IMG/VR virus record: IMGVR_UViG_3300021226_000189
Strand: one strand, 5' to 3'
Length of the DNA: 64,000 nucleotides
DNA from: a virus
Shown: piece after piece, positions 1 through 64,000 of the stretch
Layout: every line of letters begins with the position of its first letter
How positions within the stretch are numbered: the first letter of the stretch is position 1
The notes under the pieces: generated by a model
Told to the model about the DNA's origin: nothing
Databases searched by the model: none
The model's input: the letters and a program-made list of their open reading frames with translations, nothing else
Position numbers and translations under genes: made by a program

Positions 1-92
1 CGACAGAAACGAGTGCATCTGCAAGGAAGAATTGGCGGGAAGTTCCACAGTGGTAGCCCGATTCAATTAAAAAACTAGACTAAACTCAGGAC

Positions 93-302
93 ATGCCGAA
101 CACAATGAAATTCCAATCGTTCCTACTCACTACTGACCATGTCAATGGCATGGTGAAAGCATTGAAGCAAGCAGGTTTGCGCGTAGAGCGTAATTCTGGA
201 ACAGTCAAAGCTTTCCACAATGACAAGAGAATCTTTGCAGCCTTGCAGAAAGGTCGCAATCAGCCTTGGATTGTTCGCCATGTCGTGGGATTGTTCAATT
301 AA
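93..302 (+). CDS. Early small hypothetical protein (69 aa)
   Basis: ATG 6 nt after TAAACT; stop is the TAA of the next repeat. Confidence 0.8.
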   Translation: MPNTMKFQSFLLTTDHVNGMVKALKQAGLRVERNSGTVKAFHNDKRIFAALQKGRNQPWIVRHVVGLFN

Positions 303-324
303 AAAACTAGACTAAACTCAGGAC

Positions 325-555
325 ATGACCTTACAAATTAAAACATCTTACGTCTCTCCCACGAATACTAAAGGCGCGAAAATCAAAGCCACATTCAATG
401 GCAAGACCGTTTCGGTTCCTTTCAATTACGCTCTGAACTCAGAAGAACGTCATGAAGAAGCAGCGATTGCTTTTGCTGACAAGCATGGATTGAGCATGAA
501 GCTTGGTGCAATCCGCTCTCATGACAAGGGTTATTTTTTCAAAATTGTTTCATGA
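325..555 (+). CDS. Early small hypothetical protein (76 aa)
   Basis: ATG 6 nt after TAAACT; PTNTKGAKIKA motif typical of small phage early proteins. Confidence 0.8.
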   Translation: MTLQIKTSYVSPTNTKGAKIKATFNGKTVSVPFNYALNSEERHEEAAIAFADKHGLSMKLGAIRSHDKGYFFKIVS

Positions 556-570
556 TGGTATGGGAAAAGT

Positions 571-600
571 CCCCTCTCCTTGGTGGTGCTTGGAGAGGGG
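571..600 (+). terminator. Stem-loop upstream of cassette promoter
   Basis: CCCCTCTCC/GGAGAGGGG 9-bp stem; no U-tract. Confidence 0.6.
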
Positions 601-634
601 CAATCCAATTAAAAAACTAGAATAAACTTAGGAC

Positions 635-793
635 ATGCAACATCTTGTATTTATTATCCATGAAAAATTCGTCGCCTATCGGATGGGCAATCAGTATGGT
701 ACGCATCCAATCGGCGATGACACGGTGCAAAGCGTCATCGACTATCTCATGAAAGTCATCAATTTCAAGACAGTAGAAATCATTCACCATTAA
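635..793 (+). CDS. Early small hypothetical protein (52 aa, MQHLVFIIHEKF...), not in ORF track
   Basis: Translated by hand; ATG 6 nt after TAAACT; ends at the TAA of the next repeat. Confidence 0.75.
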   Translation: MQHLVFIIHEKFVAYRMGNQYGTHPIGDDTVQSVIDYLMKVINFKTVEIIHH

Positions 794-815
794 AAAACTA
801 GCGTAAGATTTCAAC

Positions 816-918
816 AGAGCGTCATCTAAGTGCATAGGATTCTGGAATTGGGAGATATTCGTCTAAATTAGGATACCCGACATCAGAGAATGAGAATTTG
901 CAACTCTCCGCTCTACCA
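816..918 (+). ncRNA. tRNA-shaped RNA with extended anticodon arm and 3' ACCA
   Basis: Starts where the ATG sits in other cassettes. AGAGCG(816-821)/CGCTCT(909-914) stem plus ACCA, with D-like, anticodon-like and T-like arms in cloverleaf order. Confidence 0.6.
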
Positions 919-944
919 TTAAAAAACTAGACTAAACTTAAAAC

Positions 945-1133
945 ATGACCAGACGATACACTAACCAACTGTTGGAACTCATTGATAACGGAGTGCTAAA
1001 TGCCGATGACGTTCTTCGCTCATGCCTGAATTACATGTCAGAAGCAGAAGTTGAAGACATGGCAATCAGTGAGGAATACATTGAGGAAGAAGAAGAAGAA
1101 GAAGAGGAGGAGGAGGAAGAAGAAGAGCAATAA
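945..1133 (+). CDS. Early small acidic protein with poly-Glu tail (62 aa)
   Basis: ATG 6 nt after TAAACT; GAA/GAG run; stop in next repeat. Confidence 0.8.
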   Translation: MTRRYTNQLLELIDNGVLNADDVLRSCLNYMSEAEVEDMAISEEYIEEEEEEEEEEEEEEEQ

Positions 1134-1155
1134 AAAACTAGAACAAAATACCGAC

Positions 1156-1263
1156 ATGCTTTTGATTTGTTTATTTTTTCTCACTCTAATTGTTATGGGT
1201 ACGCGCTCCCATCTTCTCGGTGCCATCATCGTTATGGCATGGACTGCATACTTCATGTGTTAA
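1156..1263 (+). CDS. Early small hydrophobic peptide (35 aa, MLLICLFFLTLIV...)
   Basis: ATG 6 nt after CAAAAT; this is the 3' half of track ORF 1051-1263. Confidence 0.65.
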   Translation: MLLICLFFLTLIVMGTRSHLLGAIIVMAWTAYFMC

Positions 1264-1288
1264 AAAACTAGAATAAAATTGGTTCATC

Positions 1289-1474
1289 ATGAAAACGACA
1301 CTACTTATCCTTGCCGCAATCCTTGCAATCCTTGCACCTTTCGGAGCTATCTTTGCAACCTTTCTATGTGAGGGGGAAATCGATTATTTTCAATTCATCT
1401 CTGGAATTGTAGCAATCATCGGTTCTCTCTGCTCTCTGATTCTGATTGTAGAAATTCAGAAGACAGTGAAATAA
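1289..1474 (+). CDS. Early small membrane protein, two TM segments (61 aa)
   Basis: Two hydrophobic stretches; follows repeat. Confidence 0.75.
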   Translation: MKTTLLILAAILAILAPFGAIFATFLCEGEIDYFQFISGIVAIIGSLCSLILIVEIQKTVK

Positions 1475-1496
1475 AAAACTAGCCTAAGATATTGAC

Positions 1497-1742
1497 ATGA
1501 CGAAAACCAAATTTCACAATCAAGATGGTACACTCACTGGTTACTCCTTTGGATGCGGATACGTGGAGCTTTACGGCGGCAAGGGGGAAGCAAGAGCAAC
1601 TCTTTCTCGTGAGCCTAACGACTTTCATGTCAAAGGATTTGACGAAAACGGGAAACATTTTTGGGAAGTCTTTAACCTTGTCAAAGATGCTCGCAAATTT
1701 GCTCGCAAAATGGCGGGGAAACTCACCAACGGTCCCCGATAA
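1497..1742 (+). CDS. Early small hypothetical protein (81 aa)
   Basis: ATG 6 nt after TAAGAT; stop in next repeat. Confidence 0.8.
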   Translation: MTKTKFHNQDGTLTGYSFGCGYVELYGGKGEARATLSREPNDFHVKGFDENGKHFWEVFNLVKDARKFARKMAGKLTNGPR

Positions 1743-1763
1743 AAACTAGCGTAAGATTGAGCC

Positions 1764-1838
1764 ATGCCTGACATTACTACCCTATCCGATAGCGACCTGC
1801 AAGACCTGATCGACTTCATGCAAGGTGTGACAAAATGA
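1764..1838 (+). CDS. Early peptide (24 aa, MPDITTLSDSDLQDLIDFMQGVTK)
   Basis: ATG 6 nt after TAAGAT; translated by hand. Confidence 0.55.
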   Translation: MPDITTLSDSDLQDLIDFMQGVTK

Positions 1839-1882
1839 CGCACCTTGCACCATTAAAAAACTAGCCTAAGATTATTACCGCA

Positions 1883-2056
1883 ATGAAATATTCCATCAAC
1901 TCCACTGTAGTCGTCTCCCCTATAAAAGGTGACGTTTTCTCTTACGAATTTCAAGGAACTGTCATCGACTTCATCAAAGAATCGAATACTTACATCGTTC
2001 AAGATCAAGACGATGACGTTTTTGAAGTCTATGAAGATCAAATCACCGCCTTGTAA
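1883..2056 (+). CDS. Early small hypothetical protein (57 aa, MKYSINSTVVV...)
   Basis: Translated by hand; ATG 10 nt after TAAGAT; stop in next repeat. Confidence 0.7.
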   Translation: MKYSINSTVVVSPIKGDVFSYEFQGTVIDFIKESNTYIVQDQDDDVFEVYEDQITAL

Positions 2057-2077
2057 AAACTAGCCTAAGATATTGAC

Positions 2078-2233
2078 ATGCCTAGATATTCTATCGAAAT
2101 CACGTATCCCTCTGGAATGATCGCTTTCATGTCCTACAATGGGAGAACAGAATGGTGCTATTCACAAGCACGTCATCACATGAAGACATGGGTGCATATC
2201 CATGGAATCAAACCACGCCTTGTAAAAAACTAG
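2078..2233 (+). CDS. Early small hypothetical protein (51 aa, MPRYSIEITYP...)
   Basis: ATG 6 nt after TAAGAT; ends on the TAG inside the next repeat. Confidence 0.7.
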   Translation: MPRYSIEITYPSGMIAFMSYNGRTEWCYSQARHHMKTWVHIHGIKPRLVKN

Positions 2234-2263
2234 AGTAAACTGATACCGTAACCAATACACACC

Positions 2264-2506
2264 ATGTCCAACAAAACTATCATCACCAAATTCGTAAACG
2301 GCGCAACCACTGGCAAAAATTCCACTCGCTCGCTTTTCATTGAGGGGGATACGATTTACTCGTATGGGTATCACTTCCCGCTTGCTCGTCGCAATGCTGA
2401 CGGCACTTTCTGGGTAAATCCTGACAAGTACAGTGTCACCACTAGCAAGCAGCAAGGCATGGTGCGTTGCGCCATTGCTCACTCTAACGGAAAATTTTCG
2501 GCGTAG
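2264..2506 (+). CDS. Early small hypothetical protein (80 aa)
   Basis: Follows repeat with a short leader; YSYGYHFPLA and YSVTTSKQQ motifs. Confidence 0.8.
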   Translation: MSNKTIITKFVNGATTGKNSTRSLFIEGDTIYSYGYHFPLARRNADGTFWVNPDKYSVTTSKQQGMVRCAIAHSNGKFSA

Positions 2507-2517
2507 TCATGGCAAGT

Positions 2518-2547
2518 CCCCCTCTCACTGTGGTAAGTGAGAGGGGG
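2518..2547 (+). terminator. Stem-loop upstream of cassette promoter (second copy)
   Basis: CCCCCTCTCAC/GTGAGAGGGGG 11-bp stem; same AAGT and CAATCC flanks as 571-600. Confidence 0.6.
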
Positions 2548-2581
2548 CAATCCTATTAAAAAACTAGCTTAAACTTGGGAC

Positions 2582-2857
2582 ATGACCGACTTGCAACAAG
2601 CTACTTACTGGTTAAAGACTCATTACAAGTTCCGCCATGATGGTTGGACTAAAAGACAATGCGCTTTGATGATAAGCCATATGCGCCCAGGTTTTTTAGA
2701 CTTCATGATGAAGGTAAATAAGCCTGGCGACTTCGACATAAAAGACGGTTTTTTCCACTTCGGACAAATTCAAACCAGAAAAGACTTGGTGAAGTTTTGG
2801 ATTCGTCAACTAAGACAGTTGAAAAATTCACCACAAAAGACAACAAAACGGAATTAA
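2582..2857 (+). CDS. Early small hypothetical protein (91 aa)
   Basis: ATG 6 nt after TAAACT; stop in next repeat. Confidence 0.8.
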   Translation: MTDLQQATYWLKTHYKFRHDGWTKRQCALMISHMRPGFLDFMMKVNKPGDFDIKDGFFHFGQIQTRKDLVKFWIRQLRQLKNSPQKTTKRN

Positions 2858-2882
2858 AAAACTAGCTTAAACTGATTGCACC

Positions 2883-3023
2883 ATGAAGCCATACGCTAAC
2901 ATCCGACTCACTCAACGCGAGCGTCAAATTCTCGCAACTCGTATCCGCCTGAATCGTAAGCACAACAAGCAACGATTCACCCGTAAAGATGCGCACGACC
3001 TTGCTTTCATCCTTTTCGCGTAA
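2883..3023 (+). CDS. Early small basic protein (46 aa, MKPYANIRLTQRER...)
   Basis: Translated by hand; ATG 9 nt after TAAACT. Confidence 0.7.
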   Translation: MKPYANIRLTQRERQILATRIRLNRKHNKQRFTRKDAHDLAFILFA

Positions 3024-3048
3024 TTAAAAACTAGCCTAAGATACTGAC

Positions 3049-3315
3049 ATGCCTACTACACTTATCACTGGTAACACTTATCCCGTTAAAGACCAAATCA
3101 AAGCTTTGGGGGGGCGATGGAACTCAGTCCGCAAGGGTTGGGAAGTCCCCACTGCTAACGCTGAAGAAGCGCAAGCACTGGTGGAAAGCGCACCACGTTC
3201 AAGCGGTCGCAACGGTCGCGTGTCGTTTGAAGTCCGCACAAGCGGTGGCACGTTCTATCGCAACTATAACGGTCGCTGCGAAGATGCACCGTGCTGCGGA
3301 TGCTGCACGTTCTAA
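3049..3315 (+). CDS. Early protein with C-terminal GRCEDAPCCGCC Cys cluster (88 aa)
   Basis: ATG 6 nt after TAAGAT; N-terminal TYPVKDQIKALGGRW motif. Confidence 0.8.
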   Translation: MPTTLITGNTYPVKDQIKALGGRWNSVRKGWEVPTANAEEAQALVESAPRSSGRNGRVSFEVRTSGGTFYRNYNGRCEDAPCCGCCTF

Positions 3316-3337
3316 AAAACTAGCGTAAGATACTGAC

Positions 3338-3448
3338 ATGTCAATCACTGCCATGCTCAAGCAAGTCCGCGCTTCTCTGAAGCAAGTCAAGTCCGCTATC
3401 CGCAAGGAAAAGCAGATTCAAAAGAAACTCATTAAAAAACTAGCCTAA
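3338..3448 (+). CDS. Early small basic helical peptide (36 aa, MSITAMLKQVRASLK...)
   Basis: ATG 6 nt after TAAGAT; reads through next repeat and stops on the TAA of its TAAGAT. Confidence 0.65.
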   Translation: MSITAMLKQVRASLKQVKSAIRKEKQIQKKLIKKLA

Positions 3449-3460
3449 GATAGCTGCACC

Positions 3461-3661
3461 ATGAAAATCGAACTCGGTAAACGCTACGTGATGAGAAACG
3501 GAAACATCACTCCACCACTCCGTGCCACTAAGTTGAAGGGTACCTTGTACCCGTTCATCGCGGATCTCCCTGATGTCATCGGGATCAGTGAATGGAGTGT
3601 TGAAGGTTTTCGATACTCTGAAAAATATGAATCGGAATATGATCTTATCGCAGAAGCCTGA
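3461..3661 (+). CDS. Early small hypothetical protein (66 aa)
   Basis: ATG 9 nt after TAAGAT. Confidence 0.75.
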   Translation: MKIELGKRYVMRNGNITPPLRATKLKGTLYPFIADLPDVIGISEWSVEGFRYSEKYESEYDLIAEA

Positions 3662-3690
3662 TTAAAAAACTAGCCTAAGATAGCTGCACC

Positions 3691-3873
3691 ATGATTTACA
3701 AAAATCACACAATCCTGATGGCTTGGAGCCTTGACAAAGGCAACAAGGGTTACGATGTCCTCACTAAAGATGGGAGAATCTGGTTTCTCACTCTGTTAGA
3801 GGCTAAAGCTTGGATTGACTCCAAGCAACTAGCGATTGCAAACCACCATAGCCCAATGAACGGGCTATGGTAA
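3691..3873 (+). CDS. Early small hypothetical protein (60 aa)
   Basis: ATG 9 nt after TAAGAT; stop in next repeat. Confidence 0.75.
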   Translation: MIYKNHTILMAWSLDKGNKGYDVLTKDGRIWFLTLLEAKAWIDSKQLAIANHHSPMNGLW

Positions 3874-3898
3874 AAAACTAGAATAAGATAGTGTCGTC

Positions 3899-4123
3899 AT
3901 GAAAATCATTCCACTTCCCACTAAGTTCCACGCTGGCATCGACAAGGGTAAACTTGTCGCTCATGAGTTTGTCTCATTCCTTGTGAATGAGTGCGGTGCT
4001 GTCAATACTACTGGCAAGCCGCTTTACAATACAGCGGTGAAAGACTTGCTGATTGAAGGACGTGCAATCACTCGCTGCGAGATTGACACGTTCAAGTATA
4101 AAGCACACTTCACCTTGGCTTAA
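3899..4123 (+). CDS. Early small hypothetical protein (74 aa)
   Basis: ATG 9 nt after TAAGAT; stop in next repeat. Confidence 0.75.
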   Translation: MKIIPLPTKFHAGIDKGKLVAHEFVSFLVNECGAVNTTGKPLYNTAVKDLLIEGRAITRCEIDTFKYKAHFTLA

Positions 4124-4147
4124 AAACTAGCCTAAGATAACTGCACC

Positions 4148-4432
4148 ATGAATAACATGAACACCACCACCATCACTGCCGCTCACGTCGAAGCTTTCCT
4201 TGCTTTCATGTCCCCTTCAGCGGGACAAGTGATTGAACTCCCGAATGATCGGGTGCTTCTCCACTTCACTGAAGACGGAACAAACCGTGTCGCATGGATA
4301 CCGCAAGGCGCGAGCATTCACCCGATGAACGTGCAAACGATGAAGCTCACGCATTTGAGTGCTGGGGAGCTTGCGATTGTCCTTGACAAATTCAAGAACC
4401 CAAGGACTGCGAAAGTCCTCGGGCATGTCTAA
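4148..4432 (+). CDS. Early small hypothetical protein (94 aa)
   Basis: ATG 9 nt after TAAGAT. Confidence 0.75.
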   Translation: MNNMNTTTITAAHVEAFLAFMSPSAGQVIELPNDRVLLHFTEDGTNRVAWIPQGASIHPMNVQTMKLTHLSAGELAIVLDKFKNPRTAKVLGHV

Positions 4433-4505
4433 CATCTAGCATCTAACGCCCTCGTGTCCTAACGGATGTGAGGGCAATTAAAAACTAAAGTAAGATAGTC
4501 CTGTC

Positions 4506-4763
4506 ATGATTACTGTCGATCAATACAATGCCATCAAGAAGGAACGTGCGCAAGCCGTTAAACTCAATGCTTCCTATCGCATGAGCGGACAAAAGCACAT
4601 GCAAGTCCCTCTCCCTGAGCTTCCCCCTAAGCCTAAAAAATGGGTATTAGAAGATCAAGAAGGTAACTATGAAGGCACCTTCTGGGACAAAGCAGAAGCA
4701 GAAGATTGCGCTGAATATAACGGTTTCAAAATCTTTGAAATGGATTTTGACAAGTTCATCTAA
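4506..4763 (+). CDS. Early small hypothetical protein (85 aa)
   Basis: ATG 9 nt after TAAGAT; last cassette. Confidence 0.75.
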   Translation: MITVDQYNAIKKERAQAVKLNASYRMSGQKHMQVPLPELPPKPKKWVLEDQEGNYEGTFWDKAEAEDCAEYNGFKIFEMDFDKFI

Positions 4764-4784
4764 CATCTAACATCTAACATCTAA
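4757..4784 (+). repeat. (CATCTAA)x4 tandem heptamer
   Basis: Read directly; related run at 4428-4446. Confidence 0.9.
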
Positions 4785-4821
4785 CGCCCTCGTGTCCTAA
4801 CGGATGCGGGGGCGTTTTTTT
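4785..4821 (+). terminator. Intrinsic terminator closing the early array
   Basis: 13-bp stem (with G-U pairs), TAAC loop, T7 tail. Confidence 0.85.
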
Positions 4822-4832
4822 ATGTACTCGCA

Positions 4833-4905
4833 TTCTAGTTTTTAAGAGGGTGTTTTTAAAAACTAGGGGGGGTTGTTAGGATTTGCTTCTAGTTTTTAAG
4901 AGGGT
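4833..4905 (-). repeat. 19-bp direct repeat TTCTAGTTTTTAAGAGGGT x2 (array motif in reverse orientation)
   Basis: 4833-4851 and 4887-4905; forward TAAAAACTAG between them at 4857-4866. Confidence 0.9.
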
Positions 4906-4970
4906 CGGGGGACGGGGGGTTGCCATGGCAAAATAATTTTTTATATAATTCTTGGAAATTCGACTATTGA

Positions 4971-5057
4971 AAAAAATTTTTTTATTATTTTTTCGGGATT
5001 TTTTCCATATTCGCGCCCTCCTCAAAAAATTTTTTTTATTATTTTTTCGGGATTTTT
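4971..5057. repeat. ~34-bp imperfect A/T-tract direct repeat x2
   Basis: AAAAAATTTTTTT(T)ATTATTTTTTCGGGATTTTT at 4971-5004 and 5024-5057. Confidence 0.85.
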
Positions 5058-5058
5058 C

Positions 5059-5190
5059 TTATAGGAATTTCAACCACCTAATGAGTTCTGCTATTTTCAC
5101 CATGCAGTCTCCTATGAGATTCACCCATGCTACCATTGTCCCTATTATCCAGAGGAAAGCAAAAATCTCATGTTTATCGTTTCTATCCAT
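5059..5190 (-). CDS. Small hydrophobic protein (43 aa, MDRNDKHEIFAFLW...)
   Basis: Translated by hand; start overlaps the end of 5183-5461. Confidence 0.45.
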   Translation of the reverse strand: MDRNDKHEIFAFLWIIGTMVAWVNLIGDCMVKIAELIRWLKFL

Positions 5191-5461
5191 TACTCAACAA
5201 TTTTTTCAATTTCTCTTCTGCGTCTTCCAATCGGGAATGAGTCCATCCTTTGGCTCCCCATTGTTCGTTACTTGGTGCATATTCAGCCGCTGCTACTTCG
5301 TTACCCATGATAGTTCTTCCATCATGACTTTGGATTTGGATTACTTCCCAATTCTCATGTTTATTTCCTTCTTGGGTTCCTTTGAAGATTGCGAAGTCTC
5401 CCTCTCTTTTGTATTGGTAGAAAGTGTATCCGTTCTTTTTATATTCTGTCAGGATTTTCAT
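5183..5461 (-). CDS. Hypothetical protein (92 aa)
   Basis: ORF with TTGACA-N16-TAAATT-N6-ATG promoter. Confidence 0.8.
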   Translation of the reverse strand: MKILTEYKKNGYTFYQYKREGDFAIFKGTQEGNKHENWEVIQIQSHDGRTIMGNEVAAAEYAPSNEQWGAKGWTHSRLEDAEEKLKKLLSNG

Positions 5462-5497
5462 TTACGTAATTTAGCATAGAGAATCCTTTTGTCAATA

Positions 5498-6355
5498 TCA
5501 CATAATGGAGATTGTTCCCATGTGTTTACCGATCATGATATTGAACATTTCATCTAAAGCATATTTGAATTGATTGAGATATTCCCAAGCTTCGTCTTCA
5601 TCTTCCAACCGATAATTACGTGCTGTGGATTTACCCCATGCTTGTCTGTTGGTGTCTTGGAGAAATTCTGGAGGATCATTGAATTCCAATTCTCCATCAT
5701 GTAGTAACCAATAAGCGAATGCTTCATGATAGAATTCTGCGGGTCTTACGAGTTTCCCCATTCTTGCACTACGGAATTTACCGATCTTTTGGAAGAAGTC
5801 TCTTATATAATAATCAGATGAATAACGTAAATCTCTGGAATTACTTGTGTTGATATTATAAGCTTGTTCGAAAAGATTTTTGAGGATGTTTGATATGTTT
5901 CTATTGATATAATTCAAATCGTTATATCTTTGTCTGAATGTCGCAGCGAAAGCATGTCCTATTCTATGAGCGATTGTCCATGGAGTCAGAGGGACTTTCT
6001 CGGCTGCGGCATTGTTGGTGAAGAAGATGGTGATTTGATCTCTTTCTGGTTGGGGGTAATCTCTACCAGCTTCCAGACCAAGATTTTCTTTTAGATATTC
6101 GGGTGTGACTAAACCTTTTTCTGCTTCTTTCCATGCGTTTGGTTTCTTTACGAAATACAAATTGAAATCCCAATTACCAATTCTATTGAAAGTGTTTTCG
6201 AGCTTTTTCAAACCAGCAGGAGATGACAAGATACCAATGGATGCTTTGTCATATCCGTGTCTGTTCTTTTTATCTTCCCACTTACCAATCTTTTGTAGAT
6301 TGGTCAGAGCCATTTCTTGGTAGATTTGTTGTAGGGAGATTTCGTCTTTGTTCAT
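5498..6355 (-). CDS. Late hypothetical protein (285 aa), possible internal head protein
   Basis: TAAATA-N5-ATG; N-terminus ...LQQIYQEM. Confidence 0.8.
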   Translation of the reverse strand: MNKDEISLQQIYQEMALTNLQKIGKWEDKKNRHGYDKASIGILSSPAGLKKLENTFNRIGNWDFNLYFVKKPNAWKEAEKGLVTPEYLKENLGLEAGRDYPQPERDQITIFFTNNAAAEKVPLTPWTIAHRIGHAFAATFRQRYNDLNYINRNISNILKNLFEQAYNINTSNSRDLRYSSDYYIRDFFQKIGKFRSARMGKLVRPAEFYHEAFAYWLLHDGELEFNDPPEFLQDTNRQAWGKSTARNYRLEDEDEAWEYLNQFKYALDEMFNIMIGKHMGTISIM

Positions 6356-6389
6356 TCTATTATTTAATCAATAAAGTCTCTATTTCATT

Positions 6390-7493
6390 TTAAGGGAATA
6401 GTTGTTCTTGGTGGAAAAAATAATAAATTGCTGCTTGGGAAATAATCAAAATCATGAATGCCGCGATTACCCATCCTGTGGGGATAAGAAAATCGGTATC
6501 CTGATACATCGTCCATTCATGAGGTTGGAAATCTTTACGAACAATTTGTTTTAATTCTGTTAAGATATCTCCATTTACTGGTTCCGTCAAGAAAAGGGTT
6601 TGGATATTTTGTTTCACTAATTCACTCTTCGACCATCCAAAAACATAACACCAATCTGAGGGTGCGTTTTTAACACCTCCATGGCAGATCACCAGATCAT
6701 TCTTTTTACCGTTTTGCCAATAAGCCTGAATGTATTTCGCCTTTTCAATACTATCAGTCTTTACTAGGATCAGGTTGACATGTTTCTGTGGTCCGAGCGC
6801 ACTGTTCATCTTATCCCAATTCCAAATATTGATTGCCACATCACCAATAATTCTCGATGATCCAAATGTGGAGTTCTTGGGGTATTCAGGTAATCCCATC
6901 TTTTGCGCTTCTTCTTTGGATATTTTTTGATAATTATGCAATGTTTTACTATTTTTCAAAGGATTGGACCATGTTCTGGTTTCCGTCAAGGGGTAATCAC
7001 AAAATTCAGGATCATCATTCACCCAAGAAATATAATCATTTCGATCACCGCTATCGTAATTGGGTCGATAACCCTTTATTACAGACACACCGTGCTTTTT
7101 GGAAATCTGATCAAAGAACCAAGGCTCAATGTTGAATTCTCCAAGAGTCGTTTCCACATACCATTTAGGATAATGTGTTTCATGTCTCGTGACCAATCGA
7201 GTATGAGTCTGACTTCTTCCATTACTATCGGTCGTGGTATATGTTTCCAATTCCTGCCATTCTGCTTCCCACTTGGGAATGTGAACTGCTTTTTCAACTT
7301 TACCTGAATAAGTCTCTGTATCTCTTTGACTGGAACACTTCGACAAACCCAAGATCATCGAAATTGTCAGCAGAGCAGCGGCGATTCCCACACCGCTCTC
7401 TCTGATATCAATTGTATGGAATTTAATCCATGCGAAAATCCCTGCCGCAACAGGGATAATCATCAACAAGAATAACCAATATCCAAATGTCAT
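6390..7493 (-). CDS. Membrane protein (367 aa; N- and C-terminal TMs)
   Basis: Hydrophobic ends and large soluble middle; directly adjacent to the LemA-like gene. Confidence 0.8.
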   Translation of the reverse strand: MTFGYWLFLLMIIPVAAGIFAWIKFHTIDIRESGVGIAAALLTISMILGLSKCSSQRDTETYSGKVEKAVHIPKWEAEWQELETYTTTDSNGRSQTHTRLVTRHETHYPKWYVETTLGEFNIEPWFFDQISKKHGVSVIKGYRPNYDSGDRNDYISWVNDDPEFCDYPLTETRTWSNPLKNSKTLHNYQKISKEEAQKMGLPEYPKNSTFGSSRIIGDVAINIWNWDKMNSALGPQKHVNLILVKTDSIEKAKYIQAYWQNGKKNDLVICHGGVKNAPSDWCYVFGWSKSELVKQNIQTLFLTEPVNGDILTELKQIVRKDFQPHEWTMYQDTDFLIPTGWVIAAFMILIISQAAIYYFFHQEQLFP

Positions 7494-8053
7494 TACTTGA
7501 TCCAGCTTGAGTTATCTTCGCCTGTTCGGAAATTCTCTTTGGTTTCCGCACTTGTCACAATCACCACTTGAATCTCTTGTTTACCAAACATTTTAAGAAT
7601 CATTCCTGATGGGAACTGAGTGATCATATCGTCTCCTTGTCTCTTGATTTCCAAAAGACGGGTTTGAGAGAATTGCCAATCCTTTCTACCAGCGACCAGA
7701 ATGTTCTGTAGATTCGCCAAAGTCTTAACTTCGGTAATTGTCGGCACTGCTTCACGAACCATACCAACAGTCACCAATTGACCATCTCCTGCGGTGTTGC
7801 CACCTCTTGCCTGAGCATAACCCGTGATGATATTCGTCAGAGCTTCTACTTCCTTATCGGAAACCGCTGCTGCTTCTCGAATCGCTTTTCGTGTATTATC
7901 CAATACGTTTTTATTATCTTCTTGTGTAGCTTTCGCCAGATTCTCCAATTTCGTGTAGCTATTGAAGCTACCGATAGCGGAGAACAAGAAGATAAGACCA
8001 AGGAAGATAAAGCTTCCAACAACAACCAATGATGTAATTAATGTTTTATTCAT
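7493..8053 (-). CDS. LemA-like membrane-anchored protein
   Basis: N-terminal TM, FNSYTKLEN..., helical body, C-terminal FPSGMIL pattern as in LemA. Confidence 0.55.
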   Translation of the reverse strand: MNKTLITSLVVVGSFIFLGLIFLFSAIGSFNSYTKLENLAKATQEDNKNVLDNTRKAIREAAAVSDKEVEALTNIITGYAQARGGNTAGDGQLVTVGMVREAVPTITEVKTLANLQNILVAGRKDWQFSQTRLLEIKRQGDDMITQFPSGMILKMFGKQEIQVVIVTSAETKENFRTGEDNSSWIK

Positions 8054-8062
8054 TTCGCAAGT

Positions 8063-8123
8063 ATCTTACTCTATTTTTTATGGAAGTCAATAGACTTGAC
8101 AATTATAAAAACTAAGGTATATT
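8063..8123. promoter_or_regulatory. Divergent sigma70-like promoters carrying the array motif in their spacers
   Basis: Plus strand: TTGACA(8096)-N16-TATATT-N6-ATG with AAAAACTAA. Minus strand: TTGACT(8090)-N16-TAAGAT-N9-ATG with AAAAAATAG. Confidence 0.75.
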
Positions 8124-8129
8124 CCAATC

Positions 8130-8342
8130 ATGAACGCAAACGAAGACAATTATTTATTATTCATGGGAGCATTTTATTATCCACAGAGAGCATGGGATGA
8201 TTATGTAAATTCTTATCCCGATCTGGAGTCTGCACGAGAAATAGCCAAATCGAAATTAGAACCATTCGAATTTGATTGGTATCAGATCGTGGATATTCGA
8301 ACCCGATTGATTGTGGAGGAAGGACAAGTTGATAAAAACTAG
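8130..8342 (+). CDS. Hypothetical protein (70 aa)
   Basis: ORF ends on the TAG of an array-type motif. Confidence 0.75.
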   Translation: MNANEDNYLLFMGAFYYPQRAWDDYVNSYPDLESAREIAKSKLEPFEFDWYQIVDIRTRLIVEEGQVDKN

Positions 8343-8356
8343 AATATAATACTGAC

Positions 8357-8722
8357 ATGATCACGATACAAACAATTATTTCAATACTATTTTTTCATTG
8401 GTTTTTTGATTTTTTTCTTCAAACAAGAGAGATGGCAAATAATAAAAGTAAATCCAATTTTTATTTGGGGCAGCATGTGGGACTATATTCCTTCGGCTTG
8501 TTATTAGTGGCAAGCTTTATATTCCCAAATAATGTTATTGAATGTCTATGTTGGATTGGGATCAACGGTGTTGCGCATTTCCTCACAGATTATGTGACGA
8601 GTCGCGCATCATCCGCTCTCTATAAAGAAGAAAGATTTCATGAGTTCTTCTGTATAATTGGGCTTGACCAGCTTATTCACTATGTTACATTATTTGGAAC
8701 TTACGTTTGGTTGAAAAATTAA
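8357..8722 (+). CDS. DUF3307-like membrane protein
   Basis: HWFFDFFLQ, HFLTDY and GLDQLIH motifs; AAAAACTAG-AA-TATAAT-N6-ATG promoter. Confidence 0.75.
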   Translation: MITIQTIISILFFHWFFDFFLQTREMANNKSKSNFYLGQHVGLYSFGLLLVASFIFPNNVIECLCWIGINGVAHFLTDYVTSRASSALYKEERFHEFFCIIGLDQLIHYVTLFGTYVWLKN

Positions 8723-8735
8723 AAAATATGAAATT

Positions 8736-9083
8736 ATGGGAATTAAATTATTCAGTAGTGGGTCATCAACACCACAAACACCTTCTTATTCAGTGGTGAA
8801 TGTTTTTGAAAAAGAAAAATATGTCTCCCCAAATCCAAATCCTTTTAAATTCAAAGTTCTGAAAGAGGAAAGGTTAGACAGGGGGATGATTCTTTTGGTG
8901 AATTATGAAGGTTGCACAACATTCAATGGAAATAAATTACTTTTACTTCGTTGTAAAATCGACCTGAAATATTTTGGAAAACTTGATCCACATATTTTGG
9001 GGGATGATCATATCGTTTGCGCTCGTTTTGAACCTACGGAGCAAGGATGGGAAATGGCGAGAATGGCTGCGAATTGTCTTTAA
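8736..9083 (+). CDS. Hypothetical protein (115 aa)
   Basis: ORF; DPHI...ARFEPTEQGW motif. Confidence 0.75.
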   Translation: MGIKLFSSGSSTPQTPSYSVVNVFEKEKYVSPNPNPFKFKVLKEERLDRGMILLVNYEGCTTFNGNKLLLLRCKIDLKYFGKLDPHILGDDHIVCARFEPTEQGWEMARMAANCL

Positions 9084-9105
9084 AAAACTAGAATACAATA
9101 CTGAC

Positions 9106-9309
9106 ATGAAAGACAGATATACATTATATACAGAACTTAATGGAGATCAATGGATTTCCGCTCCCATGAATGGAGGAGACGTTGGTGATCTTTCTGATAT
9201 CGTGGAAGAACTTAACGCGCTTTATGATAAAAATAAAGCATATAAAAAAATAATTGAATCATATGAAAAAAGACTTGGACTTGACAAGCGGGTCGAATAC
9301 TCCCGATGA
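9106..9309 (+). CDS. Hypothetical protein (67 aa; start corrected from track 8974)
   Basis: AAAAAACTAG-AA-TACAAT-N6-ATG at 9082-9108. Confidence 0.7.
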   Translation: MKDRYTLYTELNGDQWISAPMNGGDVGDLSDIVEELNALYDKNKAYKKIIESYEKRLGLDKRVEYSR

Positions 9310-9373
9310 ACTTCACAATTTCATCATTGCTCACACTTTGTAAGAAATGACTCGACAAATAAAATTTTTATGA

Positions 9374-10108
9374 TTAATTTTTTTTCCAATAACCTCTTGG
9401 TGGTTTATTACCACCAATTTTAAGAACTCTCTTTTCAATTGCTTTATCACTGACTCCTAATTCTTTAGATATTTGAGATGTCGGTTTTTCCCAGACCATT
9501 TTCATCAATTCTTCATTTGTCGGCCAAGTTATTTTATTCTTTTTTTCAACACTGTTGAGATTTTTTATAAAACAAGATTTACATTTTGTAGATTTTTTAT
9601 TGATAATATCACCACAATCCTCGCAACGATTACCATACTTATCACTCTTTCTCTCGTTCGATGTTTTAATACGATGACAATTAGGACAAATAAATTGTAA
9701 ATTTTCTAACCGATTATCATGTGGATTAGAATTAACGTGATCAATATCTAATGTAATCGGGTTATCGTTCCACACCGACAAACCACATATATTGCAGCAG
9801 TATTCAACGCCATGATAAATCATATAATCTTTTAATTTTGCAGATTTTAATCTGTTACCGTTCGGTAAAGGTTTATCATACGATAAGATTTGATAGCTTC
9901 GCAACTGTTCACCTTTTATTTTATATCTTTCTTCATCAGTTAAAAAATGATCTGTTGAAATTCCATATTCCTTTATAAGATTTTTAATCCATGGATAAGA
10001 CCCACCGTTTAATTTGACTCCCAAATTAAGAAATATTTCCGAATACATTCTTGAATTTTTAACAGCGATTTCTATTTCTTCTTTTGTATATTTACGATTC
10101 TTTTTCAT
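9374..10108 (-). CDS. HNH homing endonuclease
   Basis: CNICG...LDIDHVNSNPHDNRLENLQFICPNCH; extra Zn finger and HTH-like tail. Confidence 0.9.
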   Translation of the reverse strand: MKKNRKYTKEEIEIAVKNSRMYSEIFLNLGVKLNGGSYPWIKNLIKEYGISTDHFLTDEERYKIKGEQLRSYQILSYDKPLPNGNRLKSAKLKDYMIYHGVEYCCNICGLSVWNDNPITLDIDHVNSNPHDNRLENLQFICPNCHRIKTSNERKSDKYGNRCEDCGDIINKKSTKCKSCFIKNLNSVEKKNKITWPTNEELMKMVWEKPTSQISKELGVSDKAIEKRVLKIGGNKPPRGYWKKN

Positions 10109-10187
10109 AATTATAATTATTTAGTATGTGGGTTCGATTTATCAATACTTGACAAATCAGAATCTTATGATTAAATACTTACTCAGT

Positions 10188-10263
10188 CGCGAGGCAATCA
10201 GTAGTGGTACTGAAATAGTCTCATAAGCTAGGCTTCGGTGTGGATTAAACCCCACCGCAACCA
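10188..10263 (+). tRNA. Atypical tRNA-Met(CAT), initiator-like
   Basis: CTCATAA loop, D arm CAGT/ACTG, 5' CGCG and 3' CCGCAACCA as in fMet; poor acceptor pairing and non-canonical T loop. Confidence 0.55.
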
Positions 10264-10266
10264 AAA

Positions 10267-10341
10267 GCGTCTATGATGTAATCGTTAGCATCCGATCCTT
10301 CCAAGTTCGGTGTGTGGGTTAGAGTCCCACTGGACGCTCCA
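10267..10341 (+). tRNA. tRNA-Gly(TCC)
   Basis: GCGTCTA/TGGACGC acceptor, CTTCCAA loop, CCA. Confidence 0.9.
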
Positions 10342-10350
10342 TTTCATCAG

Positions 10351-10458
10351 ATGAAATTTAAAAAATTACGAAAGAAATTTAAAACGGATTACTCAACTTG
10401 CAAATGGTTGAAATGGTTTAAATGGAAAAAAACTTGTAGAGATAAAGATTATGATTAG
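10351..10458 (+). CDS. Lys/Trp-rich peptide (35 aa)
   Basis: Translated by hand: MKFKKLRKKFKTDYSTCKWLKWFKWKKTCRDKDYD; end overlaps the next start. Confidence 0.45.
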   Translation: MKFKKLRKKFKTDYSTCKWLKWFKWKKTCRDKDYD

Positions 10459-10768
10459 AATTAAAATAATAGCGGACGCTTCATCATTCGGTGCTAGAAT
10501 CGCACTATTCAAAGATGATGATAAAGTAACATCTTTAAATTATGAACTTTTAGATGATCTTACGTTCCTATCTTCAAAGGATACACTATTCAAAGGACCA
10601 GAATTATCATTGAAAGATGCAGTGTTTGAATTGGCTATAATGTTGAAGAACGATAGTCCAGAAAAATTGAATGATGTTTCAATTGATGAAATTGTGGAAG
10701 CGTTTGAAGCTTTAATTGAAAAATATAAAATCAAAAGATGGGATGGGGGATACCTACCCTTTCAATAA
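10451..10768 (+). CDS. Hypothetical protein (105 aa)
   Basis: ORF track. Confidence 0.7.
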   Translation: MIRIKIIADASSFGARIALFKDDDKVTSLNYELLDDLTFLSSKDTLFKGPELSLKDAVFELAIMLKNDSPEKLNDVSIDEIVEAFEALIEKYKIKRWDGGYLPFQ

Positions 10769-10773
10769 TACAT

Positions 10774-11010
10774 ATGAATAAAGTAGAAATCAAAATGGAG
10801 AAAATTGAGATCAAATCTCACCCCCGTAAATTAAAAGGGGATTGGAAAATTGAAATTGATCCTGAACCAATCTGTTTGTATTATCATCCACCGATATGGG
10901 AAAGAGTATGGGATAAGATTCTGAATTTATTTGGTAAAAGAAAAAATCATATTTATGATGAAATCACAAAAGAATTTGAAAATAAAAAAAAATTGAAGAA
11001 AAAGACTTGA
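10774..11010 (+). CDS. Hypothetical protein (78 aa)
   Basis: In-frame ATG after the upstream stop. Confidence 0.6.
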   Translation: MNKVEIKMEKIEIKSHPRKLKGDWKIEIDPEPICLYYHPPIWERVWDKILNLFGKRKNHIYDEITKEFENKKKLKKKT

Positions 11011-11045
11011 AAAAGTTACGAGGAATGCTAAATACTAATAACAAC

Positions 11046-11108
11046 ATGAAATACGAACAATATAATCAAAACAAGCCAGCGACACCGAATGGGTGGCGGC
11101 GTGAATGA
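11046..11108 (+). CDS. Putative leader peptide MKYEQYNQNKPATPNGWRRE
   Basis: Lies between TTGAAA-N16-TAAATA promoter and terminator hairpin. Confidence 0.55.
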   Translation: MKYEQYNQNKPATPNGWRRE

Positions 11109-11140
11109 TTGTGTTTTAGTAAGACATATTGGATTTCGCG

Positions 11141-11166
11141 CCTCATCTGAAAAGATGGGGTTTTTT
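11141..11166 (+). terminator. Intrinsic terminator upstream of tRNA cluster (attenuator-like)
   Basis: CCTCATCT-GAAA-AGATGGGG-TTTTTT. Confidence 0.8.
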
Positions 11167-11245
11167 ATTTTAGAGGTGAACGAAGCGACCTGAACTGCTA
11201 GAGAGTGGTGAAAGACTAATAGAGAATGTTGAAATATATTTTTAT

Positions 11246-11320
11246 GGGATCATAATTCAATGGTAGAATAACTCCCTTTTAAGGAGTAAGCTGAAGGTTC
11301 GAGTCCTTCTGATCCCACCA
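11246..11320 (+). tRNA. tRNA-Lys(TTT)
   Basis: Cloverleaf, CTTTTAA loop, CCA. Confidence 0.95.
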
Positions 11321-11322
11321 AT

Positions 11323-11398
11323 TCCCAAGTAGCTCAGTTGGTAGAGCAAGCGGCTGTTAACCGCTGGGTCGTAGGTTCGAACCCTACCTTGGGAGCCA
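11323..11398 (+). tRNA. tRNA-Asn(GTT)
   Basis: Cloverleaf, CTGTTAA loop, CCA. Confidence 0.95.
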
Positions 11399-11403
11399 TT
11401 AAT

Positions 11404-11479
11404 GCTTCTATCGTCTAAAGGTCAGGACAAAGGATTTTCAATCCTTAGATCGCGGGTTCAAGTCCCCGTAGAAGTACCA
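11404..11479 (+). tRNA. tRNA-Glu(TTC)
   Basis: Cloverleaf, TTTTCAA loop, CCA. Confidence 0.9.
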
Positions 11480-11482
11480 TAT

Positions 11483-11556
11483 GCCTCCATAGTTCAATGG
11501 TAGAACTCCCGATTTGTAATCGGGTGATGCAGATTCGAATTCTGCTGGAGGCTCCA
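11483..11556 (+). tRNA. tRNA-Thr(TGT)
   Basis: Cloverleaf, TTTGTAA loop, CCA. Confidence 0.95.
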
Positions 11557-11565
11557 TTTTTTAAT

Positions 11566-11652
11566 GCGTTAGCGGCGAAGTAGGAGAGTCGCGGCGGTCT
11601 GTAAAACCGCAGCCTTCGGGCTTAGTAGATTCGAATTCTACCTAACGCACCA
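11566..11652 (+). tRNA. tRNA-Tyr(GTA)
   Basis: Cloverleaf with long variable arm, CTGTAAA loop, CCA. Confidence 0.95.
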
Positions 11653-11662
11653 TTTTTAACAT

Positions 11663-11740
11663 CTAGTCGTGGTGGAGAGGTCTAACACACCTGCTTTGGA
11701 AGCAGGAACAACGTTCGTTCGAATCGAACCGACTAGACCA
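11663..11740 (+). tRNA. tRNA-Pro(TGG)
   Basis: CTAGTCG/CGACTAG acceptor, TTTGGAA loop, ACCA. Confidence 0.9.
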
Positions 11741-11750
11741 TTTTTTCAAC

Positions 11751-11827
11751 GGGTCATTAGTTCAGTTGGTAGAACGTCTGCCTTGCAAGCAGAATGTCGT
11801 GGGTTCGAGTCCCACATGTATCCACCA
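11751..11827 (+). tRNA. tRNA-Ala(TGC)
   Basis: CTTGCAA loop, G3-U70, one bulged base in acceptor stem, CCA. Confidence 0.9.
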
Positions 11828-11836
11828 TTTTTTAAT

Positions 11837-11912
11837 TGGGCGTTGGTGTAATCGGCTAGCACCGCAGATTTTGATTCTGTTAGTAGGGGTTCGAGTCCTC
11901 TACGCCCTACCA
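11837..11912 (+). tRNA. tRNA-Gln(TTG)
   Basis: TTTTGAT loop, 1-72 mismatch, CCA. Confidence 0.9.
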
Positions 11913-12079
11913 CTCATATTATCTATCCATGGAACACGTGGAGGATTGTCCATCACTCTATCAACAGATTGTCTAAATTCCCAATCCCAAGTGTAACGAT
12001 CCATGATTTCCTCATCAATTTCGTTTAATATCAATTGAACACATTTATCAACAACATTCTCATCATTCCATTCTTTCAT
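11900..12079 (-). CDS. Hypothetical protein (59 aa, MKEWNDENVVDK...)
   Basis: Translated by hand; last 13 nt overlap tRNA-Gln; downstream of TTGACA-N16-TATATT at 12178-12151. Confidence 0.5.
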   Translation of the reverse strand: MKEWNDENVVDKCVQLILNEIDEEIMDRYTWDWEFRQSVDRVMDNPPRVPWIDNMSGRA

Positions 12080-12194
12080 AATATTACCACCATTGCGCTA
12101 ATTTCATACACATCCTCACCTATGATAACTCTTTTGTTTTTCACAATCTCAATATAACCCATTTCCTTCCTCTGTCAATAGATTAAATAATACC

Positions 12195-12668
12195 ATGCGA
12201 ACATTTCTAGAATCATTCTACGATATCCAAGAGCTATCCCCAAATACTACACTCCAAGATATCATGAATACTCACTATCTTAAAGTTTATCGCTCATCGG
12301 CTCGACCTGAAAAAAATGATTATCAATCAGGTTCTCACGCAGGAACTTGGCAACAAGCCATGATTCGTGCTGATTACATGATCAACGATGAAGGTAAATT
12401 TGACAAGTATTATCTTTACGAATTGATTATCCGAATTGAGAATGTGTATCCCGAATTATTACCTGATGATGGAACAGATCATGGATATGATTACTCTAAG
12501 AAATTGGGGAATTATGATATCGCGTTCTATAAGAATACAGGAGAAGGTGATATCAGAAATGAAAATCTTTCCGTTATTATCAACAATCCTGATAGCGTGG
12601 TTGAATCTAAGATGGTTAGGGAGATTGATGGAGAGTATTTAACTTCCATTCAGAAAGAATTGTATTAA
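12195..12668 (+). CDS. Putative ADP-ribosyltransferase-like protein (ART-PolyVal-like)
   Basis: KVYRS...GSHAGT..QA...YDIAFYKNTGEG...SVIINNP pattern; TAAATA-N5-ATG. Confidence 0.45.
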   Translation: MRTFLESFYDIQELSPNTTLQDIMNTHYLKVYRSSARPEKNDYQSGSHAGTWQQAMIRADYMINDEGKFDKYYLYELIIRIENVYPELLPDDGTDHGYDYSKKLGNYDIAFYKNTGEGDIRNENLSVIINNPDSVVESKMVREIDGEYLTSIQKELY

Positions 12669-12676
12669 ATAAAATA

Positions 12677-14197
12677 ATGAAAAATTTCCATAAATTGTAT
12701 CACAAACTCATGCGTGAGTATGTGGAAGATTTTGACCAGAAATGGGATAAAGCTGTTTCCGAATCCGAAGAACTTCAAGTTGCTTTGGATTTGATGAAGA
12801 ATATCAAAGCGAAATTGAAAGGTGAAATCTATATCGTCGGTGGTGTTCCTCGTGACTTGCTCATGGGTAACGCAATTGATGATGTGGATTTGGCTACCAA
12901 TATTCCCGTGGAACAATTGAAGAAACATTTTGAATTGAGAAATATTTCCAAGAACGATTCCCAACCAGTATATGCTATCCTCTGGAAAGGATATGTTTAT
13001 GATTTGGCAAAATTCAGAACTGATTCTGGCGACATTGGTAGACAAGCCAATGTCTCAACCGAGACTGATTCATTCCAAGCGGATACGGAACGTAGAGACC
13101 TAACAATCAATTCTTTCGGATTGGATGAGAATGGTAAGATCGTAGATTATCAAGGTGGTCTGGAGGATTTGAAAAACAAAATCGTCCGTGCTGTAGGAGA
13201 TGCCAAGAAGAGATTCATGGAAGATGCTACAAGGATTCTTCGTGTTTTCCGATTCGCCGCCAAGATGGATTTCGAAATCGAGGAAAATACTAAGAAAGCG
13301 GCTATCGAATTAAAGCATTTGCTTCAAGATCCAAAAGCGATTTCCAAAGAAAGTATTTCAAAAGAATTTTATAAGTCTGCCAAGACTGGTAGAACGCTTG
13401 CAAATTTCTTGAAGAAATTACAAGATACAAAAATCCTACATGATATTCTTCCTGAATTCACGCAGATGGAAGGTTTTGATCATGATCCACAACATCACCC
13501 TGAAGGAGAATCTCAAGTATTAGGACACATCTATGAGTGTCTGAACGCTTCTCCTTACAAAGACCCTGTGATTAATTTAGCTGTATTGTTCCATGACTTT
13601 GGAAAAGCTACGACTAGAGGTAAAAAAGACAATGGATTCAGTAGTTATCATGGTCATGAAGCTGCTGGTGTTCCTATTGTTGAAGGGATTTTCGAGAGAC
13701 TAAGATTCAATGAACTGTCTCAGCAAGACAAAAAAAATATCTTAGCAGCGGTGGATAAGCACATGCTCATCCACAATCTCGATAAATTAAATATTAAAAC
13801 ACTCACAAAATTGATTCAAAACCCTGCATGGGAAACAATCAAAGCAGTTGGTTATTGTGATGAAGCATCAAGAGGTTCTGGTCTCTTTAATGAACAAGAA
13901 TTTTGGGATAAAGTTAAAAGAGCCGAAGAAAAAGTGTCTAAGATTGGAGGCTCAGAGGATGAAACTAGAAAACGTCTGAAACAATATTTCAGCGGAAATA
14001 AATTGATGGAATGGTTCCCGATTCTTATTAAGGATAAATCAAAGTTCAGGGATATCACATCCGCATTACAAGAATATACTCTAGAAGAATTGAATGCTGG
14101 TAGAGAACCAAAAGAAGACGAAATGAAAACGATTGCCGCAGGTATTCTGAAAAACAATCAGTTTAATGAGTGGTTTGATTATTTCAAAAGAAATTAA
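12677..14197 (+). CDS. cca: CCA-adding tRNA nucleotidyltransferase with HD domain
   Basis: VGGVPRDLL, DDVDLAT, RRDLTINS, EDATRILRVFRF, HHPEG, LFHDFGK. Confidence 0.95.
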   Translation: MKNFHKLYHKLMREYVEDFDQKWDKAVSESEELQVALDLMKNIKAKLKGEIYIVGGVPRDLLMGNAIDDVDLATNIPVEQLKKHFELRNISKNDSQPVYAILWKGYVYDLAKFRTDSGDIGRQANVSTETDSFQADTERRDLTINSFGLDENGKIVDYQGGLEDLKNKIVRAVGDAKKRFMEDATRILRVFRFAAKMDFEIEENTKKAAIELKHLLQDPKAISKESISKEFYKSAKTGRTLANFLKKLQDTKILHDILPEFTQMEGFDHDPQHHPEGESQVLGHIYECLNASPYKDPVINLAVLFHDFGKATTRGKKDNGFSSYHGHEAAGVPIVEGIFERLRFNELSQQDKKNILAAVDKHMLIHNLDKLNIKTLTKLIQNPAWETIKAVGYCDEASRGSGLFNEQEFWDKVKRAEEKVSKIGGSEDETRKRLKQYFSGNKLMEWFPILIKDKSKFRDITSALQEYTLEELNAGREPKEDEMKTIAAGILKNNQFNEWFDYFKRN

Positions 14198-15132
14198 TCT
14201 TTATGCCACTTTTCCATTTTGGAATAATATTATTTAAGTTCGTGTAACAATGGATCTTTAGATGTGATGCGATGTTTTTTCCCTTCATCGTCCAAATAAA
14301 TTACAGGATCTACCACAAAGATATTCCCATTCTCATCCATTAAGACATTTTCATCGTGCATATCTTCTACACGAATTCCTTTTTCTCGATTGATGTAATC
14401 GTGATCTGTTCCTTGAATTTTCGAATAACCTAATTTATTCATCAGTCGCTCAACATCTACGGGAGATGCTCCTTTGGTGGCTCTAACATGAGGTTGTGAA
14501 ATAACTGGTTGTAATTCCCCGTCATTGATTACAAACCCCTCTAAAGCATATGGAGCTTCAGGAAAAGATGCGTTGTGTAGCGCAAGTCTATAGAAGAATT
14601 CTAAATATGTGGTGTGATATGACAAATTGTTCCTCTTAAACCATCTTTGGGACTCCTCATCGAAATAAACGTTGTTTTCCGCTTCTCCCTTTTTACCTTG
14701 TTCATACCATTTACGGTCGAATTCGTCATTGTCCATAATCAGACCAACTTGTTCAGCCCAACGGGTCAACCATTTCTCTTCTACTGGTTTAACCCGCTTT
14801 GCCATTAGATTCCTACCAATGACTTTTTTCTTGTATTCTTTTTCCGTTGTGAACTCTGGGATCGAATCATCTCGTATTGATTCATGGCTTCTGTAAGCGA
14901 CAGTGGTGGCAGCTTTGAGTTTTTTTCCACCTCTTCCAGTATAGCCTTGTTCCGCTCCAGATGGGATTCTGTCAGGAGTGTATCGTGTTTGTTTTTCATA
15001 AATTATTTTGATAAAATTTTCAAAATTGATTAAATTTTTCTGTGGGATGGTTCTCATCATATTTATTTATCCATTCTTCCGCATCTATACGATGTTAATC
15101 TTTATGCCACTTTTCCATTTTGGAATAATATT
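14194..15132. repeat. 38-bp perfect direct repeat flanking the kinase gene
   Basis: TTAATCTTTATGCCACTTTTCCATTTTGGAATAATATT at 14194-14231 and 15095-15132. Confidence 0.95.
14230..15060 (-). CDS. Ser/Thr kinase-like protein (Kinase-PolyVal-like)
   Basis: GEAENNVY, WFKRN, LHNASFPE, PVISQP, DMHDENVL, VVDPVI. Confidence 0.75.
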   Translation of the reverse strand: MMRTIPQKNLINFENFIKIIYEKQTRYTPDRIPSGAEQGYTGRGGKKLKAATTVAYRSHESIRDDSIPEFTTEKEYKKKVIGRNLMAKRVKPVEEKWLTRWAEQVGLIMDNDEFDRKWYEQGKKGEAENNVYFDEESQRWFKRNNLSYHTTYLEFFYRLALHNASFPEAPYALEGFVINDGELQPVISQPHVRATKGASPVDVERLMNKLGYSKIQGTDHDYINREKGIRVEDMHDENVLMDENGNIFVVDPVIYLDDEGKKHRITSKDPLLHELK

Positions 15133-15319
15133 GTGGATCTTCTTCAACATGTTGTTTAGCAATCGTTTTCGATAATTTCTTACCTAAAGTAGTCCTTCTT
15201 TTAGAAGGATTGACATGTTCTTGTTCTACTTTCTCACCTTTGGAAACTTCTGTTTTTGGAAGATTTTTCTTCTTAACTTTCTTGAAGTATTCATCAAAGA
15301 AATCTTGGAACTTTTTCAT
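15095..15319 (-). CDS. DUF5661-like small protein
   Basis: GEKVEQEH...IAKQHVEEDPQYYSKM. Confidence 0.6.
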   Translation of the reverse strand: MKKFQDFFDEYFKKVKKKNLPKTEVSKGEKVEQEHVNPSKRRTTLGKKLSKTIAKQHVEEDPQYYSKMEKWHKD

Positions 15320-15990
15320 TTTAAATTATCGACGATTTTTTGAATTTCTTTCAATAAGATATGTTGACTTCTCTTACCATTTATGGTTTTGGGTTCTTCG
15401 ACTTCTTCGAAGGCGAATTCACGCCCTTTAACTTTTGTTAAGAATGGTCCAGAATGTTGTCCGAATATACCTTTACCAACTACTTGTTTGACACCTAAAC
15501 CAGGGTAAGCACCTTCGCTACCTGAAGTACCCCATAAATAAGCACCTTCTCCACCTGCTGGTATGATTAACACTGAGTCTTGATTAAACGCTTTACCCAA
15601 TTTATATAAATCTTTAGCTAATTGACCACCATCATCACCCACAATTTTATCATTAACAACGAAGAAAGAACGTTCATTAACGTCTTTCGGGGTTTTATTA
15701 TAATATTCACCGCCAGCTCTTCTAGCTAAAATTTCTTCTTTTTTATCATCATCTTCAAAATTTTCAATAAATGTTCCCAACACGGAAGTTATCGAATAAC
15801 CTTTTGATTGTAGATATGCAAGTATTTTCTTATTATTCAATAGATTTTGTTTGTAAGGGATATCACCTCTAAAAGCCGTGATAATACCACCTGAGTGATT
15901 TTTTATTTTATTCAAAACCCTACTCAGACTACTTTCATTCAATAAATCTGAATAAATTTCCCCGATCTGATTTATATCTGTACTTTTCAT
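15316..15990 (-). CDS. Conserved large-phage hypothetical protein
   Basis: ESSLSRV...ITAFR...LGKAFNQDSVL; ATG at 15990. Confidence 0.8.
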   Translation of the reverse strand: MKSTDINQIGEIYSDLLNESSLSRVLNKIKNHSGGIITAFRGDIPYKQNLLNNKKILAYLQSKGYSITSVLGTFIENFEDDDKKEEILARRAGGEYYNKTPKDVNERSFFVVNDKIVGDDGGQLAKDLYKLGKAFNQDSVLIIPAGGEGAYLWGTSGSEGAYPGLGVKQVVGKGIFGQHSGPFLTKVKGREFAFEEVEEPKTINGKRSQHILLKEIQKIVDNLK

Positions 15991-16277
15991 TGCCAATTTT
16001 CCTCCATTTTTTTCAAATTATTTATCAACATTTCTAGGTTTCTAGAATGGAAATTACAATCGATTTTTGTAATCGCGACATGCTGATTTTTATCAGCATC
16101 AAAGCATAACGAATAATTAAATTTAGAAACGCCTTCCATATGTTCAACCATCAATATAAATGTTTCAAACATACCAGAAGGTGCCACATCAAATTTATCA
16201 TCTGTTTTTACAAACTCCACACCATCAAGCTTTGATGGGCAATTTTTTTCATATTTTTTTGGATAAATTACTATCAT
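15987..16277 (-). CDS. Hypothetical protein (96 aa)
   Basis: ORF, overlapping neighbours by 4 nt. Confidence 0.7.
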   Translation of the reverse strand: MIVIYPKKYEKNCPSKLDGVEFVKTDDKFDVAPSGMFETFILMVEHMEGVSKFNYSLCFDADKNQHVAITKIDCNFHSRNLEMLINNLKKMEENWQ

Positions 16278-16864
16278 CTTGCCAATTTCATGTAAACAAC
16301 CACTGTCTCGGCATTCCTGTCAATATTACCATTTTCATCAACATAATAAGAAATACCGTTAAACACTGGATAAGGCATTGTATCATCATTTTTATCAGTG
16401 TCAATAACAAAACCATTTCTACTATAAAGTTTAAATAATCCAACATTTTTAATACCACCTTCACCATCTTGTTTTGCAAAACAGTCTAAACGTCTAACAC
16501 CGTTCTTGATAGCACTTTGGACGATGGCATCGCCTGATGATTTCATATAAGAAAAAACAGAAACCAATTCGTCACCATCTTTGATACAATATCCACTGGT
16601 GTTGTTTGGACCAATGAAACATTTCATTTTAGCATATTCCTCTGGTTTATAAAGAGTGATGTTATCTCTAATACCTTTTGGAGCAGAGTTACTATCATCT
16701 GATCTCATATAACCATTGATAATTTTGTAAAAATTTCTCCAATCAACAGGTTTGAATTTTTCAGAGTCATCAGAGTTCAATTTGTAACCCTTTTTCAGTA
16801 TTTCAGGGGATATTTTTCCAATATCCGAAAATGCTTCCCAAAAGAATTGATAAAATGTTTTCAT
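16274..16864 (-). CDS. Putative GNAT-fold protein
   Basis: LVSVFS..SGDAIVQSAIKNGVRRLDCF...LFKLYSRNGF; start set by TAAATA-N5-ATG. Confidence 0.5.
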   Translation of the reverse strand: MKTFYQFFWEAFSDIGKISPEILKKGYKLNSDDSEKFKPVDWRNFYKIINGYMRSDDSNSAPKGIRDNITLYKPEEYAKMKCFIGPNNTSGYCIKDGDELVSVFSYMKSSGDAIVQSAIKNGVRRLDCFAKQDGEGGIKNVGLFKLYSRNGFVIDTDKNDDTMPYPVFNGISYYVDENGNIDRNAETVVVYMKLAR

Positions 16865-16872
16865 TATATTAT

Positions 16873-17118
16873 TTAACAATATTTATCATTAGGATGATCG
16901 ATATCGAATTTTTTCAACAATTCTCTAGCATATTCAGCATCTATACGATGATGTATTACTTCTTGTTCCAATAGTCCAATATAAATAAAACGTTTATACG
17001 ACATTTTACTCGAATAATGTCTCTCATAAATGTTCCTACGACATCGTTCTTGAAATTTAGCTCTCTCTAATGCTTCCAACCAATCTTTTGATAATTCAGG
17101 TAAATTATAATCTTTCAT
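16873..17118 (-). CDS. Hypothetical protein
   Basis: In-frame ATG downstream of mazG stop. Confidence 0.6.
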   Translation of the reverse strand: MKDYNLPELSKDWLEALERAKFQERCRRNIYERHYSSKMSYKRFIYIGLLEQEVIHHRIDAEYARELLKKFDIDHPNDKYC

Positions 17119-17128
17119 ATTTTCTACA

Positions 17129-17455
17129 TTATCGATTATCACCTGAACCAGAAATAACACCACGCTCTTGCCTTGATCTTAATTTTTGTAAATTAATTTC
17201 AGCGATTTGTTCTAAGGTATATCCAATATCTCTCGCCAATGTAGCACAATACCAAAGAACATCAGAAATCTCTTTCGCGATTTCTAATTTTTGTTCATCA
17301 GTAAACACACCTGCATTATCACGCAGAACTTTCTTAACTTTTTCAGCGACCTCTCCAGCCTCTCCAGTTAGTCCTAGAGTTGGATAGATGATTTTCTGTC
17401 CTTCACCGTAGACCGCAGTTTTGATTGCTTCTTCTTGGTATTCGTTTATTTCCAT
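17129..17455 (-). CDS. mazG: MazG-like nucleotide pyrophosphohydrolase
   Basis: LGLTGEAGEVAEKVKK...EISDVLWY. Confidence 0.9.
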   Translation of the reverse strand: MEINEYQEEAIKTAVYGEGQKIIYPTLGLTGEAGEVAEKVKKVLRDNAGVFTDEQKLEIAKEISDVLWYCATLARDIGYTLEQIAEINLQKLRSRQERGVISGSGDNR

Positions 17456-17745
17456 GGGTCAATATTACCATTATTCAAATATTTGTCAATCACCATGGTC
17501 AAGTAATCAGCAAACCAACAAATGGATGAAGAATAGAACCCCCAAAGAGGGATTAAGAATGGTGTGCCTGACCAGAACATTCCGAAGAAACATCCGACCC
17601 AAAATCCAAGACACATACAACATTTAAATAATTTTTCAAATAATTTCATTTTAGTCAAACGATCTCGAATAGGATTCAAGATTGATCCGTATTTCAGGAT
17701 CAAACACGCACCGATTAATACAAAAGATTGGAACCAAAGACTCAT
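17446..17745 (-). CDS. DUF1360-like membrane protein
   Basis: Hydrophobic; CCMCLGFWVG. Confidence 0.6.
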   Translation of the reverse strand: MSLWFQSFVLIGACLILKYGSILNPIRDRLTKMKLFEKLFKCCMCLGFWVGCFFGMFWSGTPFLIPLWGFYSSSICWFADYLTMVIDKYLNNGNIDPWK

Positions 17746-17939
17746 CCAAGAATAAGCTTCTGATTATCAATAGTTTTCACACCATCGGAAATTAGAAGAG
17801 CTTCTTCTTTTTTAACAACGATCTTATTACCATCGTCATCTGTAATTTCCACCATACCATCTGCAAGTTCTTTAACTACAGGGCATCCGCGACCTTTACA
17901 ACATAATTTAACGCTATTGTTTGATAATACTTTAATCAT
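17742..17939 (-). CDS. Hypothetical protein (65 aa)
   Basis: LCCKGRGCPVV motif. Confidence 0.7.
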   Translation of the reverse strand: MIKVLSNNSVKLCCKGRGCPVVKELADGMVEITDDDGNKIVVKKEEALLISDGVKTIDNQKLILG

Positions 17940-17949
17940 ACTAAATTAT

Positions 17950-18333
17950 TTAACTGAAGATCTGAGAAAGCAATGATTTTTTCTCTTTCAAATTATAAAT
18001 AAAAACTCTCAATCTTTTATTTTTAGAATAATCGATCATATGCTTAGTGCCTTTCGATTCACCATCCCACACAGCAATTAAAGCATCGGCATAATCACCC
18101 ATCTGCTCATTTCTACGATGACCAGCAGATTTACCAAATTTTTTCCAATCGGCGGGAAATTCTTTGATTGAAATATTATTTTCGATTGCCCATTGTTCTC
18201 CAAGTGTATCAACACCACGAGCTTTACCTGCAACGACTTCTGTGATTTCAGAAGACCACGGACACTCTCGTATTGCTGTAAGAACATCTTGATATTCGAT
18301 ATTATTACGGCTTCCCGCTATTATGGTTTTCAT
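17950..18333 (-). CDS. SLOG family (YspA/DUF2493-like) protein
   Basis: IIAGSR, GKARGVDTLGEQWA, AGHRRNEQM, WDGESKGTKHMI. Confidence 0.9.
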   Translation of the reverse strand: MKTIIAGSRNNIEYQDVLTAIRECPWSSEITEVVAGKARGVDTLGEQWAIENNISIKEFPADWKKFGKSAGHRRNEQMGDYADALIAVWDGESKGTKHMIDYSKNKRLRVFIYNLKEKKSLLSQIFS

Positions 18334-18336
18334 ATT

Positions 18337-19416
18337 TTAATGTAAATTATAATAAGGTTCGATATATTCCAATTCAAAATCAAAAACATTATTTCTATCA
18401 AAAATATTTTTAAAAAGATAGAGAGCATATCCACCATGTCCACTACCGCAATATTTTTTAGCTATGGCGTTTGGTATGTTTGGTAATTCATCCATACCTT
18501 CCTCTAATTGTGTTTCGTATGTTAAATTGATAGCTTTCGCTAATAAAGAAATATCACTGGAATATACAGCTTCTTTGGCAATCACACTGGCTTGTGCTAT
18601 CTTATCGTAATTTCTTTGTATATCTACTAAATTTTTAGTATCGTGATATTTACCAGTCCAATATAAACCCATTTTCCCATTTAAGAAATCTCCAGATTTT
18701 TTGATTTCTAATCTTGGTGTGTCACCAGAATTCCAAACGCAAACACCAGTTTCTTTTATAATAGCAGGATCTTGCCATCCTGCACCCATTTTTAACTCTT
18801 TTTCGAAGCTATCTTCCCCATTAAGAATTGCCCAAGCAGCGGAACCGCCCAAACCAGAACGTATGGGATAACGCCATTTTCTCAAAGAGACGAATGGGCG
18901 AATTGCGCAATTCACGATAAAAGAATCATTTTTAGAATTTTTCGGAACATCTAACCATCCACCAGCAAAATCAACTCTTAAAGGTAATTTCGAAGGTGCT
19001 TTAATTCTATTAATAATTGTAGTGGTGGAAACAGGATCAAATTTTGGCGGTGTCTTTGGTAATACTACATAAGATACTCCTGTCTCTTCACACAATTTTT
19101 TCTTAGATTCGGAATATAAATCATCTTCCGTGACTGCTAAAATGTCTGGTTTTGTTCTTAAAAAGTGTTGTTTGAAATCCAATCCCAAAACATAATGTTC
19201 ACCTTTAACCACTTCATCAACACATTTTAAATTTTTCAAAATTTCTTCTTTATGATCATCTGGTAAAGAAGATTTTCTGTCTTTATGATTCTCCAATACC
19301 TTACTAGATGCAAAGCACACGATCAAATAGTCACCAAGAGCTTTAGCATCTTGAAAAAATTTAATATGTCCAGCATGGATAATATCGTAACAACCACTGA
19401 CAAATACTTTTTTCAT
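18337..19416 (-). CDS. Cytidylyltransferase fused to GHMP-kinase-like domain
   Basis: GCYDIIHAGH (HxGH); PLRVDFAGGWLD, SGLGGS, GAGWQD, KYCGSGHGGY. Confidence 0.85.
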   Translation of the reverse strand: MKKVFVSGCYDIIHAGHIKFFQDAKALGDYLIVCFASSKVLENHKDRKSSLPDDHKEEILKNLKCVDEVVKGEHYVLGLDFKQHFLRTKPDILAVTEDDLYSESKKKLCEETGVSYVVLPKTPPKFDPVSTTTIINRIKAPSKLPLRVDFAGGWLDVPKNSKNDSFIVNCAIRPFVSLRKWRYPIRSGLGGSAAWAILNGEDSFEKELKMGAGWQDPAIIKETGVCVWNSGDTPRLEIKKSGDFLNGKMGLYWTGKYHDTKNLVDIQRNYDKIAQASVIAKEAVYSSDISLLAKAINLTYETQLEEGMDELPNIPNAIAKKYCGSGHGGYALYLFKNIFDRNNVFDFELEYIEPYYNLH

Positions 19417-19417
19417 A

Positions 19418-20104
19418 TTAATAACCCCAAGCTTTTAGCGTGTGTTCGAAAGGATTTCCATCAATATTTCTCACAAGCTGTAGCATTTCATCAGCGATTT
19501 CACGAATTTCTTTTTGCGCGTGTTCGCTGCGGCGAAGCTTGAGAAAGTTTGCAAAAGATCGCATATTGAACATAACATCTCCCTCAATTTGACTATTGTA
19601 AGTCTTAAAGAAGCGAGCGGATTCTTTTGCACGTTTACGTCCAAGAACAGGCTCAAGGTCTTTAAGACAAGCATGGTAAAGCTTATTACCTAATTCAGTA
19701 TATCCCTCAAGAATTTGTCGCCATGTTTCATAGCCACCGATAAATTCTTCCACATCATTAGATTGAGGACGAGAAGCGTTGATCCCGATCCAATCTTCAG
19801 GAAGATAAAACTTATCTTCTTTCAACTCCTTGTATCGAGCAGACTCAGCATTAACAGAAGCAATTCTATGCTTGATCACATGGATATGACTAGCGATTTC
19901 AGTATCGACTAGGAAGTGGACTGTTCCCTTTTCGAAAGGTGTCTCATGACCATTACTCCATAGCATGTCAATCAATTTTGGAATGCGAGATTTCTTATCT
20001 TCTGTTAAATCGCGACTTGTGGATGTCCATGCACTACAAGCGATAATTTCGTCGCTCCCGTAATATCCTAATAGGGTTACTTTGTTTTTGTTACTCATAT
20101 TCAA
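19418..20104 (-). CDS. thyX: FAD-dependent thymidylate synthase ThyX
   Basis: GHETPFE, KHRIASVNAESARY, NMRSFANFLKLR, HAQKEIR; alternative ATG at 20098. Confidence 0.95.
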   Translation of the reverse strand: MNMSNKNKVTLLGYYGSDEIIACSAWTSTSRDLTEDKKSRIPKLIDMLWSNGHETPFEKGTVHFLVDTEIASHIHVIKHRIASVNAESARYKELKEDKFYLPEDWIGINASRPQSNDVEEFIGGYETWRQILEGYTELGNKLYHACLKDLEPVLGRKRAKESARFFKTYNSQIEGDVMFNMRSFANFLKLRRSEHAQKEIREIADEMLQLVRNIDGNPFEHTLKAWGY

Positions 20105-20161
20105 ATTTCCTTCAACTTATCAGCGTTTTTTCATTTGTCAAGTTTTTGGTTAAATAATAAT

Positions 20162-20566
20162 GTGAGTGCGATAAATAAAAAAGTTTTTCCTGATAAAGTT
20201 CGTTTGGAAGATTTAGGGATGGTGAATGGAACGAGAAAATTTCGTCTTTTGAAAAATTTCCGTTGTTACTATAAAGGTAAATTAATAACAGTCCCCAAAG
20301 GATTTATCACAGACGGTGTTTCCGCTCCGAAATTTGCGTGGCCTATCGTTGGACCATTTGGTTCAGCGTTCACCGCTGCTTTGGTTCATGATTGGTGTTT
20401 CTCACCATTTAATGATGAATATACATGGAGAGAATCTAACTGGATGTTTTTAGAATTGATGAAAGAATCTGGCGTTGGTTTCGCGAGTAGATGGGCTATT
20501 TATAGTGCAGTTGTCGCGGGGTCATATCCAATCTGGAGAAAAAGATTCGAAAACTACGGTGTATAA
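20162..20566 (+). CDS. DUF1353 family protein
   Basis: VPKGFITDGVSAP, AALVHDW; GTG start set by TAAATA-N5. Confidence 0.85.
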   Translation: MSAINKKVFPDKVRLEDLGMVNGTRKFRLLKNFRCYYKGKLITVPKGFITDGVSAPKFAWPIVGPFGSAFTAALVHDWCFSPFNDEYTWRESNWMFLELMKESGVGFASRWAIYSAVVAGSYPIWRKRFENYGV

Positions 20567-20571
20567 ATAAT

Positions 20572-21306
20572 ATGAATTTCGAAGGTAAGCGTGATATTGT
20601 TAAGAGTGTCCAACAACACTTAAATTTGGTTGTTGATGGTTTCGCTGGTATTAAAACATGGAGCACGATAGAAACTCACCTAACTGGTAAGACGAATGTT
20701 AAAGGTGGCGTAAATGAAAAAATTAGAAATGTTCAGAAATTTTTACGTTTAAAACCTGATGCAGTGGACGGTCCAGTTACTTGGAACGGTATTGTAAATG
20801 CTTTGCATATTGTAAAAGCGAAACCGAATACTGATAATAATTGGCCTAAACAAAATTATTCAGAATTGGTAGAATTCTACGGTAAAGTTGGGACCAATCA
20901 AACAACCTTAGAATTACCTTATGAAATGAGATTAGCATGGGATTTGAAATCTAAAGTTACAAAAATAACATGCCACGAGAAAGTCAAAGATTCATTAGAG
21001 AGAATTTTTAAAAAAACTTTAGAACATTACGGTATTGAAAAGATTCGAGAACTGCGTTTGGATTTATTCGGCGGTTGTCTTAATGTTCGCAAAATGCGTG
21101 GTGGTAATTCTTATTCTATGCATTCGTGGGGAATTGCAGTAGATATAGATCCTGACAGGAACCAACTCAAATGGGGTAGAAACAGAGCAACTCTGGCAAG
21201 ACCAGAGTATGATGCTTTCTGGAAAATAGTGGAGAATGAAGGCGGTGTTTCTTTGGGAAGAGAAAGAAACATGGATTGGATGCATTTCCAATTTGCACAT
21301 TTTTAA
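20572..21306 (+). CDS. Endolysin: PG-binding repeats plus M15 peptidase
   Basis: VDGFAGIKTW/VDGPVTW; SMHSWGIAVDID, DWMHFQ. Confidence 0.9.
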   Translation: MNFEGKRDIVKSVQQHLNLVVDGFAGIKTWSTIETHLTGKTNVKGGVNEKIRNVQKFLRLKPDAVDGPVTWNGIVNALHIVKAKPNTDNNWPKQNYSELVEFYGKVGTNQTTLELPYEMRLAWDLKSKVTKITCHEKVKDSLERIFKKTLEHYGIEKIRELRLDLFGGCLNVRKMRGGNSYSMHSWGIAVDIDPDRNQLKWGRNRATLARPEYDAFWKIVENEGGVSLGRERNMDWMHFQFAHF

Positions 21307-21372
21307 AAAACACCCGCCAAAGTGCGCTTACAAGTAGAGGCGTGGCGGGTCTGTTAAAATTATTATTAATTT

Positions 21373-21534
21373 TTATTTGTCATTGAGAACTGCTGGTGCT
21401 TTCGATTTATAACCAAAAAATATTGAACCGTCAGCATTTCTACCAAATGAACTATTACGAATTTCTATTTTAAAAGGAATTCCGCAAGAATTTAAAATAA
21501 ATATTGTGATTATCGAAATTAATATTTTTTTCAT
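21373..21534 (-). CDS. Small lipoprotein (53 aa), not in ORF track
   Basis: MKKILISIITIFILNSC: basic N-terminus, hydrophobic core, lipobox Cys17. Confidence 0.65.
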   Translation of the reverse strand: MKKILISIITIFILNSCGIPFKIEIRNSSFGRNADGSIFFGYKSKAPAVLNDK

Positions 21535-21542
21535 AATATTAA

Positions 21543-21854
21543 TTATTTGTTTAATTTTTCTTTTAATTTGCTGAAAGCTAATCTTACAGCATTATTAATC
21601 TGATCGGAATCTCCCATACATTCATCTTCAACTTCTTGAACAATTTTCAAAATTCCTGTTGGTTCTTCTTCCTGTTCTCCGTAAACATTAGACGTAACCA
21701 TTGGCGGTGCAACACCTATGGTTTGTTTATTGTAAGATAACTTCGTCCCTGCTTCTTGGGGGACTTCTTGTTTAGCGACTCTTTGTGGAGGATTGAACCC
21801 ACTTTGGTATTCTAGAATCAAATCAGCGTAAATGTTTTGTAAATTTTTATCCAC
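21543..21854 (-). CDS. Late hypothetical protein
   Basis: GTG start set by TAAATA-N5. Confidence 0.65.
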   Translation of the reverse strand: MDKNLQNIYADLILEYQSGFNPPQRVAKQEVPQEAGTKLSYNKQTIGVAPPMVTSNVYGEQEEEPTGILKIVQEVEDECMGDSDQINNAVRLAFSKLKEKLNK

Positions 21855-21902
21855 GATATTATTTAATTTGATAAGAAGATTTTCCATGTTAAATAATAAT
21901 AT

Positions 21903-22550
21903 ATGAAAAAATGGCGTTATCGGAGTGAAGATGAAAAAATGGATGATGATGCTTTACTAAAAAGTTTGGTCATTAAATCTTTGGATAATAGTGATACAGA
22001 TGGTGATACTGTTATTCAAGGTATTAGAATAATTAATAATAAAGTTTTATTTTATGCTGATGTTGATGAGGGTAGTATTTTAGAATTGAATAGAGTCCTT
22101 CTTCAATTAGATGCAAAATTACAGACTATTAAATGTCTGGATGAAAATTACGATCCGATAATTCATTTGCATGTTAATACATACGGTGGTAGCATCTTCG
22201 CTGCTTTTGCAGCAATTGACACGATTCGTCGTTTGAAATCTAAAATTTACACCTACGTCGATGGTAGCGTAGCGTCTGCTGGAACATTACTAATCGCAGT
22301 TGGACATAGAAGATTTATCGGTCAATATTCCCACCTATTAATCCATCAATTAAGTTCTGGTGTGTATGGTAAATTTGCAGAAATTGAAGATGAATTTTTC
22401 AATTGTAGTAATTTGATGAAAATCTCAAAAGATTTTTATAAAAAATACACCAAAATGCCCATGAAAAAATTGGAAGAAATATTAAAAAGGGATATTTGGT
22501 TAAATGCTCAAGAATGTCTTGAGTATGGAATCGTTGATGAGATTCTCTAA
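21903..22550 (+). CDS. clpP: ClpP-like protease
   Basis: INTYGGS-like VNTYGGS, VASAGT, LIHQ, RDIWLNAQECLEYGIVDEI. Confidence 0.9.
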   Translation: MKKWRYRSEDEKMDDDALLKSLVIKSLDNSDTDGDTVIQGIRIINNKVLFYADVDEGSILELNRVLLQLDAKLQTIKCLDENYDPIIHLHVNTYGGSIFAAFAAIDTIRRLKSKIYTYVDGSVASAGTLLIAVGHRRFIGQYSHLLIHQLSSGVYGKFAEIEDEFFNCSNLMKISKDFYKKYTKMPMKKLEEILKRDIWLNAQECLEYGIVDEIL

Positions 22551-22655
22551 AAAAAGTGGTTGACTTTTTTTTGTTACGTGGCACTATTTAGTGCGACGAA
22601 TGATAAAAAATTAAGAGAGGAATGAAGGGAGATAGAGAATAAATAATAGACGATT

Positions 22656-23630
22656 ATGAGCATTTTTGAAGAACAAATTAGTAGGAAACCGAACAAATAT
22701 CCATGGACAACACAATTTATTGAGGCTATGCATCAAGGCTTTTGGACTGATAAAGAATTCAGTTTCAAAGCAGATTATCATCAATTCAAAACAGTTTTGA
22801 ATGATGAAGAAAGAGAAATTATTGTTAGAACTTTGTCAGCAATTGGTCAAATTGAAGTTGCTGTTAAAACTTTTTGGTCAAAGCTTGGTGAGAATCTACC
22901 TCACCCATCACTTTCCGATCTCGGCTTCGTAATGGCGAACGTAGAAGTAATTCATAATAATGCATACGAAAGACTCTTGGATGAATTAGACATGGAAGAT
23001 ATTTTCGAAGAGAACCTGAAACTTGAATGGATTCAGGGTCGTGTGAAGTATCTTAAAAAATATACACACCGCTTTTATAAAGATTCTAAAAAACAATATC
23101 TCTATGCGCTGATTCTTTTCACATTATTCGTGGAAAATGTTTCTTTGTTTAGCCAATTTTATGTTATCAATTGGTTTGCTAAAAATAAAAATGTTTTGAA
23201 AGACACTGATCAACAAGTGCGCTACACTCGTAATGAGGAAGCGATTCATGCCATGGTCGGTATGAAGATTATCAATACGATCCGTGAAGAACATCCAGAA
23301 TTATTTGACAAAGAGCTAGAAGAACGTATACTACACGAAGCGGAACAAGCTTTCATTGCTGAAAGTAAAATCATCGATTGGATGGTTAATGGTATTGATG
23401 AGAAAGGTTTATCTGCACCAATTTTGAAAGAATTTATTAAAAACAGAATTAATGACTCTTTGGTTGGTATTGGATTTCCTAAAGTTTTCGAAATTGATAC
23501 TAATCTTTTAGATGAAACATTCTGGTTCGATGAACAATTGCTAGCTCCTAATATGACCGACTTTTTCCACTCAAGACCCGTGGAATACGCTAAAAATTCA
23601 CAATCTTACGACGAAGACGATTTATTTTAA
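22656..23630 (+). CDS. nrdB: Ribonucleotide reductase class I beta subunit
   Basis: EVIHNNAY, VENVSLFSQF, RNEEAIH, TDFF. Confidence 0.95.
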   Translation: MSIFEEQISRKPNKYPWTTQFIEAMHQGFWTDKEFSFKADYHQFKTVLNDEEREIIVRTLSAIGQIEVAVKTFWSKLGENLPHPSLSDLGFVMANVEVIHNNAYERLLDELDMEDIFEENLKLEWIQGRVKYLKKYTHRFYKDSKKQYLYALILFTLFVENVSLFSQFYVINWFAKNKNVLKDTDQQVRYTRNEEAIHAMVGMKIINTIREEHPELFDKELEERILHEAEQAFIAESKIIDWMVNGIDEKGLSAPILKEFIKNRINDSLVGIGFPKVFEIDTNLLDETFWFDEQLLAPNMTDFFHSRPVEYAKNSQSYDEDDLF

Positions 23631-23633
23631 TAT

Positions 23634-25286
23634 ATGACAAGAGAAAAATACTACTGGTTAAATGAAGATTCTATCAAATTTTTGGAACAAGGATATCTCC
23701 GCGAGGGGCAATCTCCATTTGAAAGAATTGAAGAAATTGCTAATAATGCACAGAAAATACTCGGTATTGACGGGTTTGCTGATAAATTCGTTGATTATAT
23801 GTCTCGTGGCTTTTATAGCCTATCCACTCCCGTGTGGATGAATTTTGGTAATGAGAGGGGTAATCCTATTTCTTGTTTTAATTCCCATATTGGTGATAGT
23901 GTTGAAGATTTCCTAATCAAGCAAGCTGAAGTTGGGATGATGACTAAAGTTGGTGGGGGGACTTCTGGATACTTTGGCGATATCCGCCCAAGAGGTTCTA
24001 AAATCTCTACTGGTGGTGTTGCGGAAGGGGCTGTTCGTTGTATGGAATTGTTTGACAACGTGGCAAAAATCATTAGCCAAGGAAGCGCACGTAGAGGCAG
24101 CTTTGCAGCGTATCTACCGATTGATCATGGTGACTTCGATGAATTCATGAAGATTCTTTCTGAGGGTCATTCTATTCAAGAGATGTCTATCGGTGTTACA
24201 GTTCCTGAAGGATGGATGCAATCAATGATTGATGGTGACAAAGAGAAAAGACGCAGATGGGCAGCAGTGATTAAGAAGCGTTCTGAGACTGGTTATCCAT
24301 ATGTATTCTTCACGGATAACGCCAATAACCAAGCACCTAAAGTTTACAAAGATAAAGGCTATAGAATCAATGCGAGTAACCTTTGCTCTGAGATTTTTCT
24401 ACCATCAACTAAAGACGAGTCGTTTGTTTGTTGCTTGTCTTCTTTGAATTTGCTTTGGTGGGATGAGATTGAAAAGACTGATGCTGTTGAAACAATGGTG
24501 ATGTTCTTGGATGCTGTTATGACAGAATTTATCGAGAAGACTAAAGGTGATCGTTTGATGGAAGCTGCTCATAATTTTGCCAAGAATCATCGAGCATTAG
24601 GTATGGGTGTTCTTGGATATCACAACTACCTGCAATCAAAAATGATTGCATGGGAAAGCATGGACGCGCATTTTGAGAATATCTCAATTTTTTCAGAAAT
24701 CAGAAAACGTGCTGACAATACATCAGAAAAACTCGCAGCAATGTTTGGTGAACCAGAAGTATTGAAAGGTTATGGTCGTCGCAATACTACAACTATCGCT
24801 ATTGCACCCACTACGAGTTCCAGCTTTATTCTTGGTCAGGTGAGTCCTAGCATTGAGCCTCTTAACAGCAACTACTTCGTTAAGAATCTTGCCAAAGGTC
24901 AATTTACTTACCGCAATCCAAAACTTGAAGAAGTTCTGAAATCCAAAGGTAAAGATGATAAAGAAACTTGGAAGAGTATTCTACTCCACGGTGGTAGTGT
25001 TCAACATCTCGATTTTCTCACAGAACATGAGAAAGATGTTTTCAAAACATTTGCAGAAATTTCTCAAAAAGAAGTTGTAATCCATGCTGCTCAACGACAA
25101 CCATATATTGATCAGGGGCAATCTCTCAATCTCATGATTCCTGCTGGCACAAAACCAAAAGAAATCAATGAGTTGATGATCTTTGCATGGGAGCAAGGTA
25201 TTAAGTCTTTGTATTACCAGCGTTCATCCAACCCTAGTCAAGATTTGTCAAGATCTATTATGACATGTAAATCATGTGAGGGTTAA
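23634..25286 (+). CDS. nrdA: Ribonucleotide reductase class I alpha subunit (no ATP cone)
   Basis: PISCF, GGGTS, SNLCSEI, CCLSSLN, IAPTTSSS, DQGQSLN, KSLYY, C-terminal CKSC. Confidence 0.95.
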   Translation: MTREKYYWLNEDSIKFLEQGYLREGQSPFERIEEIANNAQKILGIDGFADKFVDYMSRGFYSLSTPVWMNFGNERGNPISCFNSHIGDSVEDFLIKQAEVGMMTKVGGGTSGYFGDIRPRGSKISTGGVAEGAVRCMELFDNVAKIISQGSARRGSFAAYLPIDHGDFDEFMKILSEGHSIQEMSIGVTVPEGWMQSMIDGDKEKRRRWAAVIKKRSETGYPYVFFTDNANNQAPKVYKDKGYRINASNLCSEIFLPSTKDESFVCCLSSLNLLWWDEIEKTDAVETMVMFLDAVMTEFIEKTKGDRLMEAAHNFAKNHRALGMGVLGYHNYLQSKMIAWESMDAHFENISIFSEIRKRADNTSEKLAAMFGEPEVLKGYGRRNTTTIAIAPTTSSSFILGQVSPSIEPLNSNYFVKNLAKGQFTYRNPKLEEVLKSKGKDDKETWKSILLHGGSVQHLDFLTEHEKDVFKTFAEISQKEVVIHAAQRQPYIDQGQSLNLMIPAGTKPKEINELMIFAWEQGIKSLYYQRSSNPSQDLSRSIMTCKSCEG

Positions 25287-27046
25287 TTAACCACTCTCGG
25301 ATATTTCTTCTCATGAACTTGTGGGAAAGAAGGTGCAATAGAATCGTGTTTATTAATACCATTCACATGCGCTTCCTTTCTCACATCTTTATTTGATGCC
25401 ATGAGATTCAATGGTAAATTATTAAAATGGTGACTATGTGGATAGATAGTTATTAAATTATCCAAAGGTTCAGCGAAAACAGGGCATAGACCTATTCCAG
25501 GAACAACAGCGGTTCCAATTCTTAATGTGAGCGGTAAACTGGTTGAAAACTTACCTTGAACTACGGTATTTTCAGTTTGTTGAACTTCCAATGGTGCTGT
25601 TACATGTTGGAGATATGTTTCACCTTCGACAGATAAACCACCACCAACAATCAAATTATTTTTAACACCTAAAGACGATTCGACATATACTTGTCTAGCT
25701 GTTCTAAGAGTGATAGTCTTTAAGGATTGTATCTCAACACCATTCTCTGAACCTATATGAATACCATGAGATGAATTCAGAATTATCTGTTTGAATCCGC
25801 CTCTTAAAATAGTGCCACCCATTTCATATGTTCCAGAAGTCTTCATTGAGATACCACCTGAACCAACATTTCTTTTATACGAATTACCTATAATTTTCGT
25901 ATCATTCCCACATGGGAAATTAGAAGAATTATCAACCTCTTCTAAAATTGGTATTGCGTCATGATTTTTATATGTTCCAGTATCAGATACGAGCATTTCA
26001 AATGGCTGACTTCTACCCTTTTCATCAATCTTAACAGATGGGTAATCATTGAACACTGCACCGACAGTTTCAAATTTATTACGCTTTGTAATCAGATGTT
26101 CGTCACCACCGTCACCCATTCTTCCTTCAATTTCAGTCAATATGGATTGTGCTTCCAACACTTGTTCTTCCATATTAAGAACATCAGCATTTTCAATCCA
26201 TTTACCGTTTTCAGTGGAGGCAGATTTTTCAGCACCGAATTCTAACACACCTGGAGCTTTAGAGCCGCTATTTCCAGCACTTTTCGCAATATCTTCTTTT
26301 TTGATAGTCTTTATTGATGGTGGTGTACCTACTCTATTTTTAATTGGTTTGTAAGTGGCTACTTCATCGATATTACTGGTAACAGTTGGAATGCTTTGAT
26401 ATCCTGCGAATAAATTCTCCACTACGAAAACTTGTGATCCGATTACAGGGTTGTTGGAGCGTTCACCATCCATCTCGGTTGGTTGTCCATTTGGTAATGA
26501 ATATCCACCTCTTTTTATTTTGAACTTGGAATTATTATCAGCGATTTTTTTGAAAACATCTTTCCATTCATCGTGCGCTCTTATCTCCGTCTCATCTTTA
26601 TATCCTTTATAAATGTAAGATGTTCCACCGACTCTTAAATTGTAATCACCTCCGATAAACTCAACACTATCATTTTTGACAGTTTCAAATTTATCATTTT
26701 GAACCATTATTTGTTTATTATTGGTTGCAAGTTCAGTGTTTACATTATTGTTGATATTAAAATTACTACCAGATCTATGAGAAATATGAACACTCTCGTC
26801 GTCCGTTGTGTTGTTGATAACAATAGATCCACCTCTTTGATTTATAGCAAACCTATTTCTATATATTTTATTAATTACGGAATTTCCAGTATCAATAGCT
26901 GATAATGCTGATTGAGATGGTGTTGTGGTAGAATTCGATAGTAGATTATCAGGACATGATAATGATATTTGTTTAGGAATTACACAATCAGTTGTAAAAC
27001 CTTTTTTATTTTTATTCGTATTAATATTATATTTTTTAGTGGCCAT
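25283..27046 (-). CDS. Baseplate spike gp5/VgrG-like C-terminal part
   Basis: GGSIVINNTTDDESVHISHRSGS, beta-helix-like repeats, terminal PHSHHF. Confidence 0.65.
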   Translation of the reverse strand: MATKKYNINTNKNKKGFTTDCVIPKQISLSCPDNLLSNSTTTPSQSALSAIDTGNSVINKIYRNRFAINQRGGSIVINNTTDDESVHISHRSGSNFNINNNVNTELATNNKQIMVQNDKFETVKNDSVEFIGGDYNLRVGGTSYIYKGYKDETEIRAHDEWKDVFKKIADNNSKFKIKRGGYSLPNGQPTEMDGERSNNPVIGSQVFVVENLFAGYQSIPTVTSNIDEVATYKPIKNRVGTPPSIKTIKKEDIAKSAGNSGSKAPGVLEFGAEKSASTENGKWIENADVLNMEEQVLEAQSILTEIEGRMGDGGDEHLITKRNKFETVGAVFNDYPSVKIDEKGRSQPFEMLVSDTGTYKNHDAIPILEEVDNSSNFPCGNDTKIIGNSYKRNVGSGGISMKTSGTYEMGGTILRGGFKQIILNSSHGIHIGSENGVEIQSLKTITLRTARQVYVESSLGVKNNLIVGGGLSVEGETYLQHVTAPLEVQQTENTVVQGKFSTSLPLTLRIGTAVVPGIGLCPVFAEPLDNLITIYPHSHHFNNLPLNLMASNKDVRKEAHVNGINKHDSIAPSFPQVHEKKYPRVVN

Positions 27047-27048
27047 AT

Positions 27049-28230
27049 TTACGTGTTTTCAAAATCGTTTGGATAATAAGGAGACATTCCCATCAAATTA
27101 TCGGTTTTATTAACTGTCGCTAATCCTTTGAAATCTTGGGTCACGCCAAAATAAACAGGAAAATTTAGATCTCCTAAATAATGGAATATCCAAACTTTAG
27201 ATCCGACTTCTGGAATACCGATAGCACCTTTCGGCTGATTCGTCATATTTTGAGGTGCGTATCCAAATGAATAACTATTACATTTCATAGACGATGATTC
27301 TAAAGGATTGGAGAATGGATCATTAACCATAGTAGCTCTGTTTTCGTAAAGACGTGCTGGTGCGCCAGAAACAGTATCAACTGGTTCTATTGGATCTGGT
27401 TTATTTGAATCATTTAATGGTGGTAGTAAAGATGGTGGTTCATCATCACCAGTGTCAATATTATCAAATTGATTGTCGGTATTTTCAGATGCTTCCAATT
27501 TTTCCAAAGAAAATATTTTACCACCCCATGAATTATTTCCACCAGTTCTTCTGTAAATATCAATTGTTTCTGGTAGAGGACCAGTTCTTTTATCATAAGA
27601 TGGAACAGTATCACCATATTGTAATTCGAAAACACCTCTAGATGTTTTCACTCTGAACCAATCATTGTGTTGTAAACCTAATCTATCAGCCAAACTTTTT
27701 GTAACCGCTGCTGATTTACCATCTATCAATCGATTATTTTTATGTCCGATTCCATTAGCACTGTAACTATCTGGTGTGCTATCATCAGCATAGCCGTAAT
27801 TTGATAATTTTATCGGTGGTGAAAATTCGACAACATTCCCCACTGTGTTAAATTCTGTTGGATATTGACCATCTTCGAAACCTTCGGCATAATTACCATC
27901 AGAGATAGTAGAATCTGTTCCACTTCCACTATTATACGATCTAGATCCTCCTGATTCACCCATCAAAGGGTAACACGGTTCAGCCCAAGGAATATTTTCA
28001 ATCATTTCATTGAACAATGAACTATCTGACCAACTATCTCTACCTGGCGTTTTAACTTTAATATCATCTAATTTTTCAAACCATTCTTCGAATGGTTGAT
28101 TAGATAATTCGGGAACATATACTTTAACTCTGTTTAATTTCAGAGGGTCGTCATTTTTTACAACAATTCCCCTATAAAAAGACTCATCTTGTTGTTGCCC
28201 TTGAATACCAGAACTGTTCTTAATAAACAT
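27049..28230 (-). CDS. Baseplate gp5-like OB-fold protein with inserted domain
   Basis: YRGIVVKNDDPLKLNRVKVYVP, PWAEP, IPEVGSKVWIF..GD.NFPVYFG. Confidence 0.8.
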   Translation of the reverse strand: MFIKNSSGIQGQQQDESFYRGIVVKNDDPLKLNRVKVYVPELSNQPFEEWFEKLDDIKVKTPGRDSWSDSSLFNEMIENIPWAEPCYPLMGESGGSRSYNSGSGTDSTISDGNYAEGFEDGQYPTEFNTVGNVVEFSPPIKLSNYGYADDSTPDSYSANGIGHKNNRLIDGKSAAVTKSLADRLGLQHNDWFRVKTSRGVFELQYGDTVPSYDKRTGPLPETIDIYRRTGGNNSWGGKIFSLEKLEASENTDNQFDNIDTGDDEPPSLLPPLNDSNKPDPIEPVDTVSGAPARLYENRATMVNDPFSNPLESSSMKCNSYSFGYAPQNMTNQPKGAIGIPEVGSKVWIFHYLGDLNFPVYFGVTQDFKGLATVNKTDNLMGMSPYYPNDFENT

Positions 28231-28246
28231 AATATTATTTAAGAAA

Positions 28247-28273
28247 AAAGCACACGAATCAACCGTGTGCTTT
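28247..28273 (-). terminator. Intrinsic terminator
   Basis: AAAGCACACG/CGTGTGCTTT stem; T-tract on minus strand. Confidence 0.75.
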
Positions 28274-28303
28274 CTATATAAAAATATTAAAATGGTTTAT
28301 TTA

Positions 28304-28756
28304 TCAATAACCAAGCAATCTCTTTCTACGAGTATCTGGTGTGGAAACTGAGAAGGTTGCAGATAATGCTGAAACTGGGACAGTTGTAACATTACTCAAG
28401 AATGGGAATACTGTATATGAATTATCAGTGTTTACAATCGCCATGTTAGTATTGTGCAACGATGCAGGAATATTAAACACAGAACCAAGCACATTCACTG
28501 TGACATTCGGAAAATTTGAAATGTTGAATGTTGATACAGTATTAACAGTAGTGCCGACTGAAATTTGAATAGAGGTGAATGTCAGACCTGCGTCATCACT
28601 CGACAGAGAAACAACACCCAATTGTCGTGAACCAACGACAACATTGTCACCTGATAGATAGGTCACACCTGTCGCAGAGAGTCTCGTGTCGGTAAGATTT
28701 GGACTGCCAGTTTTTTCAGCGGAAAGAAGATTTTGTTGGAACGTATAAATGCTCAT
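28304..28756 (-). CDS. Late Ser/Thr/Val-rich virion protein
   Basis: TAAATA-N5-ATG; next to major capsid gene. Confidence 0.7.
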   Translation of the reverse strand: MSIYTFQQNLLSAEKTGSPNLTDTRLSATGVTYLSGDNVVVGSRQLGVVSLSSDDAGLTFTSIQISVGTTVNTVSTFNISNFPNVTVNVLGSVFNIPASLHNTNMAIVNTDNSYTVFPFLSNVTTVPVSALSATFSVSTPDTRRKRLLGY

Positions 28757-28846
28757 GTTATTATTTAGCAAATTTGATCAAATTTTAGGAATAGACTCCA
28801 CTCCTGATTCTGTTTGTATTTATCCTGCTAACTACTAAATACTAAT

Positions 28847-29650
28847 ATGGATACTGTTATTAGAGAAAAAAGGTTATACATCGTAAGAAATTTAATCAAC
28901 GGTAAAGTTTATGGTGGTAAGCATTACTGGCAACCCAACACGAAATATATGGGTTCTGGATATGCTCTCAAAAAAGCTTTTTTAAAATATGGTAAAGAAA
29001 ATTTCAGCATTCGTTGGTTAAAATTGAAAATAAAATCTTCAGAGCATTTAGATCAATTGGAAATACGGATGATTCGTTTGTTGAAATATATATTTGGTAA
29101 TAAATGTTATAATATTCAAAAAGGTGGTTGCGGTGGATATTTCACTTATTATATGAACGATGAACAAAAACAAGAAGTGTTTAAAAAAATTAGCGAGGGT
29201 AAAAGGAGACAATATGCAAATGGTTTATCCGAAGAACAATTACTGGGACACAAGAAAGCAAATGAGAGTAAAAAATATAGAATGGATAATGACCCGAATT
29301 ATTACGATAAAGTTTATATTGAAGGTAATCGAAAAAGAATAGAGTCCCTAAAAAAGCGTAGAAAGTTACAAGGTCCAACCCAAAAAGAAATAGATCGAAA
29401 TAAAGATTTGATAAAATATAGTCAAAAAATAACTACTTATAAAATACTATTTCCAGATGGTAATGAAATTGTCGAAACGAAAACAATTACAGAATTTATG
29501 GATGTGTATAAAACAGAATATAATATATTTATAGATGCCAGAAGAAATGGTAAGTTCGTCTTCAAACGAAGAACATCAATGACTAAACACCCCTTTCCAC
29601 CAAATACCGAATTGTATATCATAAATGAGATTCGCGGTTGTGATGTGTAA
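28847..29650 (+). CDS. GIY-YIG (Seg-like) homing endonuclease
   Basis: LYIVRNLINGKVYGGKH, YMGSG, KYGKENF. Confidence 0.9.
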   Translation: MDTVIREKRLYIVRNLINGKVYGGKHYWQPNTKYMGSGYALKKAFLKYGKENFSIRWLKLKIKSSEHLDQLEIRMIRLLKYIFGNKCYNIQKGGCGGYFTYYMNDEQKQEVFKKISEGKRRQYANGLSEEQLLGHKKANESKKYRMDNDPNYYDKVYIEGNRKRIESLKKRRKLQGPTQKEIDRNKDLIKYSQKITTYKILFPDGNEIVETKTITEFMDVYKTEYNIFIDARRNGKFVFKRRTSMTKHPFPPNTELYIINEIRGCDV

Positions 29651-29655
29651 ACGAG

Positions 29656-29687
29656 AAAACCGCGAGTTCTTCGGCACTCGCGGTTTT
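29656..29687. terminator. Bidirectional terminator between endonuclease and capsid genes
   Basis: AAAACCGCGAGT/ACTCGCGGTTTT 12-bp stem. Confidence 0.85.
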
Positions 29688-29736
29688 AAAAGATTGTTTG
29701 GTTGTAACTACTTGAGTTTCAACGATTTATAATAAA

Positions 29737-31218
29737 TTATAAATATGTCGAAATTGAACCAGGAGTAAACGCAGTACCAAGACCTTTGACAATGATCAGG
29801 TGATAATAAAGATTAGCACCGAAGATATTGTTTACGATACCATAACGGGTCATGAGTCCAACGCGAGGAGCGAAATCATTCGGTCCAATTGTGCGTTGCA
29901 CCATAATCGGGATGTATGGGCAGTAAATAATACCTGTGTCATAGTATTCAGAACCTTTGTAGCCCAAGAGAGCGTATTCAACACCGTTTGGATTGTTAGA
30001 AGAGTAACCTCTATTTCCATACAATGAAGAGTTCTGAACTTCAGTCCGAGTATCACGATAAACCGTCCAGCGGCTACCAACAGTACCAACTTTAGCAATA
30101 CCTACACCAGCCGTGGAAACAGTTCCATTGATTTCAAAAACTTTGAAGTCAGGAAGCATTTCAAGGATGCTGCAAACACGAGGAGTTGCGATAACAAAGT
30201 TAGCAGCACCTCTACGGTTACGAGCAGCCATACGACCACTTTCGATAAGCAAGCGTTGATAGAAGGTAATATTTCTTTCAGCAGTCCAACGACCATCCGC
30301 ACTAACAGGACTCCAGATGGAGAAACCTGCTCCAGGCCCAGCATTGAAGGCGGTTTGGATCATACGCATTACAACTTCACGGTCGATTTCAGCTTGGATC
30401 TCATACGACATAGCATTCGTAAGTTCACCATCGATATCAATACCGTTCATGTTTTTAATGTCTTGTTCCAACTCGACCGACCAACGTGTAGCCAATCTAC
30501 GTGTACCAGCTTCAACAGCGGTCTTGTCAAACTTGAGTTCGATTTGAGGGATTTTACCCGTCAACTCGTAATTATTCAAGAGTTCAGCAATACCACGGTC
30601 TTGATCTGCAAATGTCCACTCGGCATGACCAGAGAGGAAAGCAGCAGATGTGCCAGTAAAACGTGTGTCCAGAAGTTGAAAACCAAGTTCGTCGGAGTTA
30701 TCAGAGCCAATTGCTCCGAGGCCATCAGTACCAGTGTAAGCAGCTTTAAGCTGATTACCAAAGCTGGAACCTGCGCCACCGCCAGTAGGTTTACCGTCGA
30801 TACTACCATCGCTCAGAGTATCACCTTGGTAGGCATAACGAAGAGCGAAAGCAAGACCAACAGGTCCGCCCATAGGCTGAACACCAACAATTTCGTTGGA
30901 AATCAATTCAGGGAAAGTGCGTCTAATCATAGGAATAAGAATCTTTGGCAGACGTGCGTCACCGCTAGCATAGGAGTCGCTGTTAGCGATACCGTTGCCA
31001 AGGGAAGCAGCCGCGCCAAACACACCACCGCTAGATGCTGTGTTAGATTCTTGAAAGCACCACTGTTCTTGGTTCTCAAGCAACATAGCAGTCGTTTTGT
31101 AAACGTGTTCGTTCTGGATAGCAGGAATCGAGTTCGAGCTATAGTCCAGCACTTTACGCCATTTAGCAACAGCTTTTTGCATTTTTGAGCCTTGGATGTC
31201 AGTTTGTGGGATATTCAT
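29737..31218 (-). CDS. gp23: T4-like major capsid protein
   Basis: VGVQPMGGPVGLAFALR, KTAVEAGTRRLATRWSVELEQD, EIQAEIDRE, YCPYIP, PRVGLMTRYG. Confidence 0.97.
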   Translation of the reverse strand: MNIPQTDIQGSKMQKAVAKWRKVLDYSSNSIPAIQNEHVYKTTAMLLENQEQWCFQESNTASSGGVFGAAASLGNGIANSDSYASGDARLPKILIPMIRRTFPELISNEIVGVQPMGGPVGLAFALRYAYQGDTLSDGSIDGKPTGGGAGSSFGNQLKAAYTGTDGLGAIGSDNSDELGFQLLDTRFTGTSAAFLSGHAEWTFADQDRGIAELLNNYELTGKIPQIELKFDKTAVEAGTRRLATRWSVELEQDIKNMNGIDIDGELTNAMSYEIQAEIDREVVMRMIQTAFNAGPGAGFSIWSPVSADGRWTAERNITFYQRLLIESGRMAARNRRGAANFVIATPRVCSILEMLPDFKVFEINGTVSTAGVGIAKVGTVGSRWTVYRDTRTEVQNSSLYGNRGYSSNNPNGVEYALLGYKGSEYYDTGIIYCPYIPIMVQRTIGPNDFAPRVGLMTRYGIVNNIFGANLYYHLIIVKGLGTAFTPGSISTYL

Positions 31219-31280
31219 ATATATTTGACTTTCTATTCACATTTGTTCAGGAATTACTTCCTCATAGTGCGGGGTGGAAA

Positions 31281-32165
31281 TTATCGTTTGAACTCCATCG
31301 ATTGAAGGACGCTCAAATAAGGATTATTTTCCTCTACATCATTATTTACCTTTTCCGTGATAACTTTTTGATTTTTCACGAAATCTGGTTTATGTTTACG
31401 ACTTTGTAGAGCCTCTTCTTTGATTACTTCAAGTTGTTTCTTCTCTTGTTTTTCGAAAAGACGAACGGTGTAATCAAAATTTTCTTTGATGAACGACAAC
31501 GATTTGTCGCCAAGAGCTTTTTTCAAGAAGTTCTTTTTAGCTTCTGGATATTTAGAAGTTTTACCTTCAAGGAAAAGTTTAACTTCAGCTTGTTCTTTTC
31601 CTTCGGTGAGGAATTTAAGATTCTTTTTCAACTCAACGTTTTCGCTACGAAGCTTGTCAATCTCTTGTTTACCTTCCATAATAGGACCAGCAACAGATTC
31701 TTTCATAACAGCAAGGTCGATACCCAATACTCTACGAAGATTTTCGAGAACATTAATAGCAGTTTTATTTTTAACTGCTTGTTCGATATCTTTAGCAGGA
31801 ACTGATTCATTCAGGAATTCATCCAGATAAGCACTAACAGATTCGGTCAATTGTTTTTTGAATTTGACGAGATCACCTTGTTGTTCTCTTTCATATTTCT
31901 TAACAACTTTAACCAATTTAGCAGTCTTGTCTCTATCAAAAGCTTCCATCAATTTTTTCATTTTAATAGTGCGGTCTTTATCAACCGACTCCATCAAAGA
32001 TTTTAATTTATTAGCGTAGACTTCATCTTGTTGTTCGAGAGCAGCTTCAACAGCAAGATCAATTTTAGCTTCTAAAGCTTCTTGAATAGCTACAACTGAC
32101 TCGTCGGTAAGACCAAGACTTTTTTGAACATCTTCAGAGAAAAGTTTCTGTTTGTTTTTCTTCAT
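31281..32165 (-). CDS. gp22: Prohead core/scaffold protein
   Basis: Coiled-coil protein directly upstream of gp23. Confidence 0.85.
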   Translation of the reverse strand: MKKNKQKLFSEDVQKSLGLTDESVVAIQEALEAKIDLAVEAALEQQDEVYANKLKSLMESVDKDRTIKMKKLMEAFDRDKTAKLVKVVKKYEREQQGDLVKFKKQLTESVSAYLDEFLNESVPAKDIEQAVKNKTAINVLENLRRVLGIDLAVMKESVAGPIMEGKQEIDKLRSENVELKKNLKFLTEGKEQAEVKLFLEGKTSKYPEAKKNFLKKALGDKSLSFIKENFDYTVRLFEKQEKKQLEVIKEEALQSRKHKPDFVKNQKVITEKVNNDVEENNPYLSVLQSMEFKR

Positions 32166-32202
32166 AATATTATTTAGAGATTTGATATATTTTTTTTATG
32201 AT

Positions 32203-32736
32203 TTAGAACAAAGGTTTTTCAATTTCTTGGGAAATTTTTTGTTGAAGCTTCTGATTAATAACATCTTTAAGATGTTTGTGAGCTTCGGCGTGATTTTCAG
32301 CCATGATAGCTTCGACAAATTTGAGAATTGAAACGGACTCTTTGACACAATTATTGACCATCTTATCGCCTTTCTTTTTCATACCCTTTTTCTCGTAGCC
32401 TTTCCAACAAGCTTTTTTCTCTTCATCTTCTTCTACAGGTTTTTTACGTTCGTAAGAACCTTTACCTTTTTTCGGTTTTTCAACTTTAGTTGGTGGGGCG
32501 AAATGCCTACGTTCTTTCACTTTAGGTCCTTCAAAAACAGCTTTACCACCTCCCTGTTTCATTTTTTTAGTCACGGATTGTTCGTCTTCTTCTTCGGTCT
32601 TGAGAAATTTTTTAATTTCTTTTTTCGGCATTTCTTTGGCTACTTTTTTAGCTTCACCAGAAACACCTTTCTGACCTTTCTTGGCTCCCATTACTGCACC
32701 GAAGAATTTTTTTTGTTTTTCTGTTTTAGATGGCAT
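32203..32736 (-). CDS. Prohead-associated basic protein (gp67/68 position)
   Basis: Between gp21 and gp22; CWKGYEKKGMKKKG..VNNCVKES motif. Confidence 0.7.
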   Translation of the reverse strand: MPSKTEKQKKFFGAVMGAKKGQKGVSGEAKKVAKEMPKKEIKKFLKTEEEDEQSVTKKMKQGGGKAVFEGPKVKERRHFAPPTKVEKPKKGKGSYERKKPVEEDEEKKACWKGYEKKGMKKKGDKMVNNCVKESVSILKFVEAIMAENHAEAHKHLKDVINQKLQQKISQEIEKPLF

Positions 32737-32744
32737 ATTATTAT

Positions 32745-33410
32745 TTAGATACTATTGATAAATTTTATGATTTGTTGACGAAGATAAGATTCAACATCAT
32801 GTTTCGGAAGAGTTTTAATCGTCTTTTCAAAATTCTCATAAACTTCTTCGAATGAACCGTCTTGTTCTACGACATAAGTTTTACTTTCTAAAATACCATT
32901 GACAAAAGCTTTTGGATAAGATGGATCGGCAACAGCGTCGATAGCCACTAAATGCATATTTTGAACCAAATTATAATCACGGTTTTCCATCAATTGACCA
33001 AGCGCACGGGTGGACATACCAACCTTAACACCATCATTAATGAGCGCACGGAGGATCTGCCCAGTAGGAGTTGATAAAACTTTAGCTTTCCCTACGAAAT
33101 AATCATCGACTTCATGTAATTCTGTGACCAAGTGACACGCTCTTTCGAGATTCACATCAGCACTTGTGGGGTGATTCAATTCGCCCATCGCTCTACCTGG
33201 AAGCACCATCTCATTAATGTATCTTTGAACTTCTGATCTGGTATCATCAAGTCGATACATTCTTTTATTTTTATTAACAGTATTACATCCGATAAAAGGA
33301 CCTTTAACATAAAGGTTGGATGAACTGTTTCGATTAGATTGCTCTTCAATAACTTCAAAGTTATCAAACACGTCAGGATTCTCTGCGATTAATTTAAGTT
33401 TCAACGCCAT
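32745..33410 (-). CDS. gp21: Prohead protease
   Basis: NKNKRMY, GELNHP, GMSTRALG, DAVADPS..AFVNGILE. Confidence 0.95.
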   Translation of the reverse strand: MALKLKLIAENPDVFDNFEVIEEQSNRNSSSNLYVKGPFIGCNTVNKNKRMYRLDDTRSEVQRYINEMVLPGRAMGELNHPTSADVNLERACHLVTELHEVDDYFVGKAKVLSTPTGQILRALINDGVKVGMSTRALGQLMENRDYNLVQNMHLVAIDAVADPSYPKAFVNGILESKTYVVEQDGSFEEVYENFEKTIKTLPKHDVESYLRQQIIKFINSI

Positions 33411-33443
33411 GATATTATTTATGTTTAATGGATAGTATTTCTA

Positions 33444-33908
33444 TCAATTTAATTCTTTTTCCGTGATAATTATGAATTCCATTTCATATTTCTTTGCGAA
33501 TTCTTTAGCAAATTTCCATTTATCACAATTATTTCTCCAAGCCACTTGTTCGTATAGTAAATTAGATTTTTTCTTACCTTTCGTAGCTTTTGGTTCTTGG
33601 GTTTGTTTCCATGGTTTAACTTCTATGAGATATTTTTTAATTTTGTCACCTTCTTTTATTTTTACATAAGCATCAATAAAATATTTTCTATTTTTCTTTT
33701 GAACGGTGTCAAAATATGGAATCGAAACTTCCTCACTATTCCATTCGAGAACATTAGGATTATTATCAGCCCATCGAAACAATTTTAATTCTAAACCAGA
33801 ACGATATATAATATTATCCAATTTACCAATATACTTTTGAGGATTTTTGGGAGAATAAAATCCTTGATAAAATTTACTATTACGTTTTGATAAACCTAGA
33901 TTGCCCAT
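33444..33908 (-). CDS. gp4: Head completion nuclease
   Basis: PKNPQKYIG, IIYRSGLE, EWNSEE, IEVKP, FIIITEKEL. Confidence 0.93.
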   Translation of the reverse strand: MGNLGLSKRNSKFYQGFYSPKNPQKYIGKLDNIIYRSGLELKLFRWADNNPNVLEWNSEEVSIPYFDTVQKKNRKYFIDAYVKIKEGDKIKKYLIEVKPWKQTQEPKATKGKKKSNLLYEQVAWRNNCDKWKFAKEFAKKYEMEFIIITEKELN

Positions 33909-34282
33909 TAAGCTATATCATCATCAGGTTCTTCAACAATCACTTCAGGCTCAGGCTCTACTACAACCGATGGATCAGAATAGCTAAATGTTCGAGCATC
34001 GCTGTCATATGAATAACCTTCTGGCATAGTTACATATACTCGGTCAGCTAGACCTGCTGCACTTGCTCGATCATTCAAAACAATTCCTAGCATGGTATTG
34101 CTATGAAATCTTTCAAGAGCAAGATCAACATCTTCATTGAGACTATCAACGATCAATTGTGGTTCACGATTCCAAAAATCACGATATGCTTCATTCATTG
34201 TTAGCATAAGGTGACGTACTGCTTTGAGTACTTTAAGTGAGTACTCTCTATTTTGTTCTTTATAGGTTAGTGGTTCTATCAT
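33908..34282 (-). CDS. Hypothetical protein, possible fibre chaperone
   Basis: Follows fibre gene; in-frame ATG at 34282. Confidence 0.6.
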   Translation of the reverse strand: MIEPLTYKEQNREYSLKVLKAVRHLMLTMNEAYRDFWNREPQLIVDSLNEDVDLALERFHSNTMLGIVLNDRASAAGLADRVYVTMPEGYSYDSDARTFSYSDPSVVVEPEPEVIVEEPDDDIA

Positions 34283-34293
34283 AAGGTTATATA

Positions 34294-35700
34294 TTATCGT
34301 TGAATTTCTTGGCGAATTGCGACCCAATCAACATAACACGTTTTAGACACAGCTTCCAATGTTAGAATGCCAACATAAGGCGTTGTTGAGCTCCATCCAA
34401 GTGCAGAATATGCGGTGTGTGTAAATACTTGATTTACCAATGTTGTCCATGTAGAGCTATTCCACGGGGAGCTAGAAAAATAAACCTCAGTTTGAGTTGT
34501 TGAGAGTGGCCTGAAAAATAATCTATAACGTGTTCCGGATGCAAAATTCCCAGTTGAAAAAGTTAGTCCAGACACCAAAACTATAGCAGATTGACCGTTC
34601 CTTAAAAGTTCGATAGATCCATTTGAAAAATTAACTCTTAAATCTAAATTTGTCCCACCACCAGCAAATGACATATAATAGATAGCCTGACTTGTGCTAT
34701 CAACACAAAAGCAGGACTGAATACTCATTCCATAGGGTGACGCTGTTTGGCCGTTGTATGTGGATAAGCGTAATAAGTTCACAGCATTGATTGTATTTGC
34801 TGTTGTATTACTAATTACTCCCCATGCTCTATAGCTTGCAGAATCACTTGAAGCAGTATATACAGAGTTTGTAGCTCCAGTACCAGCAGTTCGTTCAAAT
34901 GTCCACCCATGAGTTCCGATAGTTGCAGTAGCGCCAAGATTTCCAAATGTAGGGAAGTCTTCAAAGATCTCAGCAAATGGGACTAATCCATCTTTATATA
35001 CAAAGCGGTTGCTCATGCTATTTAGCAATGCTTCTCTTGCTCCAGCTCCATAAGTGTAATTTGTGGCATTTAATGTAAGTGATGTAGCAATAGTTGGACT
35101 TGTGATAGTAGGCGATGTTCCAAATACTAAACTACCACTACCAGTTTCATCGCTAACAGCAGCAGCAAGAGTCGCACTCGTAAAGCTCGCAGGATGACTG
35201 CTAAACACGTCACCCCAGCTTGTGCCATTGTAAAAGCTCAACTCAAATGCATCAGAAGAATAAACTACTAAACCAGCAGCAGGTGATGCTATAGCATTTC
35301 GTTGAGCGATTGTCATTACTGGAGGTAAAAACCCTAGAGTTGTGCTATTAATTTGAAAAATAGCACTAGCATTACGTGTTGTTCCTCCGATTGTTACACC
35401 ACCACCACTTGGTTGTAAATCAACATTGCTCGTAGTTCTTGTGGCATTTGACGTTCCTTGAATAGTAATACTACCATTTGAAGATGTACTACCGTTAACT
35501 GTAGCAATTGTTGGTGTAGTTAGTGTAGGTGATGTAGCAAACACCAAACTTCCACTACCAGTTTCATCTGCAATAGTAGTAGCTAAATTTGCACTCGTTG
35601 CACTGCTTAGAAATGTCTGCATTGAACTCGTCACATTCAGCTTTGCTGGTGCGATAGTGTTGTTAGCAATTACATTGTTTTTTACTTGTGTGACTGGCAT
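34294..35700 (-). CDS. Fibre-like virion protein (468 aa)
   Basis: T/S/G-rich, DETGSGSLVF repeats, beta-rich C-terminal domain; late promoter. Confidence 0.8.
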   Translation of the reverse strand: MPVTQVKNNVIANNTIAPAKLNVTSSMQTFLSSATSANLATTIADETGSGSLVFATSPTLTTPTIATVNGSTSSNGSITIQGTSNATRTTSNVDLQPSGGGVTIGGTTRNASAIFQINSTTLGFLPPVMTIAQRNAIASPAAGLVVYSSDAFELSFYNGTSWGDVFSSHPASFTSATLAAAVSDETGSGSLVFGTSPTITSPTIATSLTLNATNYTYGAGAREALLNSMSNRFVYKDGLVPFAEIFEDFPTFGNLGATATIGTHGWTFERTAGTGATNSVYTASSDSASYRAWGVISNTTANTINAVNLLRLSTYNGQTASPYGMSIQSCFCVDSTSQAIYYMSFAGGGTNLDLRVNFSNGSIELLRNGQSAIVLVSGLTFSTGNFASGTRYRLFFRPLSTTQTEVYFSSSPWNSSTWTTLVNQVFTHTAYSALGWSSTTPYVGILTLEAVSKTCYVDWVAIRQEIQR

Positions 35701-35742
35701 AAAATTATTTAAGTTGGTATAATTTGTTGTAGTAGGGACATA

Positions 35743-37029
35743 TTAGTCTAAGATTGTGTTTTCCATGTACGCTCCCTTTAAAAGTGTCACTGTGCTCGTT
35801 GAAGTATTGGTTGCATTGTTAATAAATAATCTCAATACACCGCTCGTTGAAGGCTTTATGATTCCTATGTATTCGGCTGTCTGAGTTGATGTTCCAGTTG
35901 AATTAAATACACCAAAACTCTGATATGGAGAAGATTGCAATACAAAACTTTCTGTTTCAAACCCGGGCCTTTTGTAAAGCATTGATGAATCTGCCGCCGT
36001 TAAATTAAATGTTCCTAGTAATTGCCCACCGTGAGTAGATCCCGTGGTTCCAGTTATCTTAAACAAGCAATACAATCTATTTATTTTTCCTCCGACAACT
36101 GGTATTTCAAATCCTGTTGGGTTGAGTGATGCGCTACCAGTAGTAGTTGCATCAGATGTCAATACTGCACGCCAAAATGAATTTTCAACTAAAACTTGTC
36201 CTGTTCTTGTAACACCGTTATTTGAAACTGATGTTGTTCCTGTGATTGTTGGACTAGTCAAAGTCGCGTCATTGATCGTTGGCGTAGTTAAAGTAACACT
36301 AGTAGCAATCTTAGCACTCGTTACACTACCATCACTAGGCACAACCTGTCCCGCCACTAAAGCATTACTGGGACTAATCACAACAGCTTTAGCACCACTA
36401 GCAAGCGGATCTGTAAAAGTAATAGTTCCATTATTAACACTATAGTCAACAACAGGTTCTTGTAATACACCATCAATAGCAACAATCAATGCACTTGGGT
36501 TAATAAGATTTGTTGCTCCACTAATTGAGAAAGCACTTAATACACCATTACCTGTTAAAGTCGTACGAACAGGATCAACAACCGTTGCCGCCGATAGCCC
36601 ATTAATTGTTACTGATCCTGTGACAGCGAGTGTACCAGTAACATTAGCACCTTGAAAAGTTGGATTTGTATTAAACACCAAAGTACCACTACCAGTTTCA
36701 TCAGTTATTGCAGCTAATAAATTTGCTGAAGTTGGCGTTGCTAAAAAGGTTGCTACGTTTGTACCTAAACCTGAGACACCTGTTGATATTGGCAAACCAA
36801 CACAGTTTGTTAGTGTGCCGCTTGTTGGTGTGCCTAAAGCTGGGGTTGTAAAAGATGGTGATGTACTAAAAACAAGATTGCCAGATCCAGTTGTTCCAGC
36901 TACGGCTGATGCTAAATTTGCAGAGGTTGCATTGCCAAGAAATGTCTTCATACTCGATGCGACATTTAATTTAGCTGGAGCAATTGTATTGTCCAAAACT
37001 ACATCATTTGATATTTGGGTAATTGCCAT
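35743..37029 (-). CDS. Fibre-like virion protein (428 aa)
   Basis: Shares N-terminus with 34294-35700 and a ~92-aa module with 37048-40497. Confidence 0.8.
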   Translation of the reverse strand: MAITQISNDVVLDNTIAPAKLNVASSMKTFLGNATSANLASAVAGTTGSGNLVFSTSPSFTTPALGTPTSGTLTNCVGLPISTGVSGLGTNVATFLATPTSANLLAAITDETGSGTLVFNTNPTFQGANVTGTLAVTGSVTINGLSAATVVDPVRTTLTGNGVLSAFSISGATNLINPSALIVAIDGVLQEPVVDYSVNNGTITFTDPLASGAKAVVISPSNALVAGQVVPSDGSVTSAKIATSVTLTTPTINDATLTSPTITGTTSVSNNGVTRTGQVLVENSFWRAVLTSDATTTGSASLNPTGFEIPVVGGKINRLYCLFKITGTTGSTHGGQLLGTFNLTAADSSMLYKRPGFETESFVLQSSPYQSFGVFNSTGTSTQTAEYIGIIKPSTSGVLRLFINNATNTSTSTVTLLKGAYMENTILD

Positions 37030-37047
37030 TATTAGTATTTATTTTGT

Positions 37048-40000
37048 TTAACGTTGAAATGTTGAATTCTCAAAAGAAACCCAATCAAACCATAGAGATC
37101 TAATTGCAGCAGTTCTACTTATTACGCGAGCATGAAAGCTATGTCTTAAAGCACTCCAATAATTTGGTGAATTTACTATTTCAGAAACAACTGTTATCCA
37201 ATTATTATTATTCCAATCTGCTTCTTGTATTACAAGATTAACGTTATTAGAATTAATACAAGTGAAATCAACAATATATCTTTTACCACTATTAAAATTT
37301 CCAGATTGAGGGGTATATTGTGTACTAAGAGTAGTATATGTACCACTATCGACAGTAGAACCATTTGCTCGAACGAATGTAAAGGCATTATTATCTTGTC
37401 CAGATCTATATGATAATCCAAAAACACCACTTGCTGCCCATCCTAATCCAATAATAATATCACTACTAATTGTATTATCTATCGCAAAACAAGCTCTAAA
37501 CCTACTACCTATAATAGACATTCCTCCAGCAGCCCTATGCCATAATGATCTCACATCTCCATTTGCCCCGGCAGTAGAAATCCTTTGAATGCCATAACAG
37601 AGAGGTGCCGCAGAACTATCATCAAGTAAACCAGTCCCGTTACCGCCAACACTTAATCCAGCAACCGAACCATCAAAATCGTTAAAGTATGCGACAACTG
37701 GGCGAGTACTAGCATTTCGAGAATTAACTTGTGCAACAAATTGTTCATTATTGAGCGAAAATGCTGTATTATTAATAGTACTACTTAAAGTACCATTATT
37801 AATGATTGGATTAGTTAAAACTGGCTCGCTAATACTAACACCACCTGCAATCTTAGCACTTGTTACACTACCATCACTTGGTACAACTTGACCTGCAATT
37901 AGTGAATTGCTCGGGCTAATAACAACTGCTTTTCTACCATTTGGTAATGGACTTGTAAAAGTGATTGTACCGTTATTAACAAGATAGTCAACACTTGGTT
38001 CCTGCAACACACCATCAATAGCAACAATCAACGCACTAGGATTAATTAAATTTGCTGCACCGTTAATTGCAAAGCTGCTTAACACTCCATTACCTGTTAA
38101 TGTTGTGCGAACAGGGTCAACTGGAGTCGCGACTGGCAATCCATTTGTAAAGATATTACCAGCGGAAATATTCTGCGAACTTACACTACCATTGATAGTA
38201 ACATTACCAGTTACATTAAAACCTGATAGTTCGTATTGCTTGATATCTACAACAGTAATGTTTGCAGAAAGAGCGTCGAGTTGAGTTGTATAGATGCGAT
38301 CTGCTGATAAAGCACTTAGTGTTAGTGTATTGGAATTTTCCCAGACACCCGCAGCACCATTATACTTCAAGACATCATTAGCAGATACGCTCGTGATTCT
38401 AACATTATGAAGTTCATCTATCTCATACCCATTATCAACCTTGACGAAAATTTTACCTTGGTTTGAATGAGCATAAACAACAAAGCCAACTACAACGGTA
38501 TGATTTGGTGCTTGTGGTTTAACCTTTGTTAATACACCCGGTGTTGTAGGTGATAGATAAAGTACATCACCATCCAGCCATGTCTCACCTTGAAGTGATC
38601 CAGTTGTGTTGATACCTCTAACTAACCCACTTGTTGTAACAAATCCTTCTTGATTGAGTGTAATATTCTCTGTTACAAGACCGATAGTATCAACGCTATT
38701 CGGGTCATTATTTGCTTGTGCTAATACAATAGCGAGACGTTGACCTTGAGCACCACCTTCCGCTGTAGAACGAATACGCACAACACGATACTGGGATTCA
38801 AGAAGATTAGCACCTGTTTTATTAACAACACGCGCTACTGTCTCTTGACCGATTTGGAGAGTTACATTGCCACCTTTGAGACCAAGATCGAGAGTTCCAT
38901 CTTGATCATTCCATGTTAGCTGACCTACTCCTGCTGTTAACCCTGCACCTGTATTGAAACCAATTCTATTCGCTGAAAGCAATCCAGTTACAGATACATC
39001 ACCTGTAACAGTTCCGCCAGAAAGTGGTAGATAATTAAGAGGGGGTAAACCGATATATTCATTAGCAGAAATAGTTCCCTTAACGATGAGATCACCATTT
39101 ATTGTCCCACCATCCTGATATTGCGTAGCGTTAGTTCCACCACCAGAAGCATAAACAGCTACATATTTTCTTAAATCTGTTTTATAATTTTCGAATTTGT
39201 CATGGATTTTTTTATTCCATTCTTTTTCGATGGAGTCCCAATCTTTAACGATTGGTTCGCCTTTTTTAGATTCCAAGATATACTCTACAGGTTTTTCATT
39301 TTTAATTTTACGAATTTCAGTGAGTAAATTTTCCCTACTTTCTTGTATCAAATTTTGAAAATAGCTACGAGCCTCATCAGTAATATCCAATGTTTCTTCT
39401 TTTATTAAAGATAATTTTTCATCGAAATACTGTGTTATTTCCTGCTCCGTGTCGGCGATTTTCTTTTCAAATTCTTCAGAAATTTTTTCAAATTCTCCAG
39501 AAATCTCTACGATTTTTTTATCAACATTCCCGACACGAGAAAGTGCTTTCTGAACTCCTTTATTCAAAGAATTATTGAGTTCGATATTAGCATCACGAAT
39601 CGCATCAATTTCCTTGTTGACATCTTCCAACAAGGAAGCGTCAGCTTTTTTATTCAGCTTATTATTTAAGTTTTTATCAATTTCTGAAACTTTCTCTACA
39701 ATCTCAAGAGCGATATCATTGAGTTCTTTATCCACTCTAGGGTTGATATTAGTTTCATATAATTCTTTGACTAATTTTTTTACTGATTTATCAATCAGTT
39801 TGGAAGAATTTTCGAAATTATTTTCAAGAGATTCTTTTAGATTATCAGCAATATCTTGAATTTTTAAATCTACGCTTTCACGGATTTCTTCAAATTTGTA
39901 ATCATTATCCGATATTAATTCTTTTCTAATTTTATTAGAAATGTTAGTAAATTCATTTACAAGTTTTTCTCTTGCAGATTCCAAATACTCTTTGAGAGCT

Positions 40001-40497
40001 TTTTCCTTCTTATTACTCTCATTTTTAATTTCCCGTATTTTTTTTAATTTATTATTTTCGAGAATTTTCAGAGAATTTTCAGTCGCTTCTCTTTTTATTT
40101 TATTGATTTCTTTGATGATCTGTTCTTTTTTATCATCTATAATTTCAACATTAGAACATTCTTCGATGATATTTTGAATCACTTCATCTTCCTGCTCATC
40201 CGCATTTTCAATTTTAGATTCAAAAATTTCGACTGGTTCGCTTTCAGAGTTGAAATAAATTTCTTGTTTTCCTTTCAGAAGTAAGAAAGGATACTGCGCT
40301 TTCGCGTCTCCATCTTCCACCAGAATAGAAACAATCGGATTTCCATTTTCTTCGGAAATCTTTTCAACTACATATTTATTTTCGTTTATCTGCACCTCAA
40401 AAACACCGAAAAAGACTTCTGAAAAATCTTTAACTTGTAAGATGTTTAGAGGAGAGTTAGACGAGGTGATTTTCACCTCTTCGCTAAACAGTCTCAT
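37048..40497 (-). CDS. Coiled-coil plus fibre-like virion protein (1149 aa)
   Basis: ~450-aa charged coiled coil, ASGGG hinge, then T/S/G-rich fibre modules. Confidence 0.8.
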   Translation of the reverse strand: MRLFSEEVKITSSNSPLNILQVKDFSEVFFGVFEVQINENKYVVEKISEENGNPIVSILVEDGDAKAQYPFLLLKGKQEIYFNSESEPVEIFESKIENADEQEDEVIQNIIEECSNVEIIDDKKEQIIKEINKIKREATENSLKILENNKLKKIREIKNESNKKEKALKEYLESAREKLVNEFTNISNKIRKELISDNDYKFEEIRESVDLKIQDIADNLKESLENNFENSSKLIDKSVKKLVKELYETNINPRVDKELNDIALEIVEKVSEIDKNLNNKLNKKADASLLEDVNKEIDAIRDANIELNNSLNKGVQKALSRVGNVDKKIVEISGEFEKISEEFEKKIADTEQEITQYFDEKLSLIKEETLDITDEARSYFQNLIQESRENLLTEIRKIKNEKPVEYILESKKGEPIVKDWDSIEKEWNKKIHDKFENYKTDLRKYVAVYASGGGTNATQYQDGGTINGDLIVKGTISANEYIGLPPLNYLPLSGGTVTGDVSVTGLLSANRIGFNTGAGLTAGVGQLTWNDQDGTLDLGLKGGNVTLQIGQETVARVVNKTGANLLESQYRVVRIRSTAEGGAQGQRLAIVLAQANNDPNSVDTIGLVTENITLNQEGFVTTSGLVRGINTTGSLQGETWLDGDVLYLSPTTPGVLTKVKPQAPNHTVVVGFVVYAHSNQGKIFVKVDNGYEIDELHNVRITSVSANDVLKYNGAAGVWENSNTLTLSALSADRIYTTQLDALSANITVVDIKQYELSGFNVTGNVTINGSVSSQNISAGNIFTNGLPVATPVDPVRTTLTGNGVLSSFAINGAANLINPSALIVAIDGVLQEPSVDYLVNNGTITFTSPLPNGRKAVVISPSNSLIAGQVVPSDGSVTSAKIAGGVSISEPVLTNPIINNGTLSSTINNTAFSLNNEQFVAQVNSRNASTRPVVAYFNDFDGSVAGLSVGGNGTGLLDDSSAAPLCYGIQRISTAGANGDVRSLWHRAAGGMSIIGSRFRACFAIDNTISSDIIIGLGWAASGVFGLSYRSGQDNNAFTFVRANGSTVDSGTYTTLSTQYTPQSGNFNSGKRYIVDFTCINSNNVNLVIQEADWNNNNWITVVSEIVNSPNYWSALRHSFHARVISRTAAIRSLWFDWVSFENSTFQR

Positions 40498-40540
40498 CTT
40501 TATTATTTAGTGGGATAGTTAATATGTCAATTAGCAATGA

Positions 40541-41683
40541 TTAAAAAACAGACATAAGTGGCATATCGTAATCACCGTAACCACCATCGAATAACAATTC
40601 TTCTAGTTCTTTTTTCTCAGTTATACCTTCTTGTAGAACCGTAGAACCATCCATGCTTCCACCACCTGGTAGAGTGACTCCTGTGATTTTCGTTAAAACT
40701 CTACCCCACATTATTTTACAAATCGCGGTCGAGTATTCCAAGACCCATTTTTCTTTTATCAAATCTCTCAAAGGTCTTTCAACGTAACACGTTAACAAAC
40801 CATAGAAACGAGTATTTCTCGGTTGAGGGATCAAACGTAAATACTGAGTTCTTGGATCGAAATAAATATCCCTTCTCGTGGCAAATACTTTTTCTCGGGT
40901 GTCGATCCAATCTTTCACGGTATGCCAAGAAAGGATATCGAATCCATAGTTACCCAAACTATAAGCATGAAAGCTCTGTTGTGCCATGGTTTGTTCAACA
41001 GAAAATAAGGTATTGACACCAGTTGTCGAACCCTCTTCGAAAGAAATAACATCAACCACTTTGCGATAATCCATAACATCATAATCAAACATATTATTGA
41101 TAGTTTTCACATCATCTTGTGGTTCACATTGGATGGTGAAAGGTTTTTGATACGATTCTTTGAATAAAGATGTCAGTGTTTGGTCAAATGAAGTAATTAA
41201 ATCGTATGTAGCTTTATCAATAATTTGCATACTTTGAATACCCTCTTCAGGGATAACAGCACTTAAAGATGATGACGAATTGAAATATGTTTTAGGAATC
41301 GTTGAAAGTGATACAAATAATGAGTCAGGAAATTTAATTTCTGAATCTGGTTGTGGTCCTGTTCTTTTATTTTGAAGTTTTTCAGATGGAGTGTAACCAG
41401 AATTAGCGACAGTAAAAAGAGTATCCAGACGCACACCTTTATTTTTATCGTATATATCACTATTAAAAATCAAATATTCTTTCGTATAACCAGCATATTT
41501 TGTATAGAAATCAATAGCCATTGAAATAGCTTCATGTAATTGATCATAATGTAATTCCACGTTGATCATTGGATGACCCAATGTTCTCAAAATCCTTTCA
41601 CCTAAACGCTGATAGCACTCAATTTTAGAATTGAGATTTGTTGACATGAAAGCTGAAATTGGTTCGATTTGGCAAAGACTCAT
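40541..41683 (-). CDS. gp13: Neck protein
   Basis: RTLGHPMINVEL, LIKEKWVLEY, WGRVLTKITGVTLPGGGSMDG. Confidence 0.9.
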   Translation of the reverse strand: MSLCQIEPISAFMSTNLNSKIECYQRLGERILRTLGHPMINVELHYDQLHEAISMAIDFYTKYAGYTKEYLIFNSDIYDKNKGVRLDTLFTVANSGYTPSEKLQNKRTGPQPDSEIKFPDSLFVSLSTIPKTYFNSSSSLSAVIPEEGIQSMQIIDKATYDLITSFDQTLTSLFKESYQKPFTIQCEPQDDVKTINNMFDYDVMDYRKVVDVISFEEGSTTGVNTLFSVEQTMAQQSFHAYSLGNYGFDILSWHTVKDWIDTREKVFATRRDIYFDPRTQYLRLIPQPRNTRFYGLLTCYVERPLRDLIKEKWVLEYSTAICKIMWGRVLTKITGVTLPGGGSMDGSTVLQEGITEKKELEELLFDGGYGDYDMPLMSVF

Positions 41684-41710
41684 AATACTATTTAATCGCT
41701 AAATAATAAT

Positions 41711-42007
41711 ATGTCATTTGAGTCTAATAACGGCACAGTCTATTACAAATTATCTTGCGGTGTTCCCACTGTTTCAGATTGGAATCCCAATAGTAATAAC
41801 GGTTCTAGATATTATTATCTTTCCGCAAATGATTTCATCCTTTGGGGGCAAAGCACTATATTTATTCAACCATCAGCCAATAATGGGACTCAATATTATT
41901 TCCCTGTTTGTGAAAAACCAACTGATACTGGGTGGTCTGCTTTGTCAAATAATGGAACTAAATTTTATTATAACTCTGCATTAAATTGTGTTAGCTTCTG
42001 TGAATAA
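41711..42007 (+). CDS. Small late protein with four NNG(T/S)x(Y/F)Y repeats
   Basis: Repeats read in translation; TAAATA-N5-ATG. Confidence 0.75.
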   Translation: MSFESNNGTVYYKLSCGVPTVSDWNPNSNNGSRYYYLSANDFILWGQSTIFIQPSANNGTQYYFPVCEKPTDTGWSALSNNGTKFYYNSALNCVSFCE

Positions 42008-42015
42008 ATAATACT

Positions 42016-42690
42016 ATGAATTTATGGGATTTTATCACACAAAATGCGCAAGCCCTTACTCTAGTTTTTAGCGTTTTAGGTAGCGTTCTATTGTCTATAA
42101 AACGTGTTAGAACGTGGTTGACCGACAAATATAAAAAACATCAGGAATACAACAAATCAAAACACTTGATACCCAGCACTTTACAAGAAATTAAAGAGTG
42201 TGTAATGAATTTAGATGATAGAGTGAAGCGAGTCGAATATGAGATTTCCCCAAATGGTGGTGGTTCCATGAAAGATTCGCTGAATATAGTAAAAGCTGAA
42301 ATTGAAGCTTTGTTTTGGTTGAACCCTAAACCATCCTTTAGAACAACGTCTAAAGGTTTGAATATTCAAGTTAATGAATCTTATTGTCATTTATGTGGAA
42401 CTTCCTCAGAAGAACTACTTAAACAAAATTGGAAAAATTTCATTGAAGATGGAGAACAATTGGACGATTTTATGAGAAGATGGGAATACTCATCAGATAC
42501 AATGTCGCAATATTCTGGAAAATTAAAATTCAAAAATTCTAGAGATGAAAGTTTGGGTGAGTGGGTAATAAAAGTTAGACCATTAGGACCGATAAAAGGT
42601 GGACAGGACTACCTGTGGCATGGATCTATTTTACCATCCGATCAAAAAGCAAGAGATTGTGCTAAAAGCTACAATATTCCCTTAAATTAA
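42016..42690 (+). CDS. Membrane-anchored PAS-domain protein
   Basis: N-terminal TM, PNGGGSMKD, then ..QVNESYCHLCG.S.EEL..QNW.NFI PAS pattern. Confidence 0.7.
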   Translation: MNLWDFITQNAQALTLVFSVLGSVLLSIKRVRTWLTDKYKKHQEYNKSKHLIPSTLQEIKECVMNLDDRVKRVEYEISPNGGGSMKDSLNIVKAEIEALFWLNPKPSFRTTSKGLNIQVNESYCHLCGTSSEELLKQNWKNFIEDGEQLDDFMRRWEYSSDTMSQYSGKLKFKNSRDESLGEWVIKVRPLGPIKGGQDYLWHGSILPSDQKARDCAKSYNIPLN

Positions 42691-43100
42691 GAATATTTTT
42701 TAACTAAATATTCAGCATATCTCTGGATTTCATCTTCATCCAAATAACAGTCAAACGGACCATCATCTTTTAATAATTTGATTAATTTTTTTCGAGTGAT
42801 TTCGTAAGGTTTGAGATAATCAATTCCAAAATCATAAGCTATTTGTTTATTACTTCGCAAACCTTTAGTGTCAAAATATCTACCTGATGGATGTTCAACT
42901 GCTACGTGTGTGTATTCGATTTTATCACCATCTAAGGGATACCCTTCTGGATTTGATAATATAAAAATTTTCCACCCTGTTAAATCGTGTAATTTAAGAG
43001 CTAGAGAAGCACAATTACCTTGTAAATAATCATCGTGGGTGTTATCATCATACACACTTTCATACAATAAAGCTAAATTTTTATAATCTAGATTTTTCAT
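42687..43100 (-). CDS. Hypothetical protein (MKNLDYKNLALLYES...)
   Basis: ATG immediately after portal stop; GNCASLA..LH motif. Confidence 0.7.
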   Translation of the reverse strand: MKNLDYKNLALLYESVYDDNTHDDYLQGNCASLALKLHDLTGWKIFILSNPEGYPLDGDKIEYTHVAVEHPSGRYFDTKGLRSNKQIAYDFGIDYLKPYEITRKKLIKLLKDDGPFDCYLDEDEIQRYAEYLVKKYS

Positions 43101-43101
43101 A

Positions 43102-44946
43102 TTAAACTTCTGCTTCAGGAGTTTCTGGTGCTTCTGCTGGTGGAGCTTCTTCACCAGCACCTAAATCTGCTTCCTCACCACCACCGATTGTTGCGCCTGC
43201 ACCACCGAAGTCTGGAGGCATACCGCCACCACCGCCACCACCTAAGCCACCCATATCACCACCTAAGCCACCCATATCACCACCTAAGCCACCCATATCA
43301 CCTTCAGCTTGTTGTGCTGCGAGTTCTTTCCAGTTAGGTCCATTGGCTTTAATTTGTTCAATTTCGAACAAGAATTCTGCTTCATTTCTCAAGAAATGAC
43401 GATTTGCTAAAATATCTGAATCTTTCCATTCCAAATATTTTTTCATTGCGAAAGTAGTGGATACGAATTCATTGGAAACAATATTATTAAATGTTTCGAT
43501 TTTGAGATTGAGTTTTTGACTCTCTCTCATGTCGTAGAAATTCGTCGGAACATTGAATTCTATTCGAATATTATCTTCAAAAAGATCATATTCTTCAAAC
43601 ATTCCTTTGAATTTGAGATGCGTGATGAATGCTCGTTTGATACCTTGTGCAAATCTTTGTTGCTGACGAATGATCATTTTCGCGAACTTGAGTTCTTCGC
43701 GAAGCATTTCCGTTCCATCATTATAACCCGTCTCATCATTCAGACGAGAAGTGGGAGTTTTCAAAGAACGATAAAGTTTCTTAATAAACCAATCTAGAAC
43801 ATCGAGATTACCATCCGATGGTTGACCACCGAAAGTTTCCACGGTAGTTGCTTCTTGACCATGTCTTTTAGCGAACCAGAAAGAATCCAAAGTGGATTGG
43901 GGAGCATATTTTTTAACAATATCACCTTGGTCGATATCGAAAGTTTTTGTAGACCAATATTGACTTTGTAATTTTCTCAGATACGCTTCCGCTTGTGGAA
44001 CTGGTAATCTACCAACATCCACGTTGAAAAGAAATCGGAGAGGAGCGTGAACCATTCTGTGAATGACCACAGAATCTTCAATCATCGAAAGCTGTCTATA
44101 AGCTCTACGGCAATTCTCGATGAAAGGAATAATGAAATCTTTGGTTTCATTGTATTGTCCGCTGTTTACATAGAGAACTTGATTCTTTTCAAATGGGATA
44201 TATTCGTAGCGTTCGACTTTTTTGTTATCAACACTAGAAAAAATAGGCTTTTTGTAAATAAAAGCTTTGACCAACATTGTTTGAATATTGTCATAGACAG
44301 GATCAAATTGATCAGCAGGGAGATTTTTAATAGCAACAACACCTTGTCTGATGTAGTCTTCTTTCAGAATCAATTCGAAAAACAGTTCACCTTCGATAAG
44401 AAATTGTCGAAAATAATGCCATCCGTTGTCATCTAATTCCATCATGGAGACAAATTTGGAAAATTCTTTTTGTAAATCTTCTTTTTTTTCCGATTCCAAA
44501 TCTGTATTACGGAAAGATAGAGTCACAATTTCACCATTTTCATCAACATTGATCGTCTCATCACAAATTTCATCTAAAGCGTCTGCCACTTCAGAGAATG
44601 ATGCGATCATGCGATAGTCTCTGAGACGACCTGGTTTTTCCTCCGAAGCTTGAGAATACATCAAATCCGTGAAGGATTTGTCTTGATAGATAGCAGAAAA
44701 CGCTGTATTATTCCAGTCGTTATTAAGTGCTACAGAGTTCTTTGCAATCGCTTCTGGTCTACGAAGACCAATTTTTTGGAAATATTTATATTTGGTGTTC
44801 TTCGCTTCGTCAGGAGTTTGTTCAATAAAGTTCCCACGATTCTTCAAATAGGATTGCATATTCCTATCAAAAGTGGAGCCTTTACCATCGCTCCCTTGAT
44901 ATTGTTTGTTTGAAGATGGTGTTGTTGAACTGCCGATACCCGCCAT
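43102..44946 (-). CDS. gp20: Portal protein
   Basis: EVADALDEICDE, QLSMIEDSVVIHR..APLR..FNVDVG.LP, DSFWFAKR, RLNDE..ELKF. Confidence 0.95.
   Translation of the reverse strand: MAGIGSSTTPSSNKQYQGSDGKGSTFDRNMQSYLKNRGNFIEQTPDEAKNTKYKYFQKIGLRRPEAIAKNSVALNNDWNNTAFSAIYQDKSFTDLMYSQASEEKPGRLRDYRMIASFSEVADALDEICDETINVDENGEIVTLSFRNTDLESEKKEDLQKEFSKFVSMMELDDNGWHYFRQFLIEGELFFELILKEDYIRQGVVAIKNLPADQFDPVYDNIQTMLVKAFIYKKPIFSSVDNKKVERYEYIPFEKNQVLYVNSGQYNETKDFIIPFIENCRRAYRQLSMIEDSVVIHRMVHAPLRFLFNVDVGRLPVPQAEAYLRKLQSQYWSTKTFDIDQGDIVKKYAPQSTLDSFWFAKRHGQEATTVETFGGQPSDGNLDVLDWFIKKLYRSLKTPTSRLNDETGYNDGTEMLREELKFAKMIIRQQQRFAQGIKRAFITHLKFKGMFEEYDLFEDNIRIEFNVPTNFYDMRESQKLNLKIETFNNIVSNEFVSTTFAMKKYLEWKDSDILANRHFLRNEAEFLFEIEQIKANGPNWKELAAQQAEGDMGGLGGDMGGLGGDMGGLGGGGGGGMPPDFGGAGATIGGGEEADLGAGEEAPPAEAPETPEAEV
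43236..43302 (-). repeat. 21-bp tandem repeat x3 (DMGGLGG) in portal tail
   Basis: CACCACCTAAGCCACCCATAT x3. Confidence 0.9.
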
Positions 44947-45022
44947 ACTTATTATTTAAGGAGATTTGTCAATTATTCAATTAAATATCGTTCGGATAAT
45001 ATTATTTATCTCAAAATGTTTT

Positions 45023-46963
45023 TTATGGTTTAGTGAATCCCGATAAATCAATTTCTGTTAATTGATAACCGCCACCAAGAGTTGTCATCATTTCATTCAA
45101 CTTAACTTTTTGATTTCCTATGGAAGTTCCAGAACCAGCACCACCGAAAGTCCAAACAGTGAGAATAACGGGTTCATTGTTGATAATAATGATTGCTGGA
45201 TTACCAGAATCTCCCGCTATTTTAGCTTCATAAAATTCCAATCTCTTGGAATCTATTGGAGCAGAAAATCCTGAATATGTATTTTCCGATGTCCAGTCTG
45301 TGACTAGAGCTTTTTCCTCTTGGTCTAAAGTCAATGCTGGTATTCTAGGGGAGAATGATGTGATGTATTCAGCCCAATTATTTGGTAAAACTTTCGCAAA
45401 TGATATTTCAGAAGGAACATCCGAATCCAATAATCCAACAGTCAAATCTGGATAATATGGTGTGTAATCAGGATGAGTAATTTTACTAATCATCGTTCTG
45501 GTGATTACATTATTATTAACATCGACAAATCTTATTTGAGCATTGGTAGGAATTTGATAATGAGCAGCAAAAATAATGTGTCTAGGACTAATAAGAGTCC
45601 CAGCATAATTATTAACACCAGAGCTATTCCATGGGCTTATACATGTCAGAACTTTCGGCAAATCAGCACACCAAGCACTAAGATTTCTAGTGTAAATACC
45701 TGATGTGTGATTTCTGACTGTATATAAACTCAAAGCAGATGTTGGACTTTTATTTACAAGTCTGGTATCGACACCTGAAATAACTTGTTCATTCAAATAT
45801 ATTGGAGTTGGTAGAGGTGGTGGTGTCGTGCTTACTGGTGGTGTCGTGCTTACAATTGGTGTGAAATTTTGATTATCAATTACTGACAAATTGATACTTT
45901 CAGTCCAAGCAACTTTGTTTGCCGTTATGAACTTAAATTCACCGCTCAAATTTTCAAAATAATTGAATGGGAAAGTTATAGTTGCAATATTATCGCTAAA
46001 GATTGTCACTAAATCATTCGGTATTCTATAAGCAAAAATCGCAGGAGATTTAGAAGTTTCGACTTTTTCTAAAATAAGTTTTGAAATATTACCACCACTG
46101 AGATACCAAGAATTGTCGTAATTGAATCTTTTTCCGTAAAAAGTGAATGTTTTTTCATTTAGATTTTCAAGACTAATAGCTGTATGTGGATTACCGTTAA
46201 CGAAATAATTAGTGAATTCTGGATAAGCACTAATTGAAACGGTTTCACTTTGAACACCATCTAATTTTATTTTATCATAATCATTTACATCACAGAAACG
46301 ATTCGATACGGGAAGAGCATGGAAATTTGATTCTATGACATAAATTGGTTTTTGTGTCTGTTCGTGATCCTTGAACAACCATCCTTTGACAGTGAATGAA
46401 GTAGATGCAGAAATTCTCCATTTCACATCTGGCGATAAGTCTTTAGGATTGTCGTAAGAAATATCACCCGACCATTGTATTTCGCTTCTGATTTCGTCGA
46501 TAAAAGGCATATCAAATTTCTCTGGAATTTTCCAAGAAACGATGATATATGGGTTACAATTAACTACAAAATTCTGAATAATTTGATCCAGATCCTCCTT
46601 AAAATAACAGATGATATTTACATCCAGAGTAAGATTGACAGGAATTGGTGTTGGGATTTTGGATAATCTATTCGTAGCATCTAATTGCTTTCTATATAAA
46701 AATTGATCTTTGTTTTGAATTCTCGATGAATCACGGGATAAGCCAGTTTGCTCGATAGTGACAACGGGCAAAGTCAAAGACTTCGCCTTATCACTCAAGT
46801 CGAATAGAACACGATGTTTTGGTCCATTCACATAACGAACTTCAATTTTTTCCTTTGCTTGTCTTGTTTTTGTATCATAACGATACACGAAAGCATCATC
46901 AAATGCTGCTACAAACAGATTGAGGAGGTTGGAATTTTCGAAAAAGTAACTATAATCCTTCAC
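45023..46963 (-). CDS. gp15: Tail terminator/sheath stabiliser gp15 fused to trypsin-like protease domain
   Basis: N-terminal IEVRYVNGPK, LTLPVVTIE, FTVKGWLF; C-terminal AAHY, DLTVG, GDSGNP. Confidence 0.8.
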   Translation of the reverse strand: MKDYSYFFENSNLLNLFVAAFDDAFVYRYDTKTRQAKEKIEVRYVNGPKHRVLFDLSDKAKSLTLPVVTIEQTGLSRDSSRIQNKDQFLYRKQLDATNRLSKIPTPIPVNLTLDVNIICYFKEDLDQIIQNFVVNCNPYIIVSWKIPEKFDMPFIDEIRSEIQWSGDISYDNPKDLSPDVKWRISASTSFTVKGWLFKDHEQTQKPIYVIESNFHALPVSNRFCDVNDYDKIKLDGVQSETVSISAYPEFTNYFVNGNPHTAISLENLNEKTFTFYGKRFNYDNSWYLSGGNISKLILEKVETSKSPAIFAYRIPNDLVTIFSDNIATITFPFNYFENLSGEFKFITANKVAWTESINLSVIDNQNFTPIVSTTPPVSTTPPPLPTPIYLNEQVISGVDTRLVNKSPTSALSLYTVRNHTSGIYTRNLSAWCADLPKVLTCISPWNSSGVNNYAGTLISPRHIIFAAHYQIPTNAQIRFVDVNNNVITRTMISKITHPDYTPYYPDLTVGLLDSDVPSEISFAKVLPNNWAEYITSFSPRIPALTLDQEEKALVTDWTSENTYSGFSAPIDSKRLEFYEAKIAGDSGNPAIIIINNEPVILTVWTFGGAGSGTSIGNQKVKLNEMMTTLGGGYQLTEIDLSGFTKP

Positions 46964-46976
46964 TCATATTACTTAA

Positions 46977-48119
46977 TCAAAAATTTCCAAATCCAATTGC
47001 TCTTTCTTGCTTCTTCAGAGGTGAATCGAATTCTTCAACGTTGAAGATGTCACACAATGCCGTTTCTTCTTCAAAAGTATGATTGATACCGCAATGTTTT
47101 GCCAATCTATTGGCGAATTTTGCGGAGAGTTTGCCAAAATTATGTGATAAATGTAATCTACCCTTACGCAATAGAGCAGTATCAATTGATTTGATATCAG
47201 CATTCATAGTGGCAATGACTTTAATTTTCAACGCATCTTTCAAAAATCCGTCAGTCAAATTCAATAAATTCGTTGTAGCAGAGCTTCTCTCATTACACAA
47301 AATCTGTTCAGCATCTTCGACAATCAAAGTGCATCCTTGATTTTGTAACATGAAGGATACAAAACTCGGCTCTGCGATAATATTAACCATAGATGGTGGA
47401 ACATAAATAACATCATTTTCAAATTTTGTTATCATGTTTTTGATAAAGTTGGTCTTCCCACACCCAGGGGGTCCGTAAAATACCATCAGATTATTCGATT
47501 TCTCATCGGAAAATTTAATAATTTTTTCATATGGGAAATCATCACCATAATACAAAGAATACTCACCATCTTTAATTTCAATATTATTGAATGTGGTTTT
47601 TTGTTTATACAATCCTTGAGCATTCTGAGCAATCATGTAGAAATTCTTTTCCGAATCAGGGATAAATAAAACATTCATTTCCACCAACTCGTCTATGAAT
47701 TTGTGAATATTATCACGATTTTCAATCAAAGGGCAGAATGATATGGATATTACACCGCTTTCCAAACCAACGAAGCCATCTTCCTCATCATTCTCTTTAT
47801 CAACTTTATTCTCTGGTAGTCCAAAATTACAGCGAACCATCAAATATAAAGAATCATTGAAATAATAACCAGATTTAAAATCGTTGATTTTATATTGCTG
47901 TGTCACATCAAAATTCCATTTTCTGAAAAAATCTTGAATATCATTCAGTCTTCTAGCATCTATCAGGTAATCATCTAGGACAATAGTATTGAGGGAGATG
48001 TTCCCAAATTTCTGTTCAAATTCTTGGGGATAATCGGAAAAATTTTTAAACGATCCTACGGAATTTACCCAATAAGTTTTTTCTAGTGCTTTTTTAATTG
48101 TCTCTTTTAATTTGCTCAT
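46977..48119 (-). CDS. AAA+ ATPase
   Basis: GPPGCGKT, LIVEDAE, LLNLTDG, ALLRKGRL. Confidence 0.92.
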   Translation of the reverse strand: MSKLKETIKKALEKTYWVNSVGSFKNFSDYPQEFEQKFGNISLNTIVLDDYLIDARRLNDIQDFFRKWNFDVTQQYKINDFKSGYYFNDSLYLMVRCNFGLPENKVDKENDEEDGFVGLESGVISISFCPLIENRDNIHKFIDELVEMNVLFIPDSEKNFYMIAQNAQGLYKQKTTFNNIEIKDGEYSLYYGDDFPYEKIIKFSDEKSNNLMVFYGPPGCGKTNFIKNMITKFENDVIYVPPSMVNIIAEPSFVSFMLQNQGCTLIVEDAEQILCNERSSATTNLLNLTDGFLKDALKIKVIATMNADIKSIDTALLRKGRLHLSHNFGKLSAKFANRLAKHCGINHTFEEETALCDIFNVEEFDSPLKKQERAIGFGNF

Positions 48120-48120
48120 A

Positions 48121-49746
48121 TTAATTAAATCTGTCTAGGAAGAACTTCGGAAGCTTCTTCTTGTTTCTATTAATAGCATCAAAAATGCTCCCGTCAAGTA
48201 TGTAAGTTTCACACCAGTCATCATGGGCGCGAACACTGCGACCGCAAGCCTGAAGCAGAGTCTTCAACATCGCATTCCCATACCATTCTTTATCAATTTT
48301 CATCAGCTTCTCCACCCGAACATCTTTTGTTGGTAGCCAAGGTGCTTTAAGAATAATCTGGAAACGAGATAAATCACCTTTCAAATCCACACCATAAGTC
48401 ATGGAAGGGGACACTAGAATCGTGGGTTCTTTGGATGCTTCATGAATTTCAAGAAGCTGCTCATTGTTCACTCCCGCTTCTCTACAGAGCAATCGAGGAG
48501 AATTAATATTTTCCCGAATGTAATCTGCGAGATATTGAGTGTGGGTATGGATAATACCTTTTTCATCAGCATGGTGTTCCATGATTCCTTTAATTTGTTT
48601 AATCAAAGTTGGAAGCATTGATTTCAAATTTTGAAAATTTAATTTCTGTTTCGCCATGATATGAATCGGAGATTTTTCAGGATCAAAATCCGTTCCAATG
48701 TGAATATATTCATAGTCCTTAATACCGAGAGAATCACAATAAGCATTCGGATCAATAATCGTAGCAGAGAGGATGACTACTTTTTCAGCATATTGAAAAA
48801 GATATTTCGAAAGAACATCGACTTTCAATGGGATGAATCGGATACCATTCTCCAATCTCTCCACAATATAATCACTATCATAGAAAGTATCAATCAACAA
48901 TTCCAAAGAATTTTGAAGATTTGTAAGCTTAGTATATTCCTGTTTCTTTTTATTGAAAGTGATGATGTCTTTTTTATTACTATTATCAGCGAACCAATTT
49001 TTATATTCTTCAACTGAATTCTTCACACTTTCTGCTACTTTACTCACCCATGCCAACACTTTAGTCTTATTCTTATCATCGTTTGGAAATGGCGTGACCA
49101 GCGTTTGAGTCTTCATAAGAAATGGAATGTCCACTTCACATGTGAATTGACCGACCAATTGCTCTTCTAATTCCGAGCCTTCGTCGCAAACAATAATTTG
49201 TCTTTTCTTGAGATGATTGGGTAGAGAGAAGAACATACTGTAATTCAAAGCAGAAAATTTTGAAGTGAGCATGTTATTACGAGAGTTGTAATAAGGACAA
49301 CGATTTGCTTTCCAACATTCATTTTTCTGGTTTGCGACATAGATGCAAGGTGCGACATCGACTGACAGTGTATCATCAACATCACATTGGTAATTACTCT
49401 TACCCTTCAAGACTCCCGTTTCATTGAAAGTATTTTGATATTGATCTTGAAGAGACTTGGTAATCGTTAAAGAGTAACAACCAAACGGTTCGAAATCGGC
49501 AACCAATTCCGCACCGTTTTCAGCAAAAACGCTGTAATTTTTAACGATTCGTTCAAATTCTACAGGCACATCTCTAGATACATTACCAAGAGTTTTAGCC
49601 AAGTGTGTCTTACCGACACCAGTATCAGCATGAACAATTACAAATTTTTTACCATTCTCAAATGCTTTTTCAATAGCATTAAGAGCTTTAGCTTGTTTAT
49701 CACGAGGGTTGAATCCCTCTGGAAAGTTTAGTATTAGATTACGCAT
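48121..49746 (-). CDS. DinG/Rad3-like SF2 helicase
   Basis: ADTGVGKT, TKSLQDQY, VCDEG, LSATI, GVDLKGDL, QACGRSVR; Cys cluster. Confidence 0.9.
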   Translation of the reverse strand: MRNLILNFPEGFNPRDKQAKALNAIEKAFENGKKFVIVHADTGVGKTHLAKTLGNVSRDVPVEFERIVKNYSVFAENGAELVADFEPFGCYSLTITKSLQDQYQNTFNETGVLKGKSNYQCDVDDTLSVDVAPCIYVANQKNECWKANRCPYYNSRNNMLTSKFSALNYSMFFSLPNHLKKRQIIVCDEGSELEEQLVGQFTCEVDIPFLMKTQTLVTPFPNDDKNKTKVLAWVSKVAESVKNSVEEYKNWFADNSNKKDIITFNKKKQEYTKLTNLQNSLELLIDTFYDSDYIVERLENGIRFIPLKVDVLSKYLFQYAEKVVILSATIIDPNAYCDSLGIKDYEYIHIGTDFDPEKSPIHIMAKQKLNFQNLKSMLPTLIKQIKGIMEHHADEKGIIHTHTQYLADYIRENINSPRLLCREAGVNNEQLLEIHEASKEPTILVSPSMTYGVDLKGDLSRFQIILKAPWLPTKDVRVEKLMKIDKEWYGNAMLKTLLQACGRSVRAHDDWCETYILDGSIFDAINRNKKKLPKFFLDRFN

Positions 49747-49808
49747 TTTTTAAGATTCCAAATTCAATATCAAAAAAATATTTGATATGGAAATCTTACC
49801 ACGTAATT

Positions 49809-50138
49809 TTAGGATGTCAATACATAAAGGTAATTATCAAAAAATTTGGATGAATCTGACTTATTAATCGCTTTCATTTTCCAATATACTTCCTCGGTTC
49901 TTGGACAGAACGCACTCAAAGAATAATCGAAAATATATCCATTTTGAGTTTTTTTAATATCATATGGGTATGATATCTCCCATTCTTTTATTTGAGATTC
50001 TTCATCAATTTTGAATCGAATAAAATTTTGTTTGGTATTAAACATCTGGATTTTTCCAGATTTTATATTTTTATTATTCAAAACAAATTTCACATCGGTG
50101 AATATGATTCTTTTTAAAAATTTTTCTATTTTATCCAT
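49809..50138 (-). CDS. Hypothetical protein (109 aa)
   Basis: ORF track. Confidence 0.7.
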   Translation of the reverse strand: MDKIEKFLKRIIFTDVKFVLNNKNIKSGKIQMFNTKQNFIRFKIDEESQIKEWEISYPYDIKKTQNGYIFDYSLSAFCPRTEEVYWKMKAINKSDSSKFFDNYLYVLTS

Positions 50139-50542
50139 GTTTCCAATGTTAAATCTAAATCCATATAGCGCATTTTTTCTTGGGGGCTAAGAGTCATAAT
50201 ATTTTCGTTGAAATATTCCCAAAAATTATCATCTGCTGGTATTTTCTGCATCAGATAACATTCATCCATATTCACGTTTCTATAATCCTGCATCATGATA
50301 TCCCAAGTAACAACAAGATTATGTTTGCGCTCATCAACTTTTTTCGGGACAAAAGACCCGCTATAATTGAGAACCCTTAGACCATTCTCTGAGCGTAAAA
50401 TATCCATGCTATTAGTGCATAACATTTGTCTCAGAAGAGGTCTTCCAAATGCGCGTTCAGGTCTTCTACGAACTATTAGAATGTCACATACGTGACGATT
50501 CAACATTCGTTGCAACCCCAATTTAGTTATCTTTTGAAGCAT
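50126..50542 (-). CDS. Hypothetical protein (138 aa)
   Basis: RQMLCT...LVVTWDIMMQDYR pattern. Confidence 0.75.
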   Translation of the reverse strand: MLQKITKLGLQRMLNRHVCDILIVRRRPERAFGRPLLRQMLCTNSMDILRSENGLRVLNYSGSFVPKKVDERKHNLVVTWDIMMQDYRNVNMDECYLMQKIPADDNFWEYFNENIMTLSPQEKMRYMDLDLTLETWIK

Positions 50543-50942
50543 TTACTTCACAAACGCCAAACATGCGCTGCTCATTCAAGAACAATCCGTTCTTCACTTT
50601 TCCATGCCCAGTAACTTCCAAGTTGGTAATCGGAATCCCCATATTATTCGGGAATACCACGATATCACCAACTTCAGTATATCGAACATTCGGTCCTTTC
50701 AAGATAACTTTACCTTTTCGCCATGCGTTATGGACTTGGGCTACTGGGATAGCAATCCCACCACGTAAAATATAGTCACCAGTTTCTTCACCTGAAACAA
50801 GATCACAATATTCGAGAAGCATCACATCGTCGAACAATTTAGACAACTTATAATCATCCAAGCCGAAGTCACTAGGGAGCGAGCTATCAGCCAAGTCGAT
50901 ATGTGATTTTTGAGGAGCTAATACATCAATAGATACAGACAT
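50523..50942 (-). CDS. GroES-like co-chaperone
   Basis: DDVMLLE, GGIAIP, GKVILKGPNV..VGDIVVF; late promoter. Confidence 0.7.
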   Translation of the reverse strand: MSVSIDVLAPQKSHIDLADSSLPSDFGLDDYKLSKLFDDVMLLEYCDLVSGEETGDYILRGGIAIPVAQVHNAWRKGKVILKGPNVRYTEVGDIVVFPNNMGIPITNLEVTGHGKVKNGLFLNEQRMFGVCEVNASKDN

Positions 50943-50963
50943 GTAAATATTTACTATGATATT

Positions 50964-51725
50964 TTAATTGTCAATAATCAATTCAGCATCTCCCACATGT
51001 TTAATATTGAAAGGTCTTTCTATCTCTTTATAATACTTGACCATTTCTATCATCATTCTATATTTTTTAAAATCTGGTTCTATCCAATATTCTTTTTTAA
51101 GAAGATCCAATTTGACTAATTGATTGTAAGCTACTTTTTCAATGTGTTCCATTTTTTGCCCAGATGATAGGTGATAATTAACACCACTGAAATTGTAAAT
51201 AAAATCTATTTCATTATTATCTTCTAATAATAAATTATTGGTGGATGATATTTTATTATGGAGAACACTATCATCACTACCATCTGAAAGACTTGGATAT
51301 CCTCCAACATTAGTCCACGTTTCTTTCAAAAAAGAAATACAGTTAGGTGGTGAATTATCGATTACAAATTTATTATTATATGTGACGTAAGCTATTCTAT
51401 TTCTATAAGCTTGAACACCGTTACCAATTTTAAAAATATTATTAGATATCCTATTTGGTAAAAAAAGATCGTCATCATCGAAAGGAAAAATTACATCAGA
51501 GTCGTTTTTAGCGACAATTCCAATATTTCTTTTTTCACCCACTGTTATTCTTTTACAAACATTTATGGTGGTGACATTATTATGCTTACATCTTAAAGTA
51601 ATATTAGGATCATCGTTTATAATCACCAGATGTTTATCTGCATGATTTTGGATCAAAAATGATGCCAACATTCGACCCAAATATGGTATTCTACCGTAAG
51701 TAGGGCAAACGACTAAAGCTTTCAT
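50964..51725 (-). CDS. Glycosyltransferase family 2-like
   Basis: VCPTYGR, GEKRNIG, FDDDD. Confidence 0.85.
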   Translation of the reverse strand: MKALVVCPTYGRIPYLGRMLASFLIQNHADKHLVIINDDPNITLRCKHNNVTTINVCKRITVGEKRNIGIVAKNDSDVIFPFDDDDLFLPNRISNNIFKIGNGVQAYRNRIAYVTYNNKFVIDNSPPNCISFLKETWTNVGGYPSLSDGSDDSVLHNKISSTNNLLLEDNNEIDFIYNFSGVNYHLSSGQKMEHIEKVAYNQLVKLDLLKKEYWIEPDFKKYRMMIEMVKYYKEIERPFNIKHVGDAELIIDN

Positions 51726-51982
51726 ACTTTTTTCTTTTTGGAAAGATAATCTATTTTTTTACGTTTCAATTTTGGTATAACATTCTCAAAAAATCTGAAT
51801 CTTTCTTCATCTGTCTCGAATATTTGAGAATATTTGTTCAATGTTTCATTGGTATACTTCAGCAGATTTTTATCGTAAAAACTTAAATATCTGCTAACCA
51901 TAAAAGGTGAAAATTCTTCCAATAATTCATTGGTCATTTCACTTTTTTTATCGAAAAGTAGGTGATTGATAGCGTTATACAT
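51722..51982 (-). CDS. Clamp-loader small subunit-like (T4 gp62-like)
   Basis: AINHL..KK, FSPFMVSRYLS, FFENVIPK.KR. Confidence 0.6.
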   Translation of the reverse strand: MYNAINHLLFDKKSEMTNELLEEFSPFMVSRYLSFYDKNLLKYTNETLNKYSQIFETDEERFRFFENVIPKLKRKKIDYLSKKKKV

Positions 51983-52745
51983 TATTAATATAGTGGATGT
52001 TCATATCTTCCCTGTAGATATCTTTGTAATAATTATGCGGTAGATCAGCAAACCACACGGAGGGAAAATAACATTCCTTATTCCCAATCAAAGATGCCCA
52101 CCAAGAAAAAGTGGAATTACTCCCAACGATAATATCACACTTACTCATTCTTGTCAACTCTTCAATATCTGTTTTCAATTTTATGATTTGAAAATCATAA
52201 CCATCAAATTCTTGTTGAACTTTTTGTTTACTATCGGTGAACACTTTAATATCACAACCTTTGTATTTTTCAAAAAAATATCTAAAATAATCAGTGTTGC
52301 ATACATGTAATCTTTTAGAAAAATTTAGATAGTCTCCTCTTCTTATATGTATACCAATCTCTGTGTTGCCTTCTTTCTTATCAGAAGTCTCGACTAATGG
52401 TAAATTCAAAAGTGAAATAAATTCATCTTTATCATTTTCAAAATATTTTAATGTTTGAAAATATCCATTCAGAGCAACACTTTCTTCAAAATATGGTATA
52501 GGATCATATCCAAAATTTTTCTCCGAATACATTTCTGAATTATAATCAGTGAAACCGTATTTGAAATTTTTGAATAAAGTATCCCTATAAAATAACGAAT
52601 TATTACCTTGTGTAGCGTGCCAATTTGAAGGATTTAATACTAAATCTTTATCATACTTTTTAGCATAGGAATATCCAGCAGCTACTTGAAATATCTGATT
52701 AGCAACACCACCCATTAAATCTATGTAACATTTACTCATACCCAA
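51975..52745 (-). CDS. GT11 alpha-1,2-fucosyltransferase-like
   Basis: GGVANQIFQ, GYFQ, IHIRRGDY, NSTFSWW. Confidence 0.9.
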   Translation of the reverse strand: MGMSKCYIDLMGGVANQIFQVAAGYSYAKKYDKDLVLNPSNWHATQGNNSLFYRDTLFKNFKYGFTDYNSEMYSEKNFGYDPIPYFEESVALNGYFQTLKYFENDKDEFISLLNLPLVETSDKKEGNTEIGIHIRRGDYLNFSKRLHVCNTDYFRYFFEKYKGCDIKVFTDSKQKVQQEFDGYDFQIIKLKTDIEELTRMSKCDIIVGSNSTFSWWASLIGNKECYFPSVWFADLPHNYYKDIYREDMNIHYINNV

Positions 52746-53515
52746 GAACCGTTCAAATATTGATAAAGATTATTAACATGACCACGGTATAATGCGAGCC
52801 ACACTCCAACATTTCCACTATGAGTAACAACTGAACCAGTTTGACTCATGAATAATAAACTAGCCAAAAAATCGCAAGAAAATTCGAACTTTTCTTTACT
52901 GAACATAGGAATAACATGTTGCATTGCCACACTCATATTTCTTTTAATTAAAGGAATTTTATTATTTATAAAAGTGTTTGGATATTTTTTGGTAAAGAAA
53001 TCAGCAAATTCTATCTCATCCGTTTGAAGATAAAAAAGTGGATTTTCATATTTTTGAACGATATTTTCCAATGGTTTGATAAAAGTGCTGTAGGGTGCTA
53101 CCATAGTCTCAGTAACCTTGTCATTACCTCTATAACAAACGCTGATAATATTTTCAGGATTTTGACCCACGTCTTTTTTCAATTGTTCCAGTCTATCTAA
53201 TATCAAATTTGAAGGACTGAAGTAAGAATTTACCAAAGGCGTTAAAGCTGTGAAATCTAATTTTCTATATGGTGTGAATTGAGTCAACCAATCGAAATTA
53301 ATAATTTTACTATCAACTATTGGTTTCTCCTTTTCAGAGAAAATTATAGAAGATAGGTCTTGATTTTGAAATTCTTTATACCAATAAAATTGTTCTGACC
53401 TGTCTACTATAGGGAAATGAGAACGATTATTATAATAGTTACAAATGTCTTGTAATGCGACAGAGCAACAAGAAAAAAAACCAGAATTATGTGTTATTTT
53501 CAAATCAGAAATCAT
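52736..53515 (-). CDS. O-fucosyltransferase/NodZ-like protein
   Basis: SGFFS, VCYRGNDK, YLQTDE, HSGNVG. Confidence 0.65.
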   Translation of the reverse strand: MISDLKITHNSGFFSCCSVALQDICNYYNNRSHFPIVDRSEQFYWYKEFQNQDLSSIIFSEKEKPIVDSKIINFDWLTQFTPYRKLDFTALTPLVNSYFSPSNLILDRLEQLKKDVGQNPENIISVCYRGNDKVTETMVAPYSTFIKPLENIVQKYENPLFYLQTDEIEFADFFTKKYPNTFINNKIPLIKRNMSVAMQHVIPMFSKEKFEFSCDFLASLLFMSQTGSVVTHSGNVGVWLALYRGHVNNLYQYLNGSWV

Positions 53516-54272
53516 TAATTAATACCATTTTATGATGATAAATATCAGTTGCTTCTCTACCATCAGCAAACCACTTAGATGGAAAATATGCTTCGGTATT
53601 TCCAATCAAAGATGCCCACCAAGAAAAAGTAGAATTACTCCCCACGATAATATCACACTTTGACATTAAAGCAAGTTCTTTAATATCAGATTGCGATTTC
53701 ATTATAGTGAATTCTTTACCTTTAAATTCCTCCAAAACAATTTCAGGTGAATCTGTGAATCCCCAAATTTTAGCACCCTTTACAACTTCGGGTGTGAAGA
53801 TATCAAACATTTTATTAAAATATTCAGTTTTACATACGTGATGTATCGGTGCATGATTGAGATAATCACCTCTTCTTATATGAAAAGCGATATTGACAAC
53901 ACCTAAATGTGTGGGGATATCAACTTCTGGTAAATTTAATAATGATATAAATTCATCTTTATATTCCTCGAAATATTTCAAAGATTGGAAGTATCCGTTC
54001 AATGACACTGTTCCTTCATAAAAGGGTAATTCATCATAATTAAATCGTTTTTCGTGGATGCCGATCACATCTCTAGTGAGACACTTACCATATTCAAAAT
54101 TCTTGAAAATCGTATCCTTATACACTAAAGGATTGGTTCCTTGACCAGCAAACCAATTATAAGGATTGATGATCAATTTCTTACCATGTTTTTTGGCATA
54201 AGCATAACCAGCAGCTATTTGGAATAACTGATTACCGACACCGCCAATAACATTCACGTAACAATTAGACAT
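53505..54272 (-). CDS. GT11 alpha-1,2-fucosyltransferase-like
   Basis: GGVGNQLFQ, GYFQ, HIRRGDY, NSTFSWW. Confidence 0.9.
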   Translation of the reverse strand: MSNCYVNVIGGVGNQLFQIAAGYAYAKKHGKKLIINPYNWFAGQGTNPLVYKDTIFKNFEYGKCLTRDVIGIHEKRFNYDELPFYEGTVSLNGYFQSLKYFEEYKDEFISLLNLPEVDIPTHLGVVNIAFHIRRGDYLNHAPIHHVCKTEYFNKMFDIFTPEVVKGAKIWGFTDSPEIVLEEFKGKEFTIMKSQSDIKELALMSKCDIIVGSNSTFSWWASLIGNTEAYFPSKWFADGREATDIYHHKMVLINDF

Positions 54273-54274
54273 AT

Positions 54275-54871
54275 TTAAAATTGAAACAATATAATTTTGT
54301 TATCGTAGTATGTTCCAAAATCAAAATATGAAAATTCTGCCTTTGGAGTTTTTTTCAATATGTTGAGTAATCCGTTTGGATCATAACCAACATCTTCTAT
54401 TATAATAACACCTCCCTTTTCTATTTTATCAGAATATAATTCCAACAATTTAACATGAGAATCTGGAGAATGAGGGCCATCATCGATAAGAATCGTTATA
54501 TTTTCAAATTTATTCGCTATTTCCTCGGTATATGCGTCTCCTACTATATACTCAACATTTTTTCCAGAAATCCATTCATTATTTATTGGTACAGAATGTT
54601 CATTTTTATCATATAGATTATCTAAACCATATATTTTACTATCTTCTGAAAAGTATTCTCTCCATAATTTTAAAGATGCTCCACTTCTAACCCCAATTTC
54701 GACTATAGTGTTATTATTGTCTCTAAATTTTTTAAAGAAATCTTCATAAAATTTATCTATATAAGATTTTGGATGACCTTTATCTGTCCCGTAATTGGGA
54801 TTAACTCTCATATTTTCTTCATCGAAAATATTCAGTTTATATTCATTTAAAATTTGTTTCAATGTTTTCAT
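54275..54871 (-). CDS. Class I SAM methyltransferase
   Basis: GTDK, VEIGVRSGAS, IDDGPH, IIEDV. Confidence 0.85.
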   Translation of the reverse strand: MKTLKQILNEYKLNIFDEENMRVNPNYGTDKGHPKSYIDKFYEDFFKKFRDNNNTIVEIGVRSGASLKLWREYFSEDSKIYGLDNLYDKNEHSVPINNEWISGKNVEYIVGDAYTEEIANKFENITILIDDGPHSPDSHVKLLELYSDKIEKGGVIIIEDVGYDPNGLLNILKKTPKAEFSYFDFGTYYDNKIILFQF

Positions 54872-55683
54872 AGTAATTTATTTATAATTTCATATATATT
54901 ATTCTCCGTATGGAATCCCATATCATTTATTTTCGATGTATCTAAATACATCGACTCAACTTGTACAATTTTATGGAAATCTGATGCTTCCATACTTCCT
55001 ATTTCGCTAGAAGAATTTATTGCTCGATGTGCATAATCTATAATATCTCTGAATAAGATTGGTTTCCCACTCGATAAATTATATGTTTCACCACTTTTTC
55101 CTTCAGACATTAAAAATTCAATACCAGAAACAACATCATCTATATGGATATAATCTCTATAAAAATAACCATTGTTATAGAGATTAATCGGGTTGTTTTC
55201 CTTCATCTCATTTATCAAATATTGAAGAGCGTTTTTCTTTTTTGAAATTTTAGAATCAGTATTTCCAACCACATTACCTAATCTTATTATTTTATAATTA
55301 ATATTGAATGTTTTACAGTAAGAATGGATTAACAATTCAGCCGCATATTTAGTTATCGAATAAAATCCTCTTGGATTGCAAATCGAATCCTCTCTAGCTG
55401 GAAGGGTGGTGTCCCCATATACAAACCAAGAACTTATAAAGGTAAATTCCATACCTTTTATTTTTCTACATTCATCCAATACGTTCATAAGATGAATGAG
55501 ATTTGTATTTATATCTAACTTAGAATCTGTTAAAACGTTGTAATTATCAACGGTGCTTATCAAGTATAAAACTTTATCACTAAGAGGAGTGAAAGAGTTT
55601 CTATCTATGATTACGACATCGGACTTCTTTTTATCACAAAAAGCCTGTCCTATAAAACCACTACCACCAAATACAGATATCAT
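54868..55683 (-). CDS. NAD-dependent epimerase/dehydratase
   Basis: GGSGFIG, YSITK, RDYIHIDD. Confidence 0.9.
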   Translation of the reverse strand: MISVFGGSGFIGQAFCDKKKSDVVIIDRNSFTPLSDKVLYLISTVDNYNVLTDSKLDINTNLIHLMNVLDECRKIKGMEFTFISSWFVYGDTTLPAREDSICNPRGFYSITKYAAELLIHSYCKTFNINYKIIRLGNVVGNTDSKISKKKNALQYLINEMKENNPINLYNNGYFYRDYIHIDDVVSGIEFLMSEGKSGETYNLSSGKPILFRDIIDYAHRAINSSSEIGSMEASDFHKIVQVESMYLDTSKINDMGFHTENNIYEIINKLL

Positions 55684-56966
55684 TGGAATTTTGAAATTAC
55701 GTCTTCAATATAATCAAATACTGGCTGCGTGTAATGCGGTGCAGCCCCAACAAAAAATACAGAATTCAACACTTTGTTAGCTTCGGGATATTTTTTATAG
55801 TCATCCAAGTTTTTATACCCAGGATGTAAGAGAATATTTCCAGCAAAATAATTTCTCGTTTGAATTTTATTATCTTCTAAATGCTTAACGATTCTATGCT
55901 TAACGCCAATATCTTCACAGATAAATGGTGTGCCGAACCAACAAGGATCTGCTTTTTCTAAAACTTTCGGGCTTCTAATATTAGAGATATGTTTATTGAA
56001 AATTTCTGATATTTTACGATTAGAATTTCTTCTATTGGATTCCATTTCATCCAATTTTTCAAGCTGAACCAAACCGATAGCACCTTGTAAATCTAAAGGT
56101 TTTAAATTATACCCCATTTCAGAAAAAACATATTTATGATCTATAACACCGTCAAAATTCTCCAACCAATTATCAAATCTATTACCACATGTTCCACAAG
56201 GAAGCAAATTTGCAGCCCCCACACAGTAACAATCTCTACCCCACCAACTCAAACTAACAAACAATTTTTTAAGTTCGATATCGTTTGAACATACCATACC
56301 ACCCTCTCCAGTTGAGATATGGTGAGCAGGATAAAAAGAATTAGAATACGCTACGTAGTATTCATTGAGATATTTTCCATCCCACTTACTCCCCAAACTA
56401 TCGCAATTATCACCTACCAAAAGAATTCCATGTTTTTCACTGATAGCAATCAATCTATCCATATCAGGAGGATTTCCCAATACTGGAGAGACAAAAATAG
56501 CTTTTGTTTTATTTGTTATTTTGGATTCGATTTGTTCTAAATCGAAGTTTAAAGTATCCCATTCAATATCAACAAATACAGGAGTTAATTTATTTTGATA
56601 GATAACAGAAACGGTAGTAGCGAACCCAACAGGAGATACAATCACTTCATCTCCGTCTTGCCAATTAAATCTTCGTTTTAATGCTGAAATTAAAACAAGA
56701 TTCGCGGAACTTCCAGAGTTCACCATATGTCCATATTTGGTATTAAACCTTTTAGAAAATTGACTTTCAAATTTATGAACCTTTTCTCCAGCAGTGATCC
56801 ACTTACCATTTAAAAATGAATCTAATGCTGCTTCAGTCTCTCGATTATCCCAGTATGGACCAGAATAATAAATCGGTGTTTTACCAGCTTTAAATTCTTT
56901 AGCATTGTAGATATAAGGCGATACATGATTGCCTACCAGTGTTTTGATATCTTCTTTTAAGATCAT
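55680..56966 (-). CDS. rfbH: RfbH-like PLP/PMP-dependent sugar 3-dehydratase (DegT family)
   Basis: NSGSSANL, DNCDSLG, SFYPAHHISTGEGG (His in place of Lys), WGRDCYC, YDHKY-like IDHKY. Confidence 0.9.
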   Translation of the reverse strand: MILKEDIKTLVGNHVSPYIYNAKEFKAGKTPIYYSGPYWDNRETEAALDSFLNGKWITAGEKVHKFESQFSKRFNTKYGHMVNSGSSANLVLISALKRRFNWQDGDEVIVSPVGFATTVSVIYQNKLTPVFVDIEWDTLNFDLEQIESKITNKTKAIFVSPVLGNPPDMDRLIAISEKHGILLVGDNCDSLGSKWDGKYLNEYYVAYSNSFYPAHHISTGEGGMVCSNDIELKKLFVSLSWWGRDCYCVGAANLLPCGTCGNRFDNWLENFDGVIDHKYVFSEMGYNLKPLDLQGAIGLVQLEKLDEMESNRRNSNRKISEIFNKHISNIRSPKVLEKADPCWFGTPFICEDIGVKHRIVKHLEDNKIQTRNYFAGNILLHPGYKNLDDYKKYPEANKVLNSVFFVGAAPHYTQPVFDYIEDVISKFQ

Positions 56967-57046
56967 AATTATTTTATGGTTGAATTAAAAATATAGGGGT
57001 TCGAATCTCTCGATTACATAATGAGCGTCTTCCACATTTTCCAAGA

Positions 57047-57074
57047 ATTCTAATACCTTCTTGTAAAAAGTCAA
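57047..57074 (-). promoter_or_regulatory. Sigma70-like promoter for the sugar-pathway genes
   Basis: TTGACT-N16-TAGAAT. Confidence 0.7.
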
Positions 57075-57118
57075 GGGTCTTAATTTTATTTGATTCTTGG
57101 AAATTCCAAAATTCCATA

Positions 57119-57763
57119 TTAATCAAATAATCCTTTTTTCCCATGGAAAGCAAATGGTTTAATTCCTATGGTTTCTGGTAATTGGGTTTCATGTGAAAAA
57201 TATTTAGCAACATCAATATCCGCAAATTTCATCCCATGCTCTTTGTATACGTGACGATAATTGACGCATATAAACCCATCTTCATTACTAAATCCATGGA
57301 AAGATTTCCATTCCAATTTTAATTCTGAAGCTAGATCTGTCAATTTTTTACTTCTTAAAGAAACACTATTGCCGACTCGTATTAATTCACCATTTATATC
57401 TCTGTAAGAAAAATTATCATTGGGAAGCGGCCATGGTGCGCCAATGTAATCGTATTTTAAAAATTCATCTCTCCACATTTCAGGATTAATTATAAACCCA
57501 TCATCATGAATCAAAATTAAAAATTCTGTATCAACGTGTTTCCCTAATTTATAAATTATATCATGATTCCACTCGTCTATATTTGACATTTTTTCAGTGA
57601 ATTCGTGAGTGATTTGATCAGGAAGATTTTCGGGTGTAACGTCAGAAACAATTTTAACAGCCCCAAAATTTATACCACGCATACTATACTGCAAAGCTTT
57701 TATAGTCTGTGGAATTTTCACAGATGTCATCGCAATTAATGTAACATTTGGAAGATCGATCAT
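57119..57763 (-). CDS. DUF5672-like glycosyltransferase-related protein
   Basis: IHDDGFIIN, YDYIGAPW, VGNSVSLRS, NEDGFIC. Confidence 0.75.
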   Translation of the reverse strand: MIDLPNVTLIAMTSVKIPQTIKALQYSMRGINFGAVKIVSDVTPENLPDQITHEFTEKMSNIDEWNHDIIYKLGKHVDTEFLILIHDDGFIINPEMWRDEFLKYDYIGAPWPLPNDNFSYRDINGELIRVGNSVSLRSKKLTDLASELKLEWKSFHGFSNEDGFICVNYRHVYKEHGMKFADIDVAKYFSHETQLPETIGIKPFAFHGKKGLFD

Positions 57764-57766
57764 ATT

Positions 57767-58633
57767 TTATTGTTTAATCATGTGGTGATATTTTTCAATA
57801 TTATTCAACAAATATTTTGGATAAGATTCATCTACTGGAACTAATTCAAGTTTACTTCTTGAAAACGGATCGATATTATTCTCAATATTGAAATTAATTT
57901 TGTCGAGAATATCTTGATTGTTGAGTTCTTGGTGGGAATAAGCCTTTATTTTATTTTTAACGTGATTTTGATCACCCATAAAACTAAAGTGCCACCCTCC
58001 ATTTGATAACTCACAATTTTTTTGCGCTCGTAGTTCATTGAATGAATAGTGTTTAATATTTTTAAATCTACTGATCCGAGAACCTTTCCAATTGTATTCT
58101 TTCAATAAATTTATATAGTAATAATAAGTGGTTTGTTGGAGGGTAAAGAACGGCTCCATATCAATAAACTTATCAACTTTTGATAAAATTTCAGGGTTTG
58201 GGATTTCATCACAATCAGACAATATGATTATATCATCATCTGAACAATCCACTAATCCCCTTCTCACAGATTCTTTTTGAAAGAAATCCCGCCCATAATG
58301 GGGATGTATTTCGGGGATAAATAATTTCGTGTCATTTATAAATTTGTATATATCTTTCAGACATTCCTCATCGAATGATTTGGGAGTATCTATGGTTGGT
58401 AGATTCGTGAAATCTGTTGGAATATCGTTAATTTTAATATGAATTATTTTATGGAGAAATTTGGAAAATCTCTCTTTATTATCTTCGAAAATATAAGATT
58501 TCGGAAGACCACTATGGGTAACATCCGCTTCACACAACACGAAATAATCGACATATTCATCTAGTATATTGAAGCGGAGTTCTAATAAATCTAATTCATT
58601 AAAAAATATAAAACAGTCGTAAATTTTTCTCAT
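57767..58633 (-). CDS. GT17-like GlcNAc transferase
   Basis: YDCFIFFNELDLLELR, SDCDEIP, GGWHFSFMG. Confidence 0.9.
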   Translation of the reverse strand: MRKIYDCFIFFNELDLLELRFNILDEYVDYFVLCEADVTHSGLPKSYIFEDNKERFSKFLHKIIHIKINDIPTDFTNLPTIDTPKSFDEECLKDIYKFINDTKLFIPEIHPHYGRDFFQKESVRRGLVDCSDDDIIILSDCDEIPNPEILSKVDKFIDMEPFFTLQQTTYYYYINLLKEYNWKGSRISRFKNIKHYSFNELRAQKNCELSNGGWHFSFMGDQNHVKNKIKAYSHQELNNQDILDKINFNIENNIDPFSRSKLELVPVDESYPKYLLNNIEKYHHMIKQ

Positions 58634-59541
58634 AATATATTGTGTTGTTTGTAAAATTGTTGCGCTTCTTCTTTACACTCATCGTAATTGAACATATTCC
58701 CATCACGATCAATATATTTGAAAAATCTAGAATATACATCCCCTGTCGCCCAATATCCATTGCTCACATTGTGTCTAGCCCAATATTTTGGAGCTATGAT
58801 TTCTTTACATTTTGTATTCAACCAAGCTGCCCACCATCCAAAAGACGAATTGGATATGATCAGCCACTTAGCTTGATTCACTACATAAAAATCAAATCCA
58901 ACATCAACATGAATAGTTGGAATATCAAACGGCATGAATGTTTTACTAAGATTCACATCATCAGTAATAACCAAGAATTTCATATTTGAATTGTTTTTCA
59001 ACATATGATTTATTGAATCCCTCCAATATTCTTTCCTCAATAAAACATTATATAATCCTGTATATTCACCACCTCTAAAATTAATCACACATAAATCGTC
59101 ATTTAAGGAAATACCCATCTCTGATAATTGATCATCATATTTTTTCTTATAGTCATCATTAATAGAAAACCATTCTAATACGTCAGATCTCCTATCTATA
59201 ATATAATCCTCTGATTGAAATAATCCACCAAATGCACCATTATCACCCAACATTATGGTATTATCTTCAATATGGTAAAGACGTTTATCCAAGACGGTAA
59301 CATTAACTTGATCAACGTGATAGATACTTATCCACCTTTCATGAAACTCTTTGGTTATACCTTCAACTGGTTTACCAAAATCAACATTCATAAATTTCAT
59401 CTGGTTATCCCCGTTGAAATAATCATGAGTAGGGGAAGACGTAATCCCCCACTCGTAACCTTTATATTCAGCTATAATTCTACACACAGCATATTGCCAC
59501 ATATGATTCCCTAAATTCCCCGTCAAATTTGTTGTGATCAT
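58630..59541 (-). CDS. GT11-like fucosyltransferase
   Basis: GNLGNHMWQ, NFRGGEY, NSSFGWW. Confidence 0.85.
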   Translation of the reverse strand: MITTNLTGNLGNHMWQYAVCRIIAEYKGYEWGITSSPTHDYFNGDNQMKFMNVDFGKPVEGITKEFHERWISIYHVDQVNVTVLDKRLYHIEDNTIMLGDNGAFGGLFQSEDYIIDRRSDVLEWFSINDDYKKKYDDQLSEMGISLNDDLCVINFRGGEYTGLYNVLLRKEYWRDSINHMLKNNSNMKFLVITDDVNLSKTFMPFDIPTIHVDVGFDFYVVNQAKWLIISNSSFGWWAAWLNTKCKEIIAPKYWARHNVSNGYWATGDVYSRFFKYIDRDGNMFNYDECKEEAQQFYKQHNIL

Positions 59542-60243
59542 TTATTTTTCGTATTTGGATTTAATATAAAAATGTTCATTGTCAATCATGTGGCTGGTGG
59601 TTGCTTGGGTTGTTTGTCCAGACCAAGTTCTCACCACTCCCAACGGAATATTACTCTGTAAAATAGTCGGTTGTCCATATTTCATAATCATTCTATGATA
59701 GAATTCTGTGTCCATCATATATGAAAGTTTCTCATCGAAGAAATTATCATCGTTGATAAAATATATTACACTCGGTGGTCCTAATGTATTAATACCATTA
59801 ATGAAATTATCGTTACTATATGGAGTTCTCTGATTATAATATGCATTGGTATCACCGTTCAAATGTGTGTATTCATGAGCATACCAAGTATCTTCTAAGT
59901 TATTCAGAACATGTTTTAATGATTTTGAATTATAAAAAAAATCATCTTGGAACAATGGTTTGATGTATTTACCAGAGCTATTTTTAATACAGTTATTTAA
60001 ATTTGCCGACATCGATCCACGCCCATGAGAATTTTTAAAATATTTGATATTTAAATCTTTAAAATTATCACAACACTTTTCAATTTCATTATCAAGAGAA
60101 TGGTCAGAAACGATAATTTCGACATTCGATAGATCACATTCCTGCGCTCTTATAATTGATAAAGATTCACTCAAATACTTCACCCCAACACCACTCATTT
60201 CGTAGCAAGGAACACATAATGATAATAGTGGTTTATCTATCAT
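59542..60243 (-). CDS. Glycosyltransferase family 2
   Basis: IIVSDHS, PLFQDDFF, MDTEFY. Confidence 0.85.
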   Translation of the reverse strand: MIDKPLLSLCVPCYEMSGVGVKYLSESLSIIRAQECDLSNVEIIVSDHSLDNEIEKCCDNFKDLNIKYFKNSHGRGSMSANLNNCIKNSSGKYIKPLFQDDFFYNSKSLKHVLNNLEDTWYAHEYTHLNGDTNAYYNQRTPYSNDNFINGINTLGPPSVIYFINDDNFFDEKLSYMMDTEFYHRMIMKYGQPTILQSNIPLGVVRTWSGQTTQATTSHMIDNEHFYIKSKYEK

Positions 60244-60244
60244 A

Positions 60245-60862
60245 TCACTTCAACCATGTGTAATCACATTTACATTCATCCACATCACTATAATCATCAC
60301 CCTGCCACACTACAGACTTTTCACCGTTTTTCAAAACATAAGATGGAAATGCTCTATGGAAAGCTGCGTAGTAAACATCTACGGGTGCATTTGCTTCAGC
60401 AATCAGGTGTAGTATTTTAGGTATAATATCACATTTGATGGCATATGCATGTGTTGTTAAAGATGACACCATTCTAAATACATTATTTTTAACATGTGTT
60501 AAACCATTCAAATGATTACCACCCAAGTATAAAAATTTCCAATCATCAGGAACATCTATCAAGTTATTCTCAAAAAAAGAATTCAAGCCCTCATCGAATG
60601 ATACGTCATCTTCAAATACTAATATTTTCTCATACCCTTCTTTAAGAGCTTTATTTAAAATATTCCAATGACTAGATAAGCAAGCTAGAGGTCCATTAGC
60701 TATTTTAGATTCATTTTTGATATTATTTTTATCAATAGCAGAAAATCTATCGACAATTATACCATCTCTTTCAAAGAGATTGGAACATTTTTCCCATCTA
60801 TCTGGTCGTCTATCCAGATTTATACAATAAATTTTATCGAAATATTCGTTCAATTTTTTCAT
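60245..60862 (-). CDS. Glycosyltransferase family 25
   Basis: INLDRRPDR, ACLSSH, VFEDD, THAY. Confidence 0.9.
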   Translation of the reverse strand: MKKLNEYFDKIYCINLDRRPDRWEKCSNLFERDGIIVDRFSAIDKNNIKNESKIANGPLACLSSHWNILNKALKEGYEKILVFEDDVSFDEGLNSFFENNLIDVPDDWKFLYLGGNHLNGLTHVKNNVFRMVSSLTTHAYAIKCDIIPKILHLIAEANAPVDVYYAAFHRAFPSYVLKNGEKSVVWQGDDYSDVDECKCDYTWLK

Positions 60863-61548
60863 AAATTAGCAACATCTTTATTATATTGTTCAATGACTTG
60901 TAACCCCAAATTAAAAAGATGGATATTATCATGAGTTCCTCCGATATCAATATCGGTATCTCCATTGCTGGGGTTATATTTCTGAACTCTCCAAGACATG
61001 CCTTCGTAATGTTTGAAGTATTTATTTTCCATTTTAGCGTTTGCAACTGTTAATTCTGCTTTGATAACATCTTCAAACATTGTAGATCCGATATCATAAA
61101 TTCTTTCAGATTTTATTTCTTTAGTTCTATAATGATCGTAGAATCTAATATTATTCGTTTTCAACTGTTCTAAATCTATAAAGCAAAACCAAGGATTCAC
61201 TCTCGGATATAATGATTTTCCGCCACGATCACCAACAACTTCTCCCATTAGAGCAAATCCATCTTCTTTAAAGGTTTCATATGGTTTTGTTATATCTTGT
61301 AAGAACAAGACATCGGAATCGACGAGTAACATGTATCTAGTTTCCACAAGATCGAAAGCAGCATTGACAGCATTTCCATGTGAGGTGTTCAACATTTTAA
61401 TATTTTGAACTCCCATCATAGATGATTTTCCAGTATCTATCACCATTATTTTAGGCAATACTGTGCAATTTTTTTCTATAGATTTTTTAAGATTCGCGAT
61501 AAGGTCTGGAGTATCGCAATTACACGTTACAATCGTCAAATCATCCAT
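60859..61548 (-). CDS. GT-A fold glycosyltransferase
   Basis: VIDTG, HGNAVN, LVDSD. Confidence 0.7.
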   Translation of the reverse strand: MDDLTIVTCNCDTPDLIANLKKSIEKNCTVLPKIMVIDTGKSSMMGVQNIKMLNTSHGNAVNAAFDLVETRYMLLVDSDVLFLQDITKPYETFKEDGFALMGEVVGDRGGKSLYPRVNPWFCFIDLEQLKTNNIRFYDHYRTKEIKSERIYDIGSTMFEDVIKAELTVANAKMENKYFKHYEGMSWRVQKYNPSNGDTDIDIGGTHDNIHLFNLGLQVIEQYNKDVANL

Positions 61549-62384
61549 TTTTTCTTAATTTCTTTTAAAGATTTTCCGAATTCATCCATTTCAGCTAAAG
61601 GTGTCTGTGCTGGCAAATGTCCGTGTTTTTCGAAAAACACTTTATCAGCATTTTCGACATTTTTCACAAACGATGGACTGGAACAAATGGAAGATGTTTC
61701 CATTGACCACCCATCATCACCAATATATTCCCAAGAATTTTCAATATCAGCAAACCACCAAAAAGGAGGATGATATCCTTTTTTAATAATCTCATATGTG
61801 TGGTCAACGTGTTCACAAGCATTATAATATCTATCATCCATCAGACCGACATCACTTAAACATTTCCTAGAATAATATGAAAATGAACCAACGCAGTGTT
61901 GGTAAAACGATATTCCAATATCATCATACTTCACGGTTATTTTTGGATTAGGGGTGATATTACCCATATCATCTCTCACTTTATTAGCAAATCCATGTTG
62001 TGAAAAATTGAAGTGTTGGATACCACTTTTCTTAGAGGCGTTAATATATGCTCGAAATACATCAGGTTTTTTGATAAACATATCATCTTCAATCAAGAAG
62101 ATATGCTCACACCCAACGTCAATTAAAAATGATAATGCTCTATTTTTAGAAGCACCCACTCCTATATTTTTTTGGAGTGTTTCTATACGTGTTTGTTTGT
62201 TTCGCCAAACAAAAGATCCTTCGACATATCCACCGTCACCGTAAGATCGTTCATTTTTTGTGTCCTCGAAAACATACAAGACATCAATGTGAGCATCACA
62301 TTGCCGAAGCGATTCTTCTAATTTTTTATACATGTCGGGTCTTCCGCATGTGATGATACCAACTCCTATTTTATCAATCCTCAT
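61536..62384 (-). CDS. Glycosyltransferase family 2-like
   Basis: GVGASKNRAL, FLIEDD, VGLMDD. Confidence 0.85.
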   Translation of the reverse strand: MRIDKIGVGIITCGRPDMYKKLEESLRQCDAHIDVLYVFEDTKNERSYGDGGYVEGSFVWRNKQTRIETLQKNIGVGASKNRALSFLIDVGCEHIFLIEDDMFIKKPDVFRAYINASKKSGIQHFNFSQHGFANKVRDDMGNITPNPKITVKYDDIGISFYQHCVGSFSYYSRKCLSDVGLMDDRYYNACEHVDHTYEIIKKGYHPPFWWFADIENSWEYIGDDGWSMETSSICSSPSFVKNVENADKVFFEKHGHLPAQTPLAEMDEFGKSLKEIKKKWMI

Positions 62385-63118
62385 ACTTTAAAATTCTTAA
62401 TTTGTTTAGTCAAATTCTTAAATTCGTTATCTTTTTCTTTCCACTGACCTTGTTCTTTCAACATTTGTTCCATCATCTCTAAATTTTTAGGATCGAGAAC
62501 ACTGCTTTCCGTTTCAATTAAATCACCTTTTGTATTGATAAATTCACCAACCCAAGCAATTCTATCATCAAGATTTGGGATATTTTCAATGGGAATGATT
62601 GCAGGGCAGTCCTCTGAAATAAAGAAAGGTGTATCCTCTAAGTGATCAGAATACTGTTCGTAAAGTCCTGTGAAGATATCATCAATTTCTTTAACATATT
62701 CTAGATTTGTGTCTCTCAATCCATCAGCAACTACTTTAATAGAGGGGTCGTATTTAATCCAGAAAATAATATCAAGATTCTTCAAAGAACGACGAACTAC
62801 ATCAACAGTAATACCAAGAACATCTTCCGATACCAAATCTCTTTCAGTGGCATGGAGAGTGTATACCAAGTTGTCTAAAGGGCAACGATCATACACCACA
62901 TATTTTTCATTTTTATTTATCTCCAAAGATTGTGTCATCCAATCTAAAATAAGTAATTGTGTCTCCGCTGTGGTATTTGACGAATGCTTTAGATCATTCT
63001 CCTTGATAATATCTCTATATGTTTTAAGTGGGGTTTTATACATCGGCCATTTTTGTAAAAATGACTTAATCAATGTCGATTTTCCAGTATTATGCGCTCC
63101 AGCAAATGCGATTTTCAT
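62381..63118 (-). CDS. P-loop nucleotide kinase (AAA_28/dNMP kinase-like)
   Basis: GAHNTGKST, YDRCPLD. Confidence 0.75.
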   Translation of the reverse strand: MKIAFAGAHNTGKSTLIKSFLQKWPMYKTPLKTYRDIIKENDLKHSSNTTAETQLLILDWMTQSLEINKNEKYVVYDRCPLDNLVYTLHATERDLVSEDVLGITVDVVRRSLKNLDIIFWIKYDPSIKVVADGLRDTNLEYVKEIDDIFTGLYEQYSDHLEDTPFFISEDCPAIIPIENIPNLDDRIAWVGEFINTKGDLIETESSVLDPKNLEMMEQMLKEQGQWKEKDNEFKNLTKQIKNFKV

Positions 63119-63180
63119 ATCAATAAATTTACCAAGAGATTGATAAAAATCAAGTGTCTTTCTGTTAAATAATAATACAT

Positions 63181-63918
63181 ATGTCAGTTAAAAAGACACC
63201 TCGCAAGAGGAAAGAACGGGATGTGACAGAAGAATTTACTGAACACATCAAAAAGGGATTTGATTTAGCAAATTTGTATTTGAAAAACAATTACCCAATG
63301 ACTGATAATCAACAGACATTTTATTATATGTCTCAAAGTCCGAGAAATAATATGGTGTTTGTGAATGGACCAGCGGGGAGCGCGAAAACGCATTTAGCGG
63401 TATTTTCTGCGTTGGAGCTTCTGAAAAATGGACATGTTGATAAAATAATCTACATTCGTTCTGTGGTGGAAAGTTCTTCTCGTTCTATCGGATACTTGAA
63501 AGGGGATGAGAATGAAAAGTTCTTACCTTATATCATGCCGATGCTTGATAAATTAAATGAAATTTTATCTAAGCCTGATATTACTCATTTGATGGAAAAT
63601 GAATACATTAAAGCAATACCAGTAAACTTTGTTAGGGGTCTTACATTTCATCGCTGTGCCGTGATCATTGATGAAGCTCAGAACATGACAAGAGGAGAGT
63701 TGACTACCATTCTAACTAGATTCGGTAAACACTCACGATACTTCGTATTGGGAGATGCTGCACAAGCAGATATCAAAGACTCTGGTTTCACTTCCGTGTA
63801 TGAAGCATTTGACACTGATTACTCAAGAAAAAATGAGATTCAATGTGTCAAATTTGATACGGGAGATATTGTGAGATCACAAATACTGAAGCACATCACG
63901 CAAGTCTTGAAAGTCTAA
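63181..63918 (+). CDS. phoH: PhoH-like ATPase
   Basis: GPAGSAKT, RGLTF, IDEAQN, GDAAQAD, DIVRS. Confidence 0.93.
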   Translation: MSVKKTPRKRKERDVTEEFTEHIKKGFDLANLYLKNNYPMTDNQQTFYYMSQSPRNNMVFVNGPAGSAKTHLAVFSALELLKNGHVDKIIYIRSVVESSSRSIGYLKGDENEKFLPYIMPMLDKLNEILSKPDITHLMENEYIKAIPVNFVRGLTFHRCAVIIDEAQNMTRGELTTILTRFGKHSRYFVLGDAAQADIKDSGFTSVYEAFDTDYSRKNEIQCVKFDTGDIVRSQILKHITQVLKV

Positions 63919-64000
63919 ATTGACTGAACTTTATTGTGGGGTATCTTGAATTTTTTCATCATCTACAACGATCTTGAAAAATTCATCTTCATGTACTAAA

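Follow-up and report, generated by a model that had tools for sequence, protein, structure and literature searches.

Capsid-targeting-like leaders on exchangeable enzymes at a hypervariable locus of a distant T4-like phage: a probable injected cargo

Enzymes of unrelated families are encoded side by side in a gene block adjoining a tRNA cluster in a viral genome, and the question raised by this locus is why so many of them begin with similar short peptides. [quoted passage not shown] The original prediction for this block was that its enzymes have T4-like capsid-targeting N-termini, are packaged in the head and are delivered with the DNA. The six N-termini on which it was built are all in place (MRTFLESFYD at 12195 and MKNFHKLYHKLMRE at 12677 on the plus strand; ..NFENFIKIIYEK in the kinase gene at 14230-15060, MKKFQDFFDE at 15319, ..IGEIYSDLLNES from 15990 and MKTFYQFFWEA from 16864 on the minus strand), as are the similar ones at 6355, 21854 (with a GTG start) and 43100.

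The window, by which we mean the whole 64,000-nt stretch analysed here (IMG/VR record IMGVR_UViG_3300021226_000189), derives from a distant, uncultured T4-like phage for which Pfam and PHROG profile searches identify gp23, an S77 prohead protease and a portal (Table 1). Its gp23 is only ~27-32% identical to T4 and cyanophage homologues, no close cultured relative was found in the phage collection, and relatives encode a gp55-type late-sigma homologue. The protease is presumed to be the processing enzyme for the leaders. The candidate scaffold protein, assigned by its position alone and having no family match, is the presumed docking partner. In the window gp23 there is no Glu where T4 Glu65 aligns, and its maturation site is likely CFQE/S.

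Table 1. Window features discussed in the text, by position; a slash marks a leader junction
Feature	Coordinates	Strand	Details
285-aa protein	5498..6355	-	class B leader ..SLQQIYQE/MAL; TAAATAAT at 6359-6366; no Pfam or PHROG match
TAAATAAT motif	12184..12191	+	3 nt before ATG of ART-fold gene
ART-fold protein, 157 aa	12195..12668	+	class A leader MRTFLE/SFYDIQE/L
CCA-adding enzyme (PolyA_pol head + HD)	12677..14197	+	leader MKNFHKLYHKLMRE/Y; Pfam and PHROG matches
Perfect 38-nt direct repeat flanking kinase cassette	14194..14231 and 15095-15132		left and right copies
Kinase-PolyVal protein kinase	14230..15060	-	PF18762, E 4e-36 over residues 93-257
DUF5661 protein, basic, 74 aa	15095..15319	-	Pfam match; leader MKKFQDFFDE/Y
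S-AdoMet-lyase-family protein	15316..15990	-	PF23780 at 38.6 bits; class B leader MKSTDINQIGEIYSDLLNE/S
Leaderless 96-aa protein	15987..16277	-	at the same 12 loci as GNAT-fold gene; stop/start overlap, always coupled
GNAT-fold protein, 196 aa	16274..16864	-	leader MKTFYQFFWE/A
TAAATAAT motif	16868..16875	-	3 nt before GNAT-fold gene; heads minus-strand gene run 16864 to 14230
~103-aa protein	21543..21854	-	GTG start; leader (M)DKNLQNIYADLILE/YQSGF; motif at 21858-21865; kept in all relatives
Major capsid protein, gp23 homologue	29737..31218	-	gp23 PHROG match
Candidate scaffold protein, gp22 position	31281..32165	-	between protease and gp23; rich in hydrophobic-x-E
Prohead protease, T4 gp21 type	32745..33410	-	Peptidase_S77 PF03420, E 3e-28; phrog_207, E 5e-53
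137-aa protein directly after portal gene	42687..43100	-	leader MKNLDYKNLALLYE/S; no family match

The proteins of the block are mostly recognizable enzymes. Pfam cut-offs were passed by the CCA-adding enzyme (PolyA_pol and HD; catalytic domain beginning at residue 51), Kinase-PolyVal, DUF5661 and S-AdoMet_lyase proteins, which confirms the CCA, kinase and DUF5661 assignments made earlier; the ART-like and GNAT-like calls found no Pfam match and are supported at the level of the fold only. For the ART-fold protein (AF2 pLDDT 89.8) the top fold matches all belong to the ART superfamily, including ParT, the diphtheria-toxin C domain, MbcT and PARP, with the RES type also a neighbour, at middling scores (Z 6-7.9 over 111-131 aligned residues); H48, Y72/Y75 and E117 are invariant among its homologues and would fit an H-Y-E arrangement. 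The GNAT-fold protein (pLDDT 85.8) aligns with GNAT structures at Z ~10 over ~125 residues, spanning residues 27-196, and tblastn shows weak similarity to genes labelled 'acetyltransferase' in Streptomyces phages. The pLDDT of its residues 1-19 is below 50, and the leader of this family is modelled by AF2 as a low-confidence helix outside the fold.

The shared N-termini fall into two amphipathic classes, class A with the pattern M-x-x-F-x-x-[FL]-[FY] and class B with [LI]-x-x-[LI]-Y-x-[ED], and the proteins that start with one or the other at the cassette locus in related phages belong to at least 16 unrelated families. In the window, class A leaders are found on the ART-fold, CCA, DUF5661 and GNAT-fold proteins, and class B leaders on the products of the genes at 15990 (S-AdoMet-lyase-like), 6355, 21854 and 43100. 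Eight unrelated class A leaders have F at position 4 and F or Y at position 8 without exception, an aromatic residue or Leu at position 7 in seven cases, and Glu within positions 9-14 in seven, the ART-fold leader having Asp at 10 and Glu at 6 and 13. Class A resembles the T4 CTS at positions 4, 7, 8 and 10, the experimentally important ones, and the nearest match to T4 MKTYQEFIAE/A is the leader of the DUF5661 protein.

When a matrix made from these eight leaders only was scored against the N-termini of 201 ORFs taken from the T4 record, IPI, IPII and IPIII all came within the top four, an outcome with a chance probability of ~3e-6; gp61.1, IPI, IPIII and IPII scored from 11.9 down to 6.9, and the next T4 ORF 1.0. 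In a leave-one-out check, where every class A leader was scored by a matrix from the seven remaining families, none was outscored by more than 5 of the 198 N-termini of other families. On this measure the likeness to capsid-targeting sequences claimed for the whole set holds for class A, and not for class B, whose matrix retrieved no packaged T4 protein (its best T4 matches were N-termini of HNH endonucleases), nor for the kinase, whose leader-like stretch NLINFENFIKIIYE/K lies away from the extreme N-terminus and whose leave-one-out score of -2.0 marks it as the weakest leader. The leader of T4 Alt was retrieved by neither matrix.

These results leave room for a reading in which class A alone (the ART-fold, CCA, DUF5661 and GNAT-fold proteins) is a CTS, class B (the S-AdoMet-lyase-like protein, the genes at 6355, 21854 and 43100, and the kinase) is an unrelated N-terminal helix with another role, and the block is only partly packaged. 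We regard this as unlikely, if still a serious contender. In its favour are the failure of the class B matrix to find a packaged T4 protein, the kinase score, and the location of several class B genes outside the hypervariable block. What connects class B to class A is solely the swapping of leaders among homologues. Very different leaders precede one mature domain in three families (GNAT-fold, ART-fold and S-AdoMet-lyase-like homologues), and in two of these, the GNAT-fold (P0029) and ART-fold (P0135, P0144, P0146) families, classes A and B interchange before the same mature domain, which argues against separate roles. The leaders of GNAT-fold homologues vary in length and are of class A, class B, exact MKTYQEFI or 'xxILE' type, and some ART-fold homologues likewise have class B leaders. 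Two further points count against a division between the classes: class B ends in the same [LIV]-x-E junction, and many class B genes are preceded by the motif found at virion genes.

The junction itself is highly regular. Across the GNAT-fold family, 86 of 87 sequences have E at P1 and 85 of 87 have F, I, L or V at P3, with E10 invariant in 48 of 48; full-length S-AdoMet-lyase-like homologues have [LIV]-x-E/S[SG]L in 22 of 22 behind varied leaders; and the ART-fold family, in which E6 is kept in at least 90% of 31 homologues, follows the same hydrophobic-x-Glu pattern. T4 gp21 cleaves after Glu, ITE-6 and LTE-619 in Alt being two such sites (PMC5694885), and the predicted site at the leader junction, [LIFV]-x-Glu, matches the T4 gp21 cutting rule. 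As a short motif, hydrophobic-x-Glu is common, and its conserved Glu could instead be part of the mature domains. In relatives, the leader peptide of the CCA enzyme is repeated, as ..YEMLMRE/YVEDF, at the internal domain joints of fusion proteins of 472, 815 and 968 aa.

Expression signals bear on the same question. The T4 late promoter TATAAATA is unused in the window; the motif common to virion and leader genes is TAAATAAT. It occurs 36 times where 11.8 +/- 3.5 copies would be expected, 19 copies lie 3-8 nt upstream of a start codon, and it stands ahead of the scaffold, protease, portal and baseplate genes with the spacing seen at the ART-fold gene. An exact late promoter had been assigned to three of the six genes of the original prediction, and this must be revised: exact TAAATAAT stands 3 nt upstream of the ATG in only two (12195 and 16864), versions with one mismatch precede the CCA and kinase genes, and the DUF5661 and 15990 genes, which follow 16864 on its strand, have none. 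The block contains a third exact copy, at 14229-14236, which is inside a duplicated gene tail and ahead of no listed gene. Of 46 leader genes, 25 have the form TAAATA[AT]N no more than 16 nt from the start, as do 36 of 233 others, counts that include non-independent homologues. Because TAAATAAT also precedes an HNH, an endolysin-like and a ClpP-like gene, nrdB and phoH, the late expression of the leader genes is only inferred. Late repair enzymes that act in the cytoplasm would also be an advantage against defences that late proteins set off, and the argument that late expression of such enzymes is otherwise hard to explain is accordingly a weak one.

The locus is hypervariable, its content differing between relatives, with cassettes exchanged among them and chimeras present. 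The kinase cassette, flanked by the 38-nt repeat, is missing between the CCA and DUF5661 genes in two relatives (L010 and L013), and the starts of three cassettes are linked by DNA similarity over 24-39 nt (77-83%). Such exchange, together with a motif just 3-5 nt upstream of the ATG, would suit an explanation in which the shared starts are handles for cassette exchange, or reflect the needs of near-leaderless translation, or both, so that promoter and first codons form a mobile unit and the proteins stay in the cytoplasm, unpackaged. We judge this quite improbable, since past codon 4 the likeness is in residue type and not in bases, an M-K-x-F start is lacking in the virion genes that have this motif, the leader also appears internally at domain joints, the [LIF]-x-E junction is kept behind leaders of very different sequence and length, and a specific resemblance to the T4 CTS would not be predicted. 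That some other machine recognizes the leaders as tags, whether a modifying enzyme or, in the case of degrons, a ClpP-like protease, is very improbable: the ClpP-family gene (21903-22550) that shares the promoter-like motif and adjoins a class B gene is tied to the leaders by proximity alone, the search for radical-SAM genes was positive in all control genomes but in none of three related ones, of which two are complete, and the junction follows the rule of gp21-type proteases.

The reading that we favour, at a probability of roughly 0.58, is that the block serves a distant T4-like phage as its hypervariable 'internal protein' locus, whose leader-borne cargo would be packaged, cut and injected; to this extent the original interpretation is partly supported. 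In its favour are the CTS-like leaders of class A, the constant junction Glu, the protease, capsid and scaffold-position genes, the motif shared with virion genes and the exchange of cassettes; against it count the weak kinase leader, the lack of a T4 counterpart for class B, the commonness of hydrophobic-x-Glu, the non-virion genes preceded by TAAATAAT, the Glu missing from gp23 and the middling fold scores of the ART-fold protein. In each cassette a cargo domain would follow a short amphipathic leader, which would dock the protein on the scaffolding core of the assembling prohead in the manner of the T4 CTS. The gp21-type S77 protease would then cleave after the Glu of hydrophobic-x-Glu at the end of the leader and, in the fused relatives, at the same motif between domains, and the mature enzymes, kept inside the head, would reach the next host together with the DNA.

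The closest parallel is with the T4 internal proteins, which likewise combine a leader of 10-19 residues (MKTYQEFIAE/A, MKTFKEF..ITE/A), aromatic at position 4 and hydrophobic at 7-8, with a gp21-type cut after Glu (predicted here), and place this conserved leader before unrelated mature parts; the DUF5661 protein is also similarly small and basic. Unlike in T4, most of the cargo here consists of large enzymes, with sizes from 157 aa to the 968 aa reached in fusions; a second class of leader has no T4 counterpart, the motif is also present at internal domain joints, and packaging and cutting are predictions. The internal protein loci of T-even phages are described as hypervariable (Repoila et al. 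1994, as cited in PMC3012670), and they too are polymorphic, with genes that share only the CTS; T4 ipI adjoins a tRNA cluster, as does the block in the window. Their gene content is different, and what is exchanged at the locus analysed here are entire enzyme cassettes, with fusions and a 38-nt repeat. T4 Alt, a packaged and injected ADP-ribosyltransferase whose N-terminus is trimmed after Glu (ITE-6), shares the ART fold with the 157-aa protein, for which head delivery is predicted; this protein has no sequence match to Alt, and its fold neighbours are of the ParT, diphtheria-toxin, RES and PARP types.

A broader comparison is offered by polyvalent proteins, in which ART, kinase, GNAT and pol-beta NTase domains are the four protein-modifying families and delivery with DNA has been predicted (Iyer, Burroughs, Anand, de Souza and Aravind 2017, PMC5512222). 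The repertoire of the block is the same (ART, PolyVal kinase, GNAT and pol-beta NTase), with cassette-like variability and predicted co-delivery with DNA, and relatives fuse an N-domain, CCA, HD and NUDIX in one 968-aa chain. The domains in the window, in contrast, are mostly separate genes with their own leaders, fusions of several such domains being found only in relatives. Loading is proposed to depend on a T4-specific signal, with protease joints that are likewise T4-specific, and neither a MuF anchor nor a portal-linked one was seen. In the giant phages of the phiKZ-like group and SPN3US, ejection proteins have propeptides cut at S/A/G-x-E (PMC5694885). They parallel the processing predicted here, in that a gp21-related protease cuts many proteins inside the head after Glu and paralogues share N-terminal propeptides, and differ in their S80 protease family, in a small P3 residue where it is hydrophobic here, and in their cargo.

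T4-style leaders with a head-protease cutting motif, carried by exchangeable enzymes, suggest that these enzymes are probably packed in the virion and injected with the DNA. Judging from the enzyme families, which comprise the ART fold, the GNAT fold, a PolyVal kinase, CCA-adding/HD tRNA-end repair, an S-AdoMet-lyase-like protein and a small basic protein, the likely use of this cargo would be host take-over and counter-defence at entry.

The block at 12184-16875 is probably, at a likelihood we put near 0.58, the internal-protein locus of a far relative of T4, in which short N-terminal leaders would dock cargo enzymes onto the prohead core, the S77 protease would trim these leaders after a glutamate, and the mature enzymes would be delivered together with the DNA. 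The source of the window is a distant T4-like phage: beside a gp23-type major capsid protein it encodes a T4 gp21-type prohead protease (32745-33410; Peptidase_S77, E 3e-28), a portal, a tail-sheath-stabiliser-like protein and a helicase. Searched by Megablast against 50,697 deposited phage genomes, the block matched none, and no close relative exists among them; related contigs are numerous in IMG/VR, two of them complete (198 and 207 kb), and such relatives encode a homologue of the T4 late sigma factor gp55. One complete relative, G003, stood in for whole-genome content. The first 5000 nucleotides of the window hold many very small ORFs and have a GC content of 0.41-0.45, versus about 0.33-0.36 elsewhere in the window. 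When the gp23 cleavage site was sought via T4 Glu65, the aligned position in the window protein proved to lack Glu; CFQE|S/A is the nearest conserved candidate for the maturation cut and is suggestive only.

The block consists of two converging gene runs, and its gene content varies among relatives. The CCA enzyme position is taken there by a 472-, 815- or 968-aa protein, the kinase is sometimes missing or swapped for a 254-aa protein, and proteins of 300 and 676 aa are present in some loci and absent from others. In the window, the kinase cassette is bracketed by perfect 38-nt direct repeats, each matching the DUF5661 gene's 3' end; after an exact TAAATAAT, the left copy retains a mini-ORF remnant (MEKWHKD, then a stop), and relatives have neighbouring CCA and DUF5661 genes with no intervening kinase. 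One homologue, P0174, is a natural chimera in which a GNAT-fold leader and the ~30 opening residues of that family precede the C-terminal part of the SAM-lyase-like family; it is further evidence for exchange between cassettes. The 96-aa protein is the sole block gene product without a leader; its gene and the GNAT-fold gene overlap at the stop of the latter and are found in the same 12 loci. Speculatively, this protein could act as an inhibitor or chaperone that remains in the producing cell.

Coordinates of the features discussed, in the window unless a related locus or T4 is named
Feature	Position	Strand	Remarks
Nine tRNA genes	10267-11912		
157-aa ART-fold protein	12195-12668	+	
506-aa CCA-adding enzyme with HD domain	12677-14197	+	
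Kinase-PolyVal kinase	14230-15060	-	
74-aa DUF5661 protein		-	
S-AdoMet-lyase-family protein	15316-15990	-	
96-aa protein	15987-16277	-	
Minus-strand run	from 16864 downward	-	order: 196-aa, 96-aa, S-AdoMet-lyase-family, DUF5661, Kinase-PolyVal
38-nt direct repeats	14194-14231; 15095-15132		
Class A leaders, window			MRTFLESFYD, MKNFHKLYHK, MKKFQDFFDE, MKTFYQFFWE
Class A leaders, relatives			MNNFKTFFER, MITFSKFFEL, MISFHEYFLI, MQSFLEFFEE
Class B leaders, window	6355; 15990; 21854; 43100		SLQQIYQEMAL; IGEIYSDLLNE; LQNIYADLILE; LALLYESVY
Conserved class B leader gene	21543-21854		
ClpP-family protease gene	21903-22550	+	E 8e-30
gp23-type major capsid protein	29737-31218		31-32% identity to cyanophage gp23, 27% to T4 gp23
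TAAATAAT, example copies	32169-32176; 33414-33421; 44951-44958; 12184-12191		end 3-5 nt short of ATG
CCA fusion, related locus	L007:9008-11914		also NUDIX
CCA fusion, related locus	L017:12856-15303		
~330-aa N-domain with same joint	L013:3820-5238		unrelated C-terminal part
T4 gp61.1	L020:18966-19130		54-aa hypothetical protein

Two of the block enzymes had originally been called ART-like and GNAT-like. HMM searches gave neither call support, and both were supported at the level of fold, in structure models built from alignments of natural homologues. The 157-aa model (pLDDT 89.8) matched only ART-superfamily chains, at middling Z scores of 6-7.9, and His48, Tyr72/75 and Glu117 are invariant in its family; the 196-aa model (pLDDT 85.8) matched GNAT acetyltransferases over residues 27-196 with Z of about 10. 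By tblastn against the phage collection, the ART-fold protein had zero matches, the DUF5661 protein a single insignificant one, and the GNAT-fold protein only weak matches to Streptomyces-phage acetyltransferases.

The shared N-terminal motif of the original prediction is real. ORFs called in the window and in 17 related loci were clustered with their first residues disregarded, and at least 16 non-homologous families were found to start with one of two leaders: class A, M-x-x-F-x-x-[FL]-[FY], or class B, [LI]-x-x-[LI]-Y-x-[ED], the latter including extra families of 214, 300 and 676 aa in relatives. In leave-one-out scoring, no class A leader was outscored by more than 5 of 198 other family N-termini, and seven of eight class B leaders scored 4.9-13.4; the kinase, at -2.0, was ruled out as a class B member. 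Pfam and PHROG searches of ten further leader-bearing families returned nothing informative.

The succession of a varied leader, an invariant Glu and a mature domain is the strongest new evidence. About 90 homologues of the GNAT-fold protein have a mature part that starts ..AFSDLGKLSPEQL and a highly variable peptide ahead of it, which is of class A (MKSFIQFFYE), the literal T4 type MKTYQEFIDLNE, class B (..SEIANLYSEMLVE) or 'xxILE' types, with some leaders of only 5-8 residues. The residue preceding the mature part is Glu in 86 of 87, with F, I, L or V at P3 in 85 of 87 and mainly Ala or Lys at P1'. In the 157-aa family, too, leaders are of class A or class B (NLANLYSEMY, LSQIYTEMY, IGLLYEKIL) and a Glu is conserved, and [LIV]-x-E|S[SG]L follows varied leaders in every one of the 22 full-length homologues of the SAM-lyase-like protein. 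T4 gp21 cuts after hydrophobic-x-Glu, for instance in Alt at ITE-6 and LTE-619, and cleavage after Glu is common to all related head proteases (PMC5694885).

Class A leaders also resemble the T4 capsid targeting sequence (CTS), which in the T4 record begins IPII and IPIII as MKTYQEFIAE|A and IPI as MKTFKEF...ITE|A. A position matrix for which the eight class A leaders of this phage group were the sole input was applied to 201 ORFs in 110 kb of T4; the four best N-termini were gp61.1 (MKTFKEFIKE, 11.9), IPI (7.4), IPIII (6.9) and IPII (6.9), and the fifth scored only 1.0. The probability that the three internal proteins would all fall within the top four by chance is about 3e-6. In T4 IPIII, residues 4 and 7 serve targeting and residues 8 and 10 processing (PMC9026906); in class A, Phe4 is found in 8/8, an aromatic residue or Leu at position 7 in 7/8 and Phe or Tyr at position 8 in 8/8, and Glu occurs among the first 14 residues, between positions 9 and 14 in 7/8 (the ART-fold leader has Asp10, with Glu at 6 and 13). 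The agreement between class A and the CTS lies at functionally important positions. T4 gp61.1, which outscores the three known internal proteins, may itself be an unrecognised CTS-bearing protein. The class B matrix picked out nothing specific among T4 ORFs, its best matches being the HNH proteins MobA and MobB; it also misses Alt, whose MELITELFDE was dropped as a class B leader. That only the class A leaders act as a CTS is an alternative we regard as rather unlikely, and we treat the two classes as equivalent because each replaces the other before the same domain.

Leaders are not confined to gene starts. Relatives have the CCA enzyme fused to a preceding ~330-aa domain, in one case also ahead of a NUDIX domain (968 aa), and the joint ..SFDQEYEMLMRE|YVEDFDQKW is the same peptide as the stand-alone N-terminus MKNFHKLYHKLMRE|YVEDFDQKW in the window. 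The leaders might instead be recombination or translation handles at gene starts with no part in packaging, but this seems improbable: a translation-start artefact could not account for an internal leader copy, for which a protease-cut linker can. Least credible is that they tag proteins for another machine, as no radical-SAM enzyme that could recognise such a tag is present in three related genomes. The window's stand-alone CCA gene resembles an in-frame deletion from leader to joint.

T4's TATAAATA, considered as the late promoter here, is unused, with just 10 copies, none preceding virion genes. The virion-gene motif is TAAATAAT, present in 36 copies versus 11.8 +/- 3.5 expected, 19 of them 3-8 nt upstream of a start codon. 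It precedes the gene in the scaffold position (31281-32165), the protease, portal, baseplate and fibre-like genes, and also the 157-aa, 196-aa, 6355 and 21854 genes, as well as an HNH gene, an endolysin-like gene, a ClpP-like gene, nrdB and phoH. Across seven loci, the motif lies within 16 nt of the start in 25 of 46 leader genes versus 36 of 233 others (Fisher 8.5e-8, homologues being non-independent). Late expression of the leader genes is plausible, since TAAATAAT has the TAAATA core of the T4 late promoter and relatives encode a gp55 homologue. If that core is aligned to the T4 late -10 element, transcription would start at or beside the start codon, giving late mRNAs with little or no 5' leader. 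No Shine-Dalgarno sequence can be seen. The ClpP-family gene, which has a virion-type motif and an extra ~78-aa N-terminal stretch, is divergent from the conserved class B leader gene and adds a second protease to the S77 enzyme of the prohead.

The T4 CTS and the polymorphic internal-protein loci of T-even phages are already known, and it has been suggested in review that the CTS may be a general protein-loading route in T4-like phages (PMC3012670, PMC9026906). Our literature search found no paper on natural CTS-type leaders on such enzymes, on a second interchangeable leader class or on leader-like protease joints in fusions. The tRNA-adjacent position of T4 ipI is mirrored by this block, and polyvalent proteins, for which co-delivery with DNA has been predicted, have a protein-modifying repertoire equal to the block content (ART, kinase, GNAT and pol-beta NTase; PMC5512222). 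More tentatively, distant T4-like phages could possess a general grammar of address leaders and protease-cut joints for loading any cassette, single or polyprotein, into the head, this lineage delivering at infection a ready-made kit of ART, kinase, acetyltransferase, SAM-degrading enzyme and tRNA 3'-end repair module. The repair module (CCA-adding and HD domains, with NUDIX in relatives) would reverse damage inflicted on tRNA ends by host defences before any phage gene expression, and the two interchangeable leader classes might set copy number or core position.

If an internal-protein locus is indeed what the block represents, the T4 CTS would not be peculiar to three small T-even proteins, being instead an old and widespread system for loading real enzymes in distant T4-like phages. 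This would account for host-modifying and repair enzymes under virion-type promoters and tie the polyvalent-protein repertoire to a definite mechanism of packaging. A further gain would be a sequence rule for predicting injected phage proteins, a leader followed by hydrophobic-x-Glu, as well as natural leaders and joints with which foreign proteins could be loaded into T4-type capsids.
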